Source of the DNA: Candidatus Microgenomates bacterium
GTDB taxonomy: Bacteria; Patescibacteriota; Microgenomatia; JACQLA01
Assembly (NCBI GenBank): GCA_016204255.1
Contig: JACQLA010000005.1
Span: 68,339-132,338, forward strand
Length of the DNA stretch: 64,000 nt
Direction: 5' to 3'
Part shown: positions 1 to 64,000 of the stretch, one piece after another
How positions within the stretch are numbered: the stretch's first letter is position 1
Layout of the letters: every line of letters begins with the position of its first letter
The notes under the pieces: model-generated
Databases searched by the model: none
What the model was told of the DNA's origin: nothing
Seen by the model: only the letters and a program-made list of their open reading frames with translations
Made by a program: the position numbers and the translations under genes

Positions 1-146
1 AGCTGTGAGATAAGACACTCCTGCGTCGGTCAATGCATGTCGCAGTTGGGTCTCTGCTTTAGTCTCGTGTCCAACGTTCGCTAGCATAACTCGGCGAACA
101 CGGGGAGATGAAGCAGAAGGGGCCCTTGACCGGATTGATTTACCGT

Positions 147-434
147 TCACGGTGCTGCTGTCTCCTCGTTGATATCTTCGGGCAGAGCGGATTCCTCTGC
201 ATAATCGGCAGGCTCAGGGCTTCGATTTATAATTAAAGTTTCTCCTTCGATGTTTATCACAAGTTGTGATGGATTCATCACCAGTGTAAGTGCCGGCAGT
301 TCTTGTGTAGCTTCCGGCACTTCCTTAAGGAGTGCCTCGATTGGTTCACGAACATACTTTTCAAGAAAGCGACTCATAGTGGGACCAGCCATTGAGTCGA
401 GGTGCTGCCAAGCCTTGTCTCTGTAAGTTTTCAA
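147..434 (-). CDS. hypothetical protein (95 aa)
   Basis: ORF from the track with a TTG start at 434; an in-frame ATG at 392 is an alternative. I recognise no motif. It lies in the GC-richer left edge of the window. Confidence 0.4.
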   Translation of the reverse strand: MKTYRDKAWQHLDSMAGPTMSRFLEKYVREPIEALLKEVPEATQELPALTLVMNPSQLVINIEGETLIINRSPEPADYAEESALPEDINEETAAP

Positions 435-523
435 AAAAAAGTTAAACTTTTTAGCCTCAACAAAAATGTAAAATTTGTAAAATTGAGGCTAATTTTGTTT
501 ACCAAAATTTTGAAAACTTACAC
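421..523. repeat. nested three-tier hairpin element, copy A (paralog at 20818-20920)
   Basis: The outer 14-bp inverted repeat is gtaagttttcaaaa (423-436) / ttttgaaaacttac (508-521). The inner inverted repeat is tagcctcaa / ttgaggcta. The blocks aaaagttaa, tttttagcctcaa, gaggcta and tgtttacca are shared with copy B. The element ends 1-2 nt from the stop codon of the 523..927 gene. Confidence 0.75.
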
Positions 524-927
524 TACGATAATCTGGGAATTCCGCGTTTGGGGATATTTTTGAAAAGGTGTCGTCTTATTTCTCGTCCATGTTCCTGAAT
601 CACCTTAATATGATCTAAAGAGGAGGCAATTGTTTCGGTGGCGGTTTGAATAATTTGCTCTTTAATTGGTTCCTCTTCTTTTTTGACTTCTTCCCCAATT
701 ACATTCTCAATTTTCTCAGCCTTCTCAACTAATTCCTCGCCCTTTTCTTCCAATTCCTCCAGCCACTGGGGTAGTTTTTCCAAAAAATCATCTCCCTCTT
801 CCTTTAGTCTCTTTTTAATCTCCTTGCCTTTTTCAGTTTCCAGAAAAATTAAGATTCCGGTGGCCAGTACCGCCCCCCAAATCAAACCTTTTATAAATCC
901 TCTGATTTCAGTAAATTCTTCTCGCAT
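523..927 (-). CDS. YtxH-like general stress membrane protein
   Basis: The N-terminal segment GFIKGLIWGAVLATGILIFLETEKGKEIKKRL is followed by a Glu/Lys-rich coiled coil, which is typical of YtxH. I prefer the ATG at 927 (MREEF...) over the track's TTG at 963. It sits next to a DUF948 gene, as in the Bacillus ytxG/ytxH pair. Confidence 0.7.
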   Translation of the reverse strand: MREEFTEIRGFIKGLIWGAVLATGILIFLETEKGKEIKKRLKEEGDDFLEKLPQWLEELEEKGEELVEKAEKIENVIGEEVKKEEEPIKEQIIQTATETIASSLDHIKVIQEHGREIRRHLFKNIPKRGIPRLS

Positions 928-1020
928 TATTTTATTTACTTGTTTATTTTCGCCAGGAAACAAACTTGCTTATTTTCGTAAGGAAAAAGCTCGTCTATTT
1001 TTGCAAGAAAACAAGCTTGC

Positions 1021-1284
1021 TTATTTTTTTTCTTTTTTAAGTCGGGCCACGAAAATTTTGAAAATCTTTAGTCCAGTCTTAAGGCCTAAAAAAGTCCCGA
1101 TCCCGGAACCGGTGGGTAAAGTCATTTCTTCAGAAATTTTTCCCATATCGGTAAGAATTTTATTCACATTTTCAACCGTTTTTTTAAATTCTTTAAGAAT
1201 TTTGATAACCTCAAGGGCCACCAAAACTAAAATTACGGTTAAAACGCCAATAATAATAACAAAAACAATTTGTGGTATTTCCAT
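1021..1284 (-). CDS. DUF948-like small membrane protein (YtxG-like)
   Basis: The 87-aa protein has an N-terminal TM helix (IVFVIIIGVLTVILVLVAL) followed by an amphipathic helix. It is adjacent to the YtxH-like gene. Confidence 0.65.
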   Translation of the reverse strand: MEIPQIVFVIIIGVLTVILVLVALEVIKILKEFKKTVENVNKILTDMGKISEEMTLPTGSGIGTFLGLKTGLKIFKIFVARLKKEKK

Positions 1285-1317
1285 TGCTTTTCTGAGGAGA
1301 AAAAAGATAACTAATTT

Positions 1318-1345
1318 ATTTTAGAATATGGTCAAAATTTGTCAA
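1318..1345 (-). promoter_or_regulatory. putative sigma70-type promoter for the DUF948/ytxH-like pair
   Basis: The minus strand reads TTGACA (1345->1340), a 16-nt spacer, then TAAAAT (1323->1318). This lies about 35 nt upstream of the ATG at 1284. Confidence 0.45.
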
Positions 1346-1368
1346 CTACTAATTCCAATTTAAACTCA

Positions 1369-2007
1369 TCAAGGGATAAATTCTATATTTATTTTTACCT
1401 TCTTTTCCTTGCCTAATTTATTTTTAGCGACAAATTCCAAATCATTTGGGCCAGGAACTAAATTAAAGGCTTGTGTAAAAGAACCATCTGGCTCCAACAT
1501 AATCTTTTGGCCGTTTAAAAAAAGTCTGGCGTCAGGATCAGTTTTACCTTTTAGGTCGATCGTATCTTGTCTAACCTGATTACTTTCTTTTAAATTCTGT
1601 ATCGTTAACGGTGGTGGTTGAGTAAAGGAACGATATTCTCGATAAAGATAGCCAAAGAAAAGTGACAAGAGAAAGAAAAAGGAAAAAATAATCAGTTGTG
1701 AGGCCCTAAATCTAAAAAACCCTGGCCGTTGAGCGGGAACCAGACCTTTAGGCAGAATTCCAAGATTTTTCTTTTCATCAAATTGGCGTCTGAAAATGGC
1801 TAAAACTTTCGAGGACGAGAGTCCTAAAAATTCACTATAGTTTTTAATAAAGCCTTTTATGTAAACAGAGGAGGGAAACTTTTGATATTCATCTTCTTCA
1901 ATTGCCCGCAGAAATTGGGCGCGGATTTTAATTTCTTTTTCGACTTCTTCCAGGGTCAGCTTTTTTTCAATACGGGCTTTTCGTAAAATTTCCCCAACAC
2001 TTTTCAT
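1369..2007 (-). CDS. RodZ-like HTH (XRE-type) membrane protein
   Basis: The N-terminus VGEILRKARIEKKLTLEEVEKEIKIRAQFLRAIEEDEY resembles the RodZ HTH_25 domain. A TM segment and a C-terminal beta-rich domain follow. Confidence 0.7.
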   Translation of the reverse strand: MKSVGEILRKARIEKKLTLEEVEKEIKIRAQFLRAIEEDEYQKFPSSVYIKGFIKNYSEFLGLSSSKVLAIFRRQFDEKKNLGILPKGLVPAQRPGFFRFRASQLIIFSFFFLLSLFFGYLYREYRSFTQPPPLTIQNLKESNQVRQDTIDLKGKTDPDARLFLNGQKIMLEPDGSFTQAFNLVPGPNDLEFVAKNKLGKEKKVKINIEFIP

Positions 2008-4112
2008 TCTGTTTGCTCATCTTGCTTCTGTAAAAGGAACTCCTCTGCATTATGAATTAAAACATCGCGGGGTTTAGATCCTTCTCCAGGACCAATGATT
2101 CCCGCGTTTTCAAGCTGATCAATAATTCTGGCGGCCCGGGCATAACCAACTGAGAGACGCCGTTGTAAAAGAGAGGCGGAAGCTCGATCATACTGGCAAA
2201 CTGCCCGCACAGCCTCTTCAAATAAGTCGTCTTTGCCTTCGTCTGACCCGCGCCCCCCGCCCTTCCCGCGCCAAGCCAAAGGCATAGACGTGACCTCTTC
2301 TGTATACTCCATAGGCAGACCTTTAGCCTTCAAAAATTCAACCATGCGCTGAATTTCTCCTTCGGAAACATAAGTTCCCTGTATTCTTGCCGGTTTGGCC
2401 TGATCCGGTGGAATATAAAGCATGTCTCCCCGTCCTAAAAGTTTCTCTGCTCCCGGCATGTCTAGAATAACCCGTGAATCAATCATTGAAGAAACATTAA
2501 AGGCAATTCGGGCCGGGATATTGGCCTTAATCAAACCGGTAATAACGTCTACTGACGGTCTTTGAGTAGCTATGATTAGATGAATGCCTGTAGCGCGAGC
2601 CATTTGAGCAATTCGGCAAATTGCATCTTCCACTTCAACTGGGGCAAAAGCCATCAAATCCGCCAGTTCGTCGATAAGAATCACGATATACGGCAAAGCC
2701 TGAAACCCGGAAAGTTCGTTATAACCATCAATATTGCGAACATTAACGGAGGCAAAAAGCTTATATCGTCGATCCATTTCGGCCATTGCCCATTTAAGAG
2801 CTGACAGAATTTTTTCTGCTTCAACAATCACCGGGGTTAGAAGATGAGGAATATTATTATACATCGTTAATTCCACACGCTTGGGGTCAACCAAAATAAG
2901 CTTCACCTCCGAAGGGGTCGCCCTAAAAAGCAAGGAGGCAATAAAAGAGTTCAATAAGACCGACTTACCCGAGCCAGTTGTTCCGGCAACCAGCAAGTGG
3001 GGCATCTTGGCAATATCGGCGGTAACCGGGTTCCCCGCCACGTCAAGCCCCAGGGCAGTTACCAGTTTTGACTTGGAATTTTGCATGATTTCTGAGGAAA
3101 GCATAGTTTTCAAAGTCACAAACTCCAAAGAACGATTGGGTATTTCAATACCTACTAGGCTTCTACCTGGAATAGGCGCATCAATTCTGATTTGCCCGGT
3201 GGGTGCGGCCAGTGCCAATGCCAGATCATTGGAAAGACTGGTAATTTTAGAAAGTTTTGTGCCCAAAGCAATCTCCAGAGCATACTGGGTTACTGCTGGT
3301 CCAAGATTTACTTCCACCACTCTTGCCTCGATACCAAAACTTCCTAAGGTTCTCTCAATAATGGCTGCGTTTTGCCTTAAATCACCTCTTTCAGCCTTTT
3401 TGCCCGGCCCGGCGGACAAAAGGGAAAGCGGCGGATATTCCCAAATTTCTTTATTTTGAGTGTTGGCGATAACCGTGGTTCCTAACTCGGATCCAGCCGT
3501 AGCCGACGGCGGAGGAGACTTTACGGCCTGCTTTACATCTGCCGTTTTACCTTTTAAATCAGATTTTTCTGTCGGAAAAACTAGTTTTGATTTTTTCGGA
3601 AAAGGGGAAGAAAAAAATGTTTTTTTAAAAACAGCCTGAAATTCTTTAATAATTTGCGTTAAGATCGAAAAAACCTGATCGATCGAAGTGTTTAAAAAGA
3701 CTACAATCCCGATAAGCGTTGCACCCAAAAGGATAATAAAGGCGCCAAATGAGGTTAGAAGGGTCGCCATGTTAAACCACACCTCCTGACCTAAAACCCC
3801 GGCCCGGGTCAAGGTAATTAAAGAAAGCCACAAAAGGGTTGAGCCAATAATTACATTGGGTTGACCAAAGGGGAGCTTAAGTCGAGTAAAGAAAAAGCCG
3901 AAAAAGGAAAGAATAAAGGGGAGAAAAATTATTCCCCAGCCAAAATTCTTAACTCCCATTAAATAAAGTGTGGCCAAGGGCGGTTCTTTTTTTAAAACTG
4001 CCAGACCCATAAGTCCTGCCAGACCAAAAAGGAGAATTGAAAAGATCGTATAAACGGTTTCTTTTTTAAGTTTCAATTTAAAAGCTGAGTGTCGCCGGTA
4101 TTTTCTTTTCAT
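2004..4112 (-). CDS. ftsK: DNA translocase FtsK/SpoIIIE
   Basis: The 702-aa protein has N-terminal TM helices, the Walker A motif GTTGSGKSV, the motor motif IATQRPSVDVITG and a C-terminal gamma (winged-helix) domain (LLQRRLSVGYARAARIIDQLE). Confidence 0.95.
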   Translation of the reverse strand: MKRKYRRHSAFKLKLKKETVYTIFSILLFGLAGLMGLAVLKKEPPLATLYLMGVKNFGWGIIFLPFILSFFGFFFTRLKLPFGQPNVIIGSTLLWLSLITLTRAGVLGQEVWFNMATLLTSFGAFIILLGATLIGIVVFLNTSIDQVFSILTQIIKEFQAVFKKTFFSSPFPKKSKLVFPTEKSDLKGKTADVKQAVKSPPPSATAGSELGTTVIANTQNKEIWEYPPLSLLSAGPGKKAERGDLRQNAAIIERTLGSFGIEARVVEVNLGPAVTQYALEIALGTKLSKITSLSNDLALALAAPTGQIRIDAPIPGRSLVGIEIPNRSLEFVTLKTMLSSEIMQNSKSKLVTALGLDVAGNPVTADIAKMPHLLVAGTTGSGKSVLLNSFIASLLFRATPSEVKLILVDPKRVELTMYNNIPHLLTPVIVEAEKILSALKWAMAEMDRRYKLFASVNVRNIDGYNELSGFQALPYIVILIDELADLMAFAPVEVEDAICRIAQMARATGIHLIIATQRPSVDVITGLIKANIPARIAFNVSSMIDSRVILDMPGAEKLLGRGDMLYIPPDQAKPARIQGTYVSEGEIQRMVEFLKAKGLPMEYTEEVTSMPLAWRGKGGGRGSDEGKDDLFEEAVRAVCQYDRASASLLQRRLSVGYARAARIIDQLENAGIIGPGEGSKPRDVLIHNAEEFLLQKQDEQTE

Positions 4113-4116
4113 TTAA

Positions 4117-5778
4117 TTAAACTTCCACCACAACTGGTAAAATTAGTGGTTTTCTTTTTGTTTTTTGGTAAAAAAATTTCTCCAGGCTTCCTTCAAGATT
4201 TCTCCTTAAAAATTGCCAGTCTAAAACTCGGCCATGATAGGGCGCCAAACATTCTTTAACTACGCTTTTTGTCTCCTCAATTAGTTTGCCCGACTGTTTC
4301 ATATAAACGAATCCTCGGGATACCACGTCGGGCTCAGCTACCACCTGACCGGTTGCCTGATCAACCGGGACAATTAAAACAACGATGCCGTCAGCCGACA
4401 TCATTTTCCTATCTCTTAAAACGATCTCGCCGATATCGCCAATACCCAAACCATCGACTAAAACATTTTGAACCTCAACCTTACCATCAATATGTGCCTG
4501 ACCCGTAGCTGAGAATTCTATTATATCACCGTCTTCCGCCAAGATAATTTTATCCTCAGGGTATCCCATCCCCTGGGCTAACCGGCTGTACTGTTTTATA
4601 TGCCGAAACGTCCCGCCAATGGGTATTATATATTTCGGTTGAGTCAAGCCAATCATCAGCATCAAATCACCGGCGGCTCCATGACCGGAAACATGCACAT
4701 CCTCTAGAATATCCGAGTAGGAAACATTTGCCCCACGTTTAGTTAACGTGTCAATTAAACTGTTAACGGCATTTTCATTGCCGGGGATCGGATCGGAGGA
4801 AAAAACTACAACATCTCGCGGCTTAATTTTAACAAACCGGTGGTCGCCGTGAGCGATGCGCGAAAGAGCTGAGCTTGCCTGACCTTGACTACCAGCTACC
4901 AGTAAAGTTATCTCCTTTTCGGGATAACGGGGAAGAGCTTCGGGTGATACAATATCGTGTTCTTCAATTTTTAAAAATCCAAGCTTTTGCGCCACCTCAA
5001 CGCTTTGTTCAAGACTGCGGCCGATAAAGCTTATTTTGCGATTGTGCCTTAAGGAAACATTAATCGCTTGTTGTAAACGGGAGATGTTAGATGATTGAGT
5101 AGTCACAATAAATTTACCTTCGCATTTTCTTAATTCTTTCTCAAATGTCTCTTCAATCATCTGTTCAGAAGGGGTGTATCCGGGCTTTTCTGATCTTAAG
5201 CAATCAGACAGCAAACATAAAACCCCTTTTTTTCCGGCCTCAGCAATTCGACCAACCTCAGGAAGTTGTCCATCAACTGGTGTCCAGTCAAACTTAAAAT
5301 CGGCGGCATGAAAAATCGTACCCACTGGAGTGTGGATAATTAAAGCTGAGGCATCAGGAACAGAATGAGTAATATGAGCAAAGTCAATTTTAAAAACACC
5401 CAGCTCCAGTGTTTCTTGCGGTTTTACAACCTGAATATTCTTTTCCAAACCCCACTCTTTTAACTTAACCTCGGCCAAACCTGCAGTTAAGCGCGTAGCA
5501 AAAACCGGTACGTTAAGCTTAGGTAAAATATAAGGTAGGGCGCCAATATGATCCTCGTGTCCATGGGTCAAAACAATTCCTTTTACTTTGTGCTTTCTTT
5601 CCAAAAGAGAGGAAACATCAGGAATTATTAAATCAACTCCCGGCATTCCCTCATCCGGAAAACCCACACCACAATCAACCACAAGAATATCATCACCATA
5701 TTCATAGATATACATGTTTTTGGTGACATCGCCTACGCCTCCTAAGGGTATGATTTTTAGTGCTTCGTTTTCTGACAT
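4117..5778 (-). CDS. rnj: ribonuclease J (metallo-beta-lactamase / beta-CASP)
   Basis: It contains the HGHEDHIG motif and shows full-length RNase J architecture. I prefer the ATG at 5778 (MSENEALKIIPLGG), which is preceded by GAGGT, over the track start at 5796. Confidence 0.92.
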   Translation of the reverse strand: MSENEALKIIPLGGVGDVTKNMYIYEYGDDILVVDCGVGFPDEGMPGVDLIIPDVSSLLERKHKVKGIVLTHGHEDHIGALPYILPKLNVPVFATRLTAGLAEVKLKEWGLEKNIQVVKPQETLELGVFKIDFAHITHSVPDASALIIHTPVGTIFHAADFKFDWTPVDGQLPEVGRIAEAGKKGVLCLLSDCLRSEKPGYTPSEQMIEETFEKELRKCEGKFIVTTQSSNISRLQQAINVSLRHNRKISFIGRSLEQSVEVAQKLGFLKIEEHDIVSPEALPRYPEKEITLLVAGSQGQASSALSRIAHGDHRFVKIKPRDVVVFSSDPIPGNENAVNSLIDTLTKRGANVSYSDILEDVHVSGHGAAGDLMLMIGLTQPKYIIPIGGTFRHIKQYSRLAQGMGYPEDKIILAEDGDIIEFSATGQAHIDGKVEVQNVLVDGLGIGDIGEIVLRDRKMMSADGIVVLIVPVDQATGQVVAEPDVVSRGFVYMKQSGKLIEETKSVVKECLAPYHGRVLDWQFLRRNLEGSLEKFFYQKTKRKPLILPVVVEV

Positions 5779-5789
5779 TTTATTTACCT

Positions 5790-6842
5790 CTACCAACTTG
5801 GTAAGAATTCATTAATATTTTGGGCAGTTAGTTGAAACTTCTCCCCTCTCCCCTCCACTTTCATCTTGGCGACTTTACGGCAAATCCCCTCAATTGTTCG
5901 CTCCAGTGTCCTGATTCCGGCATCAAATCCTAAGGGACGCACGATTTTTGGCCAAAGATCGGAAGTAATCGCTAAATCCTGGGGGGACAAACCGGAGTCT
6001 TTAAGTGATCGCGGGAAGACATACTCGCTTCCTATTTTAATTTTTTCTTCATCAGTGTAAGAAGGCATTTGCATCGGCTCCAACCGGTCTAAAACCGCCG
6101 GCGAAATGTTGGTTGTGTTGTTGCAAGTAGCAATAAATAACACTTGAGACAAGTCAAAGGGATAATCTATATAATGATCGATAAAAGAGACGTTTTGTTC
6201 AGGATCCAAAAGTTCGAGTAAAACTCCCATAATGTCACTACGTGCACTTTCTGCCACCCGATCAATTTCATCAAGTAAAATAACTGGATTTTTGGTTCCG
6301 CAGCGTTTTAAAACCTTAACCACCTGACCGGGTTCTGCGTCAGGATAGGCCCGCGATTGACCACGCAGCTGCAAAGCATCTCCCAAGCCCCCGAAGGGGA
6401 TCCGGCCAAAGTTTCTTCCCATCGCTTCAGCAACCGAATATCCCAGTGTTGTTTTACCTGTTCCTACCAACCCAACCAGACAAAGAATCGGTGCGTGTGT
6501 AATATGACTCTGGTCTTCGGTTTTTTTGAGACTGAGAACAGCCAAGTACTCTAAAATTCTTTCTTTAATTTCTCCCAATCCAAAATGATTTTTATCAAGG
6601 GTTGCTCGGGTAGTTTTTAGATCAAGAGTGTCTTCGCTCCTTCTATCCCAAGGCAAACCGCAAATCCAGTCAATATAGCGAGCGATTTGATCATACTCGG
6701 CTGAGTAACCACCCATTTTTGCCATTCTTCCTAAGCGCACAAGCATGGCTAAAATTTTTTCTTTCAACTCGGGCGGTAAAGAAGTATTTGAGACTTTCTC
6801 TTCGAGTTGCTCAATCTCAACAAACAAGTCCTGGGCAGTCAT
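5790..6842 (-). CDS. Lon-like AAA+ ATPase module (no protease domain)
   Basis: The sequence is colinear with the Lon ATPase region (YIDWICGLPW, GLGEIKERILEYLAV, Walker A GLVGTGKTTLG, Walker B ILLDEIDR, LDPEQN, LDRLE). The ORF ends after the alpha-helical lid, and the next gene is rnj. Confidence 0.8.
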   Translation of the reverse strand: MTAQDLFVEIEQLEEKVSNTSLPPELKEKILAMLVRLGRMAKMGGYSAEYDQIARYIDWICGLPWDRRSEDTLDLKTTRATLDKNHFGLGEIKERILEYLAVLSLKKTEDQSHITHAPILCLVGLVGTGKTTLGYSVAEAMGRNFGRIPFGGLGDALQLRGQSRAYPDAEPGQVVKVLKRCGTKNPVILLDEIDRVAESARSDIMGVLLELLDPEQNVSFIDHYIDYPFDLSQVLFIATCNNTTNISPAVLDRLEPMQMPSYTDEEKIKIGSEYVFPRSLKDSGLSPQDLAITSDLWPKIVRPLGFDAGIRTLERTIEGICRKVAKMKVEGRGEKFQLTAQNINEFLPSW

Positions 6843-6861
6843 AAAATAAATAAAGGATTAT

Positions 6862-6978
6862 ATTAAACGCTTGTTTTGCAAGCTACTAATTGCTTTAGAA
6901 AATTAGACGGCTCGCTACGCTCACTACTAATTTACTTCAATTAGACGCTCTGCAATGCAGAGCTACTAATTTACTTTG
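6862..6978. repeat. three tandem ~37-bp units (aattagacg - variable hairpin - ctactaattta)
   Basis: U1 is attaaacg-cttgttttgcaag-ctactaatt. U2 is aattagacg-gctcgctacgctca-ctactaatt. U3 is aattagacg-ctctgcaatgcagag-ctactaatt. The array lies between the pnp stop codon and the start of the Lon-like gene. Confidence 0.7.
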
Positions 6979-7019
6979 TAAATTATAACAAACAATGAGG
7001 GAAAGGCGCAATTTGGTGA

Positions 7020-9227
7020 TTAAAATCTTGATCTTTTACGAAAGCGGTCTTGAAAACCACCGCCTGGACGACGATGGTGTCCGGGGGCACTAGAAAATTT
7101 TCTCTCTGGACGACTGTCTCTGACAACTTTTTTAGCATCTTCGCCAAAAAGCATCGAAAGGTTGATTCTCCCTTGATCGTCAATTTCTATCACTCTGACT
7201 TTTACCTTTTGTCCAATCTGAACCACCTCTGATGGTTCAGAAACAAAACTGGTTGACATTTGAGAAACCCTGACTAAACCTTCTTTTCCGGGCAAAATTT
7301 CAACAAAAGCTCCGAATGGTAAAATTCTTTTAACTTCTCCTTCAAATGTCTCTTCCGGTTTTACTTCCCGAGTCAAACCCTGAACCCACTGGACAGCCTT
7401 CTCAATATTTTCGGCTTTCATACCGGAAATTGTTACTTTCCCATCGTCTTCTACATCGACAACCGCTTGTGTCTCGGCAATGATTTTGCGAATAATTTTA
7501 CCACCCGGGCCGATTACTTCACCAATCATTTCAGTAGGAATATGTAAAACAGCGATTTTAGGAGCATAAGAAGAAACTTCGGATCGATAGGTAGGAATTA
7601 TATTAAGCATTTTTTCCAGGATAAAAAGCCGGGCCTGGCGGGCTTTTTCCAAAGCTTCGACCAAGATAACATTTTTTACTCCCGAAATTTTAATATCCAT
7701 TTGTAAAGCCGTGATCCCATTTTTTGTTCCGGCCACCTTAAAGTCCATATCCCCATTGGCATCTTCGGTGTAAGCGATATCGGTTAAAACTACATGTTTT
7801 TCACCATCGGTCATAAGCCCCATGGCGATTCCGGCAACCGGTTCTTTAATCGGAACTCCCGCGTCCATAAGAGACAACGTCGAGCCACAGACAGAAGCCA
7901 TAGAGGTCGATCCGGATGAGGAAAGAACTTCAGAAACCACGCGGATGGCGTAGGGAAACTTTTCCTCGGTGGGGATAACCGGAACCAAAGCTCTTTCAGC
8001 TAAATTACCATGGCCGATTTCCCGGCGCCCAGGAGCTCCCAACCGCCTTACTTCCCCAGTTGAGAAAGGAGGGAAATTATAATGATGCATGTATCTTTTT
8101 CGCTCTTCTCCCTCCATGCCCTCAATTAACTGTTCCAAAGTGGGAGAACCAAGGGTTACAGCGCTTAAAACTTGCGTTTGGCCGCGTCTGAAGATGGCTG
8201 AACCGTGGGCTCGGGGTAAAACGCCGACTTCTATCTCCAGCTCGCGGATTTCATCAGGTTTTCTTCCATCGAGTCGATGACCCTTCTTTAATATTTCCTG
8301 ACGGACATAAGATTTAAACTCTTCGAAAAATATTTTGGCTAAAACTTTTTTCTCAATTTCTTTTTCGGCGAATTTTTCCTCAAGTTCCTTAAGGGAATGG
8401 TCTCCCCAAGTCTCATCCAAAGCTACCTCCGGATCCTGGAGCTGAGGCAAATAATCATTCTGGATGGTTTTTCTCAATTCGCTAATGACTTCTTCTTCGT
8501 CTTCCTTCTGAACCATGGTGGCTTTTTCTACCCCGACCTCTTTACGTAAATCTTCAATTAAGTCAATAACTGGTTTTATTTCGTCCTTGGCCTTTTTCAG
8601 GGCTTTGGTCATTGAGTCCTCATTCACTTCGCTTGCCTTTGCCTCAACCATAACGATGGCTTCGCTGGTTCCCGAAACGACCAAATCCATTTCCGAAAGC
8701 TCAAGTTCTCCATTTACCGGATTAATAAAAAAGCTATTTTCTTTAAGTCCTAAACGGACGGCACCGATCGGACCATTCCAAGGAATATCAGAAATGGCTA
8801 AAGCCGCCGAAGTAGCAATAATTGCCAACACTCCCGGATCGTTTTCGGAATCAACGGATAAAACGGTAATAACTACTTGGACCTCATTGAAAAAATCTTT
8901 AGGAAAAAGAGGGCGGATTGAACGATCAACTAAGCGACCGTTAAGAATTGCCTCCTCCGAAGGCATCCGTTCACGCTTTATAAAACGGGAGCTGGAGATT
9001 CTTCCGCCGGCGTAAAGTCGCTCCACGTAATCAACACTTAAAGGAAAGTAGTCAAGATCTGCGCGAGGGCTAGATTGACAAACCGTTACCAAAACCATTG
9101 TGTCGCCATAACGCGCCAAAACCGCGCTATCAGCATGTCCGGCAAGATGTCCCGTTTTTAAAGTTAACTCTCTTCCTCCAATTTTAATCGACTTGGAAAA
9201 TTCTTTAAGTTTTTTAAAAGATTTCAT
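7020..9227 (-). CDS. pnp: polyribonucleotide nucleotidyltransferase (PNPase)
   Basis: The 735-aa protein has two RNase PH domains, KH and S1 domains, and a basic C-terminal tail. It shows the conserved rpsO-pnp synteny. Confidence 0.97.
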   Translation of the reverse strand: MKSFKKLKEFSKSIKIGGRELTLKTGHLAGHADSAVLARYGDTMVLVTVCQSSPRADLDYFPLSVDYVERLYAGGRISSSRFIKRERMPSEEAILNGRLVDRSIRPLFPKDFFNEVQVVITVLSVDSENDPGVLAIIATSAALAISDIPWNGPIGAVRLGLKENSFFINPVNGELELSEMDLVVSGTSEAIVMVEAKASEVNEDSMTKALKKAKDEIKPVIDLIEDLRKEVGVEKATMVQKEDEEEVISELRKTIQNDYLPQLQDPEVALDETWGDHSLKELEEKFAEKEIEKKVLAKIFFEEFKSYVRQEILKKGHRLDGRKPDEIRELEIEVGVLPRAHGSAIFRRGQTQVLSAVTLGSPTLEQLIEGMEGEERKRYMHHYNFPPFSTGEVRRLGAPGRREIGHGNLAERALVPVIPTEEKFPYAIRVVSEVLSSSGSTSMASVCGSTLSLMDAGVPIKEPVAGIAMGLMTDGEKHVVLTDIAYTEDANGDMDFKVAGTKNGITALQMDIKISGVKNVILVEALEKARQARLFILEKMLNIIPTYRSEVSSYAPKIAVLHIPTEMIGEVIGPGGKIIRKIIAETQAVVDVEDDGKVTISGMKAENIEKAVQWVQGLTREVKPEETFEGEVKRILPFGAFVEILPGKEGLVRVSQMSTSFVSEPSEVVQIGQKVKVRVIEIDDQGRINLSMLFGEDAKKVVRDSRPERKFSSAPGHHRRPGGGFQDRFRKRSRF

Positions 9228-9292
9228 AAGTTTTTATTTTTGGAACTTGCGCAGAGGAAAAATGCACTGGAGATTTTTGCAAATTTTACCTT

Positions 9293-9562
9293 CTATTTAG
9301 CAAGGTTAAGTTTCTCAATAACTAGTTTATACCTTTCATCGTCCTTTTTAGCAAGATAATTAAGAAGTCTTCGTCTTTTCCCGACTAAAGAAAGAAGCCC
9401 TCGCCTTGAGTGTACATCATGGGAATGGGTTTTTAAATGCTCAGTTAAATTTTTAATTCTTTCCGTTAAAAGAGCCACCTGAACTTCAGGGCTACCAGTA
9501 TCGGTTTTATTAATTTGATATTCAGTAATAATCTTTTTTTTATCTTTATCAATTGTTGTCAT
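9293..9562 (-). CDS. rpsO: 30S ribosomal protein S15
   Basis: The 89-aa protein contains [36 protein letters not shown]. Confidence 0.97.
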
Positions 9563-9567
9563 ATAAT

Positions 9568-10464
9568 TTAAGAGAAGTCAGAGCTCTTATAGACCTTGGG
9601 CTTAAACCAATCTGATGGTGTAGTAGGCTCTTCCTTTTGATCCTCGGTTCTATTAATTTTGGGCAAAGAAGAATTTTGTATTCCAATGTTTTTGGCCTGG
9701 CGGTGTTGCTCTATGATAGGAGCACGCTTATTAACCCCGCTTCTTTTGCCACCGGCGCGTAAACAGGCAGCTGCGGCCTCAAAGGCCTCAGTTGAAGCCA
9801 AAGGCGAAGCAAACCCTTGAGTGGCAAAATCAATGCCCATCAAAAGGTTTGTCGCTATATCCGCGTCAAGACCAATTCCTAAGCTTTTTAGCAACCAAAC
9901 TACGATCTCGCTTGTTGAAGAAGCGTAGGGATGGAAAAAATTGACTACACCGTATTGCTTATTCTCAGGATTATGATCGATAACGACCACCGGGCGATTA
10001 GCAAATAGAGCCTGTTCTTCTCGATAAAAGGAGCCCAAATCGGCCAGATCGGCGGTAGATATAATGAAAATCAGGTCAGCGTCAACACCCTGGTAAGAAA
10101 ACTTAACTTTATCTTGAGAAAGAAGCCTAGTCTCATTGCGAGTCTGGATAACAAGATTAAATCTATCACCTTCGATATTATAACTGACTTTTTCGATTGA
10201 ACCTTCCGTGTAGGGAAAAGAAACAACCAGGTTTTTATTCCCTAAAGCATCTTTAAGCTTATTGATTCCGATTAAATTACCAAATTCGACAGTCGGCGCT
10301 TTGGGACAAGCCACAGAAACTGTTTTTCCCATCTTTCCTAAGGCCAAAAAAAGGCCCAAGCTGGCACCTAGACTATCAAGGCTGGGATTTTGCCCAGTAA
10401 GAATTAAAATATTCTGAGCTGAGGCCAATAGTGGCTGTAATTTTTCAATAGTATCCTGTTTCAT
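9568..10464 (-). CDS. DHH/DHHA1-family (NrnA-like) protein with degenerate catalytic motifs
   Basis: It has the DHH-family layout, but motif I is NPSLDS (expected PDGD), motif III is IDHN (expected DHH), and the DHHA1 motif is AGGKRSG (expected GGGH). It is located between infB and rpsO. Confidence 0.65.
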
Positions 10465-10546
10465 AATAAAAAAGTCTGTTCCAAGACTTTTAAGTCGCAG
10501 TAACTGCGACTTAAAATGCGAAATTCATTTCGCTGCTGAGTTATTG

Positions 10547-11980
10547 CTATGACTTATAGGATATTAACACATCTCCGGTTTGAAAGTCAAGTGGAGAAGT
10601 CAAAAGAACCCCGCACTCCTTCCCGATTTCAGCCTTAGTAATTTCTTCTTTTAGATGTTTTAGCGATCGGATTTTACTCCGCCCGATCTCCTCCTCTAGG
10701 CGCAAAATTTTGACGCTGTCGCCTCGCGCCAATCTGCCTTCAACAACTCGACAACCGGCCACTGTTTCTTGCTCAAAAGGGAATTGGGCAATAATCTTAG
10801 CTTTCCCCATGATCTCCTCACTAATAATTTTTACTGCGCCTGTAATTAGTTTATTAAGTTCATCCAATAGCTCATAAATAAGTCTAAAAGTTTTTATCTT
10901 CACGCCTTCCACCTCGGCAAGCTTCAAAATATTGGCTGAGAGTTTGAGATTAAATCCTATAATAATTGATCGGCTGGTTTTTGCCAAAAGAACGTCTGAC
11001 TCGGAAATTTCACCGACTCCTTTGTTAATAATTTCTAACCCCGGCGGCAAAGAGTTGAAAACGGCCTCTAAGGAACCTGCCACATCGGCCTTTAAAATAA
11101 TCCTTATTTTTTTCTCAACCTCGTCTCCAGTCGGTTTACTGGCCCCTGCCTGCTCAAAATCAGATACTTCACCCACGGGTGGAACCTGCTTTAAACCAAG
11201 GATCTCAACCGGTTGGGAAGGCCCAGCCTCCGCAACTCTTCTCCCGGTGTCGTCGATCAAGGCCCGCACTTTACTTTTAACTCCGGCCAAAGAAATCATG
11301 TCGCCCACGCGAAGGATCCCGTTTTGAACAATCACGGTGGCCACCGGCCCTTTGGCTTTGTCAAGCTTCGCTTCCACAACGGCCAATTTCAATTCCCCGG
11401 TAAAATCTGCTTTTAATTCGGCCATTTCTGCAACCAGAAGAATCATTTCTAAAAGATCTTCAATTCCTTGTCCTGTTTTGGCGGAAACATTCACGCAAAC
11501 TACATCGCCACCTAATCCTTCAGGCAAAATCCCCTCTTCAGCCAGTTGTTTTTTAACACGCTCGGGATTGGCTGTCGGCAGGTCGATTTTATTTAAGACC
11601 ACAATCATTGGAACCTTTGCTTCCTGAATATGTCTAATCGATTCTTTAGTTTGGGGTTTTACTCCCTCGTCAGCCGAAACAACTAAAATGGCTAAATCGG
11701 TAACTTTTGCTCCCCGCGCCCGCATTTTTATGAAAGCCTCATGTCCGGGCGTATCAATGAAGGTTATTTTTTTTCTTTTGCCGACAGGGCCGACTTCTAC
11801 CTGATAAGCACCGATGCTTTGAGTGATCTGTCCGACTTCTTTTTGGGCGATTTTTGTGCGGCGAATAGTGTCTAAAAGGGTTGTTTTCCCATGATCAACA
11901 TGACCCATAACTACCACTACTGGGGGCCGACTTGCAAATTGATTTTTATTTTCACTGCTGGAAAGTTTATTTTTAACCAT
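10547..11980 (-). CDS. infB: translation initiation factor IF-2 (short form)
   Basis: The G-domain motifs [17 protein letters not shown] and NKID are present. The protein is 477 aa and lacks the long N-terminal region. Confidence 0.95.
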
Positions 11981-12032
11981 AGCTTTTATGGCAATTTAAA
12001 TGGGCGCAAGAGTGCTACAGAAAAGAAGTGGG

Positions 12033-13115
12033 CTATTCCTTTTTAGCTTTTGTTTTCTTTTGTGTCTTTTTTTTGGCCGAAGTTTTTTCTTTGGTAGATT
12101 TTTCAGTTTTTTTGGTTGTTTTAGTTTTAGCGGAGGCCTTTTTCTTTTCCTCTTCGGCTTGAGTTTTCCCCTTGATATCAATTTTCCAGCCCGTTAGCTT
12201 AACGGCTAAACGTACATTTTGGCCTTCTTTACCAATAGCCAGAGAAAGTTGATCATCTGCGATGATTGCTTCAGCCGTTTTTTCCTCTTCCTGAAGAACA
12301 ATCTCTATATCTTTAGCGGGTGAAAGAGCATAGGCGATAAATTTAGCTACATCCTCGCTCCACTGGATAATATCAATTTTTTCCATCCCACCCAACTCAT
12401 TAATTACCGTTTGCACTCTTACACCCTTTTGCCCGACACAGGCTCCCACCGGATCAACTCCGCGTTGAGTAGAAAAAACCGCCACTTTCGAATGACTACC
12501 AGCTTCCCGGGAAATTTCTTTAATCTCCACAGCTCCGTTTTGGATCTCCGGCACTTCCCGGCGAAAAAGACCAGACACTAAACCCTTGTGGGCGCGGGAG
12601 ACAATAATTTCTGACCCCCTCATCGTCTGCTTAATTTCGACAATATAGAAGGTTAATCGCTGATTCAAGTGGTAATGTTCGTTTGGAACCTGTTCATGGG
12701 GCGGCATCACACCTTCGCCCCTACCGATATCGACAATAATATTGGCCCCATCAAAACGTAGAACACGACCGTTTACCGCAGTCCCGACCTTGCGGCTATA
12801 ATCCGATAGAATAGCTGTTTTTTCCGCCTCTTTAACTCTTTGCAGGATAACTTGCTTAGCAGTTTGGGCAGCAATCCGGCCAAAACCGGGAGGAGTTACG
12901 TCCTTACCTTTATGTAAAATATGAACTTCGCCATTTTCCGCGTTTAGATCCACTTCGTATTCCTCAATATTCTCTGCCTCCACGGGCTTTTCCTTGCGGT
13001 AGGCAGTCAAAATTGCCGCCTTAACGCTTTCCAAAACCACATCCGGTTCAATTCCCCGTTCGGCGCATACCTGATTTAGGGCTAAAACGAATTCTGATCG
13101 AACAATTGCTGGCAT
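12033..13115 (-). CDS. nusA: transcription termination/antitermination factor NusA
   Basis: It has an N-terminal domain, an S1 domain and two KH domains. The C-terminus is a Lys-rich tail rather than acidic repeats. It sits upstream of infB. Confidence 0.94.
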   Translation of the reverse strand: MPAIVRSEFVLALNQVCAERGIEPDVVLESVKAAILTAYRKEKPVEAENIEEYEVDLNAENGEVHILHKGKDVTPPGFGRIAAQTAKQVILQRVKEAEKTAILSDYSRKVGTAVNGRVLRFDGANIIVDIGRGEGVMPPHEQVPNEHYHLNQRLTFYIVEIKQTMRGSEIIVSRAHKGLVSGLFRREVPEIQNGAVEIKEISREAGSHSKVAVFSTQRGVDPVGACVGQKGVRVQTVINELGGMEKIDIIQWSEDVAKFIAYALSPAKDIEIVLQEEEKTAEAIIADDQLSLAIGKEGQNVRLAVKLTGWKIDIKGKTQAEEEKKKASAKTKTTKKTEKSTKEKTSAKKKTQKKTKAKKE

Positions 13116-13307
13116 CTTTTTTACCTCTTTTTACAAAAAATGGCGGGGTTTCCTCCCACCAATCGCCTTTTTTCTTAATTCTTAATCTTGTCTTTAAGCA
13201 TCAAAAGTATACCACTTTTCCCCAAATAGTCAACCTTTCGAAGTTGACTTTTTCCCCTGTTAACTCTACTCTAAAATTAGACCATGATGGAAAGGGGGTG
13301 ATAAAAA

Positions 13308-13514
13308 ATGAAAATGTTGCATTTTATTACTTTTACCCTTGTCGTTATCGGCGGCATAAACTGGGGGCTGATTGGCCTTTCAAATCTTAATCTAATTAAT
13401 TCGATCTTTGCCTCGGCACCCAGTCTTGAAAAAATAGTCTATATTCTAGTGGGCATTTCAGCTTTATATCTGATTCTCACCCACAAGAACGATTGTAAAA
13501 TTTGTGGTAAATAA
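13308..13514 (+). CDS. DUF378 small membrane protein
   Basis: It carries the GGINWGLIG signature and two TM helices. A strong SD sequence (aagggggtga) lies 6 nt upstream of the ATG. Confidence 0.75.
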   Translation: MKMLHFITFTLVVIGGINWGLIGLSNLNLINSIFASAPSLEKIVYILVGISALYLILTHKNDCKICGK

Positions 13515-13665
13515 AACCACGGTTCTAAGATAAAAATAGATTATAACGGCGTTTTCCATTCTTACTTTTAACAAAGCGGGAAATAAATTTTTTTCCAAAA
13601 TTTCTTCTTTTAATTCCCTGTGTTTCTCGTACAACTCCAAAGTGATAAAATAAATAAAATTAACA

Positions 13666-14019
13666 ATGACTACAATTAAAAATCTGCAGAAAGAGGTTTT
13701 GAAGTTTCGTAATGAGCGGGATTGGGCTCAATTTCACAACCCAAAGGATAGCGCCATAGCGATGGTTTCTGAGGCGGTTGAAGTTCTGGACCATTTTAAA
13801 TGGAAAAACGAGCGTGAAATTCAAACATTTTTGGCAAAAAACAAAAAGAAAGTTGGGGATGAGCTGGCGGACGTTTTTTTCTGGGTTTTACTTATGAGCT
13901 ACGATTTGGGAATTGATCTGATCAGCGCTTTCCGAGAAAAAATGAAAGAAAACGCTCAAAAATATCCAATTGAAAGAGCGAAAGGTTCAAATATTAAATA
14001 CACGGAGTTCGAAAAATAA
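13666..14019 (+). CDS. MazG-like nucleotide pyrophosphohydrolase (dCTPase-like)
   Basis: The motifs FRNERDWAQFHNPKD, EAVEVLDHF and ELADVFFWVLL are typical of the all-alpha NTP-PPase family. Confidence 0.8.
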   Translation: MTTIKNLQKEVLKFRNERDWAQFHNPKDSAIAMVSEAVEVLDHFKWKNEREIQTFLAKNKKKVGDELADVFFWVLLMSYDLGIDLISAFREKMKENAQKYPIERAKGSNIKYTEFEK

Positions 14020-14023
14020 GTTT

Positions 14024-14797
14024 TTAAGATCTGAGGCAAAAATAGCTGCCGATACCGGAAAGCTCGGCAAGCGTGAGAAATGGCGAATAAAAGGCTGAGG
14101 CCGAGCCTCCATCAAGGTTTTGGGCTTCGGTAAATTCAACCCCAATATTTTTCTCAAAATCAGTAAGCACGCCTGGTAATTTAGCCAAAAATGGCCCCTC
14201 AAAGAGGGAATCTCTGTTGTAAAAGACTACAAAATAAGCTTCATTTTTATCGTCAATCGCAACAACAATCCGTCGCGCCGCCTCATCAGCGATTATTTGC
14301 AATTTCTGCTCCTCCCTGTCGCTTTTAAGAATTGGTCCTGATTGCAAAGCCAATCTTACGTTTGGGGGAGAAAAAAGCATGATAGCGGCGCGCCCATTTT
14401 TATCGATACTAAAAACTCCATCGAAAAGTCGACTAGCAATTCTTTCTTTGATTATTTCGCCTTCGCTTACAAATAAACCCACCGGCTCATTTTCTTTAGT
14501 ATAAAAACCAGCGCTAATAAGACTTTGACAATCTTTTTCCTGAAATAATTTTTGAGCGCTTAATTTTTCTTTAAAATTGGGGTAAAGAAAAATATTTTCC
14601 GTATCGGAAGCCTTCACCCAGCTTGCCCGAAACTGCTGCCCACCGCTTTCAAAATCTATCACTTGATCCTGCTTTATCGGTGTCAAAGTCGGCGTCGGCG
14701 AAACAACAATGTCAGTTGCGACGAAAGATGGCTTGAATATAAAAAAGAAGGATAGAATTAAAGCCAAACTGCCTGAAAAAATAATTTTTTTCACCAA
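14024..14797 (-). CDS. phosphodiester glycosidase family (DUF2233) protein, membrane anchored
   Basis: It has an N-terminal TM/signal anchor and the C-terminal motif NLDGGSASAF, which is typical of DUF2233/NAGPA-like proteins. Confidence 0.65.
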   Translation of the reverse strand: MVKKIIFSGSLALILSFFFIFKPSFVATDIVVSPTPTLTPIKQDQVIDFESGGQQFRASWVKASDTENIFLYPNFKEKLSAQKLFQEKDCQSLISAGFYTKENEPVGLFVSEGEIIKERIASRLFDGVFSIDKNGRAAIMLFSPPNVRLALQSGPILKSDREEQKLQIIADEAARRIVVAIDDKNEAYFVVFYNRDSLFEGPFLAKLPGVLTDFEKNIGVEFTEAQNLDGGSASAFYSPFLTLAELSGIGSYFCLRS

Positions 14798-14910
14798 TCT
14801 TATTATACTATGCTTCTGATAATCATCCTCTTAAGCACTTCTATATATTAATTAAAATATTACATGCTTCTTACTCAAGATTAATAAAAAGATTCTATTA
14901 TGAAAATGTT

Positions 14911-15354
14911 ATGAAAATAATAATTCTTCTTTTAAGTTTTTTCCTTTTTCTCACCGCTCCAGAAATAGCTTTTGCTCAAAACAACACCGAAGAAAAACTT
15001 ATAACCGTAGATATAGACAAACAGATGCTTTATGCCTGGGAAAACGGCCGGGTGGTTAACCAATCGCTTGTTTCCACCGGGCTTATCCGGACACCAACGG
15101 TTAAGGGCAGTTTCCAAATCTATCGGAAAATTCCCTCTCAGGCAATGCGCGGATACTCTCTGGTAAACGGCTGGTATTACCACCCGAATGTACCCAGCGT
15201 TATGTATTTTTATAAAGCCTATGCCATCCACGGCGCCTATTGGCACAACAACTTCGGCCAACGAATGAGTAACGGCTGCGTCAATTTGCCCCTACCGTTT
15301 GCCCAATGGCTGTTTAACTGGGCCCCAAATGGAACCAGGGTCGAAATTTCCTAA
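14911..15354 (+). CDS. L,D-transpeptidase (YkuD domain)
   Basis: It has a signal peptide and the catalytic motif IHGAYWHNNFGQRMSNGCVNL (H...SxGC). Confidence 0.85.
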   Translation: MKIIILLLSFFLFLTAPEIAFAQNNTEEKLITVDIDKQMLYAWENGRVVNQSLVSTGLIRTPTVKGSFQIYRKIPSQAMRGYSLVNGWYYHPNVPSVMYFYKAYAIHGAYWHNNFGQRMSNGCVNLPLPFAQWLFNWAPNGTRVEIS

Positions 15355-15402
15355 TCTCACTTCTATAAGATAGAGCTTAATAATCCCATTAGCTTTACTA
15401 AT

Positions 15403-15413
15403 TGTGTTATAAT
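15403..15413 (+). promoter_or_regulatory. extended -10 box (TGtTATAAT) 7 nt upstream of the ATG at 15421
   Basis: The sequence tgtgttataat ends at 15413, and the ATG is at 15421 with no SD sequence between them. Confidence 0.45.
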
Positions 15414-15420
15414 AAATACT

Positions 15421-15858
15421 ATGGGGAATGAAATTAGCTCCGATTCCAGAGAAGCATATCGCTATTTTAGATCCACTTTAAGAAGAACGGGTAATTTCTG
15501 CAGTCAGCACGGAATTGCTCGGAAGCAATTTGATGTATTTGTTGCCGCTGCTAATCAAACATCTATAAATCAAGGCGAAGATATTCCTTCTGATGAATCA
15601 GTCTTAAATTCTAATGAGCAGGCGGTTCGGGGTCTCGTCTTTCAAATGCGTCAAGAATTGCATTGCGGCCTAAAAAAAGGAAGCATAATACCAAGACACG
15701 CGAGAAAAGCAGCAAGTGCCTGGGGCTTAAGATTAGATTCCTGGGCAAAAGGAAAAAAACAGAAACGAGAAATTCCCTCATTAAGAAATTCTACAGAAAT
15801 GGGCTTTCTCAGACCACTTTACCCAAAAAACCTAAGACTTAAAATTAGAACAAGATAA
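15421..15858 (+). CDS. hypothetical basic protein (145 aa)
   Basis: ORF from the track with an ATG start directly behind a good -10 box. I recognise no motif. Confidence 0.45.
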   Translation: MGNEISSDSREAYRYFRSTLRRTGNFCSQHGIARKQFDVFVAAANQTSINQGEDIPSDESVLNSNEQAVRGLVFQMRQELHCGLKKGSIIPRHARKAASAWGLRLDSWAKGKKQKREIPSLRNSTEMGFLRPLYPKNLRLKIRTR

Positions 15859-15934
15859 CCCATTTAAAACTTTTATCAGCCTAAAATTCAGCTCTTTACG
15901 GTAATGACATTTCCTTGTATAATTTGAGAAGAAA

Positions 15935-16372
15935 ATGGCCAAGTTTATTTTAGGTATCGCAATAGTTATAGTCTTGGGAGGAGGAGCATTTTTTATGCTA
16001 AACCAACAAGCCCAACAAACCTCCCCCACTCCTGCTTCTGAAATAGAAGTAACGCCAACTGCAAACATAACAATTACTTCTCCAACCCCAGCTGCTGAAA
16101 CGACTAATTCTACAATTAAAATAACCAGCGCTGGGTTTGAGCCAAAAAATTTAACAGTTAAAGTGGGTGCGCGAGTAACCTGGGTAAATAGCAGCGGAAG
16201 TTTGACAAATATTTCTTCAGCTACACATCCAACCCATCAAGTTTATCCACCACTAAACTTGGGTAATCTGCCGGATGGACAATCTGTTTCTTTGGTCTTT
16301 GACAAGTCCGGTTCGTATACTTACCATGACCACCTAAACCCGAATAAAACCGGCGTGATAGTGGTCGAATAA
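15935..16372 (+). CDS. cupredoxin-like domain protein, membrane anchored
   Basis: An N-terminal TM helix and a Thr/Pro linker are followed by a beta-sandwich segment (FEPKNLTVKVGARVTWVN...YTYHDHLNPNKTGVIVV) that resembles plastocyanin/EfeO-type cupredoxins. Confidence 0.6.
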   Translation: MAKFILGIAIVIVLGGGAFFMLNQQAQQTSPTPASEIEVTPTANITITSPTPAAETTNSTIKITSAGFEPKNLTVKVGARVTWVNSSGSLTNISSATHPTHQVYPPLNLGNLPDGQSVSLVFDKSGSYTYHDHLNPNKTGVIVVE

Positions 16373-16373
16373 A

Positions 16374-17279
16374 TTAAAACCAACCGCTTCCCTTTTTGTT
16401 TTTATTCAATTCTTCAAATTCTTTAAGCAGCTCTTTCTGCTCACGACTAATTTTTTGGGGCACCTCAACAAGAATACGTACATATTGATCACCACGGCCG
16501 CTACTACGCAAATGAGGAACTCCTTTTCCCCGTAATCTTACCAATGAGCCGGGCTGGGTACCAGCCTTGATGTTTAATTTCAGTGGGCCATCGATGGTGG
16601 GTATGGACACCACCGCTCCCAAAACTGCCTGGACAAAACTGATAGGAAATTCGATGACCAGGTCATCTCCCTGACGATGAAAAACCTTATCCGGGCGCAC
16701 ATCCAAAACAAGATCAAATTCTTCAAATCTGATCCTTGAGCCATCAAGGACTCCGGCGGGAATCTTAATTCTCTTTCTTTTACCAGCAACCTCGACTTCT
16801 TTCTCCGCTCCTTTAACCGCCTCTATAAAATCAAGGGTCAAGGAATAAGCTGGTTTTCTTTGCCGCCGGCCAAAAGGTGAGCCGCCAAAAAATTGTTCAA
16901 AGATTTCAAACGGATCAGAAAATCCTCCAAAGTCAAAATCACCTTGACCCCCTTCTCCACCGGAAGTATAGTAAGTATAAGAAAACGGCCCCTGTCGATA
17001 AGTTCGGCCCTGATCAAACCCTCCAAAAGGTCCGCCAGCCCCTCCCGCGCCACCCTGGGTAAAGGCGGTATGTCCAAACTGGTCGTAAGCTGCTTTTTTC
17101 TCCGGATTGGATAAAATCTCGTAGGCTTCATTTATTTCTTTAAATTTTTCGTGGGCATCGGAAGCTTTATTATGATCCGGATGATACTCAAGAGCCATTT
17201 TCCGATAGGCTCTTTTCAATTCTTCAGGGCTTGCGTTTTTATTAACACCCAAAATTTGATAGTAATCACGCTTATCCAT
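16374..17279 (-). CDS. dnaJ: DnaJ-family co-chaperone lacking the CxxCxGxG zinc finger (class II-like)
   Basis: It has a J domain (DYYQILGV...HPDHN), a G/F-rich region and C-terminal substrate-binding domains. No cysteine repeats are present. Confidence 0.9.
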
Positions 17280-17307
17280 ATGTATTTACATGTATTCTAC
17301 CACCAAA

Positions 17308-17328
17308 TGGGCCGCCATTGGCGGCCCA
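17308..17328 (-). other. GC-rich stem-loop between dnaK and dnaJ
   Basis: The sequence tgggccgcc-att-ggcggccca forms a perfect 9-bp stem in an otherwise AT-rich spacer. It could act as a processing, attenuation or stability element inside the operon. Confidence 0.5.
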
Positions 17329-17354
17329 AATTTATTTTTTCTTTTTAAAAAAGG

Positions 17355-19274
17355 TTAACCTACGACTTCACCCTCTTCGATCTTTTCTTCAGCCTTTTTC
17401 CCGGTTTTTGTTCCGTTTCCCTCTGCCTCAGCCTGAGCTGTTTCTCCTGGCTGCGGACTAGTAGTATCTTGAGCTGAATCGGCTGAAGTATACATGGCCT
17501 GCCCCACTTTTTGTAAAGAATCAGAAAGATCTTTGGTCTTGGCCTCTAAATCTTCCTTTGTACCGGTTTCCAGAACGGCTTTTAGGGCAGCTACCTTCTC
17601 TTCAACTTCACTTTTGATTTCAGCCGGGACTTTATCGCCCCCCTCCCGCAGGGTTTTTTCGGCCGTAAAGATTAAATTATCGGCGGTATTTTTAGCCTCA
17701 ATCCTTTCTTTTTTGGCCTGATCTTCGCTAGCGTGAGCTTCCGCCTCTTTTGTCATCCGCTCCACTTCATCTTTACTCAAGCCGGTTGAACCGGTAATCT
17801 TAATACTTTGTTCCTTACCAGTTGCTTTATCCTTAGCTTTAACATTGAGAATGCCGGAGGCATCGATATCAAAGGTCACCTCAATCTGAGGAATACCTCG
17901 CGGCGCCGGCGGAATCCCGTCTAAAATAAACCGGCCCAAGGATTTATTGTCAGCGGCCATCGGTCTTTCTCCCTGCAAAACATTTATTTCAACTGAGGTC
18001 TGGTTGTCAGCCGCGGTTGAAAAAATTTGTGACTTGCTCGTCGGAATAGTGGCATTTCTGGAAATAAGCGGTGTGGCCACCGCACCTAAAGTCTCGATCC
18101 CCAACGTTAACGGCGTCACGTCAAGCAGCAAGACGTCTTTAACCTCACCACCCAAAACTCCACCCTGAATAGCGGCCCCAATTGCTACAACTTCATCAGG
18201 GTTAACCCCTCGATGAGGCTCTTTGCCAAAAAACTTTTGAACGGCTTCCGCAATTTTGGGCATGCGCGTCATACCACCGACTAAAATTACTTCATTAATA
18301 TCGCCGACTTTCATCTTGGCATCTTTTAAGCAGGCCTCCACCGGTTTAATGGTTTTTTGAACCAACTCATCAACAATTTGTTCAAGCTTGGCCCGGGTTA
18401 GCTTCATAGTTAAATGCAGAGGGCCGGCGGATCCCTGAGTAATAAATGGTTGATTTATCTCTGTTTCCTGAGCAGAAGACAGTTCAATCTTTGCTTTCTC
18501 GGCTGCTTCCCGAAGTCTTTGAAGCGCTTGAGGATCTTTTTTTAAATCAACATTATTCTCTTTTTTGAATTCATCGGCAATATAATCGATGATTACTTTG
18601 TCAAAATCGTCTCCTCCCAAATGGGTGTCACCATTGGTGGCCTTTACTTCATAAACTCCCTCTCCTAGCTCTAAAATAGAGATGTCAAAAGTCCCGCCGC
18701 CTAAATCATAAACTGCCACCGTATGGGCCTGTTTTTTATCCAAGCCATAGGCTAAAGCGGCGGCTGTCGGCTCATTAATAATTCTTAAAACTTCCAAACC
18801 GGCAATTTCCCCAGCCTGTTTAGTGGCTTGTCTCTGAGAGTCGTCAAAATAGGCCGGAACGGTAATAACTGCTTGTGTGACTTTTGAACCGAGGTAAGTT
18901 TCGGCGTCGGCTTTAATTTTTTGCAAAGTCATAGCCGAAATTTCTTGGGGGGTAAATGTTCTTCCACCAACTTCAACAACTGCCATTCCCTCGCGGCCCG
19001 ATTTAATAGTATAAGGCAACCATTTCATATCGTGTTGCACCGAGGAGTCAGTGAATTTTCGTCCCATTAATCTTTTAATTGAAAAAATGGTTGATCTGGG
19101 ATTAACAACCATCTGGCGTTTAGCCACATCGCCGACAAGATGTTTAATAGGCTCAACAACCGAAGGAATAACGTTGCGGCCTTCGGCCGAATGAATAATT
19201 TTAGGGGTGCCACCTTCCATAACGGACATTGCCGAATTAGTGGTGCCTAAATCAATACCAATTATTTTTCCCAT
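17355..19274 (-). CDS. dnaK: molecular chaperone DnaK (Hsp70)
   Basis: The 639-aa protein contains [17 protein letters not shown] and other canonical Hsp70 motifs. Confidence 0.98.
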
Positions 19275-19286
19275 AAAATCCTCCTT

Positions 19287-19787
19287 TTATATGTAGTCGC
19301 CCTTTTGTAGTTGATCAAGGGCTAGTTCTTCTGCTTTTTCTTCAACTTTTTTCTTTCCGACGTTGACTTGGGCATGTCGGATAACTTGATTATTTAATTT
19401 ATATCCAGCGCGAAATTCCTTTACAACCTTATTTTCCTCTTCCCCCGGCACTATTTCTATTGCCTCCATCTCTGCCGGGTCAAAAATTCTTCCCGAAGTC
19501 TCAATTTTTGACAAACCCTCCTTTTCCAAGACCTGATATAGGTGCCTTAGGGCCAAATTCAAACCCTCATCTTTTAGATGCTCGGCGGCTCTTTCAAAAT
19601 CGTCTAGGCAGGGCAAAATTTTTAAGACAATTTCCCCGGCCGCTGATTTGATTAATTTTTCTTTTTCTTCTTTTGCTCTTTTTTCTAAATTCTGATAGTC
19701 AGCCAGGGCTCTTTTCCATTTTTCTTCAAATTCTACCCTTTCCTCAGTAATTTTTTCATTTTTGTCGCTTCCCTTTTGTTTACCCAT
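19287..19787 (-). CDS. grpE: nucleotide exchange factor GrpE
   Basis: It has the GrpE coiled coil plus beta domain (ADYQNLEKRAKEE...FDPAEMEAI). I prefer the ATG at 19787, which is preceded by GGTGA, over the TTG at 19799. Confidence 0.92.
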   Translation of the reverse strand: MGKQKGSDKNEKITEERVEFEEKWKRALADYQNLEKRAKEEKEKLIKSAAGEIVLKILPCLDDFERAAEHLKDEGLNLALRHLYQVLEKEGLSKIETSGRIFDPAEMEAIEIVPGEEENKVVKEFRAGYKLNNQVIRHAQVNVGKKKVEEKAEELALDQLQKGDYI

Positions 19788-19792
19788 TTTAA

Positions 19793-20527
19793 TCACCAAT
19801 TTTTAGTGACCTCAGTAATTAAATCTCCAAAGTACCGCACTGTAGGAATGATATAGGGATAATCAAGTCTTACCGGTCCGACAACACCGATGGCGCCTGA
19901 ATACTTGGATCCGGCTTGATAATGACTATAAACAAAACCGCAGGAGCCTAAAAATTCCCCCAGTTCCTCTCCGAGCAAAATATGTATTGGCTCTTCGCTC
20001 TCAATTGCCTGGGCAAAAAGATTCTCCCAAAAATCTACCCGGTCCAGCATGAAGAGGAGATTTTTTGTTAAATTGATATCGTAAAATTCGGGCATTGCTA
20101 AAACATTGGCCATACCCGAGGCAAAAAGATCCCCCTCGCTATTAGTGGCCAAGGCTAAGGTTTTGGTTTTTTCGGCTAAAAGGTGAGTTGCTTCCCGTAA
20201 AAGCTTGTTTAATGAATGGCGATAATTCCAAACTTTCTCTTTGACCGCCACTTCCTCGCGAACACTAACTTCTTTAGTCTTCATCAGCTCGCGAATATAA
20301 AACTTTAGGCCAACAGGCGTAGGAACTCGTCCGGCTGAAGAATGGAGTTTTTTCAAAAATCCGGCTTCTGTCAGCTTAACCATCTCATTGCGAATGGTCG
20401 CCGGCGAAATTCCTAATTTAGGATATTTTTTCTCAATTGTCTCCGAACCGACCGCTTCCGCACTTTCGATATATTCTTCGATAATTGCTTTTAAAAGTTG
20501 AGATTGGCGTAAAGTTAAGTCAATCAT
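19793..20527 (-). CDS. hrcA: heat-inducible transcription repressor HrcA (short, 244 aa)
   Basis: The N-terminal winged helix LTLRQSQLLKAIIEEYIESAEAVGSETI is present. It is the first gene of the hrcA-grpE-dnaK-dnaJ operon, and a CIRCE element lies upstream. Confidence 0.9.
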   Translation of the reverse strand: MIDLTLRQSQLLKAIIEEYIESAEAVGSETIEKKYPKLGISPATIRNEMVKLTEAGFLKKLHSSAGRVPTPVGLKFYIRELMKTKEVSVREEVAVKEKVWNYRHSLNKLLREATHLLAEKTKTLALATNSEGDLFASGMANVLAMPEFYDINLTKNLLFMLDRVDFWENLFAQAIESEEPIHILLGEELGEFLGSCGFVYSHYQAGSKYSGAIGVVGPVRLDYPYIIPTVRYFGDLITEVTKNW

Positions 20528-20545
20528 ATTTATCTAAAAAAGCCA

Positions 20546-20582
20546 TTAGCACTTATATAACACGACTGCTAATTTTTGTCAA
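20546..20582 (-). promoter_or_regulatory. hrcA promoter (TTGACA-N17-TATATA) overlapped by a CIRCE operator
   Basis: The CIRCE element is ttagcactt-N9-gactgctaa at 20546-20572. On the minus strand the -35 box TTGACA is at 20582->20577 and the -10 box TATATA is at 20559->20554. Confidence 0.8.
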
Positions 20583-20817
20583 GCCCCGAGCCTTTTATGG
20601 CGCAGACAAAAATGTAGAGGCGATTTCAGCCTCGTCTCTTTTGTCAAGAGACAAAAAGCTTACCACCAGCATCACCTTTACAGGTGATGATTTATCAGCC
20701 TTGGCAAAATATGTTAGTGCCGGAGTAATAATTCTACAAACTTCTCATCCAGTCATTTCAAAATTAAAATCTGCTTTTACAAGATTGGGGTTACCTACTC
20801 CTAAAGGATTGTAGTGG

Positions 20818-20920
20818 CTGTCAGTTTGCATAAAAAGTTAACACTTTTTTTAGCCTCAAATTTGCAAATTTTGCAAACTCCCGAGGCTAGAAATGTTTAC
20901 CATTTCGTGCAAACTGACAG
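20818..20920. repeat. nested three-tier hairpin element, copy B (paralog at 421-523)
   Basis: The outer 13-bp inverted repeat is ctgtcagtttgca (20818-20830) / tgcaaactgacag (20908-20920). The inner inverted repeat is tagcctc / gaggcta. The loop carries tttgcaaa twice. The element ends 4 nt from the murJ stop codon. Confidence 0.75.
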
Positions 20921-20924
20921 AAGT

Positions 20925-22577
20925 TTATATTTTTTCCTCGAGAAGCTCTTCCTGTTGACTTAAAACTCTTCGCCAATTACCAATTTTTCGGAAAACAACT
21001 AAAAATCCCTCCGCCTCCTTAATCTCCAGTAGCCAAGCTAAAAAAAGATAGCTTATCAAGCCAATAATAGAAACAATCGTTGTTTCCATAATTAAATCAA
21101 CTGTATATTTAGTATCAAAAACAAGCTGATCAAAAAGCTTAAGCGGCCCCCACAGGAAAAAAGCCATCACTAAGGATGCTGTCAGAATTTTAAATGCCGG
21201 CAAGAGGAGTTCCCTTCGATTGAATTTATCGACTTTCCCGTCTAGAAGAATCAGAAGGAAAAAAAGGTTGAGAAAAGCCCCAAGTGAAGCAGAAATTCCC
21301 AAACTCCAAACAGGAAGATTTAAAAAGCGGATAAAAACAATGCTCATTAAAACATTTATTCCAACCGTTATTAAATTAACTTTTAATGGTGTCTTGGTAT
21401 CATGAATGGCATAAAAAGCTCGCATTAGAAGCGAAGACCCTGCTTGAGCGATAATCCCTAAAGATAAAAAAGCGAGGGTCCATCCCGTTAGAAATGTGGC
21501 CTCCCAGGTGAAAAGGCGAGCACCAAAAACTAAACGCGTTAGCGGAGTATGCAAAATAAACAGTGCGGTTACGGCCGGTACGGTTAGAAATAAGATTTGG
21601 TGCAGGGAAAGGAGCAGGGTCGATTTAAATTCCTCAATTTTATTTTGATTTTTTACGACTGAGAGCGTGGGAAAGGCTGCTTGTGAAATTGCAGTTCCAA
21701 AAAGATTAAGTGGAACAAAGGCTAAATGCTGGGCAAAGGTTAAAAAAGTGATACTGGAAAGAGATATTAAGGAGGCTAGTGCAGTATTAACAAAAAGGTT
21801 GGTTTGCTGGGCGGCCAAGGCCAAGCTTCGGGGCAACATTAGCCGGCCGATTTCTTTTACCCCCGGATGAAAAAGATTAAACTTTAATTGAGGACGAAAA
21901 CCTAATTTATAAGCCAGAGGCAACTGTATTAAGAAGTGGAAAAAAGCGCCCAGAATTACCCCCAGCATCACCCCATAAATTCCAAATATTGGAACTAAAA
22001 ATATAATACCAGCAATAATCCCCAGATTATAAAAAACTGAGGCTACGGCTGGTAACAAAAATCGTTGAGAAGATTGAAGAATCCCCGTTAAGAAAGAAGA
22101 AAACACAAAGAATAATTGGGAAAGAAGAATAATTCTGGTCAGATTAAGAAAAAGGTCCAAATGCTCGGGTTTTTCACGAAGGAGCCCCGGAACAAGAAGA
22201 AAAGAAAGAGGTTTAAGAAACAAGAAAAAAACTAAAATTATTAAAATAAAGGCGACGATGGCTATGTTTAAAAGCGACGCAGCTAGTTGCCAAGCTTCTT
22301 TTTCATCTTTTTGCCAGTAATTTGTAAAAACTGGAATAAAAGCCACTGATAGGGCGCCAAAAATTAGAACCTGGAAAGCAAAATCCGGAAGACGAAAGGC
22401 AGCAAAGTAAATACCGACTAGGTCTGGAGTGAAGTGGCTCGCCATTAAACGATCCCGCACCAACCCCAAAAATCCCGAGGCCAAAGACATAAACATGATA
22501 ATCGTGGCGGCAGAAAGAATATCTGCTTGTTTTGAAAGAAAAAAGGCAGTCCCGTTCTTGAAAATCCTTTTTACCAT
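20925..22577 (-). CDS. murJ: lipid II flippase MurJ (MviN family)
   Basis: The 550-aa polytopic membrane protein has the N-terminus SAATIIMFMSLASGFLGLVRDRLMASHF, which is typical of MurJ. Confidence 0.88.
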   Translation of the reverse strand: MVKRIFKNGTAFFLSKQADILSAATIIMFMSLASGFLGLVRDRLMASHFTPDLVGIYFAAFRLPDFAFQVLIFGALSVAFIPVFTNYWQKDEKEAWQLAASLLNIAIVAFILIILVFFLFLKPLSFLLVPGLLREKPEHLDLFLNLTRIILLSQLFFVFSSFLTGILQSSQRFLLPAVASVFYNLGIIAGIIFLVPIFGIYGVMLGVILGAFFHFLIQLPLAYKLGFRPQLKFNLFHPGVKEIGRLMLPRSLALAAQQTNLFVNTALASLISLSSITFLTFAQHLAFVPLNLFGTAISQAAFPTLSVVKNQNKIEEFKSTLLLSLHQILFLTVPAVTALFILHTPLTRLVFGARLFTWEATFLTGWTLAFLSLGIIAQAGSSLLMRAFYAIHDTKTPLKVNLITVGINVLMSIVFIRFLNLPVWSLGISASLGAFLNLFFLLILLDGKVDKFNRRELLLPAFKILTASLVMAFFLWGPLKLFDQLVFDTKYTVDLIMETTIVSIIGLISYLFLAWLLEIKEAEGFLVVFRKIGNWRRVLSQQEELLEEKI

Positions 22578-22884
22578 TTTCTTTTTTTTAGCCCTCGAAA
22601 CTATTTACCCTATTATTTACCCATCGTGTTTTTCCATCCTTTAATCGCGCCGATTGCCTTTCTAATTTAGTTTTGCTATAATCGTTTGCAAACTCAACGT
22701 ATAGCTTTAATCAAAAGCGCGTTTAACTGAATAAAAACAACGTGTGGCGAAAACTTAGTTTCGCATTTTGATTCAAAAAATACAAGGCCTACTTTAAGTG
22801 AAAAAGTTCTTGGCGGATGGCTTTGTGTTAAAACGTAGGTTTTTTCATTTTAACATAAATTAATTATTTAAAGTAAAGGAAACT

Positions 22885-23202
22885 ATGCCATTAATTAAAT
22901 CCGCTATCGAGAAAATGCGGCGCGACCGAAAAAAGACTAAGCAAAATAAAAGCAAAGCCCTATCTTTAAAGGGAGCTATTAAAAAGGCGCAAAAAGAACC
23001 TAAAATAGAAAATATTAAAAAAGCGATCTCACTGCTTGATAAAGCGGGTGCTAGCCATCTTCTTCATAAAAATAAAGTTGCTCGTATAAAATCTCGCCTT
23101 TCTAAACTGACAGAGGATTCCCCAAAAAAGGCAACTCAAAAGGCCAAGCCTGCCGGCAAGGTTAAAAAGGTAAGATCAAAAAAGGCTACTAAAACCAGCT
23201 AA
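22885..23202 (+). CDS. rpsT: 30S ribosomal protein S20 (with Lys-rich C-terminal extension)
   Basis: The N-terminus is MPLIKSAIEKMRRDRKKTKQNKSKA, and LLDKAGASHLLHKNKVARIKSRL follows. An SD sequence (aaggaa) lies upstream. Confidence 0.9.
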   Translation: MPLIKSAIEKMRRDRKKTKQNKSKALSLKGAIKKAQKEPKIENIKKAISLLDKAGASHLLHKNKVARIKSRLSKLTEDSPKKATQKAKPAGKVKKVRSKKATKTS

Positions 23203-23248
23203 ATACTCCTTTGACAATTAAGGTTAAAATCAATACACTTAACCTAAG

Positions 23249-23785
23249 ATGTCTGTTTCCAAAATAAAGGTTAATCTTCTCCCCCGTAAGGAGCTAGAAC
23301 AAGGGTTTTCCGGGAAATTTTTGGAGTGGGTGCTTAATTATGGGCGTTATATTATTATCGGGACCTTTATCATTGTTCTTGCGGCCTTCTTATCCCGTTT
23401 TAAGCTGGACTATGATCTTTCAAATCTATCGGACGAAATTAAAAATAAACAGGAAACAATTAAACGATTTGGCGATTTAGAATTAAAAGTAAGAGCGCTA
23501 CAAAGTCGTTTGGCGTTAATCAAAAAAATTCAAGGAGAAAACCTGCCTTACACAAAAGCCTTAAACACCCTTTCCCAAATAACCCCGCAGGATGTTATTT
23601 ATAGTAAATTGGATTTTACCTCTTCTAAAGTCAGTCTTTCTGCTACCGCCCTATCTTTAAGTGGTTTTTCAACATTCATCGAAGAGCTTAAGGCTTCTAA
23701 AGCATTTACGTCAATAAATTTAGGAAAAGTGGGGCAGGGAAAAGGCGGGATTGAATTTAGTCTTAGTGCCGAGTACAAAAAATGA
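23249..23785 (+). CDS. PilN-like type IV pilus assembly protein
   Basis: It has an N-terminal VNLLPRKE motif, a single TM helix and a coiled coil, as in the PilN family. No pilM gene lies upstream. Confidence 0.55.
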   Translation: MSVSKIKVNLLPRKELEQGFSGKFLEWVLNYGRYIIIGTFIIVLAAFLSRFKLDYDLSNLSDEIKNKQETIKRFGDLELKVRALQSRLALIKKIQGENLPYTKALNTLSQITPQDVIYSKLDFTSSKVSLSATALSLSGFSTFIEELKASKAFTSINLGKVGQGKGGIEFSLSAEYKK

Positions 23786-23801
23786 TGCCCAGTTAAAATA
23801 A

Positions 23802-24440
23802 ATGACCGATACAACTTCTCTTCGCTATCGTAAATATTTTAAAGACCTTCGGCCAGCGCTTCAGAAACCGAAAGTTAAAGCGTATACAATGCTCATCTTT
23901 TCCCTATTGGTGCTTTCATCATTTAGTTTTTTCGTTATCCGGCCAACCGTTGAAACGATTCTCGAATTGAATCGTAAAATCAAGGACTACCAGACTCTCA
24001 ATCGTAAGCTGGACGAAAAGATTAAAAATTTACAACAGGCCCAAAGAAATTATCAAGAGATACAGCCTGAAATCCCTATCGTTTTGGCGGCCCTACCTCA
24101 ACAGCCTGATTTTCCTCCCTTTCTCAAGGATCTTGAGTCTATGGCTTCAGGAAGCGGCGCAATGGTCGACTCGCTTAAATTCCAAAAAATAAATCTCACT
24201 CCGCAGCTTCAAGCAAGCGGTTCTTCTCAGGCCGCACAAGCAAACATTAAATTTGACCTCGGTTTCATAGGCGGCTATACTGAATTTTTAGCCTTTCTAA
24301 ATAAAACTGGGCAACTAAAAAGGCTTGTTAATTTTGAATCCTTCAGTCTCGAGGCCGGCAAAGGAGGAAGCGCAAGTGGTGAGTTAAATATGAGTCTTAA
24401 AGGAACTACCTATTTCTTTTTAAAGCAGAAGGGAGAATAA
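23802..24440 (+). CDS. PilO-like membrane protein
   Basis: It has a TM helix, a coiled coil (LELNRKIKDYQTLNRKLDEKIKNLQQAQ) and a C-terminal alpha/beta domain. It follows the pilN-like gene. Confidence 0.45.
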   Translation: MTDTTSLRYRKYFKDLRPALQKPKVKAYTMLIFSLLVLSSFSFFVIRPTVETILELNRKIKDYQTLNRKLDEKIKNLQQAQRNYQEIQPEIPIVLAALPQQPDFPPFLKDLESMASGSGAMVDSLKFQKINLTPQLQASGSSQAAQANIKFDLGFIGGYTEFLAFLNKTGQLKRLVNFESFSLEAGKGGSASGELNMSLKGTTYFFLKQKGE

Positions 24441-24631
24441 TGAATAGTAAAGATCTTTTTTTAATCTCTTTACTTCTATTCCTCACGGTTACAGCCTGGA
24501 TTATTGCTGGTGTTTATCATAAATCAATAGATTCAACTCTGACACCTACAGATCGTAAACTTATTGAACCATTAAATCCTGCTCTTGATAAACAGGTAAT
24601 TTTAGATTTAAAATCGAGCTATGGCCCTTAA
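24440..24631 (+). CDS. small single-pass membrane protein
   Basis: The 63-aa ORF has one TM helix. Its start overlaps the upstream stop (ATGA), which suggests translational coupling. Confidence 0.4.
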   Translation: MNSKDLFLISLLLFLTVTAWIIAGVYHKSIDSTLTPTDRKLIEPLNPALDKQVILDLKSSYGP

Positions 24632-26012
24632 TTTTTTACCCAAAGAGAGAAAAATCCCCACTCTGATTGGAATTTTTGTTCTGTTGATCGGAATCGGCGT
24701 AACTACTTATTTGACACAAACTGTTCCGCGATTTTTTCTAAAAGCGCAGCCAGATATTTCTCCTCAGGATGTTAAAATTACCAATGTTTTTCCTAATAGT
24801 TTCACCGTATCCTGGATTACACCCGGAAAGCCATCTACTGGCTATGTGACTTATGGGCAAGGTAATTCGTTAGAGAGTAAAGGTTTAGATATAAGAGACA
24901 AGGGACTCGAAGCATTAGGTCAATATATTATCCATTATGCTGAAGTTAAAAATCTTCAACCTCAAAGCACTTATTTGTTTAAAATTATCTCCAATAATAA
25001 AACTGCCAATAACGGAGCACCTTATAAAGTCACTACAGCACCTGAGCTAACCTCCCCACCCACCATGGACCCGATCCATGGTTTGGTTTTTGCCGAGGAT
25101 GAAAAATCTCCTGCTAAAGGAATTATATTTTTAACCATTGGACAATCGGCAATCCTATCAACTTTCATCAACTCTTCAGGTAATTGGCTTATTCCTTTAA
25201 ATCTATTACGCACCGCGGATTTTAAAAATTATTCTCAAATAAAGGAAAATGATTCTATTGAAATTTTTGCTCAGGGAGAACAAAAATCGTCCCAAGCTAT
25301 GGTGTCACTTGCTAATAGCTCTCCTGTCCCGCCCATTATCTTGGGAAAAAACAGTGACTTTCGCACGGCTAGCACGGCTTCTCCTACTCCATCGGTTACT
25401 CTCCCAACGCTTACGGAAATACCATCAGGCAACCTTGGCCTTACCACCCCCGCTACCAATGCCGCCGTCCCCGGTCAACCATTTTTTAGAGGAACCGGTC
25501 TTCCTGGCCAGAAACTTCAAATTAAAGTAGAGTCCCCGACAACGTATAGCGGTCAAGTGACTGTTGATCAAAACGGGAATTGGTCTTGGCAACCACCTGC
25601 AAATCTTCCCCCCGGCCAACATACAGTAACCATTACCAGCACCGACCAAAGTGGAAATTTAATGACTATCGTGCGTAAATTTATAATTCTAGCCAGTGGG
25701 ACACAAATAACAGAAGCTGCCACTCCTTCTGCCACCCCAACTTCTGTCCCGACATCAACACCCACTCCCGCTCCTCGGGCGACGGCTTCTCCTACGGCAA
25801 AACCATCACCAACCTTAACTCCGACACCAACCCCTACTCCGGTTCCCCCCGGTCCAACCGTTAAGCTATCGCCAACACCAATTACAACATCCTCTGCTAT
25901 CCCTCAAAGCGGAGATCTTTTATTCACTTTAATTTTAGCCACCGGCGGATTTAGTTTTATTCTTCTAGGCTTCTTTCTTTTGAGGAACTACAATTATACT
26001 TTACCCGGATGA
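24621..26012 (+). CDS. membrane-anchored surface protein (FN3-like + Ig-like domains, Pro/Thr linker, C-terminal sorting-signal-like tail)
   Basis: It has an N-terminal TM helix, an FN3-like segment (FTVSWITPGKPSTGYVTYGQG), an Ig-like segment (GQVTVDQNGNWSWQPPANLPPGQHTVTITSTD) and a PT-rich linker. The C-terminus reads IPQSGD, then a hydrophobic helix, then RNYNYTLPG. Confidence 0.6.
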   Translation: MALNFLPKERKIPTLIGIFVLLIGIGVTTYLTQTVPRFFLKAQPDISPQDVKITNVFPNSFTVSWITPGKPSTGYVTYGQGNSLESKGLDIRDKGLEALGQYIIHYAEVKNLQPQSTYLFKIISNNKTANNGAPYKVTTAPELTSPPTMDPIHGLVFAEDEKSPAKGIIFLTIGQSAILSTFINSSGNWLIPLNLLRTADFKNYSQIKENDSIEIFAQGEQKSSQAMVSLANSSPVPPIILGKNSDFRTASTASPTPSVTLPTLTEIPSGNLGLTTPATNAAVPGQPFFRGTGLPGQKLQIKVESPTTYSGQVTVDQNGNWSWQPPANLPPGQHTVTITSTDQSGNLMTIVRKFIILASGTQITEAATPSATPTSVPTSTPTPAPRATASPTAKPSPTLTPTPTPTPVPPGPTVKLSPTPITTSSAIPQSGDLLFTLILATGGFSFILLGFFLLRNYNYTLPG

Positions 26013-26036
26013 ATCGATAACTCATTTAAACTGAAT

Positions 26037-27116
26037 TTAAGGAGAACTTGCTAGTTCGTTTTTTAAAAAACTCCTGATTTCATCCCAATTACCAACCCTG
26101 GGTATTAAAACCCAAGCGCCATTGTGTTCCCAAACAGGAGGGTTAATTAAAAGTCCTTGGCGGCCATTTTTGGGATCCCCCCAATCCAAGACTAAATTTT
26201 TTGTTTTGGTAGCACTAATTTTAGGGAAAATTTTTACAAAATCATCAAAATCTGAAACTGGAATATCGGTTTCAATGCTTTCTCCAAGGCTTTTTTTCAG
26301 ATTAACAATCTTTTCGGGATTCAACAGAATCTCGTAGGAAAAGGTTTTATTTTTGAGTGCTAGTAAAAGATTTTGTTGTCTGGTTGATCGGGCAAAATCC
26401 GTACCCTCATCGTCTTCGGCATGACGAGACCGGGCATATTTTAAAGCAACTTCCCCATTCATATGCTGCTGACCCTTTTCAAAATGCAGATGTTCAAAAC
26501 GACATTGGTATTCTGGGTCTCCACCGCAAAGATCCTCTTCCTTGCCCTCAATAGGGTACTTGTAATCATCAAATGTCTGCGCTATATCGATGTCAACGCC
26601 TCCTAAAAGATCAATTGTTTTTTTAAAACCGTCAAAGTCCATAACCACTGCATAATGGACAGGTTGATCTAATATATCGGCAACAACAGCTTTAGCCAAA
26701 ACTAAGCCCCCACCGGGCCGCTTCTCTTCCGCCGAAGCGTAAGCGGTATTAATTTTCCCTTTTAAATCATCGATCCAAATATCGCGAGGAATAGAAAGAA
26801 GTGTAACTTCATCCTCTTTAAGGTTTATGCTTACAAAAATCATCGTGTCTGTTAGATCCTTTCCTTCATGATTCCCCCCTGCTTTTCCCAAAAGCAAAAT
26901 GTTGGTTCGCCCCGAATTTGACTTTAAAGAAAGCGATCGGTCTGTTGCTACAGACCATAAAATGGATGGAATGCTGGAAAACTCCCGCAAAAATTGCACT
27001 GTTAGAGGAACTATTTTGAATAAACCAATAATAAAAAGGCCGATGAGGACCCCGACCAGAAAAAGACGAATCTTAGGCAAAAGCTTAAAAAAACGGCGTC
27101 TTATTTTAGGCGACAT
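26037..27116 (-). CDS. LytR-CpsA-Psr (LCP) family glycopolymer transferase
   Basis: A TM anchor is followed by TNILLLGKAGG...DTMIFVSINLKEDEVTLLSIPRD, which is the canonical LCP core. Confidence 0.87.
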   Translation of the reverse strand: MSPKIRRRFFKLLPKIRLFLVGVLIGLFIIGLFKIVPLTVQFLREFSSIPSILWSVATDRSLSLKSNSGRTNILLLGKAGGNHEGKDLTDTMIFVSINLKEDEVTLLSIPRDIWIDDLKGKINTAYASAEEKRPGGGLVLAKAVVADILDQPVHYAVVMDFDGFKKTIDLLGGVDIDIAQTFDDYKYPIEGKEEDLCGGDPEYQCRFEHLHFEKGQQHMNGEVALKYARSRHAEDDEGTDFARSTRQQNLLLALKNKTFSYEILLNPEKIVNLKKSLGESIETDIPVSDFDDFVKIFPKISATKTKNLVLDWGDPKNGRQGLLINPPVWEHNGAWVLIPRVGNWDEIRSFLKNELASSP

Positions 27117-27765
27117 GATTAGTAATTGATAAGAACTCTTGAGAGGAAAGGCTGGCGCCTCCTACTAAAACACCATCAATATGAGGTTGTGAAACAAAAC
27201 TATAAACATTCTCGGCATTAATACTTCCACCGTAGAGTACTTTAAAATCACCTTTCTTTTTAATTTCCGCGGCAACGCTATCAGCGTTTTCCGGCGTATC
27301 AGGCCTACCTGAACCAATTGCAAATAATGGTTCGTAGGCCACGATCTTTACCCCTTCTGGAATAGACATTTGACTTTCAGAAATACAATAAACCGGATTT
27401 ATCCCGTTTGCGAGTGCTTGCCTGACTTTCTGCGCCAAAATTTCATCCGTTTCCCCAAAGTTTTTCCTCCGCTCCGAATGGCCAATGAGTGAATACTCTA
27501 CTAAGCCCCTAAGCATTTCTGCCGCTACTTCTCCCGTATAGGCCCCCTTATTAAACTGGGAAACATTTTGAGCTGACAATTTCAACGCCAGGCCTTTTTC
27601 GCGAATGAATCTTGCCAAGAAGGAAATATGGATAAAAGAAGGGGCTAGAATAATTTCTAAAGCACCTCCAGAGCTCCAGTTTTTGACAAAATCCTCGACC
27701 CAAGCCAGGGCCTCTTCGGTACTTTTGTTAGCCTTCCAATTGCCTAAAATAATTAAGGGTTTCAT
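27106..27765 (-). CDS. tpiA: triosephosphate isomerase (short, 219 aa)
   Basis: The motifs GNWKAN, IGHSERR, YEPLFAIGSG and GGASL are present. Confidence 0.9.
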   Translation of the reverse strand: MKPLIILGNWKANKSTEEALAWVEDFVKNWSSGGALEIILAPSFIHISFLARFIREKGLALKLSAQNVSQFNKGAYTGEVAAEMLRGLVEYSLIGHSERRKNFGETDEILAQKVRQALANGINPVYCISESQMSIPEGVKIVAYEPLFAIGSGRPDTPENADSVAAEIKKKGDFKVLYGGSINAENVYSFVSQPHIDGVLVGGASLSSQEFLSITNHVA

Positions 27766-27866
27766 ATGTTAAAATATTAACATTCTCTCCCTGCCTTCAG
27801 GCGGAAGTTTTAAAAGATAGAGACTTTTCTATCCCTCACGTTTACAACAATGGGTTTAATTGTAAC

Positions 27867-29708
27867 ATGAAATCGTTTCTTCTTGAAGATTTAAATAGTC
27901 AACAGCAATCAGCCGTAAGTCAAACAGACGGTCCAATTTTAATTCTGGCAGGCGCCGGATCCGGCAAAACCAGAGTCTTAACCTATAAAATTGCCTATCT
28001 TATTGCCCAAAGCGGTGTCAGTCCGGAAAATATTTTGGCTTTAACTTTTACAAACAAAGCCGCCGCCGAAATGAAAAACCGAATTAAAAAATTAGTTGCT
28101 CGTTCCCCTGAGGCGACCTCCAAATTACCTTGGGCAAGCACTTTCCACTCATTTTGTGCCAGAATATTAAGAATTGAGGGCAAACATATTGATCTGGCGC
28201 CAAATTTTTTAATTTACGACCAGGCTGATCAAAAAGAGCTGATAAAAGCGGTGCTAAAAAAACTTGATCTTTCCCCCAAGAGCTTTTCCCCGGCGTCCGT
28301 CTTAAATACCATCAGCGGAGCTAAAAACGAACTAATTTCTGCTTTAGAATATTTACAGTACGCAAAGGGTTTTTGGCAGGAAACTGTCACCAAGATTTAT
28401 CTGGAATATCAAAAAGCGCTAGTTGCCAACTCGGCTTTAGATTTTGATGATCTGCTTTTAAAAACAAATGAGCTTTTTCAAAAGAATTCTTCCGTCTTAC
28501 AAAAATACCAAGATCGCTTTCATCATCTTCTTATTGATGAGTACCAAGACACAAATAACGCTCAATACCAATTAGGTAAGATGCTTGCCGGAAGATGGCG
28601 AAATATATGTGTGGTGGGCGATGCCTCTCAAAGTATTTACTCTTGGCGGGGAGCAGATTTTCGAAACCTCACCCGGTTTCAAGAGGATTTTCCTGATTTA
28701 AAGATCTTTAATCTGGAACAAAATTACCGATCGACCCAGAAAATTTTGGATGCCGCCTACGCCGTTATTACTCACAACCAATCTCATCCCATTCTAAAAC
28801 TTTGGACCGAAAATCCAGGCGGCGAAAAAGTAAATCTTTATAGTGCTCAAAACGAACATGATGAGGCAGAATTTATCGCCAACACCATTATTAATTACAA
28901 TGGTGTTCTTGGAGATTTTGCCGTTTTATATCGGACCAATGCCCAGTCGCGTGTTTTGGAAGAAGTTTTTTTACGCTCAGGACTACCCTATGCGCTCGTA
29001 GGAGGAACCAGATTTTATGAACGGCGGGAAATTAAGGATGTTTTAGCCTATTTAAAAATCTTCCATAATCCTAAGGATACCGTTTCTCTTAATCGGCTTG
29101 AAAAAATAGGAAAAACCCGTCTTAAAAAATTTATGGAATTTAACGAAGTCTCGAAAAAAAACCCCGAGCGAAATTTAACAACCTCTTATCTTCTTGATCA
29201 AATTTTGACAATTACGGGCTACCTAGATCTTTACGATCCTAAAGTTGAAGAGGAACTGATGCGGCTTGAGAACATTAAAGAGCTTGGAAGTGTGGCTCAA
29301 GAATTCCCTGACTTAGGCCAATTTCTGGAAAATGTGGCGCTTGTGGAGCAGGAGTATCTGCCCGACAGCTCAGCTCAGATCGAACAAACAGAAAGAATAA
29401 CTCTTATGACTCTCCACACGGCTAAAGGTCTGGAGTTCCCGGTGGTGTTTATTATCGGGATGGAGGAAGGAATTTTTCCCCATTCAAAAAGCCTTTTTGA
29501 TAAACAAGAACTTGAAGAGGAAAGGCGTCTTTGTTATGTTGGCTTTACCCGGGCGAAAAAAATGCTCTATCTGACCCATGCTGCACGCAGACTTTTTTTT
29601 GGCACTCAAACCGCCAATTTTATTTCCCGCTTCGTTTTAGATCTGCCGGAAAATTTAGTTACCCCGCTTTCTAGTCAGCAAACTCTACGCCAGGGCAGTT
29701 TTGGGTAA
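27867..29708 (+). CDS. UvrD/PcrA-type ATP-dependent DNA helicase (613 aa)
   Basis: It contains motif I (AGAGSGKTRVL), motif II (LIDEYQDTN), the motifs VGDASQSIYSWRGA, TLHTAKGLEF and YVGFTRAK. Confidence 0.9.
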   Translation: MKSFLLEDLNSQQQSAVSQTDGPILILAGAGSGKTRVLTYKIAYLIAQSGVSPENILALTFTNKAAAEMKNRIKKLVARSPEATSKLPWASTFHSFCARILRIEGKHIDLAPNFLIYDQADQKELIKAVLKKLDLSPKSFSPASVLNTISGAKNELISALEYLQYAKGFWQETVTKIYLEYQKALVANSALDFDDLLLKTNELFQKNSSVLQKYQDRFHHLLIDEYQDTNNAQYQLGKMLAGRWRNICVVGDASQSIYSWRGADFRNLTRFQEDFPDLKIFNLEQNYRSTQKILDAAYAVITHNQSHPILKLWTENPGGEKVNLYSAQNEHDEAEFIANTIINYNGVLGDFAVLYRTNAQSRVLEEVFLRSGLPYALVGGTRFYERREIKDVLAYLKIFHNPKDTVSLNRLEKIGKTRLKKFMEFNEVSKKNPERNLTTSYLLDQILTITGYLDLYDPKVEEELMRLENIKELGSVAQEFPDLGQFLENVALVEQEYLPDSSAQIEQTERITLMTLHTAKGLEFPVVFIIGMEEGIFPHSKSLFDKQELEEERRLCYVGFTRAKKMLYLTHAARRLFFGTQTANFISRFVLDLPENLVTPLSSQQTLRQGSFG

Positions 29709-30411
29709 TCCATCGACGATATTCTTTTTGACAAAGGTCAAAATTTGGGTTTTTAGGGTCAAGAATTGGCATGCAATTAATCGTTTTAGTCGAAGGACAT
29801 TTGAATTTTTGTTCACCGTAGAACTTCATGCTGGAAATCATTTCAAGATAAATCTTATCTAAATTTTCGCTGGGATTTTTTGCGATGAGTTCAAAAACTT
29901 TATCGTGTTCCTGAAAGAAAATCCGCACAACCGGATAATCCCATGACGAGGCTTCCTGAAAAGTTAGAAAAGCCTCATGATCCCCAACATTAAAATTAGA
30001 CTTAGTCGGGATCTTTTTAAGATCTACGTCTTCATGGCGATACCAGCGCAACCAGGTGGGAATCGCCACTTTTTGCTTGTTTCCCCAAACAACGACTTGA
30101 AAATTTCCTTCTCGGCCCTCAAGGTTAACTTGCTGCCAGATCATACCGTCTGGCAGGGTTTTAAGCTTGGCGGCATTCTCAATATTCCATTCAGTCTTTT
30201 CCCATCCAGGCGGAAAATTTATCTCATACCCATGTAAAGAATTTAGATAAGTCTGCCAGATTAGAACAGTCGGGGTGGGAGAAAGGGTGGGGAAAAGCCG
30301 GGGGAAATTTTTCTCATTTTGAAATGTTTTTCCTAAAAATAGAGCGGCAATCACTATTAAAACAATCACACCAGCTACTAAAGGGAGTATTAAGGGTAAC
30401 CGGGTCTTCAT
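29671..30411 (-). CDS. hypothetical membrane-anchored exported protein (Cys-rich C-terminus)
   Basis: An N-terminal TM anchor and a PT linker are followed by a Trp-rich domain. The 3' end overlaps the convergent helicase gene by 38 nt. Confidence 0.55.
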   Translation of the reverse strand: MKTRLPLILPLVAGVIVLIVIAALFLGKTFQNEKNFPRLFPTLSPTPTVLIWQTYLNSLHGYEINFPPGWEKTEWNIENAAKLKTLPDGMIWQQVNLEGREGNFQVVVWGNKQKVAIPTWLRWYRHEDVDLKKIPTKSNFNVGDHEAFLTFQEASSWDYPVVRIFFQEHDKVFELIAKNPSENLDKIYLEMISSMKFYGEQKFKCPSTKTINCMPILDPKNPNFDLCQKEYRRWITQNCPGVEFAD

Positions 30412-30478
30412 TGATTTTATCTTAGCATAAATGCGTCAATAGAGTATAATTGAGAAGTAAACAAGTTTCTTACTTCCC

Positions 30479-30553
30479 GTCATTCCGAGCGTAGTCGAGG
30501 AATCTTTTTCATCAAGGTCTTTAATTAGATCCCTCCACGTTGGTCGGGATGAC
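30479..30553. repeat. GTCATT-type palindromic element, copy a
   Basis: The arms gtcattccgagc (30479-30490) and ggtcgggatgac (30542-30553) form an imperfect inverted repeat, and the inner pair cgaggaatct / agatccctc also pairs. The element lies just upstream of the FemAB-like gene. Confidence 0.7.
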
Positions 30554-30579
30554 GACTGCGAAATTTGTTTGATATTATT

Positions 30580-31590
30580 ATGCTCACTCGAGAAACACTA
30601 GCGCCTGAAGAAAAAGAAAAATATAATAAGCTTGTTACTCATGTTCTCCAATCCTGGGAATGGGGAGAGTTTCGGGAAAAAACCGGTGTCAAAGTTATAA
30701 GACCGGGTCTTTTTGAAAAGAACCGTCTTATCACCGCTTATCAGCTAACGATCCATTCGATTCCCCATACTCCATACACTGTAGGCTACTTACCTAAAGG
30801 CCCTGTGCCCGATGAACAAATGCTTAGTGCTCTTGAGGATATTGGTATGGAAAATAACACCATTTTTTTTAAACTGGAACCAAATATTACTATTAACCAG
30901 AAACCGGTGATTAACAGCCGACTGACTTCTTCCCCACGACCTCTTTTTACTCGCTATACTTTTCAAATAGATCTGAGGAAAAGTGAAGAGGATCTCTTAA
31001 GACAAATGAAGGAAAAAACTCGCTATAATGTGCGCCTGGCCCAAAGAAATGGCGTTAGGGTCGCAGAAAATAATTCACCGGAGGCTTTTGAAGTTTATCT
31101 ACGACTGATGCAAGAGACTACGCAAAGACAAAATTTTTATGCCCATTCGGAAAAATACCACCGACTTATGTGGGAAACACTTCAAAAGGCCGGCATTGCC
31201 CACTTGCTGATCGCCGATTATAACAACGAGTCGTTGGTCGCCTGGATACTTTTTGTCTTTAATAAAGTCCTTTATTATCCCTATGGCGCTTCATCCACTG
31301 TTCATCGCGAAGTGATGGCCTCGAATTTAATGATGTGGGAGGCGATGAAATTCGGGCAAAAAATGGGTTGTGAGAAATTTGATCTTTGGGGCGCATTAGG
31401 TCCGGAACCTAATCCGAAAGATCCGTGGTATGGGTTTCACCGTTTTAAAGAAGGTTACGGTGGAGAGCTGGTGGAATTTGTCGGCAGCTACGATTTTGTT
31501 TTGAACTGGCCTCTTTATAAGCTTTACAATCTGGCTGATAATCTTCGCTGGGGACTCCTCCGACTTAAATCACGAATTAATCCCGGTTAA
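30580..31590 (+). CDS. FemAB-family peptidoglycan interpeptide-bridge peptidyltransferase
   Basis: FemX/MurM-like sequences are present (TRYNVRLAQRNGV, LYYPYGASS, MWEAMKF, KEGYGG). I prefer the ATG at 30580; the track's TTG at 30565 is possible. Confidence 0.83.
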   Translation: MLTRETLAPEEKEKYNKLVTHVLQSWEWGEFREKTGVKVIRPGLFEKNRLITAYQLTIHSIPHTPYTVGYLPKGPVPDEQMLSALEDIGMENNTIFFKLEPNITINQKPVINSRLTSSPRPLFTRYTFQIDLRKSEEDLLRQMKEKTRYNVRLAQRNGVRVAENNSPEAFEVYLRLMQETTQRQNFYAHSEKYHRLMWETLQKAGIAHLLIADYNNESLVAWILFVFNKVLYYPYGASSTVHREVMASNLMMWEAMKFGQKMGCEKFDLWGALGPEPNPKDPWYGFHRFKEGYGGELVEFVGSYDFVLNWPLYKLYNLADNLRWGLLRLKSRINPG

Positions 31591-31598
31591 ACTTTCTA

Positions 31599-31865
31599 TC
31601 AACCTTCGAAAATTGTATGATCGAAGATAAGAACCCGCTTTCCTCGATTTGTCCTTCCTAAGGTATTCACTCTATCACTATGAACCACGGAATTAAGCCT
31701 TTCGAGGGCTGCCATTGATTCGGCTGATCCCACCGGTGCATTAGCCATAGCACAGAAGGCGGCTATTTCCTCATCTTTAGCTTCAGCCATTGCCACCTTT
31801 CGCTCCCCATCGGTTTCCTTAACAACCTTGATTATACCTCTTAAATATTCTTTAACTTGCGGCAT
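31599..31865 (-). CDS. hypothetical protein (88 aa)
   Basis: ORF from the track with an ATG start. I recognise no motif. Confidence 0.4.
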   Translation of the reverse strand: MPQVKEYLRGIIKVVKETDGERKVAMAEAKDEEIAAFCAMANAPVGSAESMAALERLNSVVHSDRVNTLGRTNRGKRVLIFDHTIFEG

Positions 31866-31924
31866 TTATTTTCACCTCCTCTCAAATAAAACTAAATCTT
31901 AATTTTTTATTTTAACCCATTCAA

Positions 31925-32935
31925 TCAGGAAAAGCCAAAGGCTCTTTTGATAAGACTTTTAATTGTCTCAAACCCACGGATTTGGCTGATTTTTGATCTT
32001 TTAACCGGCGGATAAGCAACGGTTATGACTTTCGCTTTTAATTTTTCAGGAAATGATGGTAGCGCTTCCCACCTAAGTTGTTTCTCATAAGTTGAAGGTT
32101 TAGAATAAGAGATTTTTATATTAACAAGTTTATCACCGATAATTTCAATCCTGTCTAAATCTCCCTCACCCAAATTTTCTTTTTGACATAAAGAAAGATA
32201 GCCGATTTTTTGCGGATCAAAACCCATGACCCGTGCCGCCGTAAAATCCGCGGCTAAAAAATCCAGGCTGGCAATTGCAAACTTGCTTTTTACCGCCACC
32301 CCGCCCACCGGCCCGTTTCCGCCCATCCCCTCAAACCCATCAATAATTGATAAGTTGGGATGAACTTTGCGGGCCAAATAAGTTAAGTTCTGATTAAACG
32401 CTTTTAACCCCTGATGAATAAGAGGCGCGTAATTTAAACTACCGACAACAACATTTTTTAAAGAAAGGGTGACTATTCCAACATCGTGAGTTTTGGCGGG
32501 TGTTGCCGAAATTAGAAAATCGGATTCCAAAACAGTTCTAGCAATACCGATCTTAATTTTTTTAAAACTGGCATCGTAAATTTCTTCCGTTAAAAACTGC
32601 TCTTCCGCCAGATCCACCAAATCGATATCATAATCTTTTTTTAAATCATAATAATGATAATTTTTAAAACCCTCCTTCGTGGTTCCCACTGCCGCTTTTT
32701 CGGCAATAATTATTTTTCCTTTATAAATTGGTTTTAGAAAATCCAGGATCGCCCGAATGGTTTCGACATGGGTGGCAGCCAGCTGATTGTAGACGGTGAC
32801 GAAATTAGGTTTGACAACAATCCTCTTTTTGCCGGCAGTTTTCCTTTTAATATCTTCTTCCAAAAGTCTAAGAGTGGATAAAATATTTTCCCGGCGGGAT
32901 TTACCAATAGCTAAGGCAACTTTCGTTTTCTTCAT
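31925..32935 (-). CDS. DUF362 domain protein
   Basis: The N-terminal segment KRIVVKPNFV and the overall length match DUF362. Confidence 0.7.
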   Translation of the reverse strand: MKKTKVALAIGKSRRENILSTLRLLEEDIKRKTAGKKRIVVKPNFVTVYNQLAATHVETIRAILDFLKPIYKGKIIIAEKAAVGTTKEGFKNYHYYDLKKDYDIDLVDLAEEQFLTEEIYDASFKKIKIGIARTVLESDFLISATPAKTHDVGIVTLSLKNVVVGSLNYAPLIHQGLKAFNQNLTYLARKVHPNLSIIDGFEGMGGNGPVGGVAVKSKFAIASLDFLAADFTAARVMGFDPQKIGYLSLCQKENLGEGDLDRIEIIGDKLVNIKISYSKPSTYEKQLRWEALPSFPEKLKAKVITVAYPPVKRSKISQIRGFETIKSLIKRAFGFS

Positions 32936-32940
32936 AGAGG

Positions 32941-35850
32941 CTAATCAGTATCACAAAGAAGCTTATACTCGCAATATTTACAAAGCTCGCTTTTGGTACA
33001 ACGGAAATCAGATTGAGCGATTTTTTCCGCCCAAGAAAAAATTTCTTCTTTGGCTTTTTCCAACTGTTCTTTAGTCCGCACTGTTGTTATCTTTTGGCTA
33101 TTTTCAAAAAAATAAAGGCTCAAAAAAACTTCCTCCGGTTTTTTGCCTAATGGCGGCTCCAGCACTTCAGTGGCGGCCAAAGCGTATATCGTCAACTGTA
33201 AATTTTGATCAACTTCCTTTTGACTGGGAGGACGACTACCGGTTTTATAATCAATAATTTCAATTTTTCCATCTCCTAAGGAATCAACCCGATCAAGCCT
33301 TCCCACAACTCGAAAACTCCTCAGAGGGAAAACAAAAGATTTTTCCAAGGCCAACGGGGTGATTTGAGAATCCTTTGTTTTTAGCCAAAACTCGTGCAAA
33401 AATCTTTCTCCCTGTTGAAAGAGTAAATCTTCATGCTTTTTACTTTTATAACCCTCCCCAACCCAGTTTTCCTTAAGTAGGGCTAAAAGTTTCTCTTCTC
33501 CCGGATTTTTATCAGTAATTTTCAACCGGTAAAAATCCCGCAACGCCGCATGTAAACTAATGCCAAAAGATTGAGCAGATGAGGGAGGGGTGGGAATTTT
33601 TAAAATAAATTTTAATTTATAATGAAGAGGGCAATTCATAAAGGCCTCAATTTGAGAGTACGAAAGATAGAGAGGTCGAGAGTTCAATCTATTAACCGCT
33701 GTTTCCGGCTCCACCGGCTTAGCCCATTCTAAAAAAGAGAGTTGTTTACTTGAGGCGTTGATTTTTTGTTTCCCAAATACTTCTTCTCCTAGCGCCTCCC
33801 CTACAAAGGGCGAAATTTTTCTTTCACGTTTACCCTCACCATAAAAATTGGCCGATGTTAAAAAAAGTCGATCTTTAGCTCTGGTCATTCCGACATAAAA
33901 AAGCCTGCGCTCTTCCTCTAAATGAGCATCGCCCTCGGGCAGAATTTCTTTTATTAAATCCTGGGGAATGGGAATTTGCTCCTGGCGTTCAGTTGTAGGA
34001 AAACGCTGGGCAACCAAATTAACTAAGAAAACTACCGGAAACTCAAGGCCCTTAGAAGAATGAACTGTTAAAAGATTAACGGCGTTTACTTCCGCCCAAT
34101 CGGTATCTGAAGCCTGGGGTGATTCCCCCAATTCCTGTGACATTTCAATCCAGTCAACTACCGCCGAAACGGCAGCATCCTCGTGGGTAACTTCATAACT
34201 TTTAATTTTTCCAAAAAACTTAGAGACGTTTTGGGCACGCTTTTCATCCTGGGCATTTTTATACACCGTCAAACTAGATAAAAGACCGGAGTCGGAAAGG
34301 AAATAGTAAAGGATTTGGCCAGCGCTTTCCTTGGATAAAAGTTTCAGATGACGATTTACCATCGCCACAATTTTTTCTAATTTTATTTTTGTTTCCTCAC
34401 TGATAATCGGTCTGGTGTTGGCTATTAAGCGGCCATTTTCTTTTCCGGTGGCCAACTCACAGGATTCAAGTAAGGAAAGGTTGGTTTTTTTAGCGAAGCT
34501 TGTCAATGCCGCTACGTCCCGGGCGGAAATCTCAAAAATATCCATTGCTAAAACCCGATAAAAAGCAACCGAGTCTTCAACGTTATACAAAACCTTAAGG
34601 TAGGCAATTAAATCCTTTACCTCCGGCTGACGGAAAAGCATTCCCGGTCCTAAAAATTGATAGGGGACCCCCGCACGAACCAAAGCCCGGGTAAAAGGTT
34701 CGGCGTGAGAATTGGCCCGAAATAAAATAGCAAAATCTTTAAATTCATAGTTCGTTTTTTTAAGTTGTTTAATCTTTCGGGCGATTTCTTCAGCTTCATC
34801 TTCGACTCGCTCCGCATGAATCCACTCCACCTTTTCCTCGTCCACTTTTCTCATCCGCTTAAGATTTTTACTAATCCCCAGTTTTACTTCCAGGGTATCG
34901 GGATCGTTAAATTTAATCAGGCGATGAGCGTGATCAAGAATAGTTTGGGTTGAGCGATAATTTTTGGTCAAAATAACTTGTTTGACTCTCTTGTACTCCT
35001 CCATAAATTGTAGAATATTGGAAATAGCCGCCCCGCGGAATTTATAAATTGACTGAGAATCATCCCCAACAACCGTCAAATTGGGATTTTCCATAGGAGG
35101 AGCTAAGATTTTTAAAAGATTGTACTGGGCAAAATTAGTATCTTGGAACTCATCAACCAAAACATATTTGAATTGCTTTTGATATTGACTCAAAATATTT
35201 GGTCTGGCGCGAAAAAGTTTAAGGGTATTGGCTATTAAATCGGCAAAATCAGCCATTCCTCCCTTAGTTTTAAGCTCTTCATAAATTCGGTAGGCCTTGA
35301 CCAATTCTAATATTTTTTTCCTTTCTTCCTCTGGCAGATTTTGACCCTTAGTAAAATTTAGGTATTCTTCCGGCTCGATATCTTCATCTTTGAGCCGGGA
35401 AAAATGCTGGAGCATCCCCCCAATAAATTTATTTGGGTTGCCTAAAGGACGGAAGTAATTCAGCTCAAATTTAAAAAGACTGGCTCGTAGAAAAATTATC
35501 GTCTCTGCCTCCGTCATTAAGCGATAATCGGGGCTAAGACCAATATGGACTGCCTCATTCCGAAGGACCCGATCGCAAAAGGAGTGGAAGGTGGAAATCC
35601 ACATCTGAGTGTAGCCGTAAGGCATAGCTATATCGACTCTCTCCTCCATTTCCCGCACCGCTTTTTCAGTAAAAGTGAGGGCTAAAATTTCGGCCGGGTG
35701 GGCCAGATTTTGGGAAATCAACCATTTAATCCGCTCTGTTACCACCGTTGTTTTGCCGGTTCCGGCGCCGGCAATTATTAGAAGGGGACCCTTGTCATGT
35801 TTTACCGCCTCCAGTTGTTCATCATTCAATTTTTTTTCGCCGTTGCTCAC
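32941..35850 (-). CDS. UvrD-type helicase fused to a C-terminal Fe-S PD-(D/E)XK (AddB/Cas4-like) nuclease
   Basis: The helicase motifs AGAGTGKTTVV, VDEFQDTN, VGDDSQSIYKFRGA, TVHSSKGLEF and YVGMTRAK are present. The C-terminus has NCPLHYK, GRLDRVD, IIDYKTG and C-x5-C-x2-C-x5-C (CTKSELCKYCEYKLLC). Confidence 0.85.
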   Translation of the reverse strand: MSNGEKKLNDEQLEAVKHDKGPLLIIAGAGTGKTTVVTERIKWLISQNLAHPAEILALTFTEKAVREMEERVDIAMPYGYTQMWISTFHSFCDRVLRNEAVHIGLSPDYRLMTEAETIIFLRASLFKFELNYFRPLGNPNKFIGGMLQHFSRLKDEDIEPEEYLNFTKGQNLPEEERKKILELVKAYRIYEELKTKGGMADFADLIANTLKLFRARPNILSQYQKQFKYVLVDEFQDTNFAQYNLLKILAPPMENPNLTVVGDDSQSIYKFRGAAISNILQFMEEYKRVKQVILTKNYRSTQTILDHAHRLIKFNDPDTLEVKLGISKNLKRMRKVDEEKVEWIHAERVEDEAEEIARKIKQLKKTNYEFKDFAILFRANSHAEPFTRALVRAGVPYQFLGPGMLFRQPEVKDLIAYLKVLYNVEDSVAFYRVLAMDIFEISARDVAALTSFAKKTNLSLLESCELATGKENGRLIANTRPIISEETKIKLEKIVAMVNRHLKLLSKESAGQILYYFLSDSGLLSSLTVYKNAQDEKRAQNVSKFFGKIKSYEVTHEDAAVSAVVDWIEMSQELGESPQASDTDWAEVNAVNLLTVHSSKGLEFPVVFLVNLVAQRFPTTERQEQIPIPQDLIKEILPEGDAHLEEERRLFYVGMTRAKDRLFLTSANFYGEGKRERKISPFVGEALGEEVFGKQKINASSKQLSFLEWAKPVEPETAVNRLNSRPLYLSYSQIEAFMNCPLHYKLKFILKIPTPPSSAQSFGISLHAALRDFYRLKITDKNPGEEKLLALLKENWVGEGYKSKKHEDLLFQQGERFLHEFWLKTKDSQITPLALEKSFVFPLRSFRVVGRLDRVDSLGDGKIEIIDYKTGSRPPSQKEVDQNLQLTIYALAATEVLEPPLGKKPEEVFLSLYFFENSQKITTVRTKEQLEKAKEEIFSWAEKIAQSDFRCTKSELCKYCEYKLLCDTD

Positions 35851-35959
35851 CGCCTAATTTTACCATAAAAAATGCTTCGGTCTGATTAAAATTCGATTTC
35901 TTGCTGTTTTCTTACACATTTTTGATTGCTTTTTGACTTTAAAAGTGCAAATTATAACC

Positions 35960-36073
35960 GTGGGGGCAAACGTCTGGAAACATTTAAAAATTAAAATTTA
36001 ACCGGGCGCCCCACACTTAAAGTACAACTCTCGCTATGTGGAGATGATTCCCTAAGGCGAGAGTTGTTTTTTT
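35960..36073 (+). ncRNA. candidate small RNA or cis-regulatory leader (long hairpin + intrinsic terminator)
   Basis: Hairpin 1 pairs gtgggg (35960-65) with ccccac (36009-14) and cgtctgg (35971-77) with ccgggcg (36002-08, two G-U pairs), closing a 24-nt AU loop. Hairpin 2 is the terminator at 36024-36073. No plus-strand gene lies upstream. Confidence 0.35.
36024..36073 (+). terminator. rho-independent terminator-like hairpin
   Basis: A perfect 11-bp stem, acaactctcgc / gcgagagttgt, is followed by a run of 7 T. It sits 15 nt before the ATG at 36089. Confidence 0.6.
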
Positions 36074-36088
36074 GCTATACTTAGCATT

Positions 36089-36648
36089 ATGACCTTATGG
36101 AGAAGTTGGCAGTATAAGAATCTCACGATCTTTTCTTTAGGCCTCGCGGTTGCCTTCGCGTTATCAAGGCTTGAAGGATTCCATAATTTTTACTACATCT
36201 GGGCGGCTTTGATTATCTTGGCGCTTTTATTGCCGGAGGGCTTTTTGTTTCGACTTTTACCGTTGGCACCGGCATCATTATCCTTTTAGTCCTGACTCAA
36301 ACTTTAACCCCCCTGGAAATAGCTGTAATTGCAGGGCTGGGGGCGGTTTTGGGTGATTTTACCATTTTCCGGCTTGTTAAAAACAACCTGACAAACGAGT
36401 TAGTAAACATTTACAATCATTTTGACAGCAATCATCATTTCAAAAGACTCCTTCATTCAAAATATTTCAGCTGGACCTTGCCGGTTGTCGGTGCGCTTAT
36501 TATCGCCTCGCCTTTGCCGGATGAATTGGGCGTAAGTTTAATGGGAATTTCTAAGATGAAAACTTATCAGTTTTTAATTATTTCCTTCATCTTAAATACC
36601 ATCGGAATATTTCTGGTTGTTTCAGCCTCTTTGGTTTTAAAACCATAG
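36089..36648 (+). pseudogene. DedA/YqaA-like membrane protein gene split by a frameshift at a T5 run (or a homopolymer sequencing error)
   Basis: The track ORFs 36089..36289 and 36349..36648 are in different frames. The second frame is open back to 36187 and reads FLLHLGGFDYLGAFIAGGLFVSTFTVGTGIIILLVLTQTLTPLEIAVIAGLGAVLGDFTIF. The two frames meet at ttttt (36187-36191). Confidence 0.55.
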
Positions 36649-36750
36649 TTTCTTAAAAACTTAGCTGTTTTCAAGTGCTTGATTTTGCTCATTTTGAGGT
36701 TCGTGTTAAAATTAGCCTTATAATATAATACTAAAATTTCTATTTAATTT

Positions 36751-38970
36751 ATGAAGCAGACCGTCCTTGCTGTTTTTTTTATTGCCATAATTGTCAGTCT
36801 TGTCGCGGTTTCTTTTACTATAAATCAGGTGGGTCAAGAAGAAAAACGGCTAAGTGTTGATCTCCAACATCGCTCAACGCTTCTTGCAGAAAGTCTTAGG
36901 GAAACCATCGAACCAAACTTTATAAATAAATCAGATAAGTATTTGCAGGATGTTGTAGAAAAGTTTGCGAATAAAGAAAGATTTGCCGGGCTGGCTGTCT
37001 ACGACAATAAAGGAATTGTCATTGCTATTTCTTCTAGTTTGCCCAAAGAAATTTCGGAGTCACAAAAAATTGCTTCTGATGTTATGGATGGCGACAAAGC
37101 CAATGGCGACTTTATCACCTTTGGTGATAAAAAAATGTACCTTTTTGCGATTCCTCTTCGTGATGAAAAAAGCGTAGTTGGGGCATTGATGATTGCACAA
37201 AATGCCGGGTATATCGACTCACGCTTGCAAGAAATTTGGAGAAACAATTTAATAAGATTATTTGCGCAGGTTTTTCTCCTATCAATTGCCGTGATTCTTT
37301 TTTTACAATGGGTTATTTATAAACCTATGCGGAATCTGGTGGAATCTTTAAGGCTGGCCCGATCAGGAGCAAGGTCCCTTGCTATTCCAATCCATCCATT
37401 TTTCCAACCACTGGCTAAAGAGATTTCAAACATTAATCGCAGTCTTATAGAAGCGCAGTTAAGCGCCAGCGAGGAAGCAAGAATGAATCTGGAAAAATTA
37501 GATTCTCCCTGGACCGAAGAAAGATTAAAGGAATTTGTAAAAGATATCTTGAAAGATAAATCAATCGTTGTGGTTTCAAATAGAGAACCATATATTCACA
37601 CTAAAGTCGGGAATAAAATTAATTATTATTTTCCGGCAAGCGGCATGGCAACCGCAATTGAACCAATGATGCAGGCCTGCGGAGGAACTTGGATTGCTCA
37701 CGGAGGCGGAGATGCCGACAGACTCACAGTTGATAAGAATAATGAACTCCAGGTCCCGCCTGATGAACCAAAATATACCCTAAGACGAGTCTGGCTAAGC
37801 GAGGAAGAAGAAAAGGGATATTATTATGGTTTTTCCAACGAAGGAATGTGGGCTCTGTGCCACATAGCACATACTCGGCCTATTTTTAGAAAAAACGACT
37901 GGGAGGAGTATAAAAAGGTGAATGGTAAATTTGCCAAAACTGTGCTTACCAAGATACGAGATCTTCAAAACCCCATCATCTTGATTCAAGACTTTCATTT
38001 CTCTCTTTTGCCGCGAATGATCAAAAATAGCAGGCCCGATGCAACAATAGGACTTTTTTGGCACACCCCTTGGGTCAGTGCAGAGTCCTTTAGTATCTGC
38101 CCCTGGAGAAAAGAAATTTTAGATGGTATGCTGGGCGCCGATTTAATCGGCTTTCATATTCAGCTTCATTGCAATAACTTTATTGAAACCGTTGGAAAGG
38201 AGCTTGAATCTTTGATTAACTTTGAACAATTTACTATCACTCGAGATGACCATATTTCATTAATAAAATCTTTCCCCATCAGCATTGCTTTTTCTAACGG
38301 GAAGTCACAACAGCAAAAAGAAAACTTCGATAAGGAAGGACTTTTAAAAAGCTTGGGGATAAAAACAAAATATATCGGAGTTGGGGTTGACCGCCTGGAT
38401 TACACAAAAGGAATTTTAGAGCGCATCAAAGCAATTGAAATTTTTCTTCAAAACTACCCCTCATATCGGGAGTATTTTACTTTCATTCAAATCGCCGCAC
38501 CAAGCCGGAGTAAAATAAAAAGGTATCGGGAGTTTGCTCAAGAAGTAGAGAAAGAGGTAGAACGTGTTAACTCACGCTTTAAAATAAAAAATTGGAAACC
38601 GATAATTCTTATAGAAAGACATCACAGCCATGAAGAAATTAATCAGTTTTATCAACTCGCTAATTTTTGCTTGGTGACGTCTATCCATGATGGGATGAAT
38701 TTAGTGGCCAAAGAATTTGTTGCCGCAAGAAACGATGAAATGGGTGTGCTTATTTTAAGCCAGTTTACTGGTGCTTCACGGGAACTAAAAGACGCCCTGA
38801 TTGTTAATCCATACAATGGAGAACAAACTGCTGAAGCAATATACACTGCTTTGTCTATGAGGGCTTCCGAACAAAAAAAGCGCATGAAAAAATTAAGGGG
38901 AACCGTTAGAAACTATAATGTCTACCGTTGGTCAGCTGAGTTTTTGAAAACTTTAGTAAATTTAAGCTAA
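36751..38970 (+). CDS. otsA: trehalose-6-phosphate synthase (GT20) with N-terminal TM-sensor-TM-HAMP-like module
   Basis: From about residue 270 the sequence is a canonical GT20 OtsA core (VVVSNREPY, WIAHGGG, GFSNEGMWALCH, IQDFHF, LFWHTPW, GVDRLDYTKG, DGMNLVAKEF, ILSQFTGA). Residues 1-270 contain two TM helices flanking a ~150-aa extracytoplasmic domain, then an amphipathic HAMP-like linker. Confidence 0.87.
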   Translation: MKQTVLAVFFIAIIVSLVAVSFTINQVGQEEKRLSVDLQHRSTLLAESLRETIEPNFINKSDKYLQDVVEKFANKERFAGLAVYDNKGIVIAISSSLPKEISESQKIASDVMDGDKANGDFITFGDKKMYLFAIPLRDEKSVVGALMIAQNAGYIDSRLQEIWRNNLIRLFAQVFLLSIAVILFLQWVIYKPMRNLVESLRLARSGARSLAIPIHPFFQPLAKEISNINRSLIEAQLSASEEARMNLEKLDSPWTEERLKEFVKDILKDKSIVVVSNREPYIHTKVGNKINYYFPASGMATAIEPMMQACGGTWIAHGGGDADRLTVDKNNELQVPPDEPKYTLRRVWLSEEEEKGYYYGFSNEGMWALCHIAHTRPIFRKNDWEEYKKVNGKFAKTVLTKIRDLQNPIILIQDFHFSLLPRMIKNSRPDATIGLFWHTPWVSAESFSICPWRKEILDGMLGADLIGFHIQLHCNNFIETVGKELESLINFEQFTITRDDHISLIKSFPISIAFSNGKSQQQKENFDKEGLLKSLGIKTKYIGVGVDRLDYTKGILERIKAIEIFLQNYPSYREYFTFIQIAAPSRSKIKRYREFAQEVEKEVERVNSRFKIKNWKPIILIERHHSHEEINQFYQLANFCLVTSIHDGMNLVAKEFVAARNDEMGVLILSQFTGASRELKDALIVNPYNGEQTAEAIYTALSMRASEQKKRMKKLRGTVRNYNVYRWSAEFLKTLVNLS

Positions 38971-38972
38971 TC

Positions 38973-39854
38973 ATGAAGGTCTTTCATAAACCTATAAAAA
39001 ACGATTATTTCCATGCGCTTCAAAGGCTTGAAATGGCCTTAAAAAAGGATGATTCTCAAAATTTAGATCTTCGCGAGTTCTGGAAAGGAGTGGTTCGAGA
39101 CCCTGAAGGACGGTGGACAAAATATTGCGCCCAAGGAATTAAATATTTTAAATACGGTAAACAATCTAGACCAAATCTAACCACTAAAGAAGACTTTAAT
39201 TTCATAATCGCTGCAATCAAACAGGAAAAAGCCTTTCTTAAAGGTCTTCAGAACAAAAGCTTTCGTAACTACAAACACTGGCTTATTACCCTACATAAAA
39301 AACAGGCCTATAAAGGCCATGGAGGCAGAATTTTGCCTAAAAGGAGGATTTCAATGGGCGAACACAGCAAAATAGTTAAAGATGCTGTTTTGCCTTTAGC
39401 AAAAAAATATTCCGACCCCTATACCAATAGCGGTTTACAAGTTCTGCGGTTAGCCGGAATAGGTCGGAATGGACGGCCTATGGATGAGTGGAAAAACAAA
39501 AACGAAGTTATCCATTATTATCCCGACCCAGATTATTTTGATGATTACCTTCAAATAATGAAAAAAAAACTGCAGGAATTTACTTACGAATCAACAAAGC
39601 CTTTTAGCATGAACATTTTAATTTTAATTGCAAACTATTTCCAGTATGGCGTTAACACGCACCTGTTTGAAGACATTAACCAAAGCTTGTTCGCCAACCA
39701 GGCAAATGCGATGCTAAAATACTTGGGATTAAAACCGGTTGAGCAGGGAATTCTTGATTTTACAGCGATGAGATTGCAACCGAAAAACTTTGCAAGATAC
39801 TTCATTGATGAAGTGAAAAAGGCCAATCCTAACAATCATTTTTATGAAAAATAA
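38973..39854 (+). CDS. hypothetical protein with a degenerate Fic-like motif (HLFEDINQS)
   Basis: The 293-aa ORF starts 3 nt after otsA. The segment THLFEDINQSLFANQANAMLKYLGLKP aligns position by position with the Fic core HPFxDGNGRxxRxxxNxxLxxxGxxP but lacks the G, G and R residues. Confidence 0.6.
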   Translation: MKVFHKPIKNDYFHALQRLEMALKKDDSQNLDLREFWKGVVRDPEGRWTKYCAQGIKYFKYGKQSRPNLTTKEDFNFIIAAIKQEKAFLKGLQNKSFRNYKHWLITLHKKQAYKGHGGRILPKRRISMGEHSKIVKDAVLPLAKKYSDPYTNSGLQVLRLAGIGRNGRPMDEWKNKNEVIHYYPDPDYFDDYLQIMKKKLQEFTYESTKPFSMNILILIANYFQYGVNTHLFEDINQSLFANQANAMLKYLGLKPVEQGILDFTAMRLQPKNFARYFIDEVKKANPNNHFYEK

Positions 39855-40557
39855 TTTACAGAGTTTAGAAAACTTAAAAAGCAGTCTTTTAAAACTTAAA
39901 AATCCGCAAAAAGCCAAGCTTCTTTCCCGATTTTTTAAAACCGGCGATGGAGAATACGGGCAAGGCGATATTTTTCTGGGACTCACCGTTCCGCAACAAC
40001 GCCAAGTCGCCAAAAATCATTCCCATTTAACCCTAAGTGATTTGCAAAATTTACTTTCCTCAAAAATTCATGAGTATCGGCTGAGTGCACTTTTTGTTTT
40101 AATGGCCAAATACAAAAAGGCTGACGAAACAGAAAAAGAAGAAATTTTTACTTTTTATCTTAAAAACACTAAAAATATCAATAATTGGGACTTGATTGAT
40201 CTGTCTGCTCCAACCATAGTGGGGGATTACCTTCTCAATAGGGATAAATCCATTTTATTTAAACTGGCAAAATCCGAAAGTTTATGGGAAAAAAGAATTG
40301 CCATTCTTTCTACTTACACTCTTATCCGCAATAACAACGTTTCTGAAACTTTAAAAATCGCCGAAATTCTTTTAAAAGATAACCACGACTTAATCCATAA
40401 GGCGGTCGGCTGGATGTTAAGAGAAGTGGGAAAAAGAAATCAGAAAGCAGAAGAAAATTTTTTAAAGAAACATTATAAAATTATGCTCCGGACTATGCTG
40501 CGCTACGCCATCGAAAAATTCGGTGCTGAAAAAAGAAAATTTTATTTAGGAAAATAA
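39844..40557 (+). CDS. DNA alkylation repair protein (AlkD/AlkC-like HEAT-repeat glycosylase family)
   Basis: The motifs NPQKAKLLSRFFKTGDGEYGQGDIFLGLTVPQQR, NNWDLID and HKAVGWMLREVGKR are typical of the family. Confidence 0.83.
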   Translation: MKNNLQSLENLKSSLLKLKNPQKAKLLSRFFKTGDGEYGQGDIFLGLTVPQQRQVAKNHSHLTLSDLQNLLSSKIHEYRLSALFVLMAKYKKADETEKEEIFTFYLKNTKNINNWDLIDLSAPTIVGDYLLNRDKSILFKLAKSESLWEKRIAILSTYTLIRNNNVSETLKIAEILLKDNHDLIHKAVGWMLREVGKRNQKAEENFLKKHYKIMLRTMLRYAIEKFGAEKRKFYLGK

Positions 40558-40583
40558 ATCATTCAAAATTTACTTAAGGTAAA

Positions 40584-41747
40584 CTAGTCAAATCTGAGAG
40601 CGGAGAGCATCTGGTTAAAAGTTTGAACAAGGTTTTGTTTTATGGAGCTTTCATTGTCAACATAAAGAGAAATTATGTAAGACAAGTCGTTTTTGTTGAA
40701 AAATATCTTATGGGTATAAAGTTTAATCCCATTCGTTCTATCATCTTCCACCCACTCAATTTTATTAGCCTTCACTCTTCCTAAATTGATTTCAGCTGCG
40801 CGACTACCCGCACGGCTTTCCGCATTGCTAATTAGCACATCAAGTGGGGTGGATCTGACTGCAATATCAATCACGCCTTTACCAATAAAATTTTTCGCCT
40901 CTGGACGAGAAATAGAACGAGAAGAGAGCAGTTCGGAGTCGGGCGCCTGTAACTCTGAACTTAGAAGCATATCAGAAGGGTAACTTACCTTAAATCCATA
41001 TTTTTCATTTTTATAAATTTTCCAGCCAGTAGTGTTGCCAGCTTGGTTTTGATCCAAAAATTTGAAGGTAGAGAGGATTTGATCAACACCTGTTATGTAT
41101 GAACCACTATACTGTTTTATTGTTGGCCACCTAACTATGTAAAAATAGTTTCCTTGCAAAGCAATAAAGGTCGTTATTGATTCAAATGCGTCGAAATCAA
41201 ATTGTATGCCAGTTAAGGACCCATAGGTTTTTGCCACCCTATTTGCCACTGACGTTGAGGGTTGTATTGTGGCTTCAATCGATTTGATATAGTCGTCTAT
41301 TGTATTTATTGTTCCCACGCTCGTATCTCCTTTAGACATTCTTGCAATGGTAATAGAAAAACCTGACCTGGTGTCAGAACCTTGCTTATAATCGGGAGCC
41401 GTAATAAAGACACAGGAATCATTTGAATCCTGGATAAAATATTTCTGCGCGTTCCATTCCTGTGGATATTTTACTGAAAAACTACAAGATGATATATATG
41501 TTTTCCAATTATTAGTAGTTGGGTCTGCGGACTGGGTAATTGACGGTTCGGGGGCAAGGATTGGAAAAGGAGAGGGGCCCTTGAATGCTTGTTTTTGGGA
41601 ATATTGCCAGCCGGCGTAAAAAATACTTGTGGCAAGTAGTGCTCCGATAACTAAGAAGCCAGTCATCCAAAATTTTCTGAAAGGAACCACTATCGGTCTT
41701 TCCGCCGAATCCGACTGAATTTTCTGATCTGAATTATCTTCTTCCAT
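40584..41747 (-). CDS. hypothetical membrane-anchored exported protein with two related domains
   Basis: It has an N-terminal TM anchor. A repeated signature occurs (WKTYISSCSFSVKYPQEW and WKIYKNEKYGFKVSYPSDM). Confidence 0.6.
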   Translation of the reverse strand: MEEDNSDQKIQSDSAERPIVVPFRKFWMTGFLVIGALLATSIFYAGWQYSQKQAFKGPSPFPILAPEPSITQSADPTTNNWKTYISSCSFSVKYPQEWNAQKYFIQDSNDSCVFITAPDYKQGSDTRSGFSITIARMSKGDTSVGTINTIDDYIKSIEATIQPSTSVANRVAKTYGSLTGIQFDFDAFESITTFIALQGNYFYIVRWPTIKQYSGSYITGVDQILSTFKFLDQNQAGNTTGWKIYKNEKYGFKVSYPSDMLLSSELQAPDSELLSSRSISRPEAKNFIGKGVIDIAVRSTPLDVLISNAESRAGSRAAEINLGRVKANKIEWVEDDRTNGIKLYTHKIFFNKNDLSYIISLYVDNESSIKQNLVQTFNQMLSALRFD

Positions 41748-41788
41748 TCCTATAGTTTAAATCTATCTTCGGAAAGTTGTCAAATTAA

Positions 41789-41956
41789 TGTCATTTCGAA
41801 TGGAATGAGAAATCTAAAAAGGGCGCATCTAAACGATGCCTAAATGCGTCTGTCATTGCGAGGAATCTCGCCAGAGGCGGATGACGAAGCAATCTAGATC
41901 GGGTAGATTCCTATATCAAGATTGCCAACGCCTCATTTTATTCGGCTCGCAATGAC
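41789..41956. repeat. GTCATT-type palindromic elements, copy b (half element 41789-41815 + full 105-bp element 41852-41956)
   Basis: The arms gtcattgcgag (41852-62) and ctcgcaatgac (41946-56) form a perfect 11-bp inverted repeat. The inner pairs are gaggcg/cgcctc and gcaatct/agattgc. The half element tgtcatttcgaatggaatgagaaatct is 25/27 identical to 43092-43118. Confidence 0.8.
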
Positions 41957-42005
41957 GTAAAGGAGCAAACTATAGGGACTCAAAAGATAATACTGGATTG
42001 GGGGA

Positions 42006-43022
42006 TTAATCTTTCACTGTTTCCAGTTGGCTGATTTCCTCGTCGGCGACACTTTCGCCTAAAGATTGTGTGGAGGTGAGTTTTTGGCCAAGCATGGTAA
42101 AACCAGAGGCAACATTACTCATCTGATTATAGGCATTTTGGATATGACGTCCCAAAACCCCCAAATTTTCATCGACCTTATTGTAATCTTTTTGAATCGC
42201 GCGGATAGCAGCCAAAATTGCTCTTGCCCGGGACTCGATTTTTTGCCCCTCAAATGACATTAAAATTGCCTTCATATAGGCGTAAAAGGTCATCGGCGAA
42301 ACCGGCAAAACTCCTTTTTTCCCGGCGTAATCAAAAAGATCAGCATTGTTGATTATTTCGTAATAAATAGTTTCAGAGGGGATATACATTAGAGCATAAT
42401 CAATTGTTCCTTCTTCAGTTAAAATATATTTTTTAGAAATATCATCAACGTGTTTTTTGACATCACGGACAAATTCTTTTTCCACGATCTTTTTCTCGGC
42501 CTCGTCTTCAGCGGAGGCCATTTTGCGAAAATTTTCCATAGGGAATTTGGAGTCAACGGGGATAATGCCCGCGGCAGTTTTAATCGCTGCATCCACCATC
42601 GCTCCGGATTTAAAACTGTATTGTAAATGAAAAGACTGTTTAGGCAGCATTTGCCCCAAAAGCTCTTTTAAAACCTGCTCGCCGATGTTTCCCCGCAGTT
42701 TGGGGGAGCGCAAAAATTCCTGGATATCTTTCATTCCCCGGCCGATCTCCGACATCTCGCCGATATTTTTTTGGACCTGGGAAATAACCCGGGCGGCATT
42801 ATCGAGTCTTTCGTTTAAGGATTTTGTCGAAAGAGCAATGCTTTGGGAAAAAACTTTATTTTGATCGTCCATTCGCGCAGAGGTGGATTTAAGCCATTCT
42901 AAAAGTTCTTCGTTGGGACCATTTTTTTCACCAATTTGGGAGATTTTTTTATTTAACCAGAAGGCTAATCCCGCAAAGGTTAAAAGGACTAAAGCCAAAA
43001 GGAGATAGATTTCATTTCCCAT
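42006..43022 (-). CDS. rmuC: DNA recombination protein RmuC
   Basis: It has an N-terminal TM helix, a coiled coil, LRSPKLRGNIGEQVLKELL and a C-terminal nuclease-like domain (DAAIK...IPVDSKFP). Confidence 0.88.
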   Translation of the reverse strand: MGNEIYLLLALVLLTFAGLAFWLNKKISQIGEKNGPNEELLEWLKSTSARMDDQNKVFSQSIALSTKSLNERLDNAARVISQVQKNIGEMSEIGRGMKDIQEFLRSPKLRGNIGEQVLKELLGQMLPKQSFHLQYSFKSGAMVDAAIKTAAGIIPVDSKFPMENFRKMASAEDEAEKKIVEKEFVRDVKKHVDDISKKYILTEEGTIDYALMYIPSETIYYEIINNADLFDYAGKKGVLPVSPMTFYAYMKAILMSFEGQKIESRARAILAAIRAIQKDYNKVDENLGVLGRHIQNAYNQMSNVASGFTMLGQKLTSTQSLGESVADEEISQLETVKD

Positions 43023-43092
43023 AAATTTAAGGACTTTGGAAGTTTTTGTATTTTATCATTTTTTAACATAAAATTAAATTACAACTAATTCT

Positions 43093-43220
43093 GTCATTCC
43101 GAATGAAATGAGAAATCCCGCCTTGTTGCGAGGCAGGTAGGCGCGAAGTGCCTCAATTCACGCTTCGCTAGATTTCTCGCTGGAGTTTACACTGAGCGTG
43201 ACGAATGTGCTCGAAATGAC
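43093..43220. repeat. GTCATT-type palindromic element, copy c (128 bp)
   Basis: The pairs are gtcattccga (43093-) with tcgaaatgac (43211-43220), gagaaatc with gatttctc, and gcgaag with cttcgc. The element lies upstream of rmuC. Confidence 0.75.
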
Positions 43221-43243
43221 GATGGATTATTTACAATTAAACT

Positions 43244-43594
43244 ATGCGGCGGCGACAGAAACTGGGTCCTAAAATTTTTTTCGCTCTTCTTTTTTGGTTA
43301 GGCTGGGTTTATCTTGTTTTAAGAATTCCTCCTGATAAATTTTACCTTTTAGTTTTGTTTTTCTTTCTTTTTTTTATAGCTTCGGGGTTAACTTTTTCCT
43401 TGATTTTAAAAAACCGGCTTTATGGTTTTTTGTTTGCTGCAATAATCACTGTCTTTTTGCTTTTACGGATTTTAAAAATGGCCAATATTTTAAATCTTGT
43501 CCTACTTTCATCTTTGGGTTTAACCTTGATACTCTTTTTTTGGTCACCCAGGCACAAAAGAAAGTTACCGCCACAAAATTTTCCCCAGCCTTGA
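43244..43594 (+). CDS. hypothetical polytopic membrane protein (116 aa)
   Basis: ORF from the track with three or four hydrophobic helices. Confidence 0.5.
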   Translation: MRRRQKLGPKIFFALLFWLGWVYLVLRIPPDKFYLLVLFFFLFFIASGLTFSLILKNRLYGFLFAAIITVFLLLRILKMANILNLVLLSSLGLTLILFFWSPRHKRKLPPQNFPQP

Positions 43595-43599
43595 GTTTG

Positions 43600-43608
43600 T
43601 GCTAGAAT
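43600..43608 (+). promoter_or_regulatory. extended -10 box (TGcTAGAAT) 9 nt upstream of the metG ATG
   Basis: The box tgctagaat is at 43600-43608 and the ATG is at 43618. No SD sequence lies between them. Confidence 0.45.
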
Positions 43609-43617
43609 AGGCTGCAT

Positions 43618-45036
43618 ATGACTAATAAATTCTATTTGACCACCGCCATTCCGTATGTGAATGCCAAACCCCATATCGGGCATGCCCTGGAATTTATCCA
43701 GGCCGACTGCGTAGCACGCTATCATAAACTTTTAGGCGAGGATACGCTGCTGCTTTCCGGCGCCGATGAAAACAGTTTAAAAAATGTCCAGGCCGCCGAA
43801 GATCGGGGAGTGCCGGTTAAACAGCTTTGTGACGAAAATTCCAAGGCTTTTTCCGATTTATTGGAAAAATTAAACGTTTCCGTCAACATCTTTCAACGAG
43901 CCAGCGAAAAAAAACATTTTGAAAGCAGTCAGAAACTTTGGCAAAGGTGCCAAAAAAATGGGGATATTTATAAAAAATCTTACGAGGGTCTTTATTGTAT
44001 TGGCTGTGAAGCATTTTACACCGAAGATGAATTGGAAAATGGCCTTTGCCCCGAACATAAAACCAGACCGGAAAAAATCAGCGAAGAAAATTATTTTTTT
44101 AGACTCTCCAAATATCAAAAGCAGATCGAAGAGTTGATTGAAGGCGATGAGTTAAAACTTATTCCCGCAACCAGAAAAAACGAGGCTCTCGGTTTTATTC
44201 GGGGAGGACTTGAAGATTTTAGCATTTCCCGCTCGCAAAAAAGAGCCCGCGGCTGGGGCGTTCCGGTCCCAAACGATTCTAACCAGATTATGTATGTTTG
44301 GTTTGACGCTTTAAATATTTATCAAAGCGGTGTCGGTTTTGGCTGGGATGAAAAAAGTTATCAACAATGGTGGCCGGCAGATTTACATATTATCGGCAAA
44401 GGAATTTTAAGGTTCCATGCGGTTTATTGGCCAGCAATTTTACTTTCCGCCGGACTTCCTTTACCCAAATCGATTTTTGTCCACGGTTATATAACTGCCG
44501 GCGGACAAAAAATTTCAAAATCTTTAGGAAATGTTATTGACCCGATTGAAATGATTGAAAAGTATGGTGTTGATTCATTGCGTTATTACCTTCTACGCGA
44601 GATACCAGCCTATAGTGATGGCGATTTTTCAGAAAGAAGATTTAAAGAAATTTATAACGCTGATCTGGCTAACGGATTAGGCAATTTAGTCGCCCGAACT
44701 GTAAAACTTTGCGAAAAGATCGATACTGAATTCAAACCTCTAAAGGCGGCTCTTTCAGAAGATTATAAAAATGATTTAGGTTCTTTTTGCTTCGATGAAG
44801 CTTTGGCCACAATCTGGGACGAAATAAGAAGCCTAGATCGGTATTTAGAAAAAGAAAAACCCTGGCTGATTAGTGATATTTCAAAGCTCTTTCCGATTCT
44901 TGAATTTACTGTGGGACGAATTCTACAAATTGCCTATGAACTTCAGCCATTTCTTCCTGAAACAGCAGAAAAAATTCAAAAACAATTTGCCGGGCCACAA
45001 ATTAAATCCGGACCGCCGTTATTTCCTCGATTGTAA
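43618..45036 (+). CDS. metG: methionyl-tRNA synthetase (short form, no C-terminal tRNA-binding domain)
   Basis: The HIGH-type motif (PYVNAKPHIGH), the KMSKS-type motif (KISKSLGN) and the zinc knuckle CIGCEAF...CPEH are present. Confidence 0.95.
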   Translation: MTNKFYLTTAIPYVNAKPHIGHALEFIQADCVARYHKLLGEDTLLLSGADENSLKNVQAAEDRGVPVKQLCDENSKAFSDLLEKLNVSVNIFQRASEKKHFESSQKLWQRCQKNGDIYKKSYEGLYCIGCEAFYTEDELENGLCPEHKTRPEKISEENYFFRLSKYQKQIEELIEGDELKLIPATRKNEALGFIRGGLEDFSISRSQKRARGWGVPVPNDSNQIMYVWFDALNIYQSGVGFGWDEKSYQQWWPADLHIIGKGILRFHAVYWPAILLSAGLPLPKSIFVHGYITAGGQKISKSLGNVIDPIEMIEKYGVDSLRYYLLREIPAYSDGDFSERRFKEIYNADLANGLGNLVARTVKLCEKIDTEFKPLKAALSEDYKNDLGSFCFDEALATIWDEIRSLDRYLEKEKPWLISDISKLFPILEFTVGRILQIAYELQPFLPETAEKIQKQFAGPQIKSGPPLFPRL

Positions 45037-45066
45037 GCATTAAATCATAAATAATAGATAATCTTT

Positions 45067-45870
45067 ATGCTAATTGATACTCACGCTCACCTAAATTTCC
45101 AGGCCTTTACCGCTGACTTCCCCGAGGTTTTAAAGCGGGCCAAGGAAGAAGGCGTGGAAAAAATAATCAACGTTGGCGCCAGTTTGGATTCAAGCCAAAA
45201 AGCCGTTGAAATATCTCAAAAATATGAAGGACTTTATGCTTCGGTCGGAATTCACCCCCATCACGCCGAAGAAACACTAAAGAACTTCGGTACTAAGGAA
45301 CTTAAGAATAAATTAGACAAATTAGCCCAAAATCCTAAAGTTGTAGCAATCGGCGAAGGCGGCTTAGATTACCACATGTATAAAAACGGCGGTATCGCCA
45401 ACCCGGAAAAACAAAAAAAACTTTTTCTGGTTCACCTTGATTTAGCACAAAAATTAAATTTGCCGCTCATCTTCCATTGTCGAGACGCCCATGATGATAT
45501 GCTAAAAACTCTTAAACTATACACTATACACTCTACCCCATATGCCATCCAAGGAGTTTTTCATTGTTTTTCCGGTGATCAGGATTTTTTGGAAAGTGTT
45601 TTAGAGATGGGTTTTTATGTCGGCTTTGACGGCAATATTACTTACAAGAGCGCCCAATGCTTGCGCGATTTGGTCTCTTCTACCCCCATTGACCGTCTGC
45701 TTCTAGAGACAGACTGTCCCTATCTGCCGCCTGAACCCTTCCGTGGTTTGCGCAACGAACCTAAAAATGTTAAGATTGTGGCTGGGGCAGTGGCTGAAAT
45801 TAAAGGACTGCCCTCTAAAGTTGTGGCAGAAAAAACCAGCGAAAACGCCCATAGACTCTTTAAGATATGA
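45067..45870 (+). CDS. tatD: TatD-family metal-dependent hydrolase
   Basis: The motifs MLIDTHAHLN, GIHPH, GEGGLDY, HCRDA, HCFSG and ETDCPYL are present. The metG-tatD synteny is common. Confidence 0.92.
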   Translation: MLIDTHAHLNFQAFTADFPEVLKRAKEEGVEKIINVGASLDSSQKAVEISQKYEGLYASVGIHPHHAEETLKNFGTKELKNKLDKLAQNPKVVAIGEGGLDYHMYKNGGIANPEKQKKLFLVHLDLAQKLNLPLIFHCRDAHDDMLKTLKLYTIHSTPYAIQGVFHCFSGDQDFLESVLEMGFYVGFDGNITYKSAQCLRDLVSSTPIDRLLLETDCPYLPPEPFRGLRNEPKNVKIVAGAVAEIKGLPSKVVAEKTSENAHRLFKI

Positions 45871-47360
45871 AATTTTTTGATCGTCTTTTTAAACGCTATC
45901 CGATTAAAACCATGCGTGCTCTGGAAATTATGCCGGGCCTACTTTCCTGGTCGTTGATCCTATTCCCCTTTTGGGGCTCGCTTCTGGTTCCTATTGCAAT
46001 TGCCTACTTTCTGATTTTCTACAACATATTTTGGTTTTATAAATCTTTCTATATGGCTGCAACGGCCATTTTGGCTCACCGAAAGATTGAAGAATCACAA
46101 AAAATTAACTGGCTGGAAAAAGCGAACAAGTTGGCGAATTTTGAAAAAGTCAGACATCTTATAATCATCCCTAACTATAAGGAGAAGGTAGAAAAATTAA
46201 GAGACACCATTCAATCGCTGGTTGATCAAAACTATCCTAAAGAAAATATGGTTATTGTTTTGGCTATGGAAATACGGGAAGCTGGAGCTCAGGAAAAAGT
46301 TAAAGTTTTAGAGCATGAGTTCGGAAAAAAATTTGGTCATTTTTATGCAACTTTTCACCCGGCTATTGCCGGAGAAGTGGCCGGAAAATCCTCAAATGAA
46401 GCCTGGGCAGGCATTTGGGCGAAGAAAAAACTTGTCGATGAGTTAGGATACGATTTGGATTACATAACCGTCTCCTCAGTAGATGCCGATTCAATATTCC
46501 ATCCACAATATTTTGCTTATTTGTCTTTTGAATTCTTAAAAGCGGGTGAAAAACGCTATCTTCATTTTTGGCAATCGGCTAATGTTTTACACAATAATAT
46601 CTGGCGCGTCCCCGCCCCAATCAGAACTTCCTCAATTATTTCTTCCGTTTGGCGAACCAGTGTCCTATTGAGACACGATCGTCTAATTCCCAACTCTACC
46701 TACTCCCTAAGTCTTAAAATGCTTGATAAAGTTGGTTATTGGGATATTGATGTTATTCCTGAGGACTACCGAATTTTCTTCAAGGCTTTTTACAAACTCG
46801 AGGGAAAAGTCGAAACCAGACCCATTTTTTTAACCACTTCTATGGACGCAGCCGAATCAACAACATACTGGAAAAGCTTGCTTAATAAATATGAACAAGA
46901 AAAACGCTGGGCCTGGGGCGTTTCTGATGACCCTCTTTTTATTAAATGGTGGCTAACCGTTCCCAACGTATCCTTTTGGGATAAAACTGTTCATCTGATT
47001 AAAATTTTGGAGGATCATATTCTTTGGCCGGTTAACTGGTTTGCAATCACCATTGGCGCCAATATAATTCCTTTCTTAAATCCCCAATTCAGTCGAACGG
47101 TTCTTGGTTACAATTTACCAAGATTTTCCTCCTTTATCTTAACGACCTGTGTTTTGGCCCTGGCCGTAATTTTAGTTATCGACTTGCGTCAAAGACCCAA
47201 GTCGCAACAGTCCCCAATCCAACGAAAATTACTCACTGTTTTGGAATTTATTTTAATGCCCTTCACCTCTTTTTTTCTTTGGGCCCTGCCTGGAATTATT
47301 GCTCATACACAACTCATGCTTGGGAAAAGATTGGAATATAAGGTTACTGAAAAAGTTTAG
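45867..47360 (+). CDS. membrane-embedded family-2 glycosyltransferase (processive-synthase-like)
   Basis: N- and C-terminal TM helices flank a GT-A domain (IIIPNYKEK, VDADSIF and the QxxRW-like EQEKRWAWG). Confidence 0.75.
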   Translation: MKFFDRLFKRYPIKTMRALEIMPGLLSWSLILFPFWGSLLVPIAIAYFLIFYNIFWFYKSFYMAATAILAHRKIEESQKINWLEKANKLANFEKVRHLIIIPNYKEKVEKLRDTIQSLVDQNYPKENMVIVLAMEIREAGAQEKVKVLEHEFGKKFGHFYATFHPAIAGEVAGKSSNEAWAGIWAKKKLVDELGYDLDYITVSSVDADSIFHPQYFAYLSFEFLKAGEKRYLHFWQSANVLHNNIWRVPAPIRTSSIISSVWRTSVLLRHDRLIPNSTYSLSLKMLDKVGYWDIDVIPEDYRIFFKAFYKLEGKVETRPIFLTTSMDAAESTTYWKSLLNKYEQEKRWAWGVSDDPLFIKWWLTVPNVSFWDKTVHLIKILEDHILWPVNWFAITIGANIIPFLNPQFSRTVLGYNLPRFSSFILTTCVLALAVILVIDLRQRPKSQQSPIQRKLLTVLEFILMPFTSFFLWALPGIIAHTQLMLGKRLEYKVTEKV

Positions 47361-47371
47361 AAGCTACTTCC

Positions 47372-48865
47372 ATGTTAGAAAAAATAGAAAAACATCTAGA
47401 TTTAGGTTTTCTCTTAGCTTTATCTTTTTTTCTCAGACTCCCCTCTCTTTTTGAACCCTACCATTATGGAGATGAAGGAATTTATGAAGTTCTAGGGCAG
47501 GCAGTTTCTCAAGGAGGCTTACTCTATCGCGACGCTTGGGATAATAAACCACCGTTTCTTTACTTAATTTACGCCGTTTTTAGCGGCGATCTCTTTTGGG
47601 TCAAGTTTCTCTCTTTAGTTTTCTGTCTTTTAACCATTACTGTCTTTTATCTTTTGGCAAGGAAAATATTTACATCTGGCCGACTAGCCTTACTCTCAAC
47701 CCTAATCTTTACACTACTTTTCTCTCTCCCCTTTCTTGAGGGTAATATTGCCAATGCAGAAAACTTTATGTTACTACCGATCATTTTTGCCTTTTATCTT
47801 GTATTTCGCTATTTTCCCAAAAGTAACAGATTTCATTTTTTAAGCGCTGGTTTTTTACTCGGCTTAGCTTTTCTTCTTAAAATCGTTGCCATTTTTGACT
47901 TTGCCGCGCTTGGCGTTTTTCTTCTGATTGGACTTTGGGATAAAATATTCCCTCCTTTAAAGTCAAATAAAATCTTTAAAAAACTTTTAAATTTCAAGCC
48001 AGAAATGGTCTTTCCTTTACTTTTTCTTTTCGGAGGTTTTATCCTACCAATTATCGCAACCTTCATGTTTTTCTTCTTTCAAGGATCTTTTAAAGATTTT
48101 CTCACCGCCGCTTTTTCCCAAAATGCAAATTATGTCGCCGCGGGCAACCAGTTATTTATCCCTCAGGGCTGGTTGCTTTTTAAGCTTTTGTTGCTTGCAA
48201 TTTTTTGTCTCTTTCTTCTGCTTAAACGCGGATCTTTTACAAAGGGACAGCTTTTAATCTTTCTTTGGTTTGGTTTTTCTGTATTCAACGCTCTTTTTGC
48301 CGAAAGACCGTGGATTCACTATCTTCTGGTTTTAATCCCGGCGCTTTCTTTACTTTTACTCTTTCCTTTCCAAGAAAAAAAATGGAGGAGATTTACTTTA
48401 GCTATTATTATTTTTACTTTTTATCTTATTGGGTCTCGCTTTTGGCTCTATGGAAAAACATTTACCTACTACGAAAATTTCTTTTCCTTGATAGCCGGAA
48501 AAAAATCGGTTGAAGACTATTATTCTTTTTGGGGGAATCACGTTAATCGCGATTATCAGGTGGCGCAATTTTTAATGGCTAAAAATGGAGGCTCTGATCC
48601 GATTTTTATTTGGGGAGATAATGCTCAAATTTATGCCTTAGCCAAAAAGCCAGTAGTCGGTCGTTACTCGGTCGCCTATCATATTACTTTCTATCCTCAG
48701 GCCTACCAAGAAACAATAGAAGCCTTGAGTCAAAAACAACCCAGATATATTATTATTCTTTTACCACAAACGGCTCCTTTAAAAGATATCGGGGTCTTCA
48801 TAAGCCAGCACTATCGTCTTCTTTTCCAAACTGAAGGTTTTATTGTTTATGAAAAACAGCTTTAA
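47372..48865 (+). CDS. GT-C fold glycosyltransferase (ArnT/PMT, GT39/83-like)
   Basis: It has about 12 TM helices. The first extracytoplasmic loop carries YHYGDEGIY, a DE-type motif. The C-terminus is a soluble domain. Confidence 0.72.
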   Translation: MLEKIEKHLDLGFLLALSFFLRLPSLFEPYHYGDEGIYEVLGQAVSQGGLLYRDAWDNKPPFLYLIYAVFSGDLFWVKFLSLVFCLLTITVFYLLARKIFTSGRLALLSTLIFTLLFSLPFLEGNIANAENFMLLPIIFAFYLVFRYFPKSNRFHFLSAGFLLGLAFLLKIVAIFDFAALGVFLLIGLWDKIFPPLKSNKIFKKLLNFKPEMVFPLLFLFGGFILPIIATFMFFFFQGSFKDFLTAAFSQNANYVAAGNQLFIPQGWLLFKLLLLAIFCLFLLLKRGSFTKGQLLIFLWFGFSVFNALFAERPWIHYLLVLIPALSLLLLFPFQEKKWRRFTLAIIIFTFYLIGSRFWLYGKTFTYYENFFSLIAGKKSVEDYYSFWGNHVNRDYQVAQFLMAKNGGSDPIFIWGDNAQIYALAKKPVVGRYSVAYHITFYPQAYQETIEALSQKQPRYIIILLPQTAPLKDIGVFISQHYRLLFQTEGFIVYEKQL

Positions 48866-49202
48866 AAAAATTCTTAATAACCCTCCCTATCTTTGGGGAA
48901 TCGTTTTTACGGTGGTTGTTATTCTTTTCTCTGTTTTTCTTTTAGTCTTAAATTGGCAGAATCTTCCTCCACAAGTTCCTATTTTTTATAATCGCCTTTG
49001 GGGGGAAGACCAACTGGGAAAACGGGAAGAACTTTTACTGCTTCCATCAATCGCTTTTGTATTTTTCATAATCAATATCCTTCTGGCAACAAAAATTTAT
49101 TTAAAAGAGGGTCTAATTTCTTTAATTTTGATTTGGACTGCTTCCTTCTTAGCATTTGCCGGGATCTTCACTTTACTGCAAATTATAAGGATTGTTGGTT
49201 AA
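48849..49202 (+). CDS. small polytopic membrane protein
   Basis: ORF from the track. I prefer the ATG at 48849. It sits between the GT-C and GT4 genes. Confidence 0.5.
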   Translation: MKNSFKKILNNPPYLWGIVFTVVVILFSVFLLVLNWQNLPPQVPIFYNRLWGEDQLGKREELLLLPSIAFVFFIINILLATKIYLKEGLISLILIWTASFLAFAGIFTLLQIIRIVG

Positions 49203-49206
49203 ATTT

Positions 49207-50316
49207 ATGGATGTTTTTAATCCTTTTTTTCAAAATTTTCTCCTTTTTCCCTTCTTAACAGCTTTTATTTTTTCCTTTATTTCTACCCCTTTTGTCATTC
49301 GTCTGGCCCGTTATTTTGAACTGGTTGACAATCCTAAGGTAAGAAAGCACCCCGCGCACGTCCATAGTCACACCATTCCTCGAGCCGGAGGATTAGCGAT
49401 TTACTTCGGAATTATTATTAGCGTCATTCTATTTTTTCCTTTCTCGAAACAGTTATTGGGAATTGTGGGTGGGATGACCGCTCTTATTTTTATTGGCCTG
49501 CTAGATGATAAATTTGACCTTAATCCTTATTTCCGCTTAGTAACTAACTGTTTTGCGGCGCTTTTAGTCATCGGATCAGGAATCAGTATCGCCTATATCA
49601 CCAACCCCTTTGGAGGAATCATCCACTTCGATACCCTGAGGATAAAATTTAACTTTTTCGGACCGCACTCCATTATAGTATGGGCAGATCTTTTGGCCCT
49701 TATTTGGATTGTCTGGTGTATGAACATGGTCAACTGGTCAAAGGGTGTAGATGGGCAAATGCCGGGCTTTACCGCCATAAGCGCTTTCATTTTAGGAATT
49801 CTGGCCTTTCGTTTTGCCATCGGCGGTGATTCATCTCAATGGTTTGTGGTTGTCTTCAGCTTTATCGCTGCCGGCGCTTTTTCCGGTTTTATCCCTTTTA
49901 ATTTTTATCCGCAGAGGGTAATGCCTGGCTATGGAGGCGGGAGTTTAGCCGGCTTTATTTTAGCAATACTGGCTATTTTATCCGGCGCAAAACTTGCCAC
50001 AGCCATTTTGGTTTTGGGTGTTCCTATGGTTGACGCTTGCTACACCATCGCCCGAAGAATGTTTAGCAAGCGTTCTCCTGTTTGGGCTGATCGCGGACAT
50101 CTCCATCATAAACTTATGGATCTTGGTTGGGGTAAACGCCGGATTGCTTTATTTTATTGGCTGCTCTCTGCTATACTAGGGGCGGTTTCTTTGAATCTCA
50201 ATAGCCGGGGTAAATTTTTTGCCATCGTCCTTGTTGGAGTGCTTTTAGGAGGTGTTCTTTTATGGTTAAGCTTTTGGGCTACCTTTTCAAGGCAAGCCGA
50301 CCGAAACAATGGTTAA
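49207..50316 (+). CDS. polyprenyl-phosphate N-acetylhexosamine-1-phosphate transferase (GT4, MraY/WecA family)
   Basis: The motifs PRAGGLAIY, GLLDDKFDLNP and NMVNWSKGVDGQ (a variant of NxxNxxDGxDG) are present, plus a C-terminal HLHHKL. I prefer the ATG at 49207. Confidence 0.83.
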   Translation: MDVFNPFFQNFLLFPFLTAFIFSFISTPFVIRLARYFELVDNPKVRKHPAHVHSHTIPRAGGLAIYFGIIISVILFFPFSKQLLGIVGGMTALIFIGLLDDKFDLNPYFRLVTNCFAALLVIGSGISIAYITNPFGGIIHFDTLRIKFNFFGPHSIIVWADLLALIWIVWCMNMVNWSKGVDGQMPGFTAISAFILGILAFRFAIGGDSSQWFVVVFSFIAAGAFSGFIPFNFYPQRVMPGYGGGSLAGFILAILAILSGAKLATAILVLGVPMVDACYTIARRMFSKRSPVWADRGHLHHKLMDLGWGKRRIALFYWLLSAILGAVSLNLNSRGKFFAIVLVGVLLGGVLLWLSFWATFSRQADRNNG

Positions 50317-51206
50317 AAAACCTTAGCCTTTTTGCGGCAATAGTTTTCACCGGGCAGCTTTTTACTCCTGAATTGCTTAAAATCAGCCTTTTTGCGTTTG
50401 TGATTTTTTGTCTCCTTTCTTCCAGCTCCTATTTAATTAACGACGTAATTGATGCCAATCGTGATCGTTTGCATCCATTTAAAAAATTACGCCCCATTGC
50501 CTCGGGAAAGCTCTCCCGCAATTTCGCCCTAGGGGTGGCCTTAGCGGAAGTTATTTTCGCTCTTAATTTTTCTTTACTGATAAGCCAAGGGTTCTTTTTA
50601 ATTGCTCTAACCTTCTGGATGCTCCATATGTCCTACTCCTTTTTTCTCAAGAAGGCGACAGTAATTGACATTTTAGCAATAGCAACCTGCTATATCCTGC
50701 GAGTTTATGCTGGCGAGATAGCCACCGGTTTTCACCTCTCTGTCTGGCTAATGCTTTGCATTATTTCTCTTTCTCTCTTTTTAGCCATCGGCAAAAGACG
50801 TTCTGAACTCACTCTTTTGACTGCCCACAATGAATCAATTTCTGCTAAAGTTCGCGGGACTCTTTTACATTACTCCGAAAAACTGCTGGACGTATACACT
50901 GCCATTTTTGCTAACGCCATTTGGATAACTTATGCCTTCTTTACCTTTTTGGAGCGTCCACCAACTTACGGCTGGCTGTGGCAAAGTCAATGGGGACAGT
51001 TTTTGTATTCTTCCTACGCCGACCGCAAATGGCTTATGGCCACTATTCCTTTAGTAATCTATGGTATTATGCGATACCTGCAGCTTATTTATGAAAAATC
51101 AGAGGGTGAATCCCCGGAGGAAGTTTTGCTCTCCGACAAACCTCTTTTGTTTACGGTGATTTTTTGGAGCTTTGCGGTCGTAATTATCATTTATGGACTT
51201 GGTTAA
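50262..51206 (+). CDS. UbiA-family polyprenyl-phosphate phosphoribosyltransferase (DPPR synthase-like)
   Basis: The motifs RPKQWLKN and NDVIDANRDRLHPFKKLRPIASG, plus a second Asp-rich region, match the decaprenyl-phosphate phosphoribosyltransferase subfamily. It overlaps the upstream gene by 55 nt. Confidence 0.82.
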   Translation: MVKLLGYLFKASRPKQWLKNLSLFAAIVFTGQLFTPELLKISLFAFVIFCLLSSSSYLINDVIDANRDRLHPFKKLRPIASGKLSRNFALGVALAEVIFALNFSLLISQGFFLIALTFWMLHMSYSFFLKKATVIDILAIATCYILRVYAGEIATGFHLSVWLMLCIISLSLFLAIGKRRSELTLLTAHNESISAKVRGTLLHYSEKLLDVYTAIFANAIWITYAFFTFLERPPTYGWLWQSQWGQFLYSSYADRKWLMATIPLVIYGIMRYLQLIYEKSEGESPEEVLLSDKPLLFTVIFWSFAVVIIIYGLG

Positions 51207-52030
51207 AGTCCATTAATCTTTTGTCCGTATTGGGAGGAAATCCAGCCCTCTTTTTCCTCGCCATCCTCATTGTACTGGATTTTAAACCAATCTTCCTGCT
51301 CTTCAAGCAAAGGATATTCTTCATTGGGCTTAATTTTGGCCGCTTCGCTGGCGGCAACCGATGGCTCGGTTCTGACCCGCAACCATCCAGTAGGAGTTTT
51401 AAGAATTTTAACCTTTAAAACAGCACTCTCGGAGGCTATTTTGGGGACTTCCTGAACAGTTCCCGCAAGCTTTACATTGATCAAAAGTTTATATCCGGCC
51501 GCTGTCCTAATAGTTAGAGTTCTTTCTTGATAACCGGGAAAAGAAAAACGTAACTCATGGTCGCCACTTTCATAACCGCCCAAAACCTTGGGCGCTGTCC
51601 CCTGATCTTCACCATCAATCGAAAAGCTCGCGCCATCCGGATCTGATAAAACCATTATTTCTCCTTTTTTTTCATTAGTTTTTTCTAAAGTTAGGATCTC
51701 CCCTACCGATTCCTTTTCTGTTGGCCCAAAAAGATAATTTACCGAAGTTAAAACCCGAGGATAAAGTTTAACTTTCCGCTCAACAATAGAGCCGTTATTC
51801 TCTTGTACGAGGCGGAGTGTGTACTCACCCGGCGCAAGCTGATCATTTTCTAAAGGAGACTTGCCCAAATCTTTTCCATCAAGGAAAACCCGGGCAGGAG
51901 GAATGGTCGTTACTTGTAGTGCGGCAACAACGTTTTTTTTGGGTAAGGCGGCGATTATATTCCCTCCCCAAAAAATCGCTCCGCCAAGAAGGACAAAGCC
52001 AATAAATAGTAAAAAATAACCTTTTCTCAT
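51203..52030 (-). CDS. PEGA-domain protein with C-terminal SH3b domain, membrane anchored
   Basis: It has two PEGA-like repeats (LAPGEYTLRL and GDHELRFSFPGYQERT) and a C-terminal SH3_3-like segment (GWLRVRTEPS...WFKIQY...GWISSQY). Confidence 0.72.
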   Translation of the reverse strand: MRKGYFLLFIGFVLLGGAIFWGGNIIAALPKKNVVAALQVTTIPPARVFLDGKDLGKSPLENDQLAPGEYTLRLVQENNGSIVERKVKLYPRVLTSVNYLFGPTEKESVGEILTLEKTNEKKGEIMVLSDPDGASFSIDGEDQGTAPKVLGGYESGDHELRFSFPGYQERTLTIRTAAGYKLLINVKLAGTVQEVPKIASESAVLKVKILKTPTGWLRVRTEPSVAASEAAKIKPNEEYPLLEEQEDWFKIQYNEDGEEKEGWISSQYGQKINGL

Positions 52031-52145
52031 GTTGTATCTATACCTAATTCCACCAACAACAAAATTCAGACCTATTAATAATACCCATAATTATACACTC
52101 CCTCTGAAAGAGGTATAGTAATTTCTTCCTGTAAGCGTAAGGAAT

Positions 52146-52214
52146 TTGACTTTTGAACGGATTTTTGCTAGAATCAGGTTTCTCCTATTTACAGTAGGAG
52201 TTTTTTCTTTTTTT
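52146..52214 (+). promoter_or_regulatory. promoter (TTGACT-N17-TGcTAGAAT) followed by an early hairpin + T-run in the M23 peptidase leader
   Basis: The -35 box is at 52146-52151 and the -10 box at 52169-52174. A hairpin, ctccta (52182-87) / taggag (52195-200), is followed by ttttttcttttttt (52201-52214). Confidence 0.55.
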
Positions 52215-52277
52215 CGCCCCATCAGGCGAAAACCTCTAGCTCGTTTCCTGTCCTTAAAAAAACAAGCAGAGATAGTT

Positions 52278-52853
52278 ATGGTTAAAAAAATAAAGATTTC
52301 CTATCGCTTTTTAAGCCGGAAATTTTTGGACCAAAAACGAATCAAAAAAATAGTTGGGATTAATCTAGTAGCCATCGGGCTACTCTTTGGTATTTTGCCT
52401 TCGGGCGTGGAAGCTTTTTATAACCGCCAGATTATTAGCGATTTATCCACCATCCAATTTACGGTTCAAGAGCTAACAACGCTGAAAGCCTCCCAATTTC
52501 CACTTAAAACTTACGATTATATCTCACAATATTTTTCTTACTATCACCCGGGAATTGACTTAAGTGCACCTTTTAAAACTCCCATTTACCCCATTGAAAA
52601 GGGAGAAGTTAAGGCAATTTACAGTCTTTTTTATGACTATGGCCGATATATCGTTATTGACCACGGCGATGGTTTGGAGTCCTTATACGCGCATCTTTCC
52701 TCTTTTAATGTTAACGTGGGTGATAAGGTAACTAAAGAAAGCGTAATTGGCTTTGTTGGGGCCACCGGACGAGCAACAGGTAGTCATCTGCACTTGGAAA
52801 TTTGGATAAACGGCAAGGCTTTAAATCCGCTTGAGGTTTTAGGAGAAAAATAA
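52278..52853 (+). CDS. M23-family (LytM-type) peptidoglycan endopeptidase
   Basis: The motifs HPGIDL and GSHLHLEI are present, with an N-terminal TM anchor. I prefer the ATG at 52278 because the track's TTG at 52146 coincides with the -35 box. Confidence 0.86.
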   Translation: MVKKIKISYRFLSRKFLDQKRIKKIVGINLVAIGLLFGILPSGVEAFYNRQIISDLSTIQFTVQELTTLKASQFPLKTYDYISQYFSYYHPGIDLSAPFKTPIYPIEKGEVKAIYSLFYDYGRYIVIDHGDGLESLYAHLSSFNVNVGDKVTKESVIGFVGATGRATGSHLHLEIWINGKALNPLEVLGEK

Positions 52854-52884
52854 ACCATCCGTAAAGTAGTTTAACCATTTAAAA

Positions 52885-52911
52885 AGCGCTCCCGCGGGAG
52901 CGCTTTTTTTA
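52885..52911. terminator. bidirectional rho-independent terminator (M23 peptidase / groEL)
   Basis: The perfect 20-nt palindrome agcgctcccgcgggagcgct is flanked by aaaa on the 5' side and ttttttt on the 3' side. It lies between two convergent genes. Confidence 0.85.
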
Positions 52912-52942
52912 TTAGCAATTAGATAATTTGAAAGTTTGTAAT

Positions 52943-54583
<1,641 letters not shown>

Positions 54584-54886
54584 TTATTCAACAATAGCTA
54601 AGATATCTTTTTGTTCGACAAGCAACCATTCCCCGCCTTCAACTTTGACCTCATTTCCGCCCCATTTTTTATACATCACTTTCTGCCCGACTTTAACCAC
54701 GATTGGAAGTTTTTTTCCTTCGTCGCTTGTGGCTCCAGGACCGATAGCCATCACTTGGCCAATTTGAGGTTTTTCTTTGACGGATTCGGGTAATAAAATC
54801 CCGGAAGGAGTTTTTGTTTCCTCCGCTAAGGGTTTAATAAGAATATAATCAAATAACGGTTTAATTTTTGCTGTTTTGTTAGTCAT
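54584..54886 (-). CDS. groES: co-chaperonin GroES
   Basis: The 100-aa protein contains IKPLFDYILIKP and sits upstream of groEL. Confidence 0.96.
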   Translation of the reverse strand: MTNKTAKIKPLFDYILIKPLAEETKTPSGILLPESVKEKPQIGQVMAIGPGATSDEGKKLPIVVKVGQKVMYKKWGGNEVKVEGGEWLLVEQKDILAIVE

Positions 54887-54910
54887 AAAATCCCCTTTTA
54901 ACGATAAAAA

Positions 54911-54967
54911 ATATCACTCTTTTAAAGCGACTGCTAATATATATAGCAAAAACCTGTCATTTGTCAA
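54911..54967 (-). promoter_or_regulatory. groES promoter (TTGACA-N16-TATATA) followed by a CIRCE-like operator
   Basis: The CIRCE-like element is atatcactc-N9-gactgctaa at 54911-54937; its left half is degenerate. On the minus strand the -35 box TTGACA is at 54967->54962, inside the 3' end of the upstream gene, and the -10 box TATATA is at 54945->54940. Confidence 0.65.
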
Positions 54968-55898
54968 GAGGTAAATTCCGAATTCTCGCGTAATAGCTTG
55001 CCAAAATCCACTTTCTGGCATCTTGGGGGTGAAATCGAATCGCTCCATCACTAATTATCTCGGTCGTACGGTGTCTGCGCATATACCATAATTGAAGGTT
55101 TTTAAAAAACTTTTCAAAAAGCGCAAAAGCATAAATAGTTAAAACGGGTGGGCCCGAATTATGTTTTCTTAAACCTCGGTTTTTTGTTTTTATTCCCTTC
55201 GGCAAATATTTTTTTACCCAGAGGTTAGCTTTTAGGAATTTTTCGTGAGCATAATCTCTATCCCATAAAGATATTAATTGCGCGACCTCGTGTGCCGTAT
55301 ATAAATCTTGGTCTTCAGGAGAAATCTGAAGGTGTTCTTCATCCAGAAACATATTGAGGCAGATTTTGTCTTTAGTTTCCTTCTCCCGTGGACGCCGGCG
55401 CTGGCCTAAGATTTCTAATAAAATAGTCGTCCAAAAACGGGTTAGCCAAAGAGTTCCCGTCTTGCTCACAATCAAAATATCAATATCATCATCTTGTTCG
55501 CTGTTTCTAACCGCCAGAGTCCCGGTTAAAGCAATCATCTTGATTGTGGGGATAAGTTTAAGAAAATGAGTGATGCGCCTGGCTTTAATTAATTTCACCC
55601 TGCTCCATTTTTCCCTTTCCTGTCGAATTCTCACAATTTTTTCTCGCTTTTTCAAAAAATAAAATCCGTCCTTAAATCCAAATTTATCCGAAGATTTACT
55701 CCGAATTGATCCAAATTTATCTTTCCATTCGGATTTATTTGGATTAATAATTCGAGTTTCATCCGGATCTTTAATAAGCCAGCGAAAAAGTTCTTTTTCC
55801 GTAAGGGGATAGTCAAAAACATCAGCGTAAGCCAGAGTTTTGAGAACAGCGTTCTCCATCGGGATATTCTTTACCCCTGGCTTATTTACTACATTCAT
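54957..55898 (-). CDS. hypothetical protein with Pol-beta-type nucleotidyltransferase-like core
   Basis: The segment LTGTLAVRNSEQDDDIDILIV resembles the GS-x(n)-DxD minimal NTase motif. An N-terminal winged-helix-like region is present. Confidence 0.5.
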   Translation of the reverse strand: MNVVNKPGVKNIPMENAVLKTLAYADVFDYPLTEKELFRWLIKDPDETRIINPNKSEWKDKFGSIRSKSSDKFGFKDGFYFLKKREKIVRIRQEREKWSRVKLIKARRITHFLKLIPTIKMIALTGTLAVRNSEQDDDIDILIVSKTGTLWLTRFWTTILLEILGQRRRPREKETKDKICLNMFLDEEHLQISPEDQDLYTAHEVAQLISLWDRDYAHEKFLKANLWVKKYLPKGIKTKNRGLRKHNSGPPVLTIYAFALFEKFFKNLQLWYMRRHRTTEIISDGAIRFHPQDARKWILASYYARIRNLPLDK

Positions 55899-55909
55899 TT
55901 ATGTTCTGT

Positions 55910-57478
55910 TTATTGGGCAGCAACGTTATAAGTGGAGAGAATCTGCTTAACTCCCTTAGCGGCAGTTTCAAGCGCAGACTTGGGGCTAACTCCGCGATTG
56001 ACGGAATTAACGGCGTCCTCAAGATATTTAATCCCCTTATCATTTATCCCATTGTCAAAAGTCTGGGAGCTAAAATAAAAAGATTGTGCATCGGATGCTT
56101 GTTTAATATAGGGCCAAATATAGGGATCGTTTTCTAAACTCGAGGCCAAATCTTGTCGACTATAAGGCTCACCAAAGGTTCGAGTTTTGGCAATTTCGGT
56201 GTAAAACTTTACCATAGTGTCTTTCTGAGAAAGATATTTTAAAAATTCCCATGCTTCTTTCTGATGAGAACTTTTCGCTGAAACACCCTCTGCCCAATAA
56301 CTCGCCCAGGTGATATTTGATCCGGGCAGCTGAGGAACCGGCAAAACTTTAAATTTAAGATCGGGATTTATGGCCTTAATTTTTAGAATTTGCCAAGAGG
56401 GGGCAAAAATCATAGCCACTTTCCCCGCGGCAAAAGCCTCGGTCGAAGCGGGCAGGATTTCATCCCAAACTTTATTATCGCCTTGAGCAAAAGAAGTGTA
56501 AAAAGTAAGAGCGTCTTCGGCTAATTTTCCCTGGGGATTTTTTAAATCTACTCCATTTTGGAGAAGCATTAGCGCTAAAATATCGCTCCAACCATCAATA
56601 TTGGCGGTCAAACCCAGAGCCGCACCGGCAGTCTTAATTCGCCCCTGTTGATCTTTGACCGTCAACAGATAAGCAGCTTTTTGCAAATCGAGCCAGTTAG
56701 CTGGCGGTGGTAAACTGGCTTCTTTAAAAATCTCCTCATTATATAATAACGCCAAGCCATCAACCTCCAGAGGGATGCCGTAATAATTATTACCCATTTT
56801 TAAGTCTCTCGTTGCAACCGGATAGAAGATTTTTTGGAAGTCATTTGCGGAATAAACATTTGAAGGAACCGGTGAAAGCCCGGTTTTAAGCATTGGCAAC
56901 CAAGTATTATGGAACCGGAAAAGATCGGGCCCGTCACTACGAACCAAGGCCGCTTGGAGTCTTTCGCGATACTCTTTGGGGCTTTGTTTTTTGTAAACAA
57001 TCTTAACTCCCCGGTGGCTTTTCTCAAAATCAGTGATTATTGACTGTACTACTTTTTCATCCTCCCAAAGACCCCAGTAAGTAAGGTTCACTCCTCCCGG
57101 CCTCATGCTGGCCGGCAAGACGGGCAAAACAAATTTCCAAATCCCAAAACCCAGCCCTCCCAAAAAAATAAGAATTAAAAGAAAAATTAACAACCTCTTT
57201 AAAGAACTCCAGGCTGAAGTGGTAACCACGCCTGGCGGCGGCGATACCGGAGGATTGTTTTCTACCGAAGCGCTTTCTCCCGTAGGAGACGAGGAAACAG
57301 GCGGGGATACAGGCCGAAGGGGATGAAAATTTGTTAAGGGCGTGTAACTGCTGGCTGGAGTTGAAGCTTCATTTTTTACCGGGGAAAATCCCGGAGGAAC
57401 TGTTGCTGCTTTTGGAGCAGATGCGGACTGTCCAGGCAAGATATCGCTCGGGCCGGTTTTAGGATCAAAATTAGCCAT
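55910..57478 (-). CDS. membrane-anchored extracellular solute-binding protein (ABC SBP family 1-like)
   Basis: A ~100-aa Pro/Ser-rich N-terminus and a TM helix are followed by an SBP fold (LTYWGLWE...PDLFRFHNTW...). No permease or ATPase gene is adjacent. Confidence 0.75.
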   Translation of the reverse strand: MANFDPKTGPSDILPGQSASAPKAATVPPGFSPVKNEASTPASSYTPLTNFHPLRPVSPPVSSSPTGESASVENNPPVSPPPGVVTTSAWSSLKRLLIFLLILIFLGGLGFGIWKFVLPVLPASMRPGGVNLTYWGLWEDEKVVQSIITDFEKSHRGVKIVYKKQSPKEYRERLQAALVRSDGPDLFRFHNTWLPMLKTGLSPVPSNVYSANDFQKIFYPVATRDLKMGNNYYGIPLEVDGLALLYNEEIFKEASLPPPANWLDLQKAAYLLTVKDQQGRIKTAGAALGLTANIDGWSDILALMLLQNGVDLKNPQGKLAEDALTFYTSFAQGDNKVWDEILPASTEAFAAGKVAMIFAPSWQILKIKAINPDLKFKVLPVPQLPGSNITWASYWAEGVSAKSSHQKEAWEFLKYLSQKDTMVKFYTEIAKTRTFGEPYSRQDLASSLENDPYIWPYIKQASDAQSFYFSSQTFDNGINDKGIKYLEDAVNSVNRGVSPKSALETAAKGVKQILSTYNVAAQ

Positions 57479-57509
57479 TTATGGTATCATATAACAAACA
57501 AAAAATAAA

Positions 57510-58919
57510 ATGCAAGCGAAATTATGGCGAAAAAAAATTAAAATTTGGAGAAAAATCTTTTTCTTCACTCTGGGCATCACCTTCGGCGGTTTTTTCACAC
57601 TAACTACCTTTATTATCGTCTGGGAACGTCAGTTTGACGGCCGGGTCTATTCCGGAGTTAGAATTTCGGGAAAGGATTTTGGAGGCAAAACCCCGAAAGA
57701 GGTGGAAGATTTTTTCAAGCAAAAAAACAGCGAGCTTTCTTTTCAATTCACCTTCAGTCACCAAAGCACTATCTCTACTTTAAGCGCTCAGGATTTGGAT
57801 TGGGGATATAACGAAAAATTAATCGCCGCTCAAGCTTTTTATTTTGGCCGTTCAGGCCATTTATTTTCTGATCTTTATTTTAAAACTTTAGCCTTAAGAA
57901 ACGGTTTTGATATTAATCCTGCCTATTATTACAACGATGTAAGGCTCACCTCGCTGCTATCAAAACTTGGTGAAAAAATTGATATCCCCGCCCAGGAAGG
58001 GCTTTTTCAATACAGTAGCGGCAAAGTTACCGCTTTCCGTCCCTCCCGGGCCGGACAAATCCTAGACATCGAGGAAGCCAAGAAAAATTTCGCTGATAGT
58101 TTCAAAATTATTAACACCGGCACTTCATCGTCGCTGTTTGTTTTAAAACTTCCGGTAAAAAAAATTGAACCAAAAGTAACTACCGAAAATGCCAATAATC
58201 TCGGCATTAAGGAACTTGTGGCCAGCGGGTCATCGCGTTTTGTCGGCTCAATCCCTAACCGAATCCACAATATTCAACTGGCTGCTTCCCGCTTAAACGG
58301 AATTTTAGTGGCTCCGGGGGAAGAATTCTCTTTCAATAATACTTTGGGGGATGTTTCAAAATTTACCGGCTATAAAGAAGCCTATGTTATTCAAAATGGT
58401 CGAACAGTCTTAGGCGATGGCGGTGGAGTTTGCCAGGTTTCGACTACTCTTTTTCGCGCGCTTTTAAATGCCGGCTTGCCGATTACTGAACGTCACCCTC
58501 ATTCCTATCGAGTAGGCTACTATGAGCAGGGGTCGCCAGTGGGCTTGGATGCCTCGGTTTATGCTCCCAACTGGGATTTAAAATTTAGAAATGACACTGG
58601 CTCTTATCTTCTTATCCAGTCAGTATTTAATCTGCGGGATGCCTCGCTGGTCTTTGAACTTTATGGTCAAAATGACGGCCGAACGGCCATAATCACCACA
58701 CCACAAATTACAAATCAAAAACCACCGCCTGAAGATTTATACCAGGATGGTCCAACCTTACCCAAAGGCGAGCTAAAACAGGTCGACTGGAAAGCCTGGG
58801 GGGCAGATGTTTCTTTTTCCCGGGTGGTTAAAAAGGGCGAGGAGACATTAATTTCTGAAAAATTCAACTCCCGTTATCAACCTTGGCAATCTGTCTTTTT
58901 GCGCGGAACCAAAGAATGA
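57510..58919 (+). CDS. VanW-family protein
   Basis: It has an N-terminal TM helix and the VanW core GGGVCQVSTTLFRALLNAGLPITERHPHSY. Confidence 0.87.
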   Translation: MQAKLWRKKIKIWRKIFFFTLGITFGGFFTLTTFIIVWERQFDGRVYSGVRISGKDFGGKTPKEVEDFFKQKNSELSFQFTFSHQSTISTLSAQDLDWGYNEKLIAAQAFYFGRSGHLFSDLYFKTLALRNGFDINPAYYYNDVRLTSLLSKLGEKIDIPAQEGLFQYSSGKVTAFRPSRAGQILDIEEAKKNFADSFKIINTGTSSSLFVLKLPVKKIEPKVTTENANNLGIKELVASGSSRFVGSIPNRIHNIQLAASRLNGILVAPGEEFSFNNTLGDVSKFTGYKEAYVIQNGRTVLGDGGGVCQVSTTLFRALLNAGLPITERHPHSYRVGYYEQGSPVGLDASVYAPNWDLKFRNDTGSYLLIQSVFNLRDASLVFELYGQNDGRTAIITTPQITNQKPPPEDLYQDGPTLPKGELKQVDWKAWGADVSFSRVVKKGEETLISEKFNSRYQPWQSVFLRGTKE

Positions 58920-59054
58920 AAATAAGAAACTTTAGAGCACTAAATTCTAAACAAATCTTAATAACCAACATCCAAAAAATCAAAATTGTTTTTGAGCCTT
59001 TTAAAATTTGAGTTTTAAATTTGTTTCGAATTTCGATATTGGGATTTAGGATTT

Positions 59055-59540
59055 ATGAGTAAAATAATCCGTCTAACTAAAGCTACCACAATAAGCCAAA
59101 AATTAAGGGGTGCCGGAAAAACTATAGTCTTGGTTGGTGGTTGTTTTGATATTCTTCATTTAGGGCATATTAAATTCCTGGAGGAAGCAAAAAAAGCGGA
59201 CGGCATCCTTTTTATCGCCTTAGAAAGCGATCATAATGTTCGTCGGCGTAAAGGAGGCGCCCGCCCGATAAACTCTCAGAAAGACCGGGCTAAAATTCTG
59301 GCTGCCTTAAAACATGTCGATTTTGTGATCCTTCTACCCGACATGCGAGGATTCGATAATTATTTTGAGATGGTTGAAACAATCAATCCGCATTTCATTG
59401 CCGTCACCGAGGGTGATTATCATTTTGATCTTAAAAAAAGGCAGGCGGAAAAAATAGGCGCTCAAATTTTGGTTGTCACGCCCGTTTTACGAACAAAATC
59501 CACTACCAAGATTGCTCAACTTTTGGAAAAGGAAATCTAA
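59055..59540 (+). CDS. cytidylyltransferase-like (HxGH nucleotidyltransferase superfamily) protein
   Basis: The segment VLVGGCFDILHLGHIKFLEEAKK is present. The 161-aa single domain is RfaE-II/TagD-like. Confidence 0.78.
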   Translation: MSKIIRLTKATTISQKLRGAGKTIVLVGGCFDILHLGHIKFLEEAKKADGILFIALESDHNVRRRKGGARPINSQKDRAKILAALKHVDFVILLPDMRGFDNYFEMVETINPHFIAVTEGDYHFDLKKRQAEKIGAQILVVTPVLRTKSTTKIAQLLEKEI

Positions 59541-59562
59541 TTCTGAATTTAAGGAGAGAAAA

Positions 59563-60723
59563 ATGCGTATCTTAGGAATTGAGAGCTCTTGTGATGAAAC
59601 CGGGGCGGCGATTGTCGAAGACGGAACAAAAATTTTATCCAATATTGTTGCCTCCTCTCAGGAATTACATATAAAAACCGGTGGCATTATTCCGGAAGTT
59701 GCCTCGCGCGAACAAATCAAATATATTGTTCCGGTCATCAATCAAGCACTTAAAGGAGCACTTCCTGAAACTCTAAACTCTGCGCCATATGTCCTGTCTC
59801 AAATAGACGCCATCGCAGTTACGGTTGGCCCAGGACTCATCGGCTCACTTTTGGTCGGCGTGGAAACAGCCAAAACATTGGCCTACCTTTGGAATAAACC
59901 GATTATCCCCGCTAACCATTTACTCGCTCATCTTTATGCTAACTGGGTCTCTCCCTTGTTATCGCAAGACCATAAAGTGGCGAAGCAATCCCTTAATCTC
60001 AATAGTAAGATTGCCGCGTCGCCTACGGCTCCTCGCAATGACGAATCTCAAACTCCAAGCTTCCCCGCCGTCGCTTTGATTGCTTCCGGCGGTCATACCG
60101 ACCTCCTTTTAATAAAGAATCACGGTAAAATCCGGTGGCTGGGAGGAACACGGGATGACGCGGCCGGTGAGGCTTTTGACAAAATCGCCCGACTTTTAGA
60201 ACTCCCCTATCCCGGCGGACCGGAAATTGCGGCCGAAGCCACAAAACTAAAAACTAAAAACTTAAAACTTACAATTAAGTTGCCGCGCCCATTGATGGAC
60301 GCCGATGATTTTGACTTCAGTTTTAGTGGACTAAAAACCGCTGTTTTAAGAGAAGTCAATAATCTCAAGGCTAAACACTATAATGATACATATTATTATA
60401 GTGAAATAATTCCTTCACTCGCCTACGAGGTTCAAGAGGCCATTACGGATGTTTTAGTTACTAAAACCATCCGCGCCGCCCAAAAATATCGGGTTAAATC
60501 AATCTTACTCGGCGGCGGTGTTGTGGCCAATGAAAGACTTCGAGAAAAAATGTCAAAATCTGTTCTTAAGTTTTTTGGTTCTTCAGTTTCAATGTTTGTG
60601 CCTCCGACCCGATTGTGCACCGATAATGCCGTCGTCATCGCTTCAGCCGCCTTTTTTAATTATAAACCTGTTCCTTGGAAAAAAATCCAAGCCCACCCGG
60701 ATCTTTACTTCCAGTCTCAATAG
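59563..60723 (+). CDS. tsaD: tRNA N6-adenosine threonylcarbamoyltransferase TsaD, with an internal ~30-aa insertion
   Basis: The motifs MRILGIESSCDETGAAIVE, GPGLIGSLLVG, ANHLLAH, SGGHT, DDAAGEAFDK and YPGGP are present. An SD sequence (aaggagag) lies upstream of the ATG at 59563, so the track start at 59473 is not used. Confidence 0.93.
   Translation: MRILGIESSCDETGAAIVEDGTKILSNIVASSQELHIKTGGIIPEVASREQIKYIVPVINQALKGALPETLNSAPYVLSQIDAIAVTVGPGLIGSLLVGVETAKTLAYLWNKPIIPANHLLAHLYANWVSPLLSQDHKVAKQSLNLNSKIAASPTAPRNDESQTPSFPAVALIASGGHTDLLLIKNHGKIRWLGGTRDDAAGEAFDKIARLLELPYPGGPEIAAEATKLKTKNLKLTIKLPRPLMDADDFDFSFSGLKTAVLREVNNLKAKHYNDTYYYSEIIPSLAYEVQEAITDVLVTKTIRAAQKYRVKSILLGGGVVANERLREKMSKSVLKFFGSSVSMFVPPTRLCTDNAVVIASAAFFNYKPVPWKKIQAHPDLYFQSQ
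59958..60042. repeat. GTCATT-type palindromic element copy embedded in frame in tsaD
   Basis: The sequence gttatcgcaag...ggcgaagcaatcc...aagattgcc...ctcgcaatgac is colinear with element b at 41852-41956. Confidence 0.7.
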
Positions 60724-60789
60724 ATAATTTAGATGATTCTATAGCCCGCAGAGGACGTCTCGCTAAAAATATGTTAAAATCCTCATCGT

Positions 60790-60957
60790 ATGGCAATCCC
60801 TTTTCTCGAGCGAGTCGGTCGGAGCGTAGATCACTTTATTCAGCGGCGGCTTACCCCTCCAGAGGAAAAAGACGCACTCGAAATAGATTTAGCTCAGCAA
60901 GAGTTAGAAGCTTCCGAAAGGAAAATGGCTGGCAAAAATATTGACAAAAAGATCTAG
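60790..60957 (+). CDS. possible unannotated small ORF (55 aa)
   Basis: I translated ATG..TAG by hand as MAIPFLERVGRSVDHFIQRRLTPPEEKDALEIDLAQQELEASERKMAGKNIDKKI. It fills most of the 248-nt tsaD-valS gap. There is no clear SD sequence. Confidence 0.25.
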   Translation: MAIPFLERVGRSVDHFIQRRLTPPEEKDALEIDLAQQELEASERKMAGKNIDKKI

Positions 60958-60971
60958 GAAGCCGTCAAAAT

Positions 60972-63467
60972 ATGGATAAAACTTACAATTTTAAACAATC
61001 TGAGGAAAAATGGTATTCTTTTTGGGAAAAAGAGGGCTTTTTTAAGCCGAAAGTTGATCAAAAAAACCTGCCTGCTCGCCTCACGGCGAAGCGGGCCGGC
61101 AAGACAGGGAAGCCTTTTGTGATTGTCATTCCCCCACCCAACATTACCGGCTCATTACATATGGGCCACGCCCTTAATAATACTGTCCAGGATATTTTAA
61201 TCCGTCTCAGTCGAATGAAGGGCAACCCGACTCTTTGGATTCCCGGAACGGACCATGCCGGTATCGCCACCCAAAATGTGGTTGAGAAGAATTTAGCTAA
61301 AGAAGGAAAAAGTCGTTTTGACCTAGGTAAAGAGCAATTTGTTGAAAGGGTTTGGGAATGGAAAGAAAAGTATGGACATATCATTACCGACCAACTGAAA
61401 ACTTTAGGTTGTTCTTGCGACTGGTCGCGCCAGCGCTTTACAATGGATGAAAATTACCTTAAGGCTGTTAATGAGGCCTTTCGCCATTACTGGGAAAAGG
61501 GCTGGATCTATCGAGGCGAACGCTGTATCAACTGGTGTCCTCGCTGTGGAACAAGCCTTTCCGACCTTGAAGTAGTTTATAAAGAGGAAGAGGCAAAACT
61601 TTACTACATTAAGTATGGGCCAATAACGATTGCCACTGTCCGCCCAGAAACCAAATTGGGTGACACCGCCGTCGCCGTCAACCCCAAAGATCCCCGCTAT
61701 AAAGAATTTATCGACAAGACTATCGATATTCAGACCGTCTTGGGCCCGGCCAAAATGAAGGTTATTGCTGATGAGTCGATTGATACGAAATTCGGCACTG
61801 GTGCAATGAAAGTTACCCCGGCCCATGACCCCCATGATTTCGAACTGGGGGAAAAACATGGTCTTGAAAGAAAGCAGGTTATTGGGCCTGATGGCCGAAT
61901 GACCCAACTTGCCGGTAAATACGCCGGGTTAAAGGTAAGCGAGGCAAGAACACAGATTATTGAGGAGATGGAAAAAATTGGGATTTTGGAAAAAGTCGAG
62001 CCCTACCATCACAATGTCGCCACTTGCTATCGCTGTGGCAGAGTCTTGGAACCCTTGCTTTCAAAACAGTGGTTTTTAAAAATGGCTGATTTGGCAAAGC
62101 CGGCGATTAAGGTTGTTGTAGAGGGAAAAATTAAATTTGTCCCCTCCCGCTGGAAAAAAGTCTATCTTGACTGGCTGAAAAATATTCGGGATTGGTGTAT
62201 CTCGCGTCAAATTTGGTGGGGCATCCAGATCCCCGTTTGGCATTGCGGTGGACTGGAAAAAAGTGGACTTTACCGTCTTGGATTTCATGAAAGCGTCGTA
62301 CCGCAGGTTTTTGCCGACAAGACCAAAACCTACCGTCTGCGTGATCATCTGTTAAAAGTCGGGCAAGAGGTAGCTTTTGAGAATAGCCAGACTAAAAAAC
62401 TTTTTGGCTATGGGAAAATTACAAATATTGAACACACAACGGTTGGAGAAATTCAATTGGATGACCCGGCCCACAGTGCCACTTATCAAACCCGCCAACA
62501 ACTAATTGCCGCCTTCAAAAGACATCACCCGGAAAAGGAGATAAATGAAGGCACGCCAGCAATAATTTATACTTATCAATTTAAGTCTATTAAAGATTCC
62601 GCTGTCAAAAACGGCTGTGGGGAAATGATTGTTTCTACCGAAAAACCAAAGACATGTCCGACTTGCGGAGGAAGTCGTTTAATCCAGGACGCAGACACTT
62701 TAGACACCTGGTTTTCTTCTGCCCTTTGGCCTTTCGCCACTTTAGGTTGGCCTAAAGAAACTGCGGATTTAAAATATTTCTATCCCACGACCGTTTTATC
62801 AACTGCCCGCGATATTATCTTTCTTTGGGTGGCCCGAATGGTTTTCTCCAGCCTTGAATTTATGGACAAAGAGATTCCTTTTTCCCAGGTCTATATTCAT
62901 CCGACCATTTTTAACAAGGAAGGAAAAAGAATGAGTAAATCTTTGGGGACGGGCGTTGATCCTTTGGAGTTAATTGAAAAATATGGCGCTGACGCAACCC
63001 GCTTTGGTTTGATGTATATGAATACTGGAACTCAAGATATTAAATTTTCTGAGGAAGCAATTTTGGCCGCGAGAAATTTTTGCAATAAAATTTGGAATGC
63101 CTCCCGTTTCGTTCTCTCTCAGCCTAAACCCTACCCCCTATCCCCTGGACCCTCTAATCATCCCGACGACCAGTGGATCCTTGAGCAATTGGAGAAAACT
63201 ATTAAGTCGGTAAACGCCGACTTAGATCACTTCCGTTTTGGGCAGGCGGCTCACACTTTATACGACTTTTTCTGGCATGATTTTTGCGATAAGTATTTGG
63301 AGATTAGCAAGAAAAGACGTGAAGAAGCGCAACCGGTCCTGCTGTATGTGTTGGAAAATTCTTTAAAACTTCTCCACCCGTTTATGCCTTTCATCACCGA
63401 GGAAATTTATCAGCTCCTCCCCCATCACGAAAAATCCATAATGACTGCCGACTGGCCTAAGGCATAA
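60972..63467 (+). CDS. valS: valyl-tRNA synthetase with inserted ASCH-like domain; no C-terminal coiled coil
   Basis: It has the HIGH-type motif (PPPNITGSLHMGH), the CP1 editing domain (TVRPETKLGDTAVAVNP and GTGAMKVTPAHDPHDF), the KMSKS-type motif (RMSKSLG) and an anticodon-binding domain. A 123-aa insert lies between Cys425 and Cys549. Confidence 0.95.
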   Translation: MDKTYNFKQSEEKWYSFWEKEGFFKPKVDQKNLPARLTAKRAGKTGKPFVIVIPPPNITGSLHMGHALNNTVQDILIRLSRMKGNPTLWIPGTDHAGIATQNVVEKNLAKEGKSRFDLGKEQFVERVWEWKEKYGHIITDQLKTLGCSCDWSRQRFTMDENYLKAVNEAFRHYWEKGWIYRGERCINWCPRCGTSLSDLEVVYKEEEAKLYYIKYGPITIATVRPETKLGDTAVAVNPKDPRYKEFIDKTIDIQTVLGPAKMKVIADESIDTKFGTGAMKVTPAHDPHDFELGEKHGLERKQVIGPDGRMTQLAGKYAGLKVSEARTQIIEEMEKIGILEKVEPYHHNVATCYRCGRVLEPLLSKQWFLKMADLAKPAIKVVVEGKIKFVPSRWKKVYLDWLKNIRDWCISRQIWWGIQIPVWHCGGLEKSGLYRLGFHESVVPQVFADKTKTYRLRDHLLKVGQEVAFENSQTKKLFGYGKITNIEHTTVGEIQLDDPAHSATYQTRQQLIAAFKRHHPEKEINEGTPAIIYTYQFKSIKDSAVKNGCGEMIVSTEKPKTCPTCGGSRLIQDADTLDTWFSSALWPFATLGWPKETADLKYFYPTTVLSTARDIIFLWVARMVFSSLEFMDKEIPFSQVYIHPTIFNKEGKRMSKSLGTGVDPLELIEKYGADATRFGLMYMNTGTQDIKFSEEAILAARNFCNKIWNASRFVLSQPKPYPLSPGPSNHPDDQWILEQLEKTIKSVNADLDHFRFGQAAHTLYDFFWHDFCDKYLEISKKRREEAQPVLLYVLENSLKLLHPFMPFITEEIYQLLPHHEKSIMTADWPKA

Positions 63468-63510
63468 AGAGACGCGGTAGTTCTTTTTCCACTTTAGTAG
63501 GAACAATAAA

Positions 63511-64000
63511 ATGAGTGCTAGCGAAAGAGGAAAACATTTTTTAACAAAGGTCAATGATGCGTATACTCAACTTAATGCCCGGGCTGAGCTTCTAATGTGG
63601 AAAATTCAAGATGCTGTCGAATATCCTTTAGGGGAATTAAGTGAATTAAAACATGCTCTTACTTTTCCGCTCCTTCTTAAAAGAGGACTTAAGAAAAATC
63701 TAAGTATTTTAGATTGCCAGCCTGAAGAAAGATGGGGAAATCAAGCCCTACGCGATACCGAAAAGTGGCTTTTGGATAAAAAAGCTACTCCCGGCGCAGC
63801 AATTATGATTCCTTTGGGGGCTTGGTTATTAAATTCTCGCTACCTAAAACCCGAGCTCGGAAGCAGTTTTCCGATTGGTATTATGGGACGTCAGGATACA
63901 CATGAAGCACTGGAGGTGGTATATTTCTATCCTTGTCTAATTTCTTTTAATCCTAACCAGCTAGCAGAAATCGGGCAGCGATTTGAAGAGGAATTAAAAC
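63511..64000 (+). CDS. hypothetical protein, 3'-truncated by the window edge
   Basis: I translated it by hand from the ATG at 63511 (MSASERGKHFLTKVNDAYTQLNARAELLMWKIQDAVEYPLGEL...). The frame is open to the end of the window. It is not in the ORF track. Confidence 0.5.
   Translation, partial: MSASERGKHFLTKVNDAYTQLNARAELLMWKIQDAVEYPLGELSELKHALTFPLLLKRGLKKNLSILDCQPEERWGNQALRDTEKWLLDKKATPGAAIMIPLGAWLLNSRYLKPELGSSFPIGIMGRQDTHEALEVVYFYPCLISFNPNQLAEIGQRFEEELK

Follow-up and report, generated by a model that had tools for sequence, protein, structure and literature searches.

A 101-bp palindromic repeat linked to IS21-family genes in Microgenomates-type Patescibacteria

Introduction

Directly downstream of murJ in an uncultivated groundwater Microgenomates-type Patescibacteria bacterium lies a hairpin of about 100 nt, and a second hairpin sharing several of its sequence blocks follows a ytxH-like gene in the same stretch of DNA. 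The outer stems of the two hairpins differ in sequence and yet remain perfectly paired. The locus therefore raises the question of whether these compensatory changes reflect selection on an RNA or whether the hairpins are copies of a DNA element. The original prediction, made from the two copies, read the covariation as selection on structure in RNA or single-stranded DNA and as an argument against transposon ends. Repeats and mobile elements of the Patescibacteria (CPR) have barely been described. We analysed the whole 64-kb stretch (hereafter the window), which matches contig CAYQSR010000003.1 of MAG GCA_964420235.1 in reverse complement at about 56.7-120.7 kb, together with further sequence of the source genome, loci from related organisms and several sequence collections.

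Results

Two copies of a 101-bp hairpin element in the window

Both predicted hairpins were present with their shared blocks, and the pattern that defines them was unique to these two sites. TTAGCCTC-N15-35-GAGGCTA occurred only at copies A and B in 64 kb, with 0 matches expected from shuffles, and TGTTTACCA was likewise found within the window at copies A and B only. The two copies as predicted stood, while their limits were corrected to a unit of 101 bp measured from TG to CA (Table 1). Copy A has the form 5'-TGTAAG...CTTACA-3' on either strand. Its interior is asymmetric, and GGTAAAC comes first in the minus-strand reading, which is the orientation of the ytxH-like gene (523-963, minus). 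Copy B, about 77-80% identical to copy A, has a stem lengthened to 20818-20920 by one additional C-G pair. The hairpins had been placed 1-5 nt after stop codons; the adjacency held, and the distances are in fact 0 nt for copy A and 4-5 nt for copy B, which follows the stop (20925-20927) of murJ (20925-22577, minus).

We then assessed folding. The outer stems are free of mismatches over 15 bp in copy A and 13 bp in copy B, in agreement with the predicted pairing of stems that differ in sequence. The minimum free energy was -32.5 kcal/mol for copy A (z = -7.6) and -43.1 kcal/mol for copy B (z = -9.2), and none of 200 shuffles folded as well as either copy. On either strand, the 103-nt stretches formed nested hairpins of -32.5 to -48.4 kcal/mol with z scores of -7.6 to -9.6. 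Three tiers of stems had been proposed, of which the outer and inner tiers were borne out; the middle one is weak, with 5-7 bp and mismatches, and is absent from copy D, a copy found in another organism (see below). In the centre of copy A, the repeats read TTTTACA on the minus strand and are similar to a motif of the arms, and the loop of copy B carries TTTGCAAA at 20861-20868 and again at 20870-20877, as had been noted.

Other repeats were recorded in the window. Three tandem repeats of 25-26 nt (e.g. CTTGCTTATTTTCGTAAGGAAAAAG), each with a short internal palindrome, lie at 939-1027 between the ytxH-like gene and an upstream 87-aa ORF. An inverted repeat at 36557-36673 was considered as a further copy and rejected, being coding and unrelated.

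Table 1. Positions of the element copies, their parts and associated features (window coordinates unless an L number is given)
Feature	Location	Strand or reading	Remarks
Copy A, complete 101-bp element	422-522	minus-strand reading	abuts ytxH-like TAG stop 523-525; flanks cgtag and gagac
Copy A outer inverted-repeat arm, TGTAAGTTTTCAAAA	422-436		pairs with 508-522
Copy A outer inverted-repeat arm, TTTTGAAAACTTACA	508-522		pairs with 422-436
Copy A inner inverted repeat, TTAGCCTCAA	451-460		pairs with 483-492
Copy A inner inverted repeat, TTGAGGCTAA	483-492		pairs with 451-460
Copy A central segment	461-482	direct reading	two direct repeats TGTAAAAT(T), plus strand
Copy B, complete 101-bp element (TGTCAG...CTGACA)	20819-20919	minus	flanks acttc and gccac
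Copy B outer arm, CTGTCAGTTTGCA	20818-20830		pairs with 20908-20920
Copy B outer arm, TGCAAACTGACAG	20908-20920		pairs with 20818-20830
Copy B inner repeat, TTAGCCTC	20850-20857		pairs with GAGGCTA 20883-20889
Copy B inner repeat, GAGGCTA	20883-20889		pairs with TTAGCCTC 20850-20857
Copy B central repeats, TTTGCAAA-T-TTTGCAAA	20861-20877	direct reading	TTTGCA core as in both outer arms
Lineage-specific extra spacer, 232 nt	20586-20817		between copy B and hrcA promoter
GC-rich segment	1-421, continuing to L012 11587-14912		GC 0.45-0.55 vs 0.31-0.41 nearby
Copy C	L012 14913-15013	orientation as copy A	same contig, 3.4 kb beyond window start; flanks atgct and ccata
istA and broken istB	L012 15089-16572		same contig, about 4.6-6 kb beyond window start
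Copy D, full copy	L017 4356-4456		different MAG, Hainich groundwater; directly after istB stop; flanks attag and ctttg
Copy E, partial	start of Logan contig L020		right arm TGAGGCTAAATGTTTTTTGAAAACTTACA
Copy F, partial	start of Logan contig L030		right arm ...AGTGCAAACTTACA
Partial right arm	start of L016		16 nt identical to copy D right arm
Possible further right arm, uncertain	start of L021

Relation to RNA families and terminators

Searches against Rfam gave 0 matches at gathering thresholds. With permissive settings, only generic long-hairpin families appeared, at 17-23 bits against gathering scores of 49-195. A promoter and terminator scan found no promoter-like site at the element and did not call it an intrinsic terminator. 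The earlier view that the hairpins are not canonical terminators thus holds in that no U-run follows the whole hairpin, with the addition that internal T5-T8 runs exist downstream of both the inner and the middle stem. On the antisense strand, the inner stem is directly followed by U4GU3 in copy A and by U8 in copy D, which is a partial resemblance to a terminator. Elsewhere in the window, perfect palindromes were found at 52881-52908 (AAAAAGCGCTCCCGCG/CGCGGGAGCGCTTTTT, with overlapping arms) and at 10488-10516 (TTTTAAGTCGCAGT-A-ACTGCGACTTAAAA); their flanking A/T runs suggest that these two are bidirectional terminators.

The element is a dispersed repeat with exact boundaries

A third copy, C, emerged when the source contig was followed beyond the window start. 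Over about 88 kb of the source genome, a profile HMM and a covariance model detected A, B and C and no other copy; the three are dispersed on one contig, and their flanks are unrelated. C matches copy A at 101 of 101 positions (TGTAAG to CTTACA), yet the sequences to either side of the two copies are different. Other sequences contained a fourth full copy (D) and several partial ones (Table 1). All four full copies measure exactly 101 bp from TG to CA with 5'-TGT...ACA-3' ends, and this length is constant although internal indels differ between copies. We read the flanks of the four complete copies directly and found no target-site duplication at any of them. Translated searches revealed no conserved ORF in the element, the single match being a low-complexity 712-aa protein, and the ORFs flanking the copies had no match in Pfam or PHROG.

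Further evidence for repetition came from metagenome assemblies. Logan contigs (k=31) from the flanking genes stop or start exactly 30 nt inside copies A, B and C, and contig ends 30 nt inside the element were seen in L002, L003, L013-L015, L020, L023 and L030, from at least seven sequencing runs. Such breaks are what an element repeated in those metagenomes, and bounded by the TG and CA termini, would be expected to produce, and their pattern at copy B indicates that at least one further B-type copy exists elsewhere. In these Patescibacteria genomes, assembly is systematically interrupted by this repeat family.

The two models found no copy in about 59 kb from relatives that had not been chosen for carrying a transposase. 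A strict pattern derived from copies A and B (TTAGCCTC-N15-35-GAGGCTA-N2-8-GTTTACC), which would miss D-type copies, gave 0 matches in IMG/VR. Among 185,579 species genomes and in JGI metagenomes, where again only A/B-like copies could be matched, it gave one chance match each; one of these lay within the cysS gene of a Saccharibacteria MAG and the other on a contig of high GC content. A looser inner-repeat pattern returned six viral matches, all unrelated.

Covariation is confined to the terminal helix

Covariation was counted on a structure-respecting alignment of copies A, B and D. The outer helix comprises 16 pairs, of which 11 are invariant and 5 changed on both sides, and 95.7% of its cells are paired. 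At one position the alignment has U-A, G-C and A-U pairs. The two compensatory positions reported for A and B (A-T to C-G and T-A to G-C) are real; with the copy from the other organism, one of them acquires a third type of pair, and two further positions are seen to covary. The middle helix behaves differently, with 0 compensatory changes and 76% of cells paired; in copy D it is unformed, and 15-nt A/T-rich segments face each other. The core of the inner helix, TAGCCTC/GAGGCTA, is invariant in every copy, and a T-T internal loop is conserved in copies A and D. Two-sided change in the outer stem, the basis for proposing selection on RNA or single-stranded DNA structure, extends to more copies and is limited to the terminal 16-bp helix. 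Uncompensated stem changes in additional copies had been named as a possible refutation: the middle helix, lost in copy D, does lose pairing without compensation, while changes in the outer helix are two-sided and the inner helix does not vary. The further claim that covariation rules out transposon ends does not follow, since the covarying helix itself has transposon-type 5'-TGT...ACA-3' ends.

The covarying arms contain the motif TTTNCA, which is present once or twice more in the unpaired centre. Copy B has TTTGCA in both arms and in both central repeats, and copies A and D have TTTTCA or TTTACA. The loop repeats are unpaired and yet change with the arms, so base pairing does not explain them, while one cognate protein can. 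This concerted change points to recognition by a protein rather than to RNA pairing. Invariant half-sites, a fixed length, a site spacing of about three helical turns and concerted change are the features that a multi-site protein-DNA complex would predict; an RNA selected for pairing only would predict none of the four.

The element lies beside IS21-family genes

The start codon of an IS21-family istA (NF033546, E = 1.9e-68), whose product carries rve and Mu-transposase C-terminal domains, lies 75 nt past copy C. The comparison then covered the loci that encode the five nearest IstA homologues (50-69% identity). The arm in L016 lies 66 nt upstream of istA, copies F and E lie 174 nt and 615 nt upstream of istA homologues, and copy D directly follows the stop of istB. 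At the more distant IS21 loci (50-56% IstA identity), there were at most partial or uncertain arms at contig starts. In total, istA/istB genes were 0-615 nt from copies in 5 of the 6 loci examined, and always in the same orientation. With a background elsewhere of roughly a single copy in 70 kb, chance falls far short of explaining this association.

We also assessed whether the hairpin is itself an end of the IS. Its terminal 8-mer ACTTACAC also occurs at the presumed right end of the L016 IS. Local alignments of the arms with the regions expected to hold the IS left and right ends were no better than those of shuffles, so that homology of the arms to the IS ends could not be demonstrated. 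Ahead of istA, IS sequence is conserved only from the -35 hexamer onwards, and the spacers between hairpin and istA promoter range from 27 to more than 400 nt and are non-homologous, indicating that the hairpin is not simply the IS end. In L020 and L021, which belong to the more distant loci, a small minus-strand gene lies at about 30-280 between the hairpin arm and istA. These genes encode a DUF2283 protein or an 82-aa protein without assignment, and their stops are 2-7 nt from the hairpin end. A conserved passenger between hairpin and IS21 was rejected, as the small genes of the two loci are not homologous to each other.

Copy B is a lineage-specific gain at the murJ-hrcA locus

The closest MurJ homologues were 61-69% identical, with named matches in Daviesbacteria, Gottesmanbacteria and Microgenomates. 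In three relatives, murJ-hrcA-grpE-dnaK synteny is kept, and the murJ-hrcA spacer measures 74-85 nt and holds only the promoter and CIRCE, compared with 397 nt in the window. The excess in the window consists of copy B and 232 nt of extra sequence, both absent from the three relatives. Copy B is therefore a lineage-specific gain and not a conserved feature of murJ or hrcA. As the relatives are distant (66-68% MurJ identity), its absence from them shows a lineage-specific gain, not recent mobility.

The extra 232 nt showed no similarity to the IS21 element, and the possibility that they are a decayed IS21 left end or istA promoter was rejected, the alignment being no better than shuffles. No IstA or IstB remnants were found in the window. 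This spacer contains a terminator-like hairpin on both strands (20617-20633). A 109-aa plus-strand ORF (20485-20814), within which the spacer lies, is unsupported, with no Pfam or PHROG match; its stop lies 3 nt from copy B.

The CIRCE/HrcA operator is TTAGCACTC-N9-GAGTGCTAA. With copy B upstream of hrcA, the inner repeat of the element (TTAGCCTC...GAGGCTAA) bears a superficial likeness to it. The inner-repeat spacing is however 25-26 nt against 9 in CIRCE, and copy A has no chaperone context. A true CIRCE-like operator, TTAGCAGTC-N9-AAGTGCTAA, is separate and overlaps the hrcA promoter (TTGACA...TATATA/TATAAG) at about 20545-20583 on the minus strand, and copy B was rejected as an HrcA site on these grounds of location and spacing. 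The operator is also present in relatives that have no hairpin (L005 2116-2150; L007 9503-9537). Its conservation among related Patescibacteria suggests that HrcA still regulates its own gene in this lineage.

Copies A and C bracket a GC-rich segment

As identical direct repeats, copies A and C bracket 3.3 kb of GC-rich DNA that encodes a Vsr-like endonuclease, a HAD hydrolase and several proteins without a family match. The segment may be either a horizontally acquired island or an assembly chimera; a repeat-mediated mis-join is possible because the order A-segment-C comes from one MAG contig. Beyond copy C, istB is broken off after about 43 residues and fused in frame to a duplicate of the end of the ytxH-like gene. 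The duplicate comprises the last 33 codons and has diverged to about 85% DNA identity. This arrangement points to a rearrangement or deletion at the istA/istB locus.

Discussion

The repeat described here has exact boundaries and a constant length, its presence at murJ-hrcA is lineage-specific, it is linked to IS21-family genes, and its covariation follows a pattern confined to the ends. The explanation that we favour, with about an even chance of being right, is that it is a non-coding, palindromic, MITE-like mobile DNA repeat of 101 bp tied to IS21 elements in Microgenomates-type Patescibacteria. Each half of the element is about 50 bp long and starts from a transposon-type 5'-TGT terminus (the other end being ...ACA-3'), continues with a 15-nt A/T spacer and reaches the invariant half-site TTAGCCTC(A), and the centre holds one or two further TTTNCA copies. 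An element of this design would be handled as double-stranded DNA by a sequence-specific protein binding both arms. Shared binding by such a protein would cause arms and central repeats to change together between subfamilies. The most likely candidate is IstA/IstB of the neighbouring IS21-family elements, acting in trans, and recombination between copies would be an alternative route. We infer IstA/IstB as the mobilising enzyme, with the arms as its binding sites, from the adjacency, the termini, the arm length and the one shared terminal 8-mer. In a compact genome, copies would survive only in a few harmless places directly after stop codons, where transcripts of the upstream gene probably include them as 3'-UTR hairpins, as a by-product. 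Against the mobile-repeat reading stand the lack of duplications, the non-significant similarity between arms and IS ends, the variable spacers, the presence of only three copies in about 88 kb of the source genome, the return of nothing beyond chance matches by the strict A/B pattern, which would miss D-type copies, and the possible mis-join behind the order A-segment-C.

Every complete copy has the orientation of its upstream gene and is found 0-4 nt past the stop (ytxH, murJ and istB), and this uniform orientation and stop adjacency could alternatively reflect an RNA-level function. The element would then be a REP/ERIC-like structural repeat acting as a 3'-UTR hairpin: it would stabilise or terminate the transcript of the preceding gene, or dampen translation termination where it abuts the stop codon. 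It would spread by some route, and IS21 would insert beside it as a preferred or harmless target. We regard this as a real but minor possibility. The hairpins are very stable, the sense-strand T5-T8 runs are conserved in copies A, B, D, E and F, and the antisense U-runs of copies A and D fit it as well. The varying hairpin-IS21 distance and spacer suit a target rather than an IS end, and the missing target-site duplications speak against DDE mobilisation. However, the element is no canonical terminator in the sense orientation and was not called by the scan, and copy D lacks the middle stem that would be needed to bring the U-run beside the helix. The inner helix is invariant and free of covariation, the middle helix decays, and RNA pairing does not explain why unpaired loop repeats change with the arms; the constant 101 bp and TGT/ACA ends are features of DNA elements.

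A further reading, which we consider unlikely, is that the repeat is a dedicated polar landmark serving an IS21-family lineage in Patescibacteria rather than a passive MITE. As a docking site, 101 bp of cruciform or bent A/T-tract DNA would be recognised by IstB/IstA, leading to insertion beside the element in one orientation; as a module, the element itself would insert exactly at stop codons and leave no duplication. If true, either version would add a new way in which the class of IS21/Mu/Tn7-like transposase-plus-AAA+ systems chooses targets or moves.

It is quite unlikely that the hairpins are att-like recombination sites, at which circular DNA bearing one copy integrates into a chromosomal copy so that hairpins mark island borders. 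The 100% identical direct repeats A and C around 3.3 kb of compositionally foreign DNA would suit such a site, as would the absence of a target-site duplication, and the flanks are consistent with a chromosomal ytxH-hairpin-IS21 order plus an inserted circle. The invariant inner inverted repeat with its spacer of about 22-25 nt also resembles a core-type site. On the other hand, neither the island nor the surroundings of copy B encode a tyrosine or serine recombinase, copy B is solitary, and copy D lies within an IS or at its end; gene conversion, or an assembly joined through the repeat, could also have made A and C identical. The RNA-level and the att-like explanations both leave room for the element to be mobile DNA as well. 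A locus-specific RNA, either an independent small RNA gene or a cis-regulatory one (riboswitch or leader) for the adjacent genes, would fit the stable structure and the outer-stem covariation, but the dispersed, non-orthologous distribution largely refutes it and it is essentially excluded, given also that identical copies occur in unrelated contexts including beside transposase genes, that the element is absent from the orthologous murJ-hrcA locus of relatives, that promoter-like sites and Rfam matches are lacking and that both strands fold equally well.

Taken as a mobile DNA repeat, the element may have an additional RNA-level effect as a 3'-UTR hairpin. The 101-bp family provides an entry point to plasticity, island acquisition and assembly breaks in these tiny genomes, and it accounts for the fragmentation of short-k assemblies precisely at such sites. 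For RNA-motif discovery it is a caution, since perfect compensatory changes in a long hairpin can stem from co-evolving repeats that resemble transposon ends rather than from selection on an RNA. If general, the combination of no duplications, fixed length, stop adjacency and fixed orientation would bear on how IS21-type elements choose their targets.

Comparison with known elements

REPs are 20-40 nt long and number in the hundreds; a conserved tetranucleotide flanks them, and a dedicated Y1 transposase (RAYT) serves them. They are hot spots for IS insertion and can affect mRNA stability, as well as translation if they lie within about 15 nt of a stop codon. Like REP/BIME sequences, the element is an extragenic palindrome at gene 3' ends without target duplication; unlike them, it measures 101 bp with nested repeats, its identical copies A and C have different flanks, and no RAYT was noticed in the sequence covered.

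Hairpin-forming bacterial MITEs include Correia/NEMIS in Neisseria, ERIC/IRU in enterobacteria, and RUP and BOX in Streptococcus. They are about 100-150 bp long, AT-rich and non-coding with terminal inverted repeats, and an IS transposase is thought to mobilise them in trans. The element shares with them its shortness, its AT-rich and non-coding nature, terminal inverted repeats that are here perfect over 13-16 bp, dispersed intergenic positions near gene ends as stable and probably co-transcribed hairpins, and subfamilies that have changed in both repeats at once. It differs in having no target-site duplication, where Correia and RUP have TA, in its low apparent copy number (3 in 88 kb), in its exactly constant 101 bp with the invariant internal TTAGCCTC/GAGGCTA, in its physical linkage to the IS21 family, and in its host, an uncultivated lineage of Patescibacteria. 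Our literature search found no report of IS21-derived MITEs, and the papers returned described no such repeat for Patescibacteria. The element thus falls outside the classical MITEs by its lack of a duplication, outside the REPs by size and flanks, and outside canonical terminators, CIRCE and any Rfam family.

IS21 elements make target duplications of 4-8 bp. Here the element differs from them, as it has no 4-8 bp duplication, and its arms have no significant similarity to the putative ends of the neighbouring IS. The terminal repeats of IS21 are about 55 bp long, contain two repeated IstA sites and end in CA (PMC11208146). The element resembles them in its 5'-TG...CA-3' termini, in the length of about 50-55 bp per end, in its internally repeated motifs and in its location beside istA/istB; the likeness of its TTTNCA/TGTAA motifs to repeated IstA sites is suggestive only. 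IstA is active in vitro with two right-end repeats alone (PMC11208146), so two such ends placed back to back, as the halves of the 101-bp element would be, are by analogy a plausible minimal substrate.

Follow-up and report, generated by a model that had tools for sequence, protein, structure and literature searches.

An unconserved terminator-like hairpin beside a candidate leaderless promoter in a Microgenomates genome: orphan intrinsic terminator or putative small RNA

Introduction

Intrinsic terminators combine a stable stem-loop with an adjoining U-rich tract on the transcribed strand, and they include orphan terminators that end small RNAs. In attenuation riboswitches, such as the fluoride, preQ1, guanidine, ZTP, Mn2+, and Na+/Li+ classes, the regulatory element lies inside the 5' UTR and brings together a conserved aptamer with covarying helices, a terminator, and a mutually exclusive antiterminator. 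The locus described here, a spacer in a Candidatus Microgenomates genome, bears a likeness to both groups. Like intrinsic terminators, including those at gene ends elsewhere in the window (the whole 64-kb stretch of DNA that was analysed), it has an 11-bp stem, a folding energy of -23 kcal/mol, a tract of six to seven U, and an A-rich upstream sequence. However, it has neither a gene that feeds it nor a recognisable promoter, the hairpin is long (44 nt) with a bulged upper part, it abuts a -10 box, and termination is predicted. Like attenuation riboswitches, it places structure and a terminator just before a membrane-protein gene. In contrast to them, it has no Rfam match, antiterminator, conservation, or covariation, and its candidate promoter lies downstream of the terminator.

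Two kinds of promoter are also relevant. Leaderless mRNAs are marked by a -10 box approximately 6-8 nt before the start codon, a type of promoter established in Actinobacteria, Deinococcus, and archaea (Cortes et al. 2013, as cited in PMC12641261). At the present locus, the likeness to leaderless promoters concerns the flanking genes, not the hairpins: boxes of the type TGnTATACT lie 6-9 nt before ATG or GTG without an SD sequence at the membrane-protein gene, the helicase, and many other window genes, a pattern known in Microgenomates here from sequence alone. Symmetric -10 elements, in turn, give rise to divergent transcripts, and 18 bp is the commonest distance between their start sites (Warman et al., bioRxiv 10.1101/2020.01.31.928960). 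The spacer contains a core, AATTATA, that reads as a -10 element both ways, with positions 2 and 6 pairing. It differs from the described bidirectional promoters in that its plus-strand reading, AATTAT, matches at four of six positions without a usable -35 element, and its activity is a prediction.

CPR bacteria are, to our knowledge, almost unexplored with respect to regulatory RNAs. Literature searches on sRNAs or riboswitches in CPR/Microgenomates and on DedA-linked riboswitches found nothing relevant, and a search on leaderless expression in CPR bacteria found no report. Below, the structure, promoters, and conservation of the spacer are examined, starting from an earlier sequence-only reading whose listed sequence features were all found again on re-check.

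The locus and its flanking genes

The element lies in a 238-bp spacer (35851-36088) flanked by two divergent genes:

32941-35850, minus strand: UvrD-type helicase with a C-terminal PD-(D/E)XK nuclease, 969 aa (ORF list and Pfam domains)
36089-36648, plus strand: VTT/DedA-like (TVP38/YdjX-type) membrane-protein gene, 186 aa if a -1 shift is allowed (ORFs and homologues)

The helicase is 100% identical to a protein listed under Candidatus Microgenomates bacterium, and six other contigs carry an identical helicase. As written, the membrane-protein gene is broken into ORFs of 66 aa and 99 aa. A -1 shift at a T5 run (36187-36191), from frame 1 into frame 3, restores a 186-aa protein. Levybacteria and other Microgenomates have proteins of the same 186-aa length, to which it is 75% identical over 100% of its length. 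The repaired protein has 1,814 homologues in all, and the match of the protein to VTT_dom (E 1e-4) falls below the Pfam cut-off. Because M1 is invariant in a 27-sequence alignment of membrane-protein homologues, the start codon at 36089 is secure. This ATG, its position 15 nt past the T-run, and the lack of an SD sequence had been described in the sequence-only reading, and all are present. The same reading had stated that no plus-strand gene lies upstream of the element. Indeed, the upstream gene is the minus-strand helicase, and no plus-strand gene that would feed the terminator is annotated.

Candidate leaderless promoters of the flanking genes

Each flanking gene has an extended -10 box close to its start codon:

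36073-36081, plus strand: extended -10 box TGcTATACT, 7 nt before ATG 36089 (pattern scan and homologous loci)
35857-35865, minus strand: extended -10 box TGgTAAAAT, 6 nt upstream of GTG 35850 (pattern scan of all long ORFs)

Upstream loci of membrane-protein homologues were gathered from GTDB species representatives (80 loci) and from Logan/ENA (four more). In 38 of 78 homologous loci, a nearly invariant TGnTATACT lies 6-9 nt ahead of the start codon, compared with approximately 0.6 expected by our own estimate, and the box is present in 45 homologous loci plus the window. Within the 64-kb window, the full box-to-start pattern of TGcTATACT is unique (0 expected). These observations suggest that the box near the start codon is likely a leaderless-mRNA promoter of the membrane-protein gene. 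The helicase gene likely has a promoter of the same type, with its own -10 box next to the GTG. For the flanking genes, the features that mark leaderless promoters are found together: a -10 element 5-9 nt upstream, no SD sequence, and retention in orthologues.

The pattern extends beyond the two genes. Elsewhere in the window, a -10-like box 5-9 nt ahead of the start codon is seen at many genes and SD sites are few, which suggests that leaderless expression is widespread in this CPR lineage. Since the pattern is common in the window, the absence of an SD sequence at 36089 is normal here. The position of the extended -10 box also bears on how the hairpins should be viewed. Because the box lies downstream of the terminator, the terminator would be upstream of the gene's promoter and outside its leader. 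The two features meet at a single point, where the TG of TGcTATACT overlaps the end of the terminator U-tract.

Structure of the element

Two hairpins make up the element:

35960-36014, plus strand: hairpin 1 (folding)
36024-36073, plus strand: intrinsic-terminator-like hairpin with U-tract (folding)

Hairpin 1 has the architecture first proposed for it, that of a 55-nt hairpin with 6 + 7 bp around a GCAAA bulge and an AU-rich loop. The outer stem pairs GUGGGG with CCCCAC (6 bp), the inner stem pairs CGUCUGG with CCGGGCG (7 bp, two of which are G.U), and the AU-rich loop measures 24 nt. Folded alone, hairpin 1 reaches -18.3 kcal/mol (z -2.85), a value equalled by 2 of 200 shuffles. Pair probabilities reach 0.996 or more in six of the seven pairs of the inner stem and are approximately 0.23-0.25 in the outer stem. 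The window holds no second copy of hairpin 1. A linker of 9 nt (36015-23), as had been counted before, separates it from the second hairpin.

The second hairpin had been described as a perfect 11-bp stem followed by T7. The stem is confirmed: ACAACTCTCGC (36024-34) pairs with GCGAGAGTTGT (36057-67) over 11 perfect base pairs. T7 occupies 36067-73, and the T at 36067 still belongs to the stem as its final base, leaving six U (36068-73) past the stem. An upper helix (U.G, U-A, G.U, and a GGA/UCC cap) closes on a 6-nt loop and brings the total to 17 pairs in a hairpin of 44 nt. The hairpin alone folds with -23 kcal/mol and a z-score of -5.31, with stem pair probabilities of 0.95-1.0, and it is the strongest single hairpin plus T-run within the 64-kb window. 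Both components of an intrinsic terminator, the stable stem-loop and the adjoining U-rich tract, are found on the strand that would be transcribed. Classical terminators occur at gene ends elsewhere in the window (e.g., 52881-52910), so the organism appears to use intrinsic termination.

Taken together, the 136-nt region folds on the plus strand with -45.8 kcal/mol (z -5.09), and none of 200 shuffles is as good. The minus strand folds slightly less well (-42.5 kcal/mol, z -4.93). This near-equality arises because palindromes must fold on both strands. Four G.U pairs are specific to the plus strand: the inner helix of hairpin 1 and the upper helix of the terminator have two each. Those of hairpin 1 would become A.C mismatches in a minus-strand transcript. 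A z-score scan of every intergenic region of 60 nt or more (24 regions, 185 overlapping windows of 110 nt, mononucleotide shuffles) ranks the element within the four most structured. The hairpins are real structures that fold well beyond chance.

Candidate promoters inside the spacer

A transcript that contains the hairpins would need a promoter to their left, where two elements are found:

35933-35946, plus strand: TTGACT -35-like hexamer, overlapping the palindrome ACTTTaAAAGT at 35936-46 (sequence; conserved with L083 as TTGACTTTTAAAGT)
35950-35956, both strands: symmetric -10 core AATTATA (promoter scan)

The observation that TTGACT (35933-38) has no canonically spaced -10 element holds. 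As parts of a small RNA's own promoter, the candidate -10 elements TATAAC and AATTAT lie 14 and 11 nt away, respectively, and the -10 core matches at four of six positions. A further weak plus-strand -10 candidate, TAAAAT, is located at 35887-92, and a good plus-strand promoter is not evident in the window. The plus-strand reading of the symmetric core, AATTAT (35950-55), keeps the key A2 and T6 among its four matches and has no usable -35 element. The minus-strand reading is TATAAT (35956..35951), preceded by TTTCCA (35980..35975) after an 18-nt spacer. With 10 of 12 promoter positions matched, this minus-strand arrangement (35980..35951) is the best promoter match in the spacer. Start sites are predicted at approximately 35944 on the minus strand and 35962 on the plus strand, 18 bp apart, the distance most often seen for symmetric -10 elements.

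Small ORFs of 22 aa (TTG 35933/35926) and 18 aa (GTG 35945) also occur in the spacer. Readings of these as a leader peptide or a toxin were rejected: they are unconserved in L083, which has 8 codons there, and they lack start signals.

The strength of the minus-strand match raises the question of whether the element serves that strand. In such a reading, TTTCCA-18 nt-TATAAT would be the real helicase promoter, with the hairpin DNA as its upstream context, or the palindrome would be a weak bidirectional terminator against antisense transcription that arrives from the side of the membrane-protein gene. Besides the promoter match itself, an A7 run flanks the stem on the 5' side of the minus strand, as in bidirectional terminators. 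However, the minus-strand stem is followed by ACUUUAAG, with only three U, the 4 kb to the right of the element contain no minus-strand gene, and the helicase has its own -10 box beside the GTG. A minus-strand role is the least probable of the explanations considered here.

The palindromes might also act in DNA. The 11-bp inverted repeat, with arms 22 bp apart, spans -22 to -65 of the membrane-protein promoter and could be an operator bound by a dimeric regulator; hairpin 1 would likewise overlap the spacer between the -35 and -10 elements of the minus-strand promoter. Consistent with this idea, the repeat overlaps the -35 region of the candidate leaderless promoter, and small inverted repeats are similarly placed before TGnTATACT in some homologues (e.g., tcaagc-N9-gcttga in locus L001). 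Several features argue against it. A centre-to-centre spacing of 33 bp with perfect 11-bp arms is atypical, the sequence is common to no homologous promoter, the G.U pairs that extend the helices make sense in RNA only, and a U-tract after the repeat is a hallmark of terminators. We consider an operator very unlikely.

Evidence for and against a riboswitch or attenuator

A terminator 15 nt ahead of an ATG, with a structured element in front of it, naturally suggests a leader of the membrane-protein gene in which hairpin 1 senses a ligand, a protein, or the ribosome, and the terminator sets read-through. The sequence-only reading had left open whether the terminator belongs to a short RNA or to such a riboswitch-like leader. 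The related locus L083 lends the leader some credit, as its TTGACT, 16-nt spacer, and TG-extended AATAAT constitute a good plus-sense promoter that would give the orthologue a leader of approximately 75 nt. Against this, the conserved TGnTATACT box would put the start site of the family at the AUG, past the terminator. By this reasoning, the element would not lie inside a 5' UTR.

As the putative sensor, hairpin 1 is not a multi-helix aptamer but a single plain hairpin whose loop is AU-rich. That no known riboswitch class matches had been claimed before, and searches of Rfam 15 agree: at the gathering score, the whole window yields 0 matches (covariance-model score at or above the family gathering threshold). 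A permissive scan of 35840-36120 (E up to 10) returned only noise: a fungal snoRNA (E 9.7) and Phe_leader, the latter with E 8.6 and 14.1 bits against a threshold of 55. No conservation of the element is found upstream of approximately 85 homologous genes, and the nearest relative is without the helices, so that a conserved aptamer with covarying helices is not seen in this set.

An alternative pairing between CCCCACA of hairpin 1 and TGTGG of the terminator loop had been noted. The pairing CCACA/UGUGG exists (36011-15/36037-41), but it cannot open the terminator stem; as an antiterminator it was rejected, since it touches the terminator loop only. A better candidate is GUGGGGG (35960-66), which can pair with CUCUCGC (36028-34) in the 5' arm of the terminator over 7 bp, three of them G.U. 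However, a 7-bp alternative pairing is at chance level (approximately 1.6 expected by our own estimate), and the 3' arm has equally long matches. When the nascent RNA is folded before the 3' arm emerges, the 5' arm of the terminator is essentially free. Blocking the 3' arm costs 17.7 kcal/mol without giving rise to a competing fold. Pairing tests of both terminator arms therefore reveal no mutually exclusive antiterminator. On the evidence of promoter, antiterminator, and conservation, a leader is disfavoured and appears highly improbable, whereas the short RNA remains the best available reading of the two.

Conservation and relatives

The lineage stands apart: the closest helicases share 72% and 70% identity with that of the window, and the closest membrane protein shares 75%. 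Synteny is not kept: a helicase is found nearby in none of the 80 membrane-protein homologue loci, and the closest helicase relatives have different neighbours. Only in L083/L084 can the spacer be aligned, and there two extra genes part the membrane-protein gene from the helicase. The blocks common to the window and L083/L084 are TCTGATT, TTTTGATT, TTGACTTTnAAAGT, AATWATAA, GTGGG, and GGAAACATTT. The block TTGACTTTnAAAGT contains the palindrome ACTTTnAAAGT, and the -10/start region is shared in degenerate form.

The structures themselves are absent from these shared blocks. Relative to L083, the window has an extra 13 nt (GGGGCAAACGTCT), which create the 5' arm of hairpin 1, and the extra 44-nt terminator hairpin. 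The corresponding region of L083 is unstructured (z +1.0). The sequence-only reading had listed a spacer not conserved in relatives among several outcomes that would speak against it; for the structure, this outcome is seen in L083/L084, the sole alignable relative.

Wider searches gave the same picture. The element has no blastn similarity to the 80 loci of VTT homologues, and none of 84 homologue upstream regions has a comparable hairpin and terminator. A covariance model of the element, run against 87 sources with 563 kb of related loci, found only the element itself. A scan of JGI metagenomes with the conserved blocks TTGACTTTNAAAGT, N10-40, and GGAAACATTT, rather than the hairpins, gave four chance matches in unrelated coding sequence. 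In scans of viral contigs, the stem matched four unrelated high-GC phage palindromes, and hairpin 1 matched nothing. The only other carrier of the element is the assembly represented by L081 (GCA_964420235.1, contig CAYQSR010000003.1), which is identical to the window across the element. Conservation of the kind expected of a small RNA is not observed in these comparisons, a weak test given that the flanking proteins of the nearest relatives share no more than 70-75% identity with those of the window. On present data, the structure appears to be lineage-specific, and the missing conservation favours a young, lineage-specific element.

Such a young element need not have an RNA function. The 44-nt hairpin, and perhaps also the extra 13 nt in hairpin 1, may be neutral and may have arisen by indel, local inverted duplication, or a small REP/MITE-like insertion, with a T-run that is simply the T-rich stretch ahead of TG in the promoter family. 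Both structures are clean indels in the otherwise alignable L083 spacer, TTT commonly precedes TG in homologous TGnTATACT promoters, and neither the 80 loci searched by blastn nor the 563 kb searched by covariance model contain a homologue of the structure. In addition, the downstream gene is frameshifted, and the locus may be decaying. By contrast, REP/MITE-like repeats occur as multiple dispersed copies, and the stem has a single copy in the 64-kb window, with no second one in 563 kb of related loci and no visible repeat family. CPR genomes are compact, and for an accidental structure, a perfect 11-bp stem with an upper helix and a U6-7 tract makes a terminator of unusual completeness (z -5.3). 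Neutral insertion is an unlikely explanation, though the most probable of the rivals.

A short RNA ended by an insulating terminator

The reading we prefer, and to which we give somewhat less than an even chance, is that a short non-coding transcript of the plus strand begins at the symmetric -10 core and is ended by an orphan terminator that insulates the leaderless promoter. Both flanking genes would be transcribed leaderless from their own -10 boxes. Since each would have its promoter at the start codon, the approximately 205 bp in between would be needed by neither. The AATTATA core would fire leftwards, with TATAAT and the TTTCCA -35 element, and, more weakly, rightwards. For rightward transcription, a start near G35960-63 is predicted, at the base of hairpin 1; the product would consist of hairpin 1, the linker, and the terminator. 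The plus-strand-specific G.U pairs speak for this reading, as does the retention of the TTGACT block in L083, where it belongs to a good plus-sense promoter. This predicted non-coding RNA of approximately 105-115 nt agrees in size with the transcript of approximately 115 nt proposed in the earlier reading.

The overlap of the U-tract with the TG of the extended -10 box indicates where upstream plus-strand transcription would be stopped. The terminator would halt it precisely where the membrane-protein gene has its core promoter, and the mRNA of that gene would still begin at its own AUG. Read-through, by comparison, would bury the AUG behind a leader without an SD sequence and would occlude the promoter. 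We infer from the sequence the start site of the short RNA, its termination in vivo, and the insulating role of the terminator. As the membrane-protein gene is frameshifted, selection on whatever protects its promoter may be relaxed.

The preferred reading does not require that the short RNA do anything by itself; an RNA with its own function would account for roughly a third of the weight given to this picture. A more elaborate proposal is that the element is an undescribed small regulatory RNA acting in trans, or a protein- or ligand-responsive terminator that controls transcription over a leaderless DedA-family promoter. We consider this quite unlikely.

Significance

For the present, the element fits best among orphan intrinsic terminators or putative small RNAs, and it is not conserved. 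As a singleton without comparative support, its importance is modest. The leaderless-promoter signature of the gene family and of the genome is the more solid and more general result. It carries a caution for this lineage, in which the absence of an SD sequence together with an upstream hairpin should not be taken for a riboswitch. Should the short RNA exist, it would join a very small number of candidate non-coding transcripts that have been located precisely in Microgenomates genomes. If the insulating role is true, a compact genome with leaderless genes would use a terminator to hold the 5' end of an mRNA at its AUG.

The interrupted membrane-protein gene and its neighbour

The VTT/DedA-like gene downstream of the spacer carries an interrupted reading frame, and the next gene encodes a composite protein:

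36089-36648, plus strand: interrupted VTT/DedA-like membrane-protein gene, with a T5 run at 36187-36191
36751-38970: gene next after it, 739-aa product

A -1 shift at AAT-TTT-TAC, at the T5 run, restores a 186-aa membrane protein that is colinear with all homologues (NF|LLHLGG). The helicase encoded across the spacer is present in identical form on seven contigs, yet the database holds no intact near-identical 186-aa membrane protein, the top match being 75% identical; these observations argue that the frameshift is probably real and an assembly error less likely. A real frameshift would mean either a pseudogene or low-level slippage. In the 739-aa protein, an N-terminal membrane segment with a weak Cache-like sensor match is fused to a GT20 trehalose-6-phosphate-synthase domain, and its gene has its own TATAAT-rich promoter region approximately 18-30 nt before the ATG.

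Conserved and recurrent motifs upstream of VTT homologues

The window and its nearest relative share few conserved blocks within the spacer. One of these is a palindrome, ACTTTnAAAGT, which overlaps the TTGACT hexamer and occurs at the following positions:

35936-35946: window
1429-1439: related locus L083
1130-1140: related locus L084

This conservation marks the palindrome as a candidate regulator-binding site.

Across the related loci (L001-L088), a nearly invariant TGnTATACT box, whose hexamer is TATACT and not TATAAT, lies 6-9 nt before the start codons of VTT homologues and spans Levybacteria as well as Roizman-, Woese-, Gottesman-, Shapiro- and Collierbacteria. A second motif, resembling TAGCCTCAAAAA(A)CTATATCAAAC, recurs 34-67 nt before the start codon at five loci (L003, L008, L049, L053 and L086), with similar motifs upstream of the homologues in L055 and L083; it is absent from the window. 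AGCCTCA occurs in 5 of 81 VTT-homologue upstream regions versus approximately one expected. Many of the records among L001-L080 are GTDB representative MAGs (TPA_asm) titled 'uncultured Gammaproteobacteria/Pseudomonadales bacterium'. Their VTT homologues are clearly of Microgenomates type, and the titles are probably placeholders or wrong names.

Structured intergenic regions and terminators

Three further intergenic elements in the window are structured or terminator-like:

20528-20924, minus strand: 397-nt, very strongly structured region, core 20818-20920
41748-42005, minus strand: structured region (-69.5 kcal/mol, z -4.3)
52881-52910: textbook bidirectional terminator, AAAAAGCGCUCCCGCGGGAGCGCUUUUU, between convergent genes

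The first folds at -129 kcal/mol (z -7.7), with three hairpins inside a 13-bp outer helix, CUGUCAGUUUGCA/UGCAAACUGACAG. Rfam returned no credible match for this region. It may encode a structured RNA that annotation has missed, or may act as a composite terminator. The second contains a terminator-like GCGCAUUUAGGCAUCGUUUAGAUGCGC followed by CCUUUUU. Given the bidirectional terminator between convergent genes, the organism appears to use intrinsic terminators.

Start-proximal -10 boxes and probable leaderless expression

Many genes in the window have a -10-like box, frequently in TG-extended form, 5-9 nt 5' of the start codon, and SD motifs are rare at gene starts. Examples are as follows:

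Minus strand: gene starts at 14797, 27765, 30411 and 35850
Plus strand: gene starts at 15421, 36089 and 43618

A literature search found no paper on such widespread leaderless expression in CPR bacteria. The proximity of these boxes to so many start codons, together with the rarity of SD motifs, suggests from sequence that leaderless expression is widespread in this Microgenomates genome.

Follow-up and report, generated by a model that had tools for sequence, protein, structure and literature searches.

A patescibacterial trehalose-6-phosphate synthase fused to a WalK-type Cache domain and a divergent HAMP-like segment, a candidate transmembrane receptor-enzyme

Known outputs of receptors that join a Cache sensor to a HAMP domain are kinases, chemoreceptor arrays, and second-messenger enzymes. 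By structure and by profile, the closest match to the N-terminal module of the protein described here, a membrane-bound trehalose-6-phosphate synthase, is such a receptor, the histidine kinase WalK (YycG) of Bacillota, in which TM1, a single Cache/PAS-like domain, TM2, and a HAMP domain follow one another in the same order in a host cell that likewise lacks an outer membrane. WalK, whose extracellular signal is itself only partly defined, goes on to PAS, DHp, and CA domains and works through WalR and transcription, whereas the apparent relay of our protein ends at a GT-B metabolic enzyme; moreover, the two share only 17 to 20% identity, and no WalH- or WalI-like partners were seen. A comparable one-polypeptide logic (outside sensor, HAMP, and cytoplasmic enzyme) is found in DgcN/YfiN, a HAMP-GGDEF protein, and in the mycobacterial HAMP adenylyl cyclases. 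However, these yield second messengers for other receptors downstream, while the enzyme here would itself carry out a step in central metabolism or in the making of a compatible solute. At the catalytic end, the OtsA/Tps1 enzymes (E. coli, 1GZ5/1UQU; M. thermoresistibile, 5JIJ; Candida, 5HUT) share the full-length GT20 domain and its donor and acceptor motifs. To our knowledge, no bacterial OtsA with a transmembrane sensor has been known; known bacterial OtsA proteins are soluble, in contrast to the present family, and our search of the literature on sensor-fused OtsA found no description of the fusion. Control of the known bacterial enzymes is by expression, by feedback, or, in mycobacteria, through an interfacial allosteric site (PMC6879718).

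The gene studied here (positions 36751 to 38970, forward strand) lies in a 64-kb stretch of DNA, the window, and encodes 739 amino acids from an ATG start (NCBI MBI4100614.1). Its database name is “trehalose-6-phosphate synthase” only, and several hundred entries that bear just this name conceal a sensor module. In the 739-residue open reading frame, Kyte-Doolittle windows exceed 1.6 only at residues ~4 to 24 and ~167 to 190. The former is TM1 (36760 to 36822, plus strand; contains VLAVFFIAIIVSLVAVSF), preceded by a short N terminus that hydropathy places in the cytoplasm, and the latter is TM2 (37249 to 37320, plus strand; LIRLFAQVFLLSIAVILFLQWVIY), which in the AlphaFold2 (AF2) model forms a helix continuous with its neighbors on both sides. 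In 63 full-length homologues, the lengths of both are invariant, at 21 and 24 residues, respectively; conservation is lowest in TM1, and the relay elements are of invariant length. The original prediction, made from the sequence alone, had two transmembrane helices flanking an extracytoplasmic domain of ~150 residues, and hydropathy agrees, the measured length being 142. The amphipathic linker that it quoted maps to residues 191 to 245. The span that it delimited, 36751 to 37560 (residues 1 to 270), is exactly the noncatalytic extension, since the Pfam GT20 match occupies residues 271 to 735. Two findings could have overturned it, namely, an internal start codon and an N-terminal region that was a plain membrane anchor. 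The start is not internal, because M1 and all 21 residues of TM1 are aligned gap-free in the 63 homologues, and the extension is more than a plain anchor in its fold, its extracytoplasmic part being of the WalK-type single Cache fold and the segment after TM2 HAMP-like. Promoter and terminator scans around the gene scored no better than shuffled sequence.

With the window protein alone, Pfam and NCBIfam returned subthreshold N-terminal matches (the weak NCBIfam ones being DgcN/YfiN and AtoS) and no HAMP domain, and we therefore turned to family profiles, structure prediction (AF2, as a monomer), and profile-profile comparison. As a first homologue search gave only fragments, full-length members were taken from a representative library and from genome loci. 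By profile and by structural search of the predicted model, the extracytoplasmic domain (residues 25 to 166; 36823 to 37248, plus strand) is a single Cache/PDC fold whose closest relative is WalK. The model runs from a long stalk helix through a2-b1-b2-a3-b3-b4-b5, the canonical PDC order (pLDDT, 80.2), so that a long N-terminal helix and a five-stranded sheet with flanking helices are predicted between the two transmembrane segments. The family profile reached the WalK extracellular domain among PDB sequences at an E value of 1.6e-4, and Foldseek retrieved WalK extracellular domain crystal structures (TMt, 0.71 to 0.74), followed by KinD, DcuS, DctB, Tlp3, and Mlp24. Against the full-length WalK model, the match (E, 6e-11; TMq, 0.69) covers 264 columns, and thus TM1, Cache, TM2, and the HAMP-like segment superpose together. 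The window protein itself falls below the Pfam gathering scores for Cache_WalK (19.9 versus 27 bits), sCache_3_2 (18.6 versus 28.4), and dCache_1 (16.2 versus 45). Among 69 family members, sCache_3_2 matches 35 (best E, 1.3e-8), dCache_1 33, and Cache_WalK 19; the best E values that the three models reach among the relatives are 1.3e-8, 1.4e-6, and 5.6e-7, the first of these belonging to sCache_3_2. Residues R41, P55, G80, D113, Y130, P135, and G144 are invariant in the family, and the conserved polar residues R41, D85, S94, D113, Y130, H137, and Q150 may line a ligand pocket.

Directly after TM2 lies what we describe as a divergent HAMP-like module (residues 191 to 236; 37321 to 37458, plus strand), in agreement with the resemblance first noted by eye. 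Its ~50 residues have the expected anatomy: an initial proline (P192) 2 residues past TM2, AS1 (residues 191 to 205), a 14-residue connector (206 to 219), and AS2 (220 to 236), in which P220, E224, L232, and A235 are invariant. AF2 predicts a helix up to residue 205, a loop from 206 to 215, and a second helix from 216 to 249. In hhalign comparisons with seven Pfam-verified HAMP domains, the segment aligned in register over 51 columns, proline on proline, with 81% probability (E, 1.2e-5); the score of 28.9 compares with 7.8 for the reversed profile and 9.0 ± 2.0 (maximum, 13.4) for 60 column shuffles. Pfam HAMP (PF00672) misses the window protein and nearly all of its relatives: it gave no match at an E value of ≤10 for the window segment and 0.054 for one of three segments tested, it is absent from the 25 most frequent Pfam families of the 69 members, and in one relative (P0049) it reached 1e-3, a value below the cutoff that nevertheless counts toward a HAMP-like identity. 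The whole-family profile found HAMP in the PDB only at an E value of 0.6, and a HAMP-only family profile retrieved no HAMP structures from the PDB sequences but chance matches, such as ClpB and Exo70.

The second HAMP-like helix runs on into an output helix and junction (residues 237 to 270; 37459 to 37560, plus strand; consensus, ASEEARxRLEKLDSPWTAERLKEF), the best-conserved segment of the protein. Its mean consensus among the 63 homologues is 0.80 to 0.82, versus 0.76 for GT20, and its mean pairwise identity is 0.72 versus 0.66. E242, A243, P253, W254, T255, and L259 are invariant. The length from AS2 to GT20 is fixed; residues 153 to 205 and 220 to 270 are free of indels in all 63 proteins, and the connector (14 to 19 residues) is the sole part of the HAMP-like module that tolerates them. 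In the model, a proline-containing loop at residues 250 to 255 interrupts the output helix before GT20 (local pLDDT, 61 to 67). This break, the failure of the Pfam HAMP model, and the empty HAMP-only search were counted against a receptor function.

The catalytic domain (residues 271 to 735; 37561 to 38955, plus strand) is a complete GT20 domain of the OtsA type, as had been proposed. PF00982 matches at 394.9 bits (cutoff, 32.5; E, 6e-118) over profile positions 2 to 471 of 473, and its closest relatives in the PDB are M. thermoresistibile OtsA (E, 7.5e-78) and Candida Tps1. In alignment with these two, the motifs SNRxP, GFSNxxxWxLxH, DFHFxLLP, FWHTPW, GVDRLDYTKG, PSR, and DGMNLVAKE are intact, with SG at the position of the GG of OtsA. 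The roles ascribed to these residues come in part from published work on OtsA (PMC6879718). The NCBIfam OtsA equivalog TIGR02400 was not reached (429.8 versus a cutoff of 564.85 bits), a shortfall also counted against a receptor-enzyme, although the score far exceeds that of the GgpS model (296 bits). The intact motifs and a Trehalose_PPase gene downstream in about 39 of 71 loci suggest that the product is trehalose-6-phosphate (T6P), and with otsB syntenic, they mark the domain as a probable working pathway enzyme rather than a degenerate ligand sensor.

Relatives of the fusion occur in at least 191 species genomes, and all 80 that we examined belong to Patescibacteria. Of the 81 ORFs in the examined loci that encode the sensor, 79 also encode GT20. 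Together with a Rokubacteria copy of only 28% identity, this distribution suggests that the sensor-GT20 fusion is stable and old. The sensor module is also found fused to a glutamate-cysteine ligase family 2 (GCS2) enzyme in five protein clusters (P0096 and P0222 to P0225) from the same bacterial radiation. In these proteins, TM-Cache-TM-AS1-AS2 is homologous to our module (30% identity over residues 21 to 228; E, 7e-31), and homology stops at AS2; the conserved LDSPWT junction gives way to a linker that is rich in proline and probably flexible, a design that fits a tether more readily than a rigid lever. The modularity, with one sensor module on both GT20 and GCS2, counts toward a receptor-enzyme. 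We considered whether the GCS2 fusions were chimeric assemblies and rejected this, given the five clusters, contigs of up to 316 kb, and the presence of P0225 alone on 10 contigs.

The original prediction had also stated that no otsB follows and that the next gene, 3 nt downstream, encodes an uncharacterized Fic-like protein. Within the 64-kb window, otsB was indeed not found by Pfam analysis of the 45 ORFs of at least 110 residues, by tblastn, or with an OtsB hidden Markov model (HMM) on the six-frame translation. Among the 71 relatives whose sequence extends far enough past the gene, about 39 carry otsB downstream in the same orientation, in most cases as the immediate neighbor (median gap, 3 nt), and its absence from the locus, as judged within the window, is therefore a peculiarity of the source genome. 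The next gene (38973 to 39854, plus strand; 293 residues) is likely cotranscribed; its ATG at 38973 follows the TAA stop codon (38968 to 38970) after 2 nt. The Fic-like description holds at the level of the predicted fold. The protein matches no Pfam family (Fic included) and no NCBIfam family, but its AF2 model (pLDDT, 93; pTM, 0.92) has a Fido (Fic/Doc/AvrB) core, and of the 50 highest-ranking Foldseek matches, 47 are to AvrB, FICD/HYPE, AnkX, or other Fic proteins (best E, 7.7e-5), led by AvrB (E, 8e-5; TM, 0.51) and then FICD and AnkX. The Fic motif HPFx[DE]GNGRxxR is replaced by HLFEDINQSLFA, with the Gly, Arg, and Arg positions lost, and its His is Arg in three homologues. AvrB, the Fido-family rhamnosyltransferase of Pseudomonas syringae, likewise lacks the canonical motif; however, identity to the neighbor is only 8 to 11%, and the neighbor stands outside a secreted-effector context and has counterparts fused to the C terminus of OtsB in relatives (L015, L040, P0197, P0198, and P0205). 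Its place in the window is the one taken by otsB in relatives.

What, then, might the fusion do? We suggest, and consider somewhat probable, that it is a one-component transmembrane receptor-enzyme in which an external signal gates T6P synthesis directly. The anatomy, folds, conservation, and family-wide otsB linkage are observations; that a signal controls the enzyme directly is what we infer, as the most likely reading, from the architecture and the conservation. The short N terminus and TM1 would put the WalK-type Cache domain outside the membrane, and TM2 would lead back to the cytoplasm, straight into the HAMP-like helix-connector-helix, the second helix of which would be prolonged by an output helix leading to a junction of fixed length (LDSPWT and a short helix) that is attached to the GT20 N-lobe. 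By analogy with other Cache-HAMP receptors, the protein is probably dimeric. Presumably, the Cache domain senses a ligand or the state of the envelope and relays the change by way of TM2 and the HAMP-like bundle as far as the junction, which may bias those elements of the OtsA N-lobe that close over UDP-glucose and glucose-6-phosphate. Such a lever is plausible because two elements close to the N terminus of OtsA, helix a1 and the Arg35-Gly39 loop, shift by about 12 Å upon substrate binding (PMC6879718). T6P synthesis would thus be switched on or off posttranslationally, with no need for a kinase, a regulator, or a second messenger; in most relatives, an adjacent OtsB would complete the path to trehalose, and in the source genome, the AvrB-like protein replaces OtsB at the locus.

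An alternative, which we regard as unlikely but serious, is that the module merely tethers and dimerizes OtsA at the membrane and leaves catalysis unregulated, for example, to couple T6P or trehalose output to the synthesis or export of envelope glycoconjugates, with the Cache domain binding an envelope component for localization. In 14 to 17 loci, the gene immediately downstream encodes a GT4 glycosyltransferase, and the weak HAMP sequence signature, the loop ahead of GT20, and the Pro-rich linker of the GCS2 fusions point the same way. However, a simple anchor needs neither a folded domain of 142 residues with invariant polar positions nor a fixed-length helical relay and a junction conserved above the enzyme itself, and conservation is weakest in TM1, whereas the lengths of the relay elements do not vary. 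The indel-free relay, the junction, and the invariant polar Cache residues therefore argue that the module is more than an anchor.

HAMP relays in LapD-type proteins can run in both directions, and signaling might conceivably go from inside to outside, with GT20 reading sugar-nucleotide or sugar-phosphate status and the relay altering partner binding by the outer domain. Indeed, one structural match is to a LapD orthologue's periplasmic output domain (4u64; E, 1.2e-3). We consider this very improbable: none of the catalytic motifs is degraded, and otsB is syntenic; the 80 loci revealed no conserved gene for an extracellular partner; and WalK-type domains score far above LapD. A further, improbable proposal concerns the source genome alone, in which the end product may not be free trehalose but T6P itself or a product of the AvrB-like protein, such as a sugar- or nucleotide-sugar-dependent modification. 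The lack of OtsB within 64 kb and the AvrB-like protein in the otsB slot, with its OtsB-fused relatives, favor this, as does the use of a UDP-sugar by AvrB (PMC10866546). Against it, the search covered a 64-kb stretch, beyond which the genome may encode OtsB or a generic HAD phosphatase; moreover, the neighbor has a degenerate Fido motif in which the His varies among homologues, and its TM score to AvrB is only 0.51.

If the receptor-enzyme reading is correct, synthesis of a stress protectant would constitute a one-protein signaling pathway, and Cache-HAMP logic would reach metabolism itself through a directly driven GT-B biosynthetic enzyme, a tractable model of a HAMP relay that controls an output other than a dimerizing helix. 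Patescibacteria have small genomes with few regulators and are uncultured. For this reason, the family is a rare and testable clue to what members of the candidate phyla radiation may sense at their surface and to how they may respond, through trehalose and possibly gamma-glutamyl compounds. Tentatively, and with more doubt than conviction, we propose that in these bacteria a WalK-like Cache-HAMP cassette is portable and places metabolic enzymes under direct control from outside the cell (OtsA here and a GCS2 ligase in the sister family) and that the OtsB-AvrB-like fusions add an unrecognized nucleotide-sugar-dependent branch to the trehalose operon. The sensor module may also serve as a natural scaffold for ligand-gated sugar synthesis.

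Two other assignments of the downstream ORF were considered and rejected. It is not a conserved partner of the fusion, being present in only 3 of 80 loci, and it is not a cryptic OtsB. Its match to the OtsB HMM (E, 5.6e-7) was shown by alignment to be an artifact of two seed sequences that are OtsB-Fido fusions, and it was through this artifact that the OtsB-Fido fusion came to light.

The ORF at 36751-38970 (+ strand), in a metagenome-assembled genome of Candidatus Microgenomates (Patescibacteria/CPR) whose GC content is low (~40%) across the window, encodes a 739-aa protein (here, sensor-OtsA) that ends in a full-length trehalose-6-phosphate synthase domain (GT20; Pfam, residues 271-735, E = 6e-118). 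The span 36751-37560 is therefore exactly the noncatalytic extension. Hydropathy analysis revealed two TM segments and no more (residues ~4-24 and 167-190), with five Lys/Arg residues immediately C-terminal to TM2; given these charges, and the need of the catalytic domain for cytoplasmic substrates, the N and C termini lie inside and the middle domain outside, a topology that the sequence itself shows. This bears out the original prediction, which placed TM1, an outside domain, and TM2 ahead of a complete GT20 catalytic domain. It had also raised the possibility of an internal start codon, but M1 and TM1 align without gaps with all homologues, so the start codon is real. The nearest solved relatives of the catalytic domain are M. 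thermoresistibile OtsA (E = 7.5e-78), Candida and Aspergillus Tps1, and E. coli OtsA; aligning them with sensor-OtsA shows conservation of the donor and acceptor motifs. Sensor-OtsA misses the NCBIfam OtsA equivalog cutoff (429.8 versus 564.85), and the OtsA model scores far higher on it than does the glucosylglycerol-phosphate synthase model. NCBI names the protein "trehalose-6-phosphate synthase" and nothing more (MBI4100614.1).

Searched as a single sequence, the N terminus gave only subthreshold matches, to Cache_WalK, sCache_3_2, dCache_1, and the N termini of DgcN/YfiN and AtoS. A profile of 23 homologous N termini retrieved the WalK extracellular domain from the PDB (E = 1.6e-4 to 8e-4, residues 31-162), and Pfam Cache models matched up to 35 of 69 family members (best E = 1e-8 to 1e-6). 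In an AlphaFold2 model built on the alignment of these 23 N termini (mean pLDDT, 80.2), TM1 carries on into a long stalk helix, which is followed by a helix, two strands, a helix, and three strands; a further helix then runs unbroken through TM2 up to residue 205, and a loop (residues 206-215) separates it from a second long helix (216-249). Foldseek ranked a full-length WalK model first among PDB entries (E = 6e-11; TMq, 0.69; 264 columns), then crystals of the WalK extracellular domain (TMt, 0.71-0.74), and then KinD, DcuS, DctB, Tlp3, and other Cache/PDC sensors. From the profile match, modeled fold, Foldseek ranking, and Pfam matches in relatives, we conclude that the outside domain is a WalK-type single Cache domain.

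The segment after TM2 consists of a 15-residue helix, a connector of 14 to 19 residues (to which indels are confined), and a 17-residue helix in which P220, E224, L232, and A235 are invariant in the family; a further Pro lies two residues past TM2. The Pfam HAMP model matched neither the window protein nor, with few exceptions, its relatives; a HAMP-only family profile retrieved no HAMP structures from the PDB, and a wider N-terminal profile reached the Af1503 HAMP at an E value of 0.6 only. However, when the family segment was compared, profile to profile, with seven HAMPs (Af1503, Tsr, EnvZ, NarX, CpxA, and two WalK; each verified as HAMP by Pfam at E = 1e-9 to 1e-17), 51 columns aligned, Pro over Pro, at 81% probability. 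Because the score (28.9) is far above that of the reversed alignment (7.8) and those of 60 column shuffles (9.0 ± 2.0; maximum, 13.4), we regard the segment as a probable divergent HAMP-like module. The likeness to HAMP originally proposed for this linker holds in layout and is probable at the profile level, although Pfam does not detect it, and the N-terminal region appears to be more than a simple anchor lacking a HAMP or sensor fold.

Searched exhaustively with HMMER, the N-terminal profile matched 1662 cluster representatives at E ≤ 1e-3 (180 at E ≤ 1e-30), and every long match tested joined the N-terminal module to GT20, except P0096, which carries GCS2. With each GTDB species represented by a single genome, a scan found relatives in 191 genomes, the best 80 of which are all Patescibacteria (Davies-, Levy-, Gottesman-, and Curtissbacteria, Parcubacteria lineages, Peribacteria, and Saccharibacteria-labeled bins); at the loci of these 80, GT20 is in the same frame in 79 of 81 sensor-bearing ORFs. 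A Rokubacteria copy (locus L001, 8001-10198) shares the architecture of the CPR family at only 28% identity and is split into two annotated genes solely through a run of N inside the ORF. Many loci (L008, L012, L016, and others) are titled "uncultured Gammaproteobacteria" (binchicken co-assemblies); since their proteins are 55 to 66% identical to those of Daviesbacteria and Levybacteria, the taxonomy in these titles appears to be a placeholder or wrong. In some genomes sensor-OtsA is present as two paralogues, such as L011 and L036 (both assembly MFDZ01) or the tandem pair at L083 (5128-7407 and 8199-10448, with otsB in between), which hints at different input specificities. The 913-aa representative P0049, the sole long member with a Pfam HAMP match (E = 1e-3), has an additional N-terminal copy of the sensor region ~175 aa before the matched region, so that Cache-like regions stand in tandem.

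The best-supported reading, we infer, is a dimeric receptor-enzyme: the Cache domain would sense an extracellular cue, and TM2 would pass it to the HAMP-like bundle and on, through the conserved junction, to the N-lobe of OtsA. Structures of OtsA show that helix α1 and the adjoining loop shift by ~12 Å, closing the active site (PMC6879718); the counterparts of these elements here start ~25 residues past the junction. Alternatively, the sensor module might be a pure anchor or scaffold, or the protein might engage in LapD-like inside-out signaling. Neither residues 153-205 nor 220-270 gain or lose a position in any of 63 full-length proteins, and the output helix and junction (consensus, ASEEARxRLEKLDSPWTAERLKEF) are the best-conserved part (mean consensus, 0.80 to 0.82 versus 0.76 for GT20, 0.62 for Cache, and 0.54 for TM1; mean pairwise identity, 0.72 versus 0.66 for GT20). 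A mechanical relay would be expected to show such fixed length and conservation; a passive tether would not. As for the cue of such a receptor-enzyme, the homologous domain of WalK is a proposed sensor of peptidoglycan cleavage products (PMC7299342), so envelope state may be a reasonable first guess.

A homologous sensor module is fused to GCS2, a glutamate-cysteine-ligase-family domain that is free-standing (~455 aa) elsewhere in CPR and DPANN, in P0096 and four more clusters (P0222 to P0225) of Patescibacteria proteins; these proteins span 682 to 717 aa, on contigs that reach 316 kb and whose context is ordinary for CPR, and one such fusion lies at L086 (8001-10049). The P0096-type module is 30% identical to residues 21-228 of sensor-OtsA (E = 7e-31), and the module boundary is marked by the second HAMP-like helix, where homology stops. 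The linker of these fusions is Pro rich, which counts against a universal rigid-lever mechanism. A full-text literature search returned nothing relevant on sensor- or HAMP-fused OtsA or on trehalose synthesis in Patescibacteria. The parts of sensor-OtsA are already known and their combination obeys known logic; a GT-B biosynthetic enzyme as a sensor output class, and a cassette that also serves a second metabolic enzyme (GCS2), appear to be undescribed.

Neighbor clustering at 80 relatives' loci (best 80 of the 191 genomes) placed Trehalose_PPase (OtsB) immediately downstream on the same strand at 41 of 80 (median gap, 3 nt); among loci whose downstream sequence extends 1 kb or more, OtsB lies within 4.5 kb downstream at ~39 of 71. 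An MGH1-like or trehalase-like hydrolase is close to the gene at 20 loci, often following OtsB, and a GT4 glycosyltransferase takes the place of OtsB immediately downstream at 14 to 17. The family sits within a trehalose operon, a setting that supports T6P as the product. The window locus is atypical in being otsB-less: as predicted, no otsB follows, and tblastn and HMM searches, together with Pfam scans of 45 ORFs, found no OtsB, TreS/Y/Z, or trehalase homologue in the whole 64 kb, where the genes around sensor-OtsA are housekeeping. An alternative end product is thus a rival reading for this locus.

The next gene (38973-39854, + strand, 293 aa) begins 2 nt past sensor-OtsA and not, as predicted, 3 nt; its Fic-like character was upheld by a predicted fold (pLDDT, 93) of the Fido superfamily, closest to AvrB, then FICD and AnkX. 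Neither Pfam nor NCBIfam matches this protein, which carries a degenerate Fic motif (HLFEDINQSLFA) with a noninvariant His and belongs to a small AvrB-like family (29 database matches, no Pfam model). The same domain is fused C-terminally to OtsB at L015 (8226-9839) and L040 (8199-9890) and in P0197, P0198, and P0205, while the phosphatase half is absent from the 293-aa protein here and from L019 (8237-9139). Because of these fusions, the domain is tied functionally to the trehalose pathway. Recent work showed that AvrB is a glycosyltransferase dependent on UDP-rhamnose (PMC10866546), which offers a lead toward possible nucleotide-sugar binding.

The 900-bp gap upstream of sensor-OtsA (35851-36750), with no promoter signal above shuffles, holds nothing but two small hydrophobic ORFs, 36089-36289 (66 aa) and 36349-36648 (99 aa; weak VTT/DedA match, E = 0.027), which may derive from a membrane-protein gene that was split or has decayed. 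Two UvrD-family helicases lie near each other (32941-35850, − strand, and 27867-29708, + strand), and the 969-aa UvrD-family helicase carries a C-terminal PD-(D/E)XK nuclease (AddA/AddB-like fusion). Lastly, the TsaD homologue at 59473-60723 (+ strand, 416 aa) matches Pfam in two stretches, the best of which starts only at residue 193, suggesting an N-terminal extension or fusion.

What the first reader, a model, noticed from the sequence alone, without database searches (positions are those of the whole stretch)
41789..41956. GTCATTSCGAG...CTCGSAATGAC palindromic element family (REP/MITE-like), compound copy downstream of rmuC
At least four loci share the termini (C/T)GTCATT(N)CGA(G/A) and TCG(N)(A/G)ATGACG with long imperfect internal pairing: 30479-30553, 41789-41956, 43093-43220 and 59958-60042.

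This locus has a 105-bp element with a perfect 11-bp terminal inverted repeat and two further internal stems. It is preceded by an unpaired half element (41789-41815) that is 25/27 identical to the left end of copy c. That arrangement suggests nested or truncated insertions.

No transposase or RAYT-like gene is present in the window, so the mobilising activity, if any, is encoded elsewhere.
Basis: seen in the sequence. Interest (0 to 1): 0.6.

Follow-up and report, generated by a model that had tools for sequence, protein, structure and literature searches.

The report
Known CGTC-tagged palindromic repeat family
These are copies of a small hairpin-forming DNA repeat family that is already described in many bacteria; here it turns up in a tiny-genome uncultured bacterium, where one copy is even translated as an extra, floppy loop of the essential enzyme TsaD.

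Summary
GTCATTNCGA occurs 8 times in the window against 0.34 expected.

Each unit has a YGTC tag, an ATTNC/GN'AAT stem, a purine-rich GA/GNR internal loop, a variable GC hairpin and a C-initial tail. Pairs sit with their tags outward.

This matches the "CGTC-tagged REP" superfamily (Di Nocera 2013), which includes Neisseria dRS3 and Rickettsia RPE-4/-6. The same element is present in at least 120 GTDB loci from more than 12 phyla and on at least 120 viral contigs. It has no target-site duplication.

The 2013 puzzle of a missing transposase now has a candidate answer: ~95-aa GIY-YIG ssDNA nucleases (Ssn, Chenal 2025). I re-confirmed that their genes sit between two tag-outward units in 58 of 80 metagenomic loci.

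Neither the window nor 250 element-bearing loci encode Ssn or a Y1 transposase. The window's "GAG-type" units also fail the published Ssn-motif pattern, so their partner enzyme is inferred, not shown.

One finding looks new. Full elements sit in frame in the same TsaD loop in several CPR lineages whose nearest relatives have empty loops.

Verdict: a new member of a known kind, of moderate interest.

The parts
41851..41957 (.). Copy b2, the flagged element: a tag-outward (HH) dimer of two GAG-type CGTC units. The left unit is 41851-41897 (+) and the right unit is 41917-41957 (-). It lies 49 nt downstream of the rmuC stop codon and upstream of the rmuC terminator-like hairpin.
   Evidence: Sequence. 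CM R1 scores 37.7 and 27.6 bits. DNA fold -24.4 kcal/mol, z = -4.7. The right unit is almost identical to a unit in locus L118.
41789..41817 (+). Copy b1: a single T-type unit, TGTC-ATTTCGAA-TGGAA-TGAGAAAT-CT. It sits between the rmuC terminator-like hairpin and the promoter-like site of the next gene.
   Evidence: CM R1 16.2 bits, E = 0.05. 24 of 29 positions identical to the left unit of copy c. The ATTTC/GAAAT stem covaries with the G/C and C/G types.
41815..41848 (-). Terminator-like hairpin CGCATTTAGGCATCGTTTAGATGCG followed by CCCTTTTT, on the minus strand. It is a context feature that separates b2 from b1; it is not part of the repeat.
   Evidence: Consensus scan. A consensus match only, not shown to function.
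42006..43022 (-). rmuC gene (context).
   Evidence: Pfam RmuC, E = 4.9e-53.
43092..43221 (.). Copy c: a tag-outward dimer. The left unit is 43092-43120 (+, T/C-type). The right unit is 43168-43221 (-, with a 30-nt insert). It lies in the divergent region between the rmuC start and the ORF 43244-43594.
   Evidence: CM R1 14.6 and 17.2 bits. As a whole hairpin it is weak, z = -1.0.
30478..30554 (.). Copy a: a tag-outward heterodimer. The left unit is 30478-30507 (+, ATTCC GAG-type). The right unit is 30525-30554 (-, ATCCC type: CGTC-ATCCCGACC-AACGT-GGAGGGAT-C). It lies in the divergent region between the ORF 29671-30411 (-) and a FemAB-family gene.
   Evidence: CM R1 29.7 and 12.6 bits. z = -2.9. 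The same heterodimer type forms the tsaD insert of locus L126, 64 of 75 positions identical.
59957..60043 (.). Copy d: a tag-outward dimer inserted in frame in tsaD. The right unit 60006-60043 (-) is intact. The left unit (about 59957-59993) has decayed to TGTTATCGCAAG...GAAGCAATCC. It encodes roughly residues 132-160 (LSQDHKVAKQSLNLNSKIAASPTAPRND).
   Evidence: CM R1 44.4 bits for the right unit. 70 of 85 positions identical to the tsaD insert of L127. AlphaFold pLDDT is below 50 for residues 133-159 in an otherwise confident model.
59563..60723 (+). tsaD gene (386 aa) that hosts copy d.
   Evidence: 100% identical to P0001, which NCBI annotates as TsaD. Pfam TsaD hit in the gene table.

Best explanation
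The four loci are copies of the CGTC-tagged REP superfamily: four dimers and one single unit.

**Anatomy.** Each unit of about 28-55 nt is a single-strand hairpin. It has a Y-GTC tag, a 5-bp basal stem ATTNC/GN'AAT, a purine-rich internal loop (GA opposite G-N-R, compatible with tandem G.A pairs), a variable GC-rich distal hairpin, and a tail that starts with C. Two units placed with their tags outward make the 75-130-bp palindrome.

**How it most likely works.**
- Shown in the literature for the sister NTS/dRS3 type: the folded unit on single-stranded DNA is bound, and cut just 5' of the tag, by a small GIY-YIG nuclease (Ssn). The ssn gene itself sits between two tag-outward units.
- Inferred here: the window's gene-less dimers are non-autonomous derivatives of that kind of cassette. 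They were spread in trans, or by recombination or horizontal transfer, by an enzyme encoded outside the window.

**State in this genome.** The copies look old and fixed. They are identical across sampled populations, and two are partly decayed.

**Local consequences (inferred).**
- b2 would be transcribed as a long hairpin in the rmuC 3' UTR.
- d is tolerated because it adds a disordered surface loop to TsaD.
For: **The family is real and structured.**
- The motif is strongly enriched, and a model built only from other genomes recovers the window copies.
- N and N' are complementary in 269 of 279 units, as G-C, C-G and T-A types.
- Three dimers with unlike halves keep the pairing within each unit while breaking it between units.
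- The arms of the distal hairpin covary: 3.43 paired positions against 1.54 +/- 0.06 in chimaera controls.
- Flanking bases are -1 Y and +1 R in 96% of elements, and there is no target-site duplication.

**It matches the published description.**
- Tag CGTC or TGTC, stem starting AT, C-initial tail, mostly tag-outward (HH) dimers, heterodimers, intragenic copies, no transposase (PMC3733652).

**Evidence of mobility.**
- tsaD sites are filled in some lineages and empty in their relatives.
- The same heterodimer type appears at unrelated sites in different genomes.
- The element occurs on phage contigs.

**The Ssn link.**
- PMC11893778.
- My own replication: 58 of 80 ssn loci are flanked on both sides by YGTCAT units, at 6.0 per kb near the gene against 0.57 per kb further away.
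- Patescibacteria-annotated MAGs do encode Ssn; in L339, whose gene order resembles the window's, a unit-ssn-unit cassette lies between dnaK and dnaJ.
- The positions that paper found critical, GTC before the palindrome and C after it, are present in every GAG-type unit I collected (GTC was part of the search pattern; the C was not imposed).
- Perfect-stem and GAG-type units co-occur in 11 of 120 GTDB loci and 21 of 120 viral loci.
Against: - The window's units and the canonical GAG-type units do not match the published SRM search pattern.
- The units that actually flank ssn genes are perfect-stem types (ATTCCCGC 90 times) and almost never GAG-type (ATTGCGAG 4 times).
- No ssn homologue was found in the window or in about 250 loci chosen for GAG-type elements.
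- No gene is recurrently enclosed by GAG-type unit pairs.
- Ssn-repeat pairs co-evolve and show limited cross-cutting (PMC11893778), so a different partner is possible.
- How a hydrolytic GIY-YIG nuclease would copy a repeat is unknown.
- No insertion polymorphism was seen within this species' population, so there is no sign of current activity.
Confidence: 0.7

Rival explanations
1. The elements are REPINs mobilised by a RAYT, that is an IS200/IS605-type HUH Y1 transposase encoded elsewhere in the genome.
For: - The architecture resembles a REPIN: two inverted hairpin units with a spacer.
- There is no target-site duplication, as expected for ssDNA Y1 transposition.
- A Y1_Tnp gene exists in a related MAG (L124 5279-5977, Pfam E = 2.8e-7).
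Against: - The tag is CGTC, not GTAG.
- The L124 Y1 gene is flanked by AAGAGGWCCTCTT hairpins, not by CGTC units.
- No Y1 homologue was found in the window or in 249 element-bearing loci.
- The literature found no RAYT flanked by CGTC units in any CGTC-positive species (PMC3733652).
Confidence: 0.08
2. GAG-type CGTC elements have their own, still unidentified, partner protein. This could be a divergent Ssn clade or an unrelated enzyme. The resemblance to NTS/SRM would then be limited to the tag and the basal stem.
For: - The units fail the SRM pattern.
- ssn genes are flanked by perfect-stem units, not GAG-type units.
- Each ssn examined carries its own repeat variant.
- The GAG / G-N-R purine loop is nearly invariant across phyla, which suggests a specific recognition feature.
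Against: - The tag, the basal 5 bp and the C/CAG tail are shared with NTS-type units. These are the positions shown to matter for Ssn binding and cleavage.
- The two types co-occur on the same contigs.
- No alternative candidate gene emerged.
Confidence: 0.2
3. The elements are primarily host regulatory RNA or DNA structures, such as terminators, mRNA 3'-end stabilisers or protein-binding sites, kept for that function rather than being selfish repeats.
For: - b2 lies in the rmuC 3' UTR just before a terminator-like hairpin.
- The family is reported to lie mostly downstream of genes (PMC3733652).
- The hairpins are conserved by covariation.
Against: - Copies a and c sit in divergent promoter regions, and copy d sits inside a coding sequence.
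- Copies c and d are decaying.
- Sites are present or absent among orthologues.
- SsnA does not bind RNA.
- No Rfam family matches.
Confidence: 0.08
4. The elements are classical MITEs, deletion derivatives of a DDE-transposase insertion sequence.
For: Terminal inverted repeats of 11 bp, a size of 75-130 bp, and no coding capacity.
Against: - There is no target-site duplication in 120 of 131 elements.
- Each half is an autonomous hairpin unit that also occurs singly, as in b1.
- No DDE transposase lies in the window or next to copies.
Confidence: 0.02

Closest known systems
CGTC-tagged REPs, families CGTC-1 to -4 (Di Nocera, De Gregorio & Rocco 2013, BMC Genomics 14:522; PMC3733652)
   Same: - A tag of CGTC or TGTC.
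- A stem that begins AT.
- A tail that begins with C.
- Mostly tag-outward (HH) dimers with spacers of 20-100 bp, including heterodimers.
- Occasional single and grouped units.
- Intragenic in-frame copies.
- No adjacent transposase gene.
   Different: - The window's units have a GA/G-N-R mismatch block inside the stem.
- Some carry long distal hairpins of 14-30 nt instead of 4-5-nt loops.
- Tails are mostly CTN rather than CCA.
- A T-type stem (ATTTC/GAAAT) occurs.
- The paper listed 5 phyla. It listed none of Patescibacteria, Planctomycetota, Acidobacteriota, Firmicutes or phages for the CGTC type.
- Figure 2 is not available to me, so I could not assign a subfamily.
NTS / Ssn-related motifs and the Ssn GIY-YIG ssDNA nucleases (Chenal et al. 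2025, Nat Commun 16:2388; PMC11893778)
   Same: - The YGTC tag.
- The ATTCC/ATTGC basal stem.
- A C immediately after the palindrome, and a CAG tail.
- Hairpin-forming and orientation-specific.
- Hundreds of copies across phyla.
- A cassette of unit-gene-unit with tags outward, which is the same geometry as the gene-less dimers here.
   Different: - The published SRM pattern is not matched.
- No ssn gene lies in the window.
- ssn genes I retrieved are flanked by perfect-stem units, not GAG-type units.
- Cleavage of GAG-type units has not been tested.
Rickettsia palindromic elements (RPE; Ogata et al. 2000/2002, as cited in PMC3733652)
   Same: - Palindromic repeats inserted in frame in protein-coding genes of a reduced-genome bacterium.
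- RPE-4 and RPE-6 are CGTC-4 and CGTC-1 according to PMC3733652.
- GAG-type dimers occur in Rickettsiales loci L030, L091 and L116.
   Different: - The host is a CPR-type organism, not Rickettsia.
- Only one of five loci in the window is intragenic.
- Recurrent use of one and the same loop (in TsaD) across lineages is, to my knowledge, not part of the RPE description.
REPIN-RAYT systems (Bertels & Rainey 2011; PMC3116915)
   Same: - Two inverted hairpin units form the replicative unit.
- The elements are non-autonomous, with the enzyme encoded once elsewhere.
- There is no target-site duplication.
   Different: - The tag is CGTC rather than GTAG.
- No RAYT is associated.
- REPIN-RAYT systems are described as vertically inherited within lineages (abstracts); here the same terminal sequence is shared across phyla.

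Membership tests
CGTC-tagged REP superfamily (PMC3733652) | An unpaired terminal tag of CGTC (variants TGTC, CCTC) at one end of the unit. | tested here: met
   All 8 window units start CGTC or TGTC. Position -1 is C or T in 126 of 131 elements elsewhere.
CGTC-tagged REP superfamily (PMC3733652) | A stem of 8-9 bp whose first two positions are complementary A and T. | tested here: inconclusive
   The stem starts AT in all units, and the basal 5 bp pair perfectly or covary. Positions 6-7 are G.A/A.G-type mismatches rather than Watson-Crick pairs. Whether the paper's degenerate consensus allows this cannot be checked without Figure 2.
CGTC-tagged REP superfamily (PMC3733652) | A loop of 4-5 nt (variable in some Bradyrhizobium, K. 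olearia and M. prima families). | tested here: inconclusive
   Met for b1, c-left and a-right (5 nt) and nearly for a-left (6 nt). Not met for b2L, b2R, c-right and d-right, which carry structured inserts of 14-30 nt.
CGTC-tagged REP superfamily (PMC3733652) | A short unpaired tail, consensus CCA. | tested here: inconclusive
   The tail starts with C in every unit. Elsewhere CCAG is commonest (94 of 269). In the window the tails are CTT, CTA, CCC and similar.
CGTC-tagged REP superfamily (PMC3733652) | Mostly tag-outward (HH) dimers; no flanking transposase gene. | tested here: met
   The window holds four HH dimers and one singleton. No transposase family was found in the window's ORFs.
NTS / Ssn-related motif (PMC11893778) | Matches the SRM search pattern HGTCWYN(0-2)YYVSBRHN(0-5)WNVSBRGN(0-2)RNCYNB. 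| tested here: not met
   No window unit and no canonical GAG-type unit matches. The NTS control does match.
NTS / Ssn-related motif (PMC11893778) | The GTC immediately 5' of the palindrome and the C immediately 3' of it, which that paper found critical for cleavage and binding. | tested here: met
   Both are present in all 86 aligned units (the GTC was part of the pattern used to collect them) and in all window units; the C was not imposed by the search pattern.
NTS / Ssn-related motif (PMC11893778) | A cd10448-type GIY-YIG ssn gene in the same genome, typically flanked by the repeat. | not testable with these tools
   None lies in the 64-kb window or in about 250 GAG-type loci. The rest of the source MAG could not be scanned. 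ssn genes retrieved elsewhere are flanked by perfect-stem units.
NTS / Ssn-related motif (PMC11893778) | Bound and cut by Ssn only as single-stranded DNA. | not testable with these tools
   This needs an in vitro assay.
REPIN / RAYT system | A GTAG tag and an associated HUH Y1 transposase flanked by the repeat. | tested here: not met
   The tag is CGTC. No Y1 homologue lies in the window or in the loci. The one Y1 gene seen, in L124, is flanked by a different hairpin.
MITE (DDE-type) | Terminal inverted repeats plus a fixed-length target-site duplication. | tested here: not met
   Terminal inverted repeats are present, but 120 of 131 elements have no abutting direct repeat.
Rickettsia palindromic elements (RPE) | A palindromic repeat inserted in frame in a functional gene, adding a surface peptide. 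| tested here: met
   Copy d keeps the tsaD reading frame. The insert is a loop with pLDDT below 50 in a model with pTM 0.88. The named RPE families themselves are Rickettsia-specific, so this shows that the element works like an RPE, not that it belongs to a named RPE family.

The most novel reading that the evidence does not exclude
The GAG-type subfamily is GTCATTSCGAG...GRRGSAATC, with an invariant purine internal loop. It is a distinct, still-active, horizontally travelling element class with three notable features.

- Its partner enzyme is not the characterised Ssn clade.
- It is conserved almost base for base across more than 12 phyla and on phages.
- It has repeatedly inserted in frame into one particular loop of the essential enzyme TsaD in candidate-phyla-radiation bacteria. 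That would imply either a target preference or an RPE-like process of protein-loop innovation outside Rickettsia.
Probability: 0.2. Interest if true: 0.65.

Novelty: new member of a known kind. Interest (0 to 1): 0.4.

Why it matters
- **For annotation.** These elements produce spurious small ORFs and odd peptide stretches (SLRG...PRND, VIPSE...GMT, VIASEAKQS, LLRFARND) in proteins from many phyla. Recognising them prevents mis-annotation.
- **For biology.** The window links three literatures: the CGTC REPs of 2013, Rickettsia RPEs, and the Ssn ssDNA nucleases of 2025. It extends them to Patescibacteria and phage contigs.
- **A testable gap.** The most widespread variant I saw (GAG-type) is not captured by the published Ssn-motif pattern, and I never found it flanking an ssn gene. 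Its partner is therefore an open, directly testable question.
- **A natural experiment.** The recurrent in-frame occupation of one TsaD loop shows how selfish hairpin repeats can remodel essential proteins in minimal genomes.

Tried and rejected
- **Rfam.** No family matched at gathering thresholds across the window, or at E <= 10 across 41700-43300.
- **Literature search by the literal 11-mers.** It returned only unrelated primer hits.
- **Peptide search for in-frame copies in other proteins.** The first query was too short.
- **Y1 transposase lead in L124.** It is a real Y1_Tnp gene, but it is flanked by AAGAGGWCCTCTT hairpins, not CGTC units. It has no homologue elsewhere in my loci.
- **Gene between elements in L019.** It is an ordinary HAD-like hydrolase ORF.
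- **Search for an autonomous GAG-type cassette.**
  - Clustering ORFs enclosed by +/- unit pairs found only duplicate contigs.
  - Two viral scans for unit pairs 322-442 bp apart found only element arrays and a phage HTH gene.
  - An hmmsearch with an Ssn profile over all GAG-type loci and the window found nothing.
- **Ssn genes on PLSDB replicons.** Each is flanked by its own CGTC or CCTC variant, and none by GAG-type units.
- **Population polymorphism of b, c and d.** None was found; all contigs are identical.
- **The 33884 motif hit.** Rejected as chance.
- **Target motif at the tsaD site.** The CGCAAT seen in one empty site is not conserved in the others.

Full report

Yes. The four loci read as described. 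GTCATTNCGA occurs 8 times in the window against 0.34 +/- 0.59 expected, and no shuffle reaches 8. The flagged element at 41852-41956 is 105 bp with a perfect 11-bp terminal inverted repeat. As single-stranded DNA it folds into one long hairpin at -24.4 kcal/mol, z = -4.7. The half element at 41789-41817 is 24/29 identical to the left end of copy c.

I built a covariance model (R1) from 86 repeat units taken only from other organisms. I ran it over the window with filters off. Only the left end of the 59958-60042 copy is missed; it has decayed to GTTATCGCAAG. A ninth motif hit at 33884 lies inside a helicase gene, has no partner, and is treated as chance.

Loci b, c and d are 100% identical in contigs assembled independently from several other samples. 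Assembly artefact is therefore excluded.

**2. Anatomy**

From 279 half elements the unit is as follows:

- a tag, Y-GTC;
- a stem, ATTNC;
- GA;
- a G...C variable hairpin;
- G-N-R;
- GN'AAT;
- a tail that starts with C, most often CCAG.

Four lines of evidence show that each half folds on its own.

- N and N' are complementary in 269 of 279 units. The types are G-C (239), C-G (28) and T-A, the last seen in the window. On the curated alignment every cell of the basal helix pairs.
- Three dimers have one G-type and one C-type half. They keep the pairing within each half and break it between halves.
- The arms of the variable hairpin are complementary within a unit but not between units: 3.43 paired positions against 1.54 +/- 0.06 in chimaeras.
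- The left and right variable hairpins of one element usually differ.

The internal loop, GA opposite G-N-R, is nearly invariant. It is compatible with tandem G.A pairs, and the commonest core is GCGAAGC. This structural reading is my inference.

Outside the element only -1/-2 (pyrimidine) and +1/+2 (purine) are biased. 120 of 131 elements have no abutting direct repeat. These are therefore not classical MITEs.

**3. Distribution**

The 120 GTDB loci include the following groups:

- Alpha-, Beta- and Gammaproteobacteria, with many cultured Bradyrhizobium and Sphingomonadales;
- cultured Bacteroidota (Mucilaginibacter, Pedobacter, Flavobacterium);
- Planctomycetota, Desulfobacterota, Chloroflexota, Acidobacteriota, Gemmatimonadota and Firmicutes;
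- Patescibacteria, Margulisbacteria and Zixibacteria;
- Rickettsiales.

MAG mis-binning could inflate this list, but the isolates alone span phyla. One example lies next to a portal gene.

**4. What it is called**

Di Nocera et al. 2013 (PMC3733652) defined the "CGTC-tagged REPs". Their description covers:

- a tag of CGTC, TGTC or CCTC;
- a stem of 8-9 bp starting AT;
- a loop of 4-5 nt, variable in some Bradyrhizobium families;
- a tail of about CCA;
- mainly "HH" dimers, defined as dimers with the tags outside;
- homo- and heterodimers;
- intragenic copies;
- no associated transposase.

In their scheme Neisseria dRS3 is CGTC-1, and Rickettsia RPE-6 and RPE-4 are CGTC-1 and CGTC-4. The window's elements fit this description. 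Two caveats are listed in the membership table: the GA mismatch block in the stem, and the long inserts in some units. Without their Figure 2 I cannot name the subfamily.

**5. Context in the window**

The window comes from MAG GCA_964420235.1, contig CAYQSR010000003.1. Its gene content is housekeeping and of the CPR/Patescibacteria type. The phylum assignment is my inference from the annotations of homologues.

- **b2** lies 49 nt after the rmuC stop codon and before a terminator-like hairpin with a T-run at 41848-41815 on the minus strand.
- **b1** lies between that hairpin and a promoter-like TTGACA/TAAACT upstream of a PsbP_2-like gene. These are consensus matches only.
- The "compound" locus is therefore a singleton plus a dimer on either side of a terminator. 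It is not a nested insertion.
- **a** and **c** lie in divergent intergenic regions.
- No transposase family appears in any ORF of 90 aa or more.

**6. The tsaD copy**

Copy d lies inside tsaD (59563-60723) and keeps the reading frame. It encodes about 28 extra residues, between the NHLLAHLYANW and FPAVALIASGGHT motifs.

- Among 120 homologues this loop ranges from 30 to 72 residues. Eight to ten homologues carry recognisable element peptides such as SLRG...KQS...EIAT...PRND or VIPSE...GMT.
- DNA confirms intact, full elements at this spot in L124, L125 and L127. These share one reading frame with the window copy. L126 carries one in another frame, built from the same heterodimer type as window copy a. 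L128 and L129 have empty sites.
- The element-bearing proteins are scattered among nearest neighbours with short loops, at 71-78% identity outside the loop. Together with the intact 11-mers in otherwise diverged genes, this argues for several independent gains at one loop. I did not exclude an old gain followed by many losses.
- An AlphaFold model of the window protein is confident (pTM 0.88) except at residues 133-159, where pLDDT is below 50 and no secondary structure is predicted. This fits a tolerated surface loop, as described for RPEs.

**7. Who moves them?**

There are no Y1 homologues in the window or in 249 element-bearing loci. The one Y1_Tnp gene met in passing, in L124, is flanked by a different hairpin.

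A 2025 paper (PMC11893778) supplies a better candidate.

- The 28-nt NTS, CGTCATTCCCGCGMAVGCGGGAATCYRG, contains dRS3.
- NTS and the related "SRM" repeats are bound and cut, only as ssDNA, by ~94-aa GIY-YIG nucleases called Ssn.
- The ssn genes are typically flanked as NTS-ssn-NTS.
- The GTC before the palindrome matters for cleavage. The C after it matters for binding.

I recovered this protein family from a recalled consensus sequence. It gave 8000 hits, all listed ones with PF01541, including Patescibacteria and Daviesbacteria proteins. It is 60% identical to the Neisseria gonorrhoeae locus.

I then fetched 80 metagenomic loci.

- 58 of 80 have YGTCAT units within 250 bp on both sides.
- The arrangement is stereotyped: a plus-strand unit about 40 bp upstream and a minus-strand unit overlapping the stop codon.
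- Unit density is 6.0 per kb near the gene against 0.57 per kb further away.

In a MAG annotated as Patescibacteria (L339) such a cassette sits between dnaK and dnaJ. In the window those two genes are adjacent. The gene-less tag-outward dimer is thus the same geometry with the gene removed.

**8. Limits of that link**

- The units flanking ssn genes are perfect-stem types: ATTCCCGC 90 times, ATTGCGAG 4 times.
- GAG-type units fail the published SRM pattern.
- No ssn lies in the window or in any GAG-type locus.
- No gene is recurrently enclosed by GAG-type unit pairs.
- Each ssn on PLSDB replicons has its own repeat variant.

In favour of a shared or related enzyme:

- the tag, the basal stem and the 3' C are shared;
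- the two types co-occur on 11 of 120 GTDB loci and 21 of 120 viral loci.

I therefore rate family membership (CGTC REP) as high. I rate Ssn-type mobilisation as the best available inference, but an inference. How a hydrolytic GIY-YIG enzyme would copy a repeat is unknown.

**9. Verdict**

This is a real, non-random repeat family of a known kind, newly seen in this lineage. The window's copies look old: they are fixed in the population, and two are decaying. The parts that go beyond the literature I could search are:

- the breadth of the GAG-type variant, including CPR genomes and phage contigs;
- its absence from the published Ssn-motif definition;
- the recurrent in-frame use of one TsaD loop.

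Noticed in passing
window 422-522 and 20818-20920: A second, unrelated palindromic repeat of about 100 bp, in two copies: CTGT(A/C)AGTTT(T/G)CA...GTTAAAC...TAGCCTCAA...TTGCAAATTTTGCAAA...TGAGGCTAA...GTTTAC...TG(A/C)AAACT(T/G)ACAG. The second copy lies between the murJ stop codon and the hrcA start.
   Followed up: partly
TsaD homologues P0002-P0120 (loop aligned to window 59950-60060): The same TsaD loop carries other recurrent insert peptides that do not look CGTC-derived. Examples: RL(R/Q)TTAVDG (P0066, P0080, P0083, P0100, P0112), IEPALPAGRHRTKCIIEIK (P0045, P0046, P0051, P0120), SENS..Q..R.SD.LKIR.S (P0010, P0063) and TVEQL...KTVKK...TDYC (P0008, P0009, P0021). They may come from other small insertion elements.
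   Followed up: no
L124 5205-6009: A 232-aa Y1_Tnp (IS200-like) gene in a related MAG (its TsaD is 59% identical to the window's). It is flanked by inverted AAGAGGACCTCTT / AAGAGGTCCTCTT hairpins, a RAYT/REPtron-like arrangement unrelated to the CGTC family. A lone TGTC-ATCCCGAA-CTAG-TTCGGGAT unit lies about 90 bp downstream.
   Followed up: partly
L339 9893-10330, compared with window 16374-19274: In another CPR MAG a unit-ssn-unit cassette (GIY-YIG, 100 aa) sits between dnaK and dnaJ. In the window dnaJ (16374-17279) and dnaK (17355-19274) are adjacent with a 75-bp spacer. This is a presence/absence difference for the whole cassette.
   Followed up: partly
L345 (Azospirillum lipoferum 4B plasmid AZO_p3) 1391-1900: An ssn gene with CGTCATCCCCGCGAAGGCGGGGATCCAG dimers on both sides is inserted between sufB and sufC, inside an operon.
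   Followed up: no
window 41917-41957, compared with L118: The "variable" hairpin of the right unit of b2 (GCCGAATAAAATGAGGC) is almost identical to one in a MAG labelled Candidatus Caenarcanales (GCCGAATGAAATGAGGC). This suggests either horizontal spread of whole units or MAG mis-binning.
   Followed up: no
L166 5836-6627 and L349 6116-6502 (IMG/VR contigs): A small phage HTH protein gene next to a portal gene is bracketed by GAG-type elements in two related viral contigs.
   Followed up: no
Ssn proteins P0130, P0132, P0133, P0176, P0206, P0232 and others (C-termini); P0137, P0172, P0177, P0216 (N-termini): Annotated Ssn proteins have tails such as TGFPLSRE* or N-terminal extensions such as SFPRKRES. 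These are translations of the flanking repeat units. The stop codon TGA is supplied by the AATGAC tag.
   Followed up: partly
window 33884-33894: An isolated GTCATTCCGAC inside the UvrD/PD-(D/E)XK helicase gene. It has no inner motif and no partner, and is judged a chance match.
   Followed up: yes
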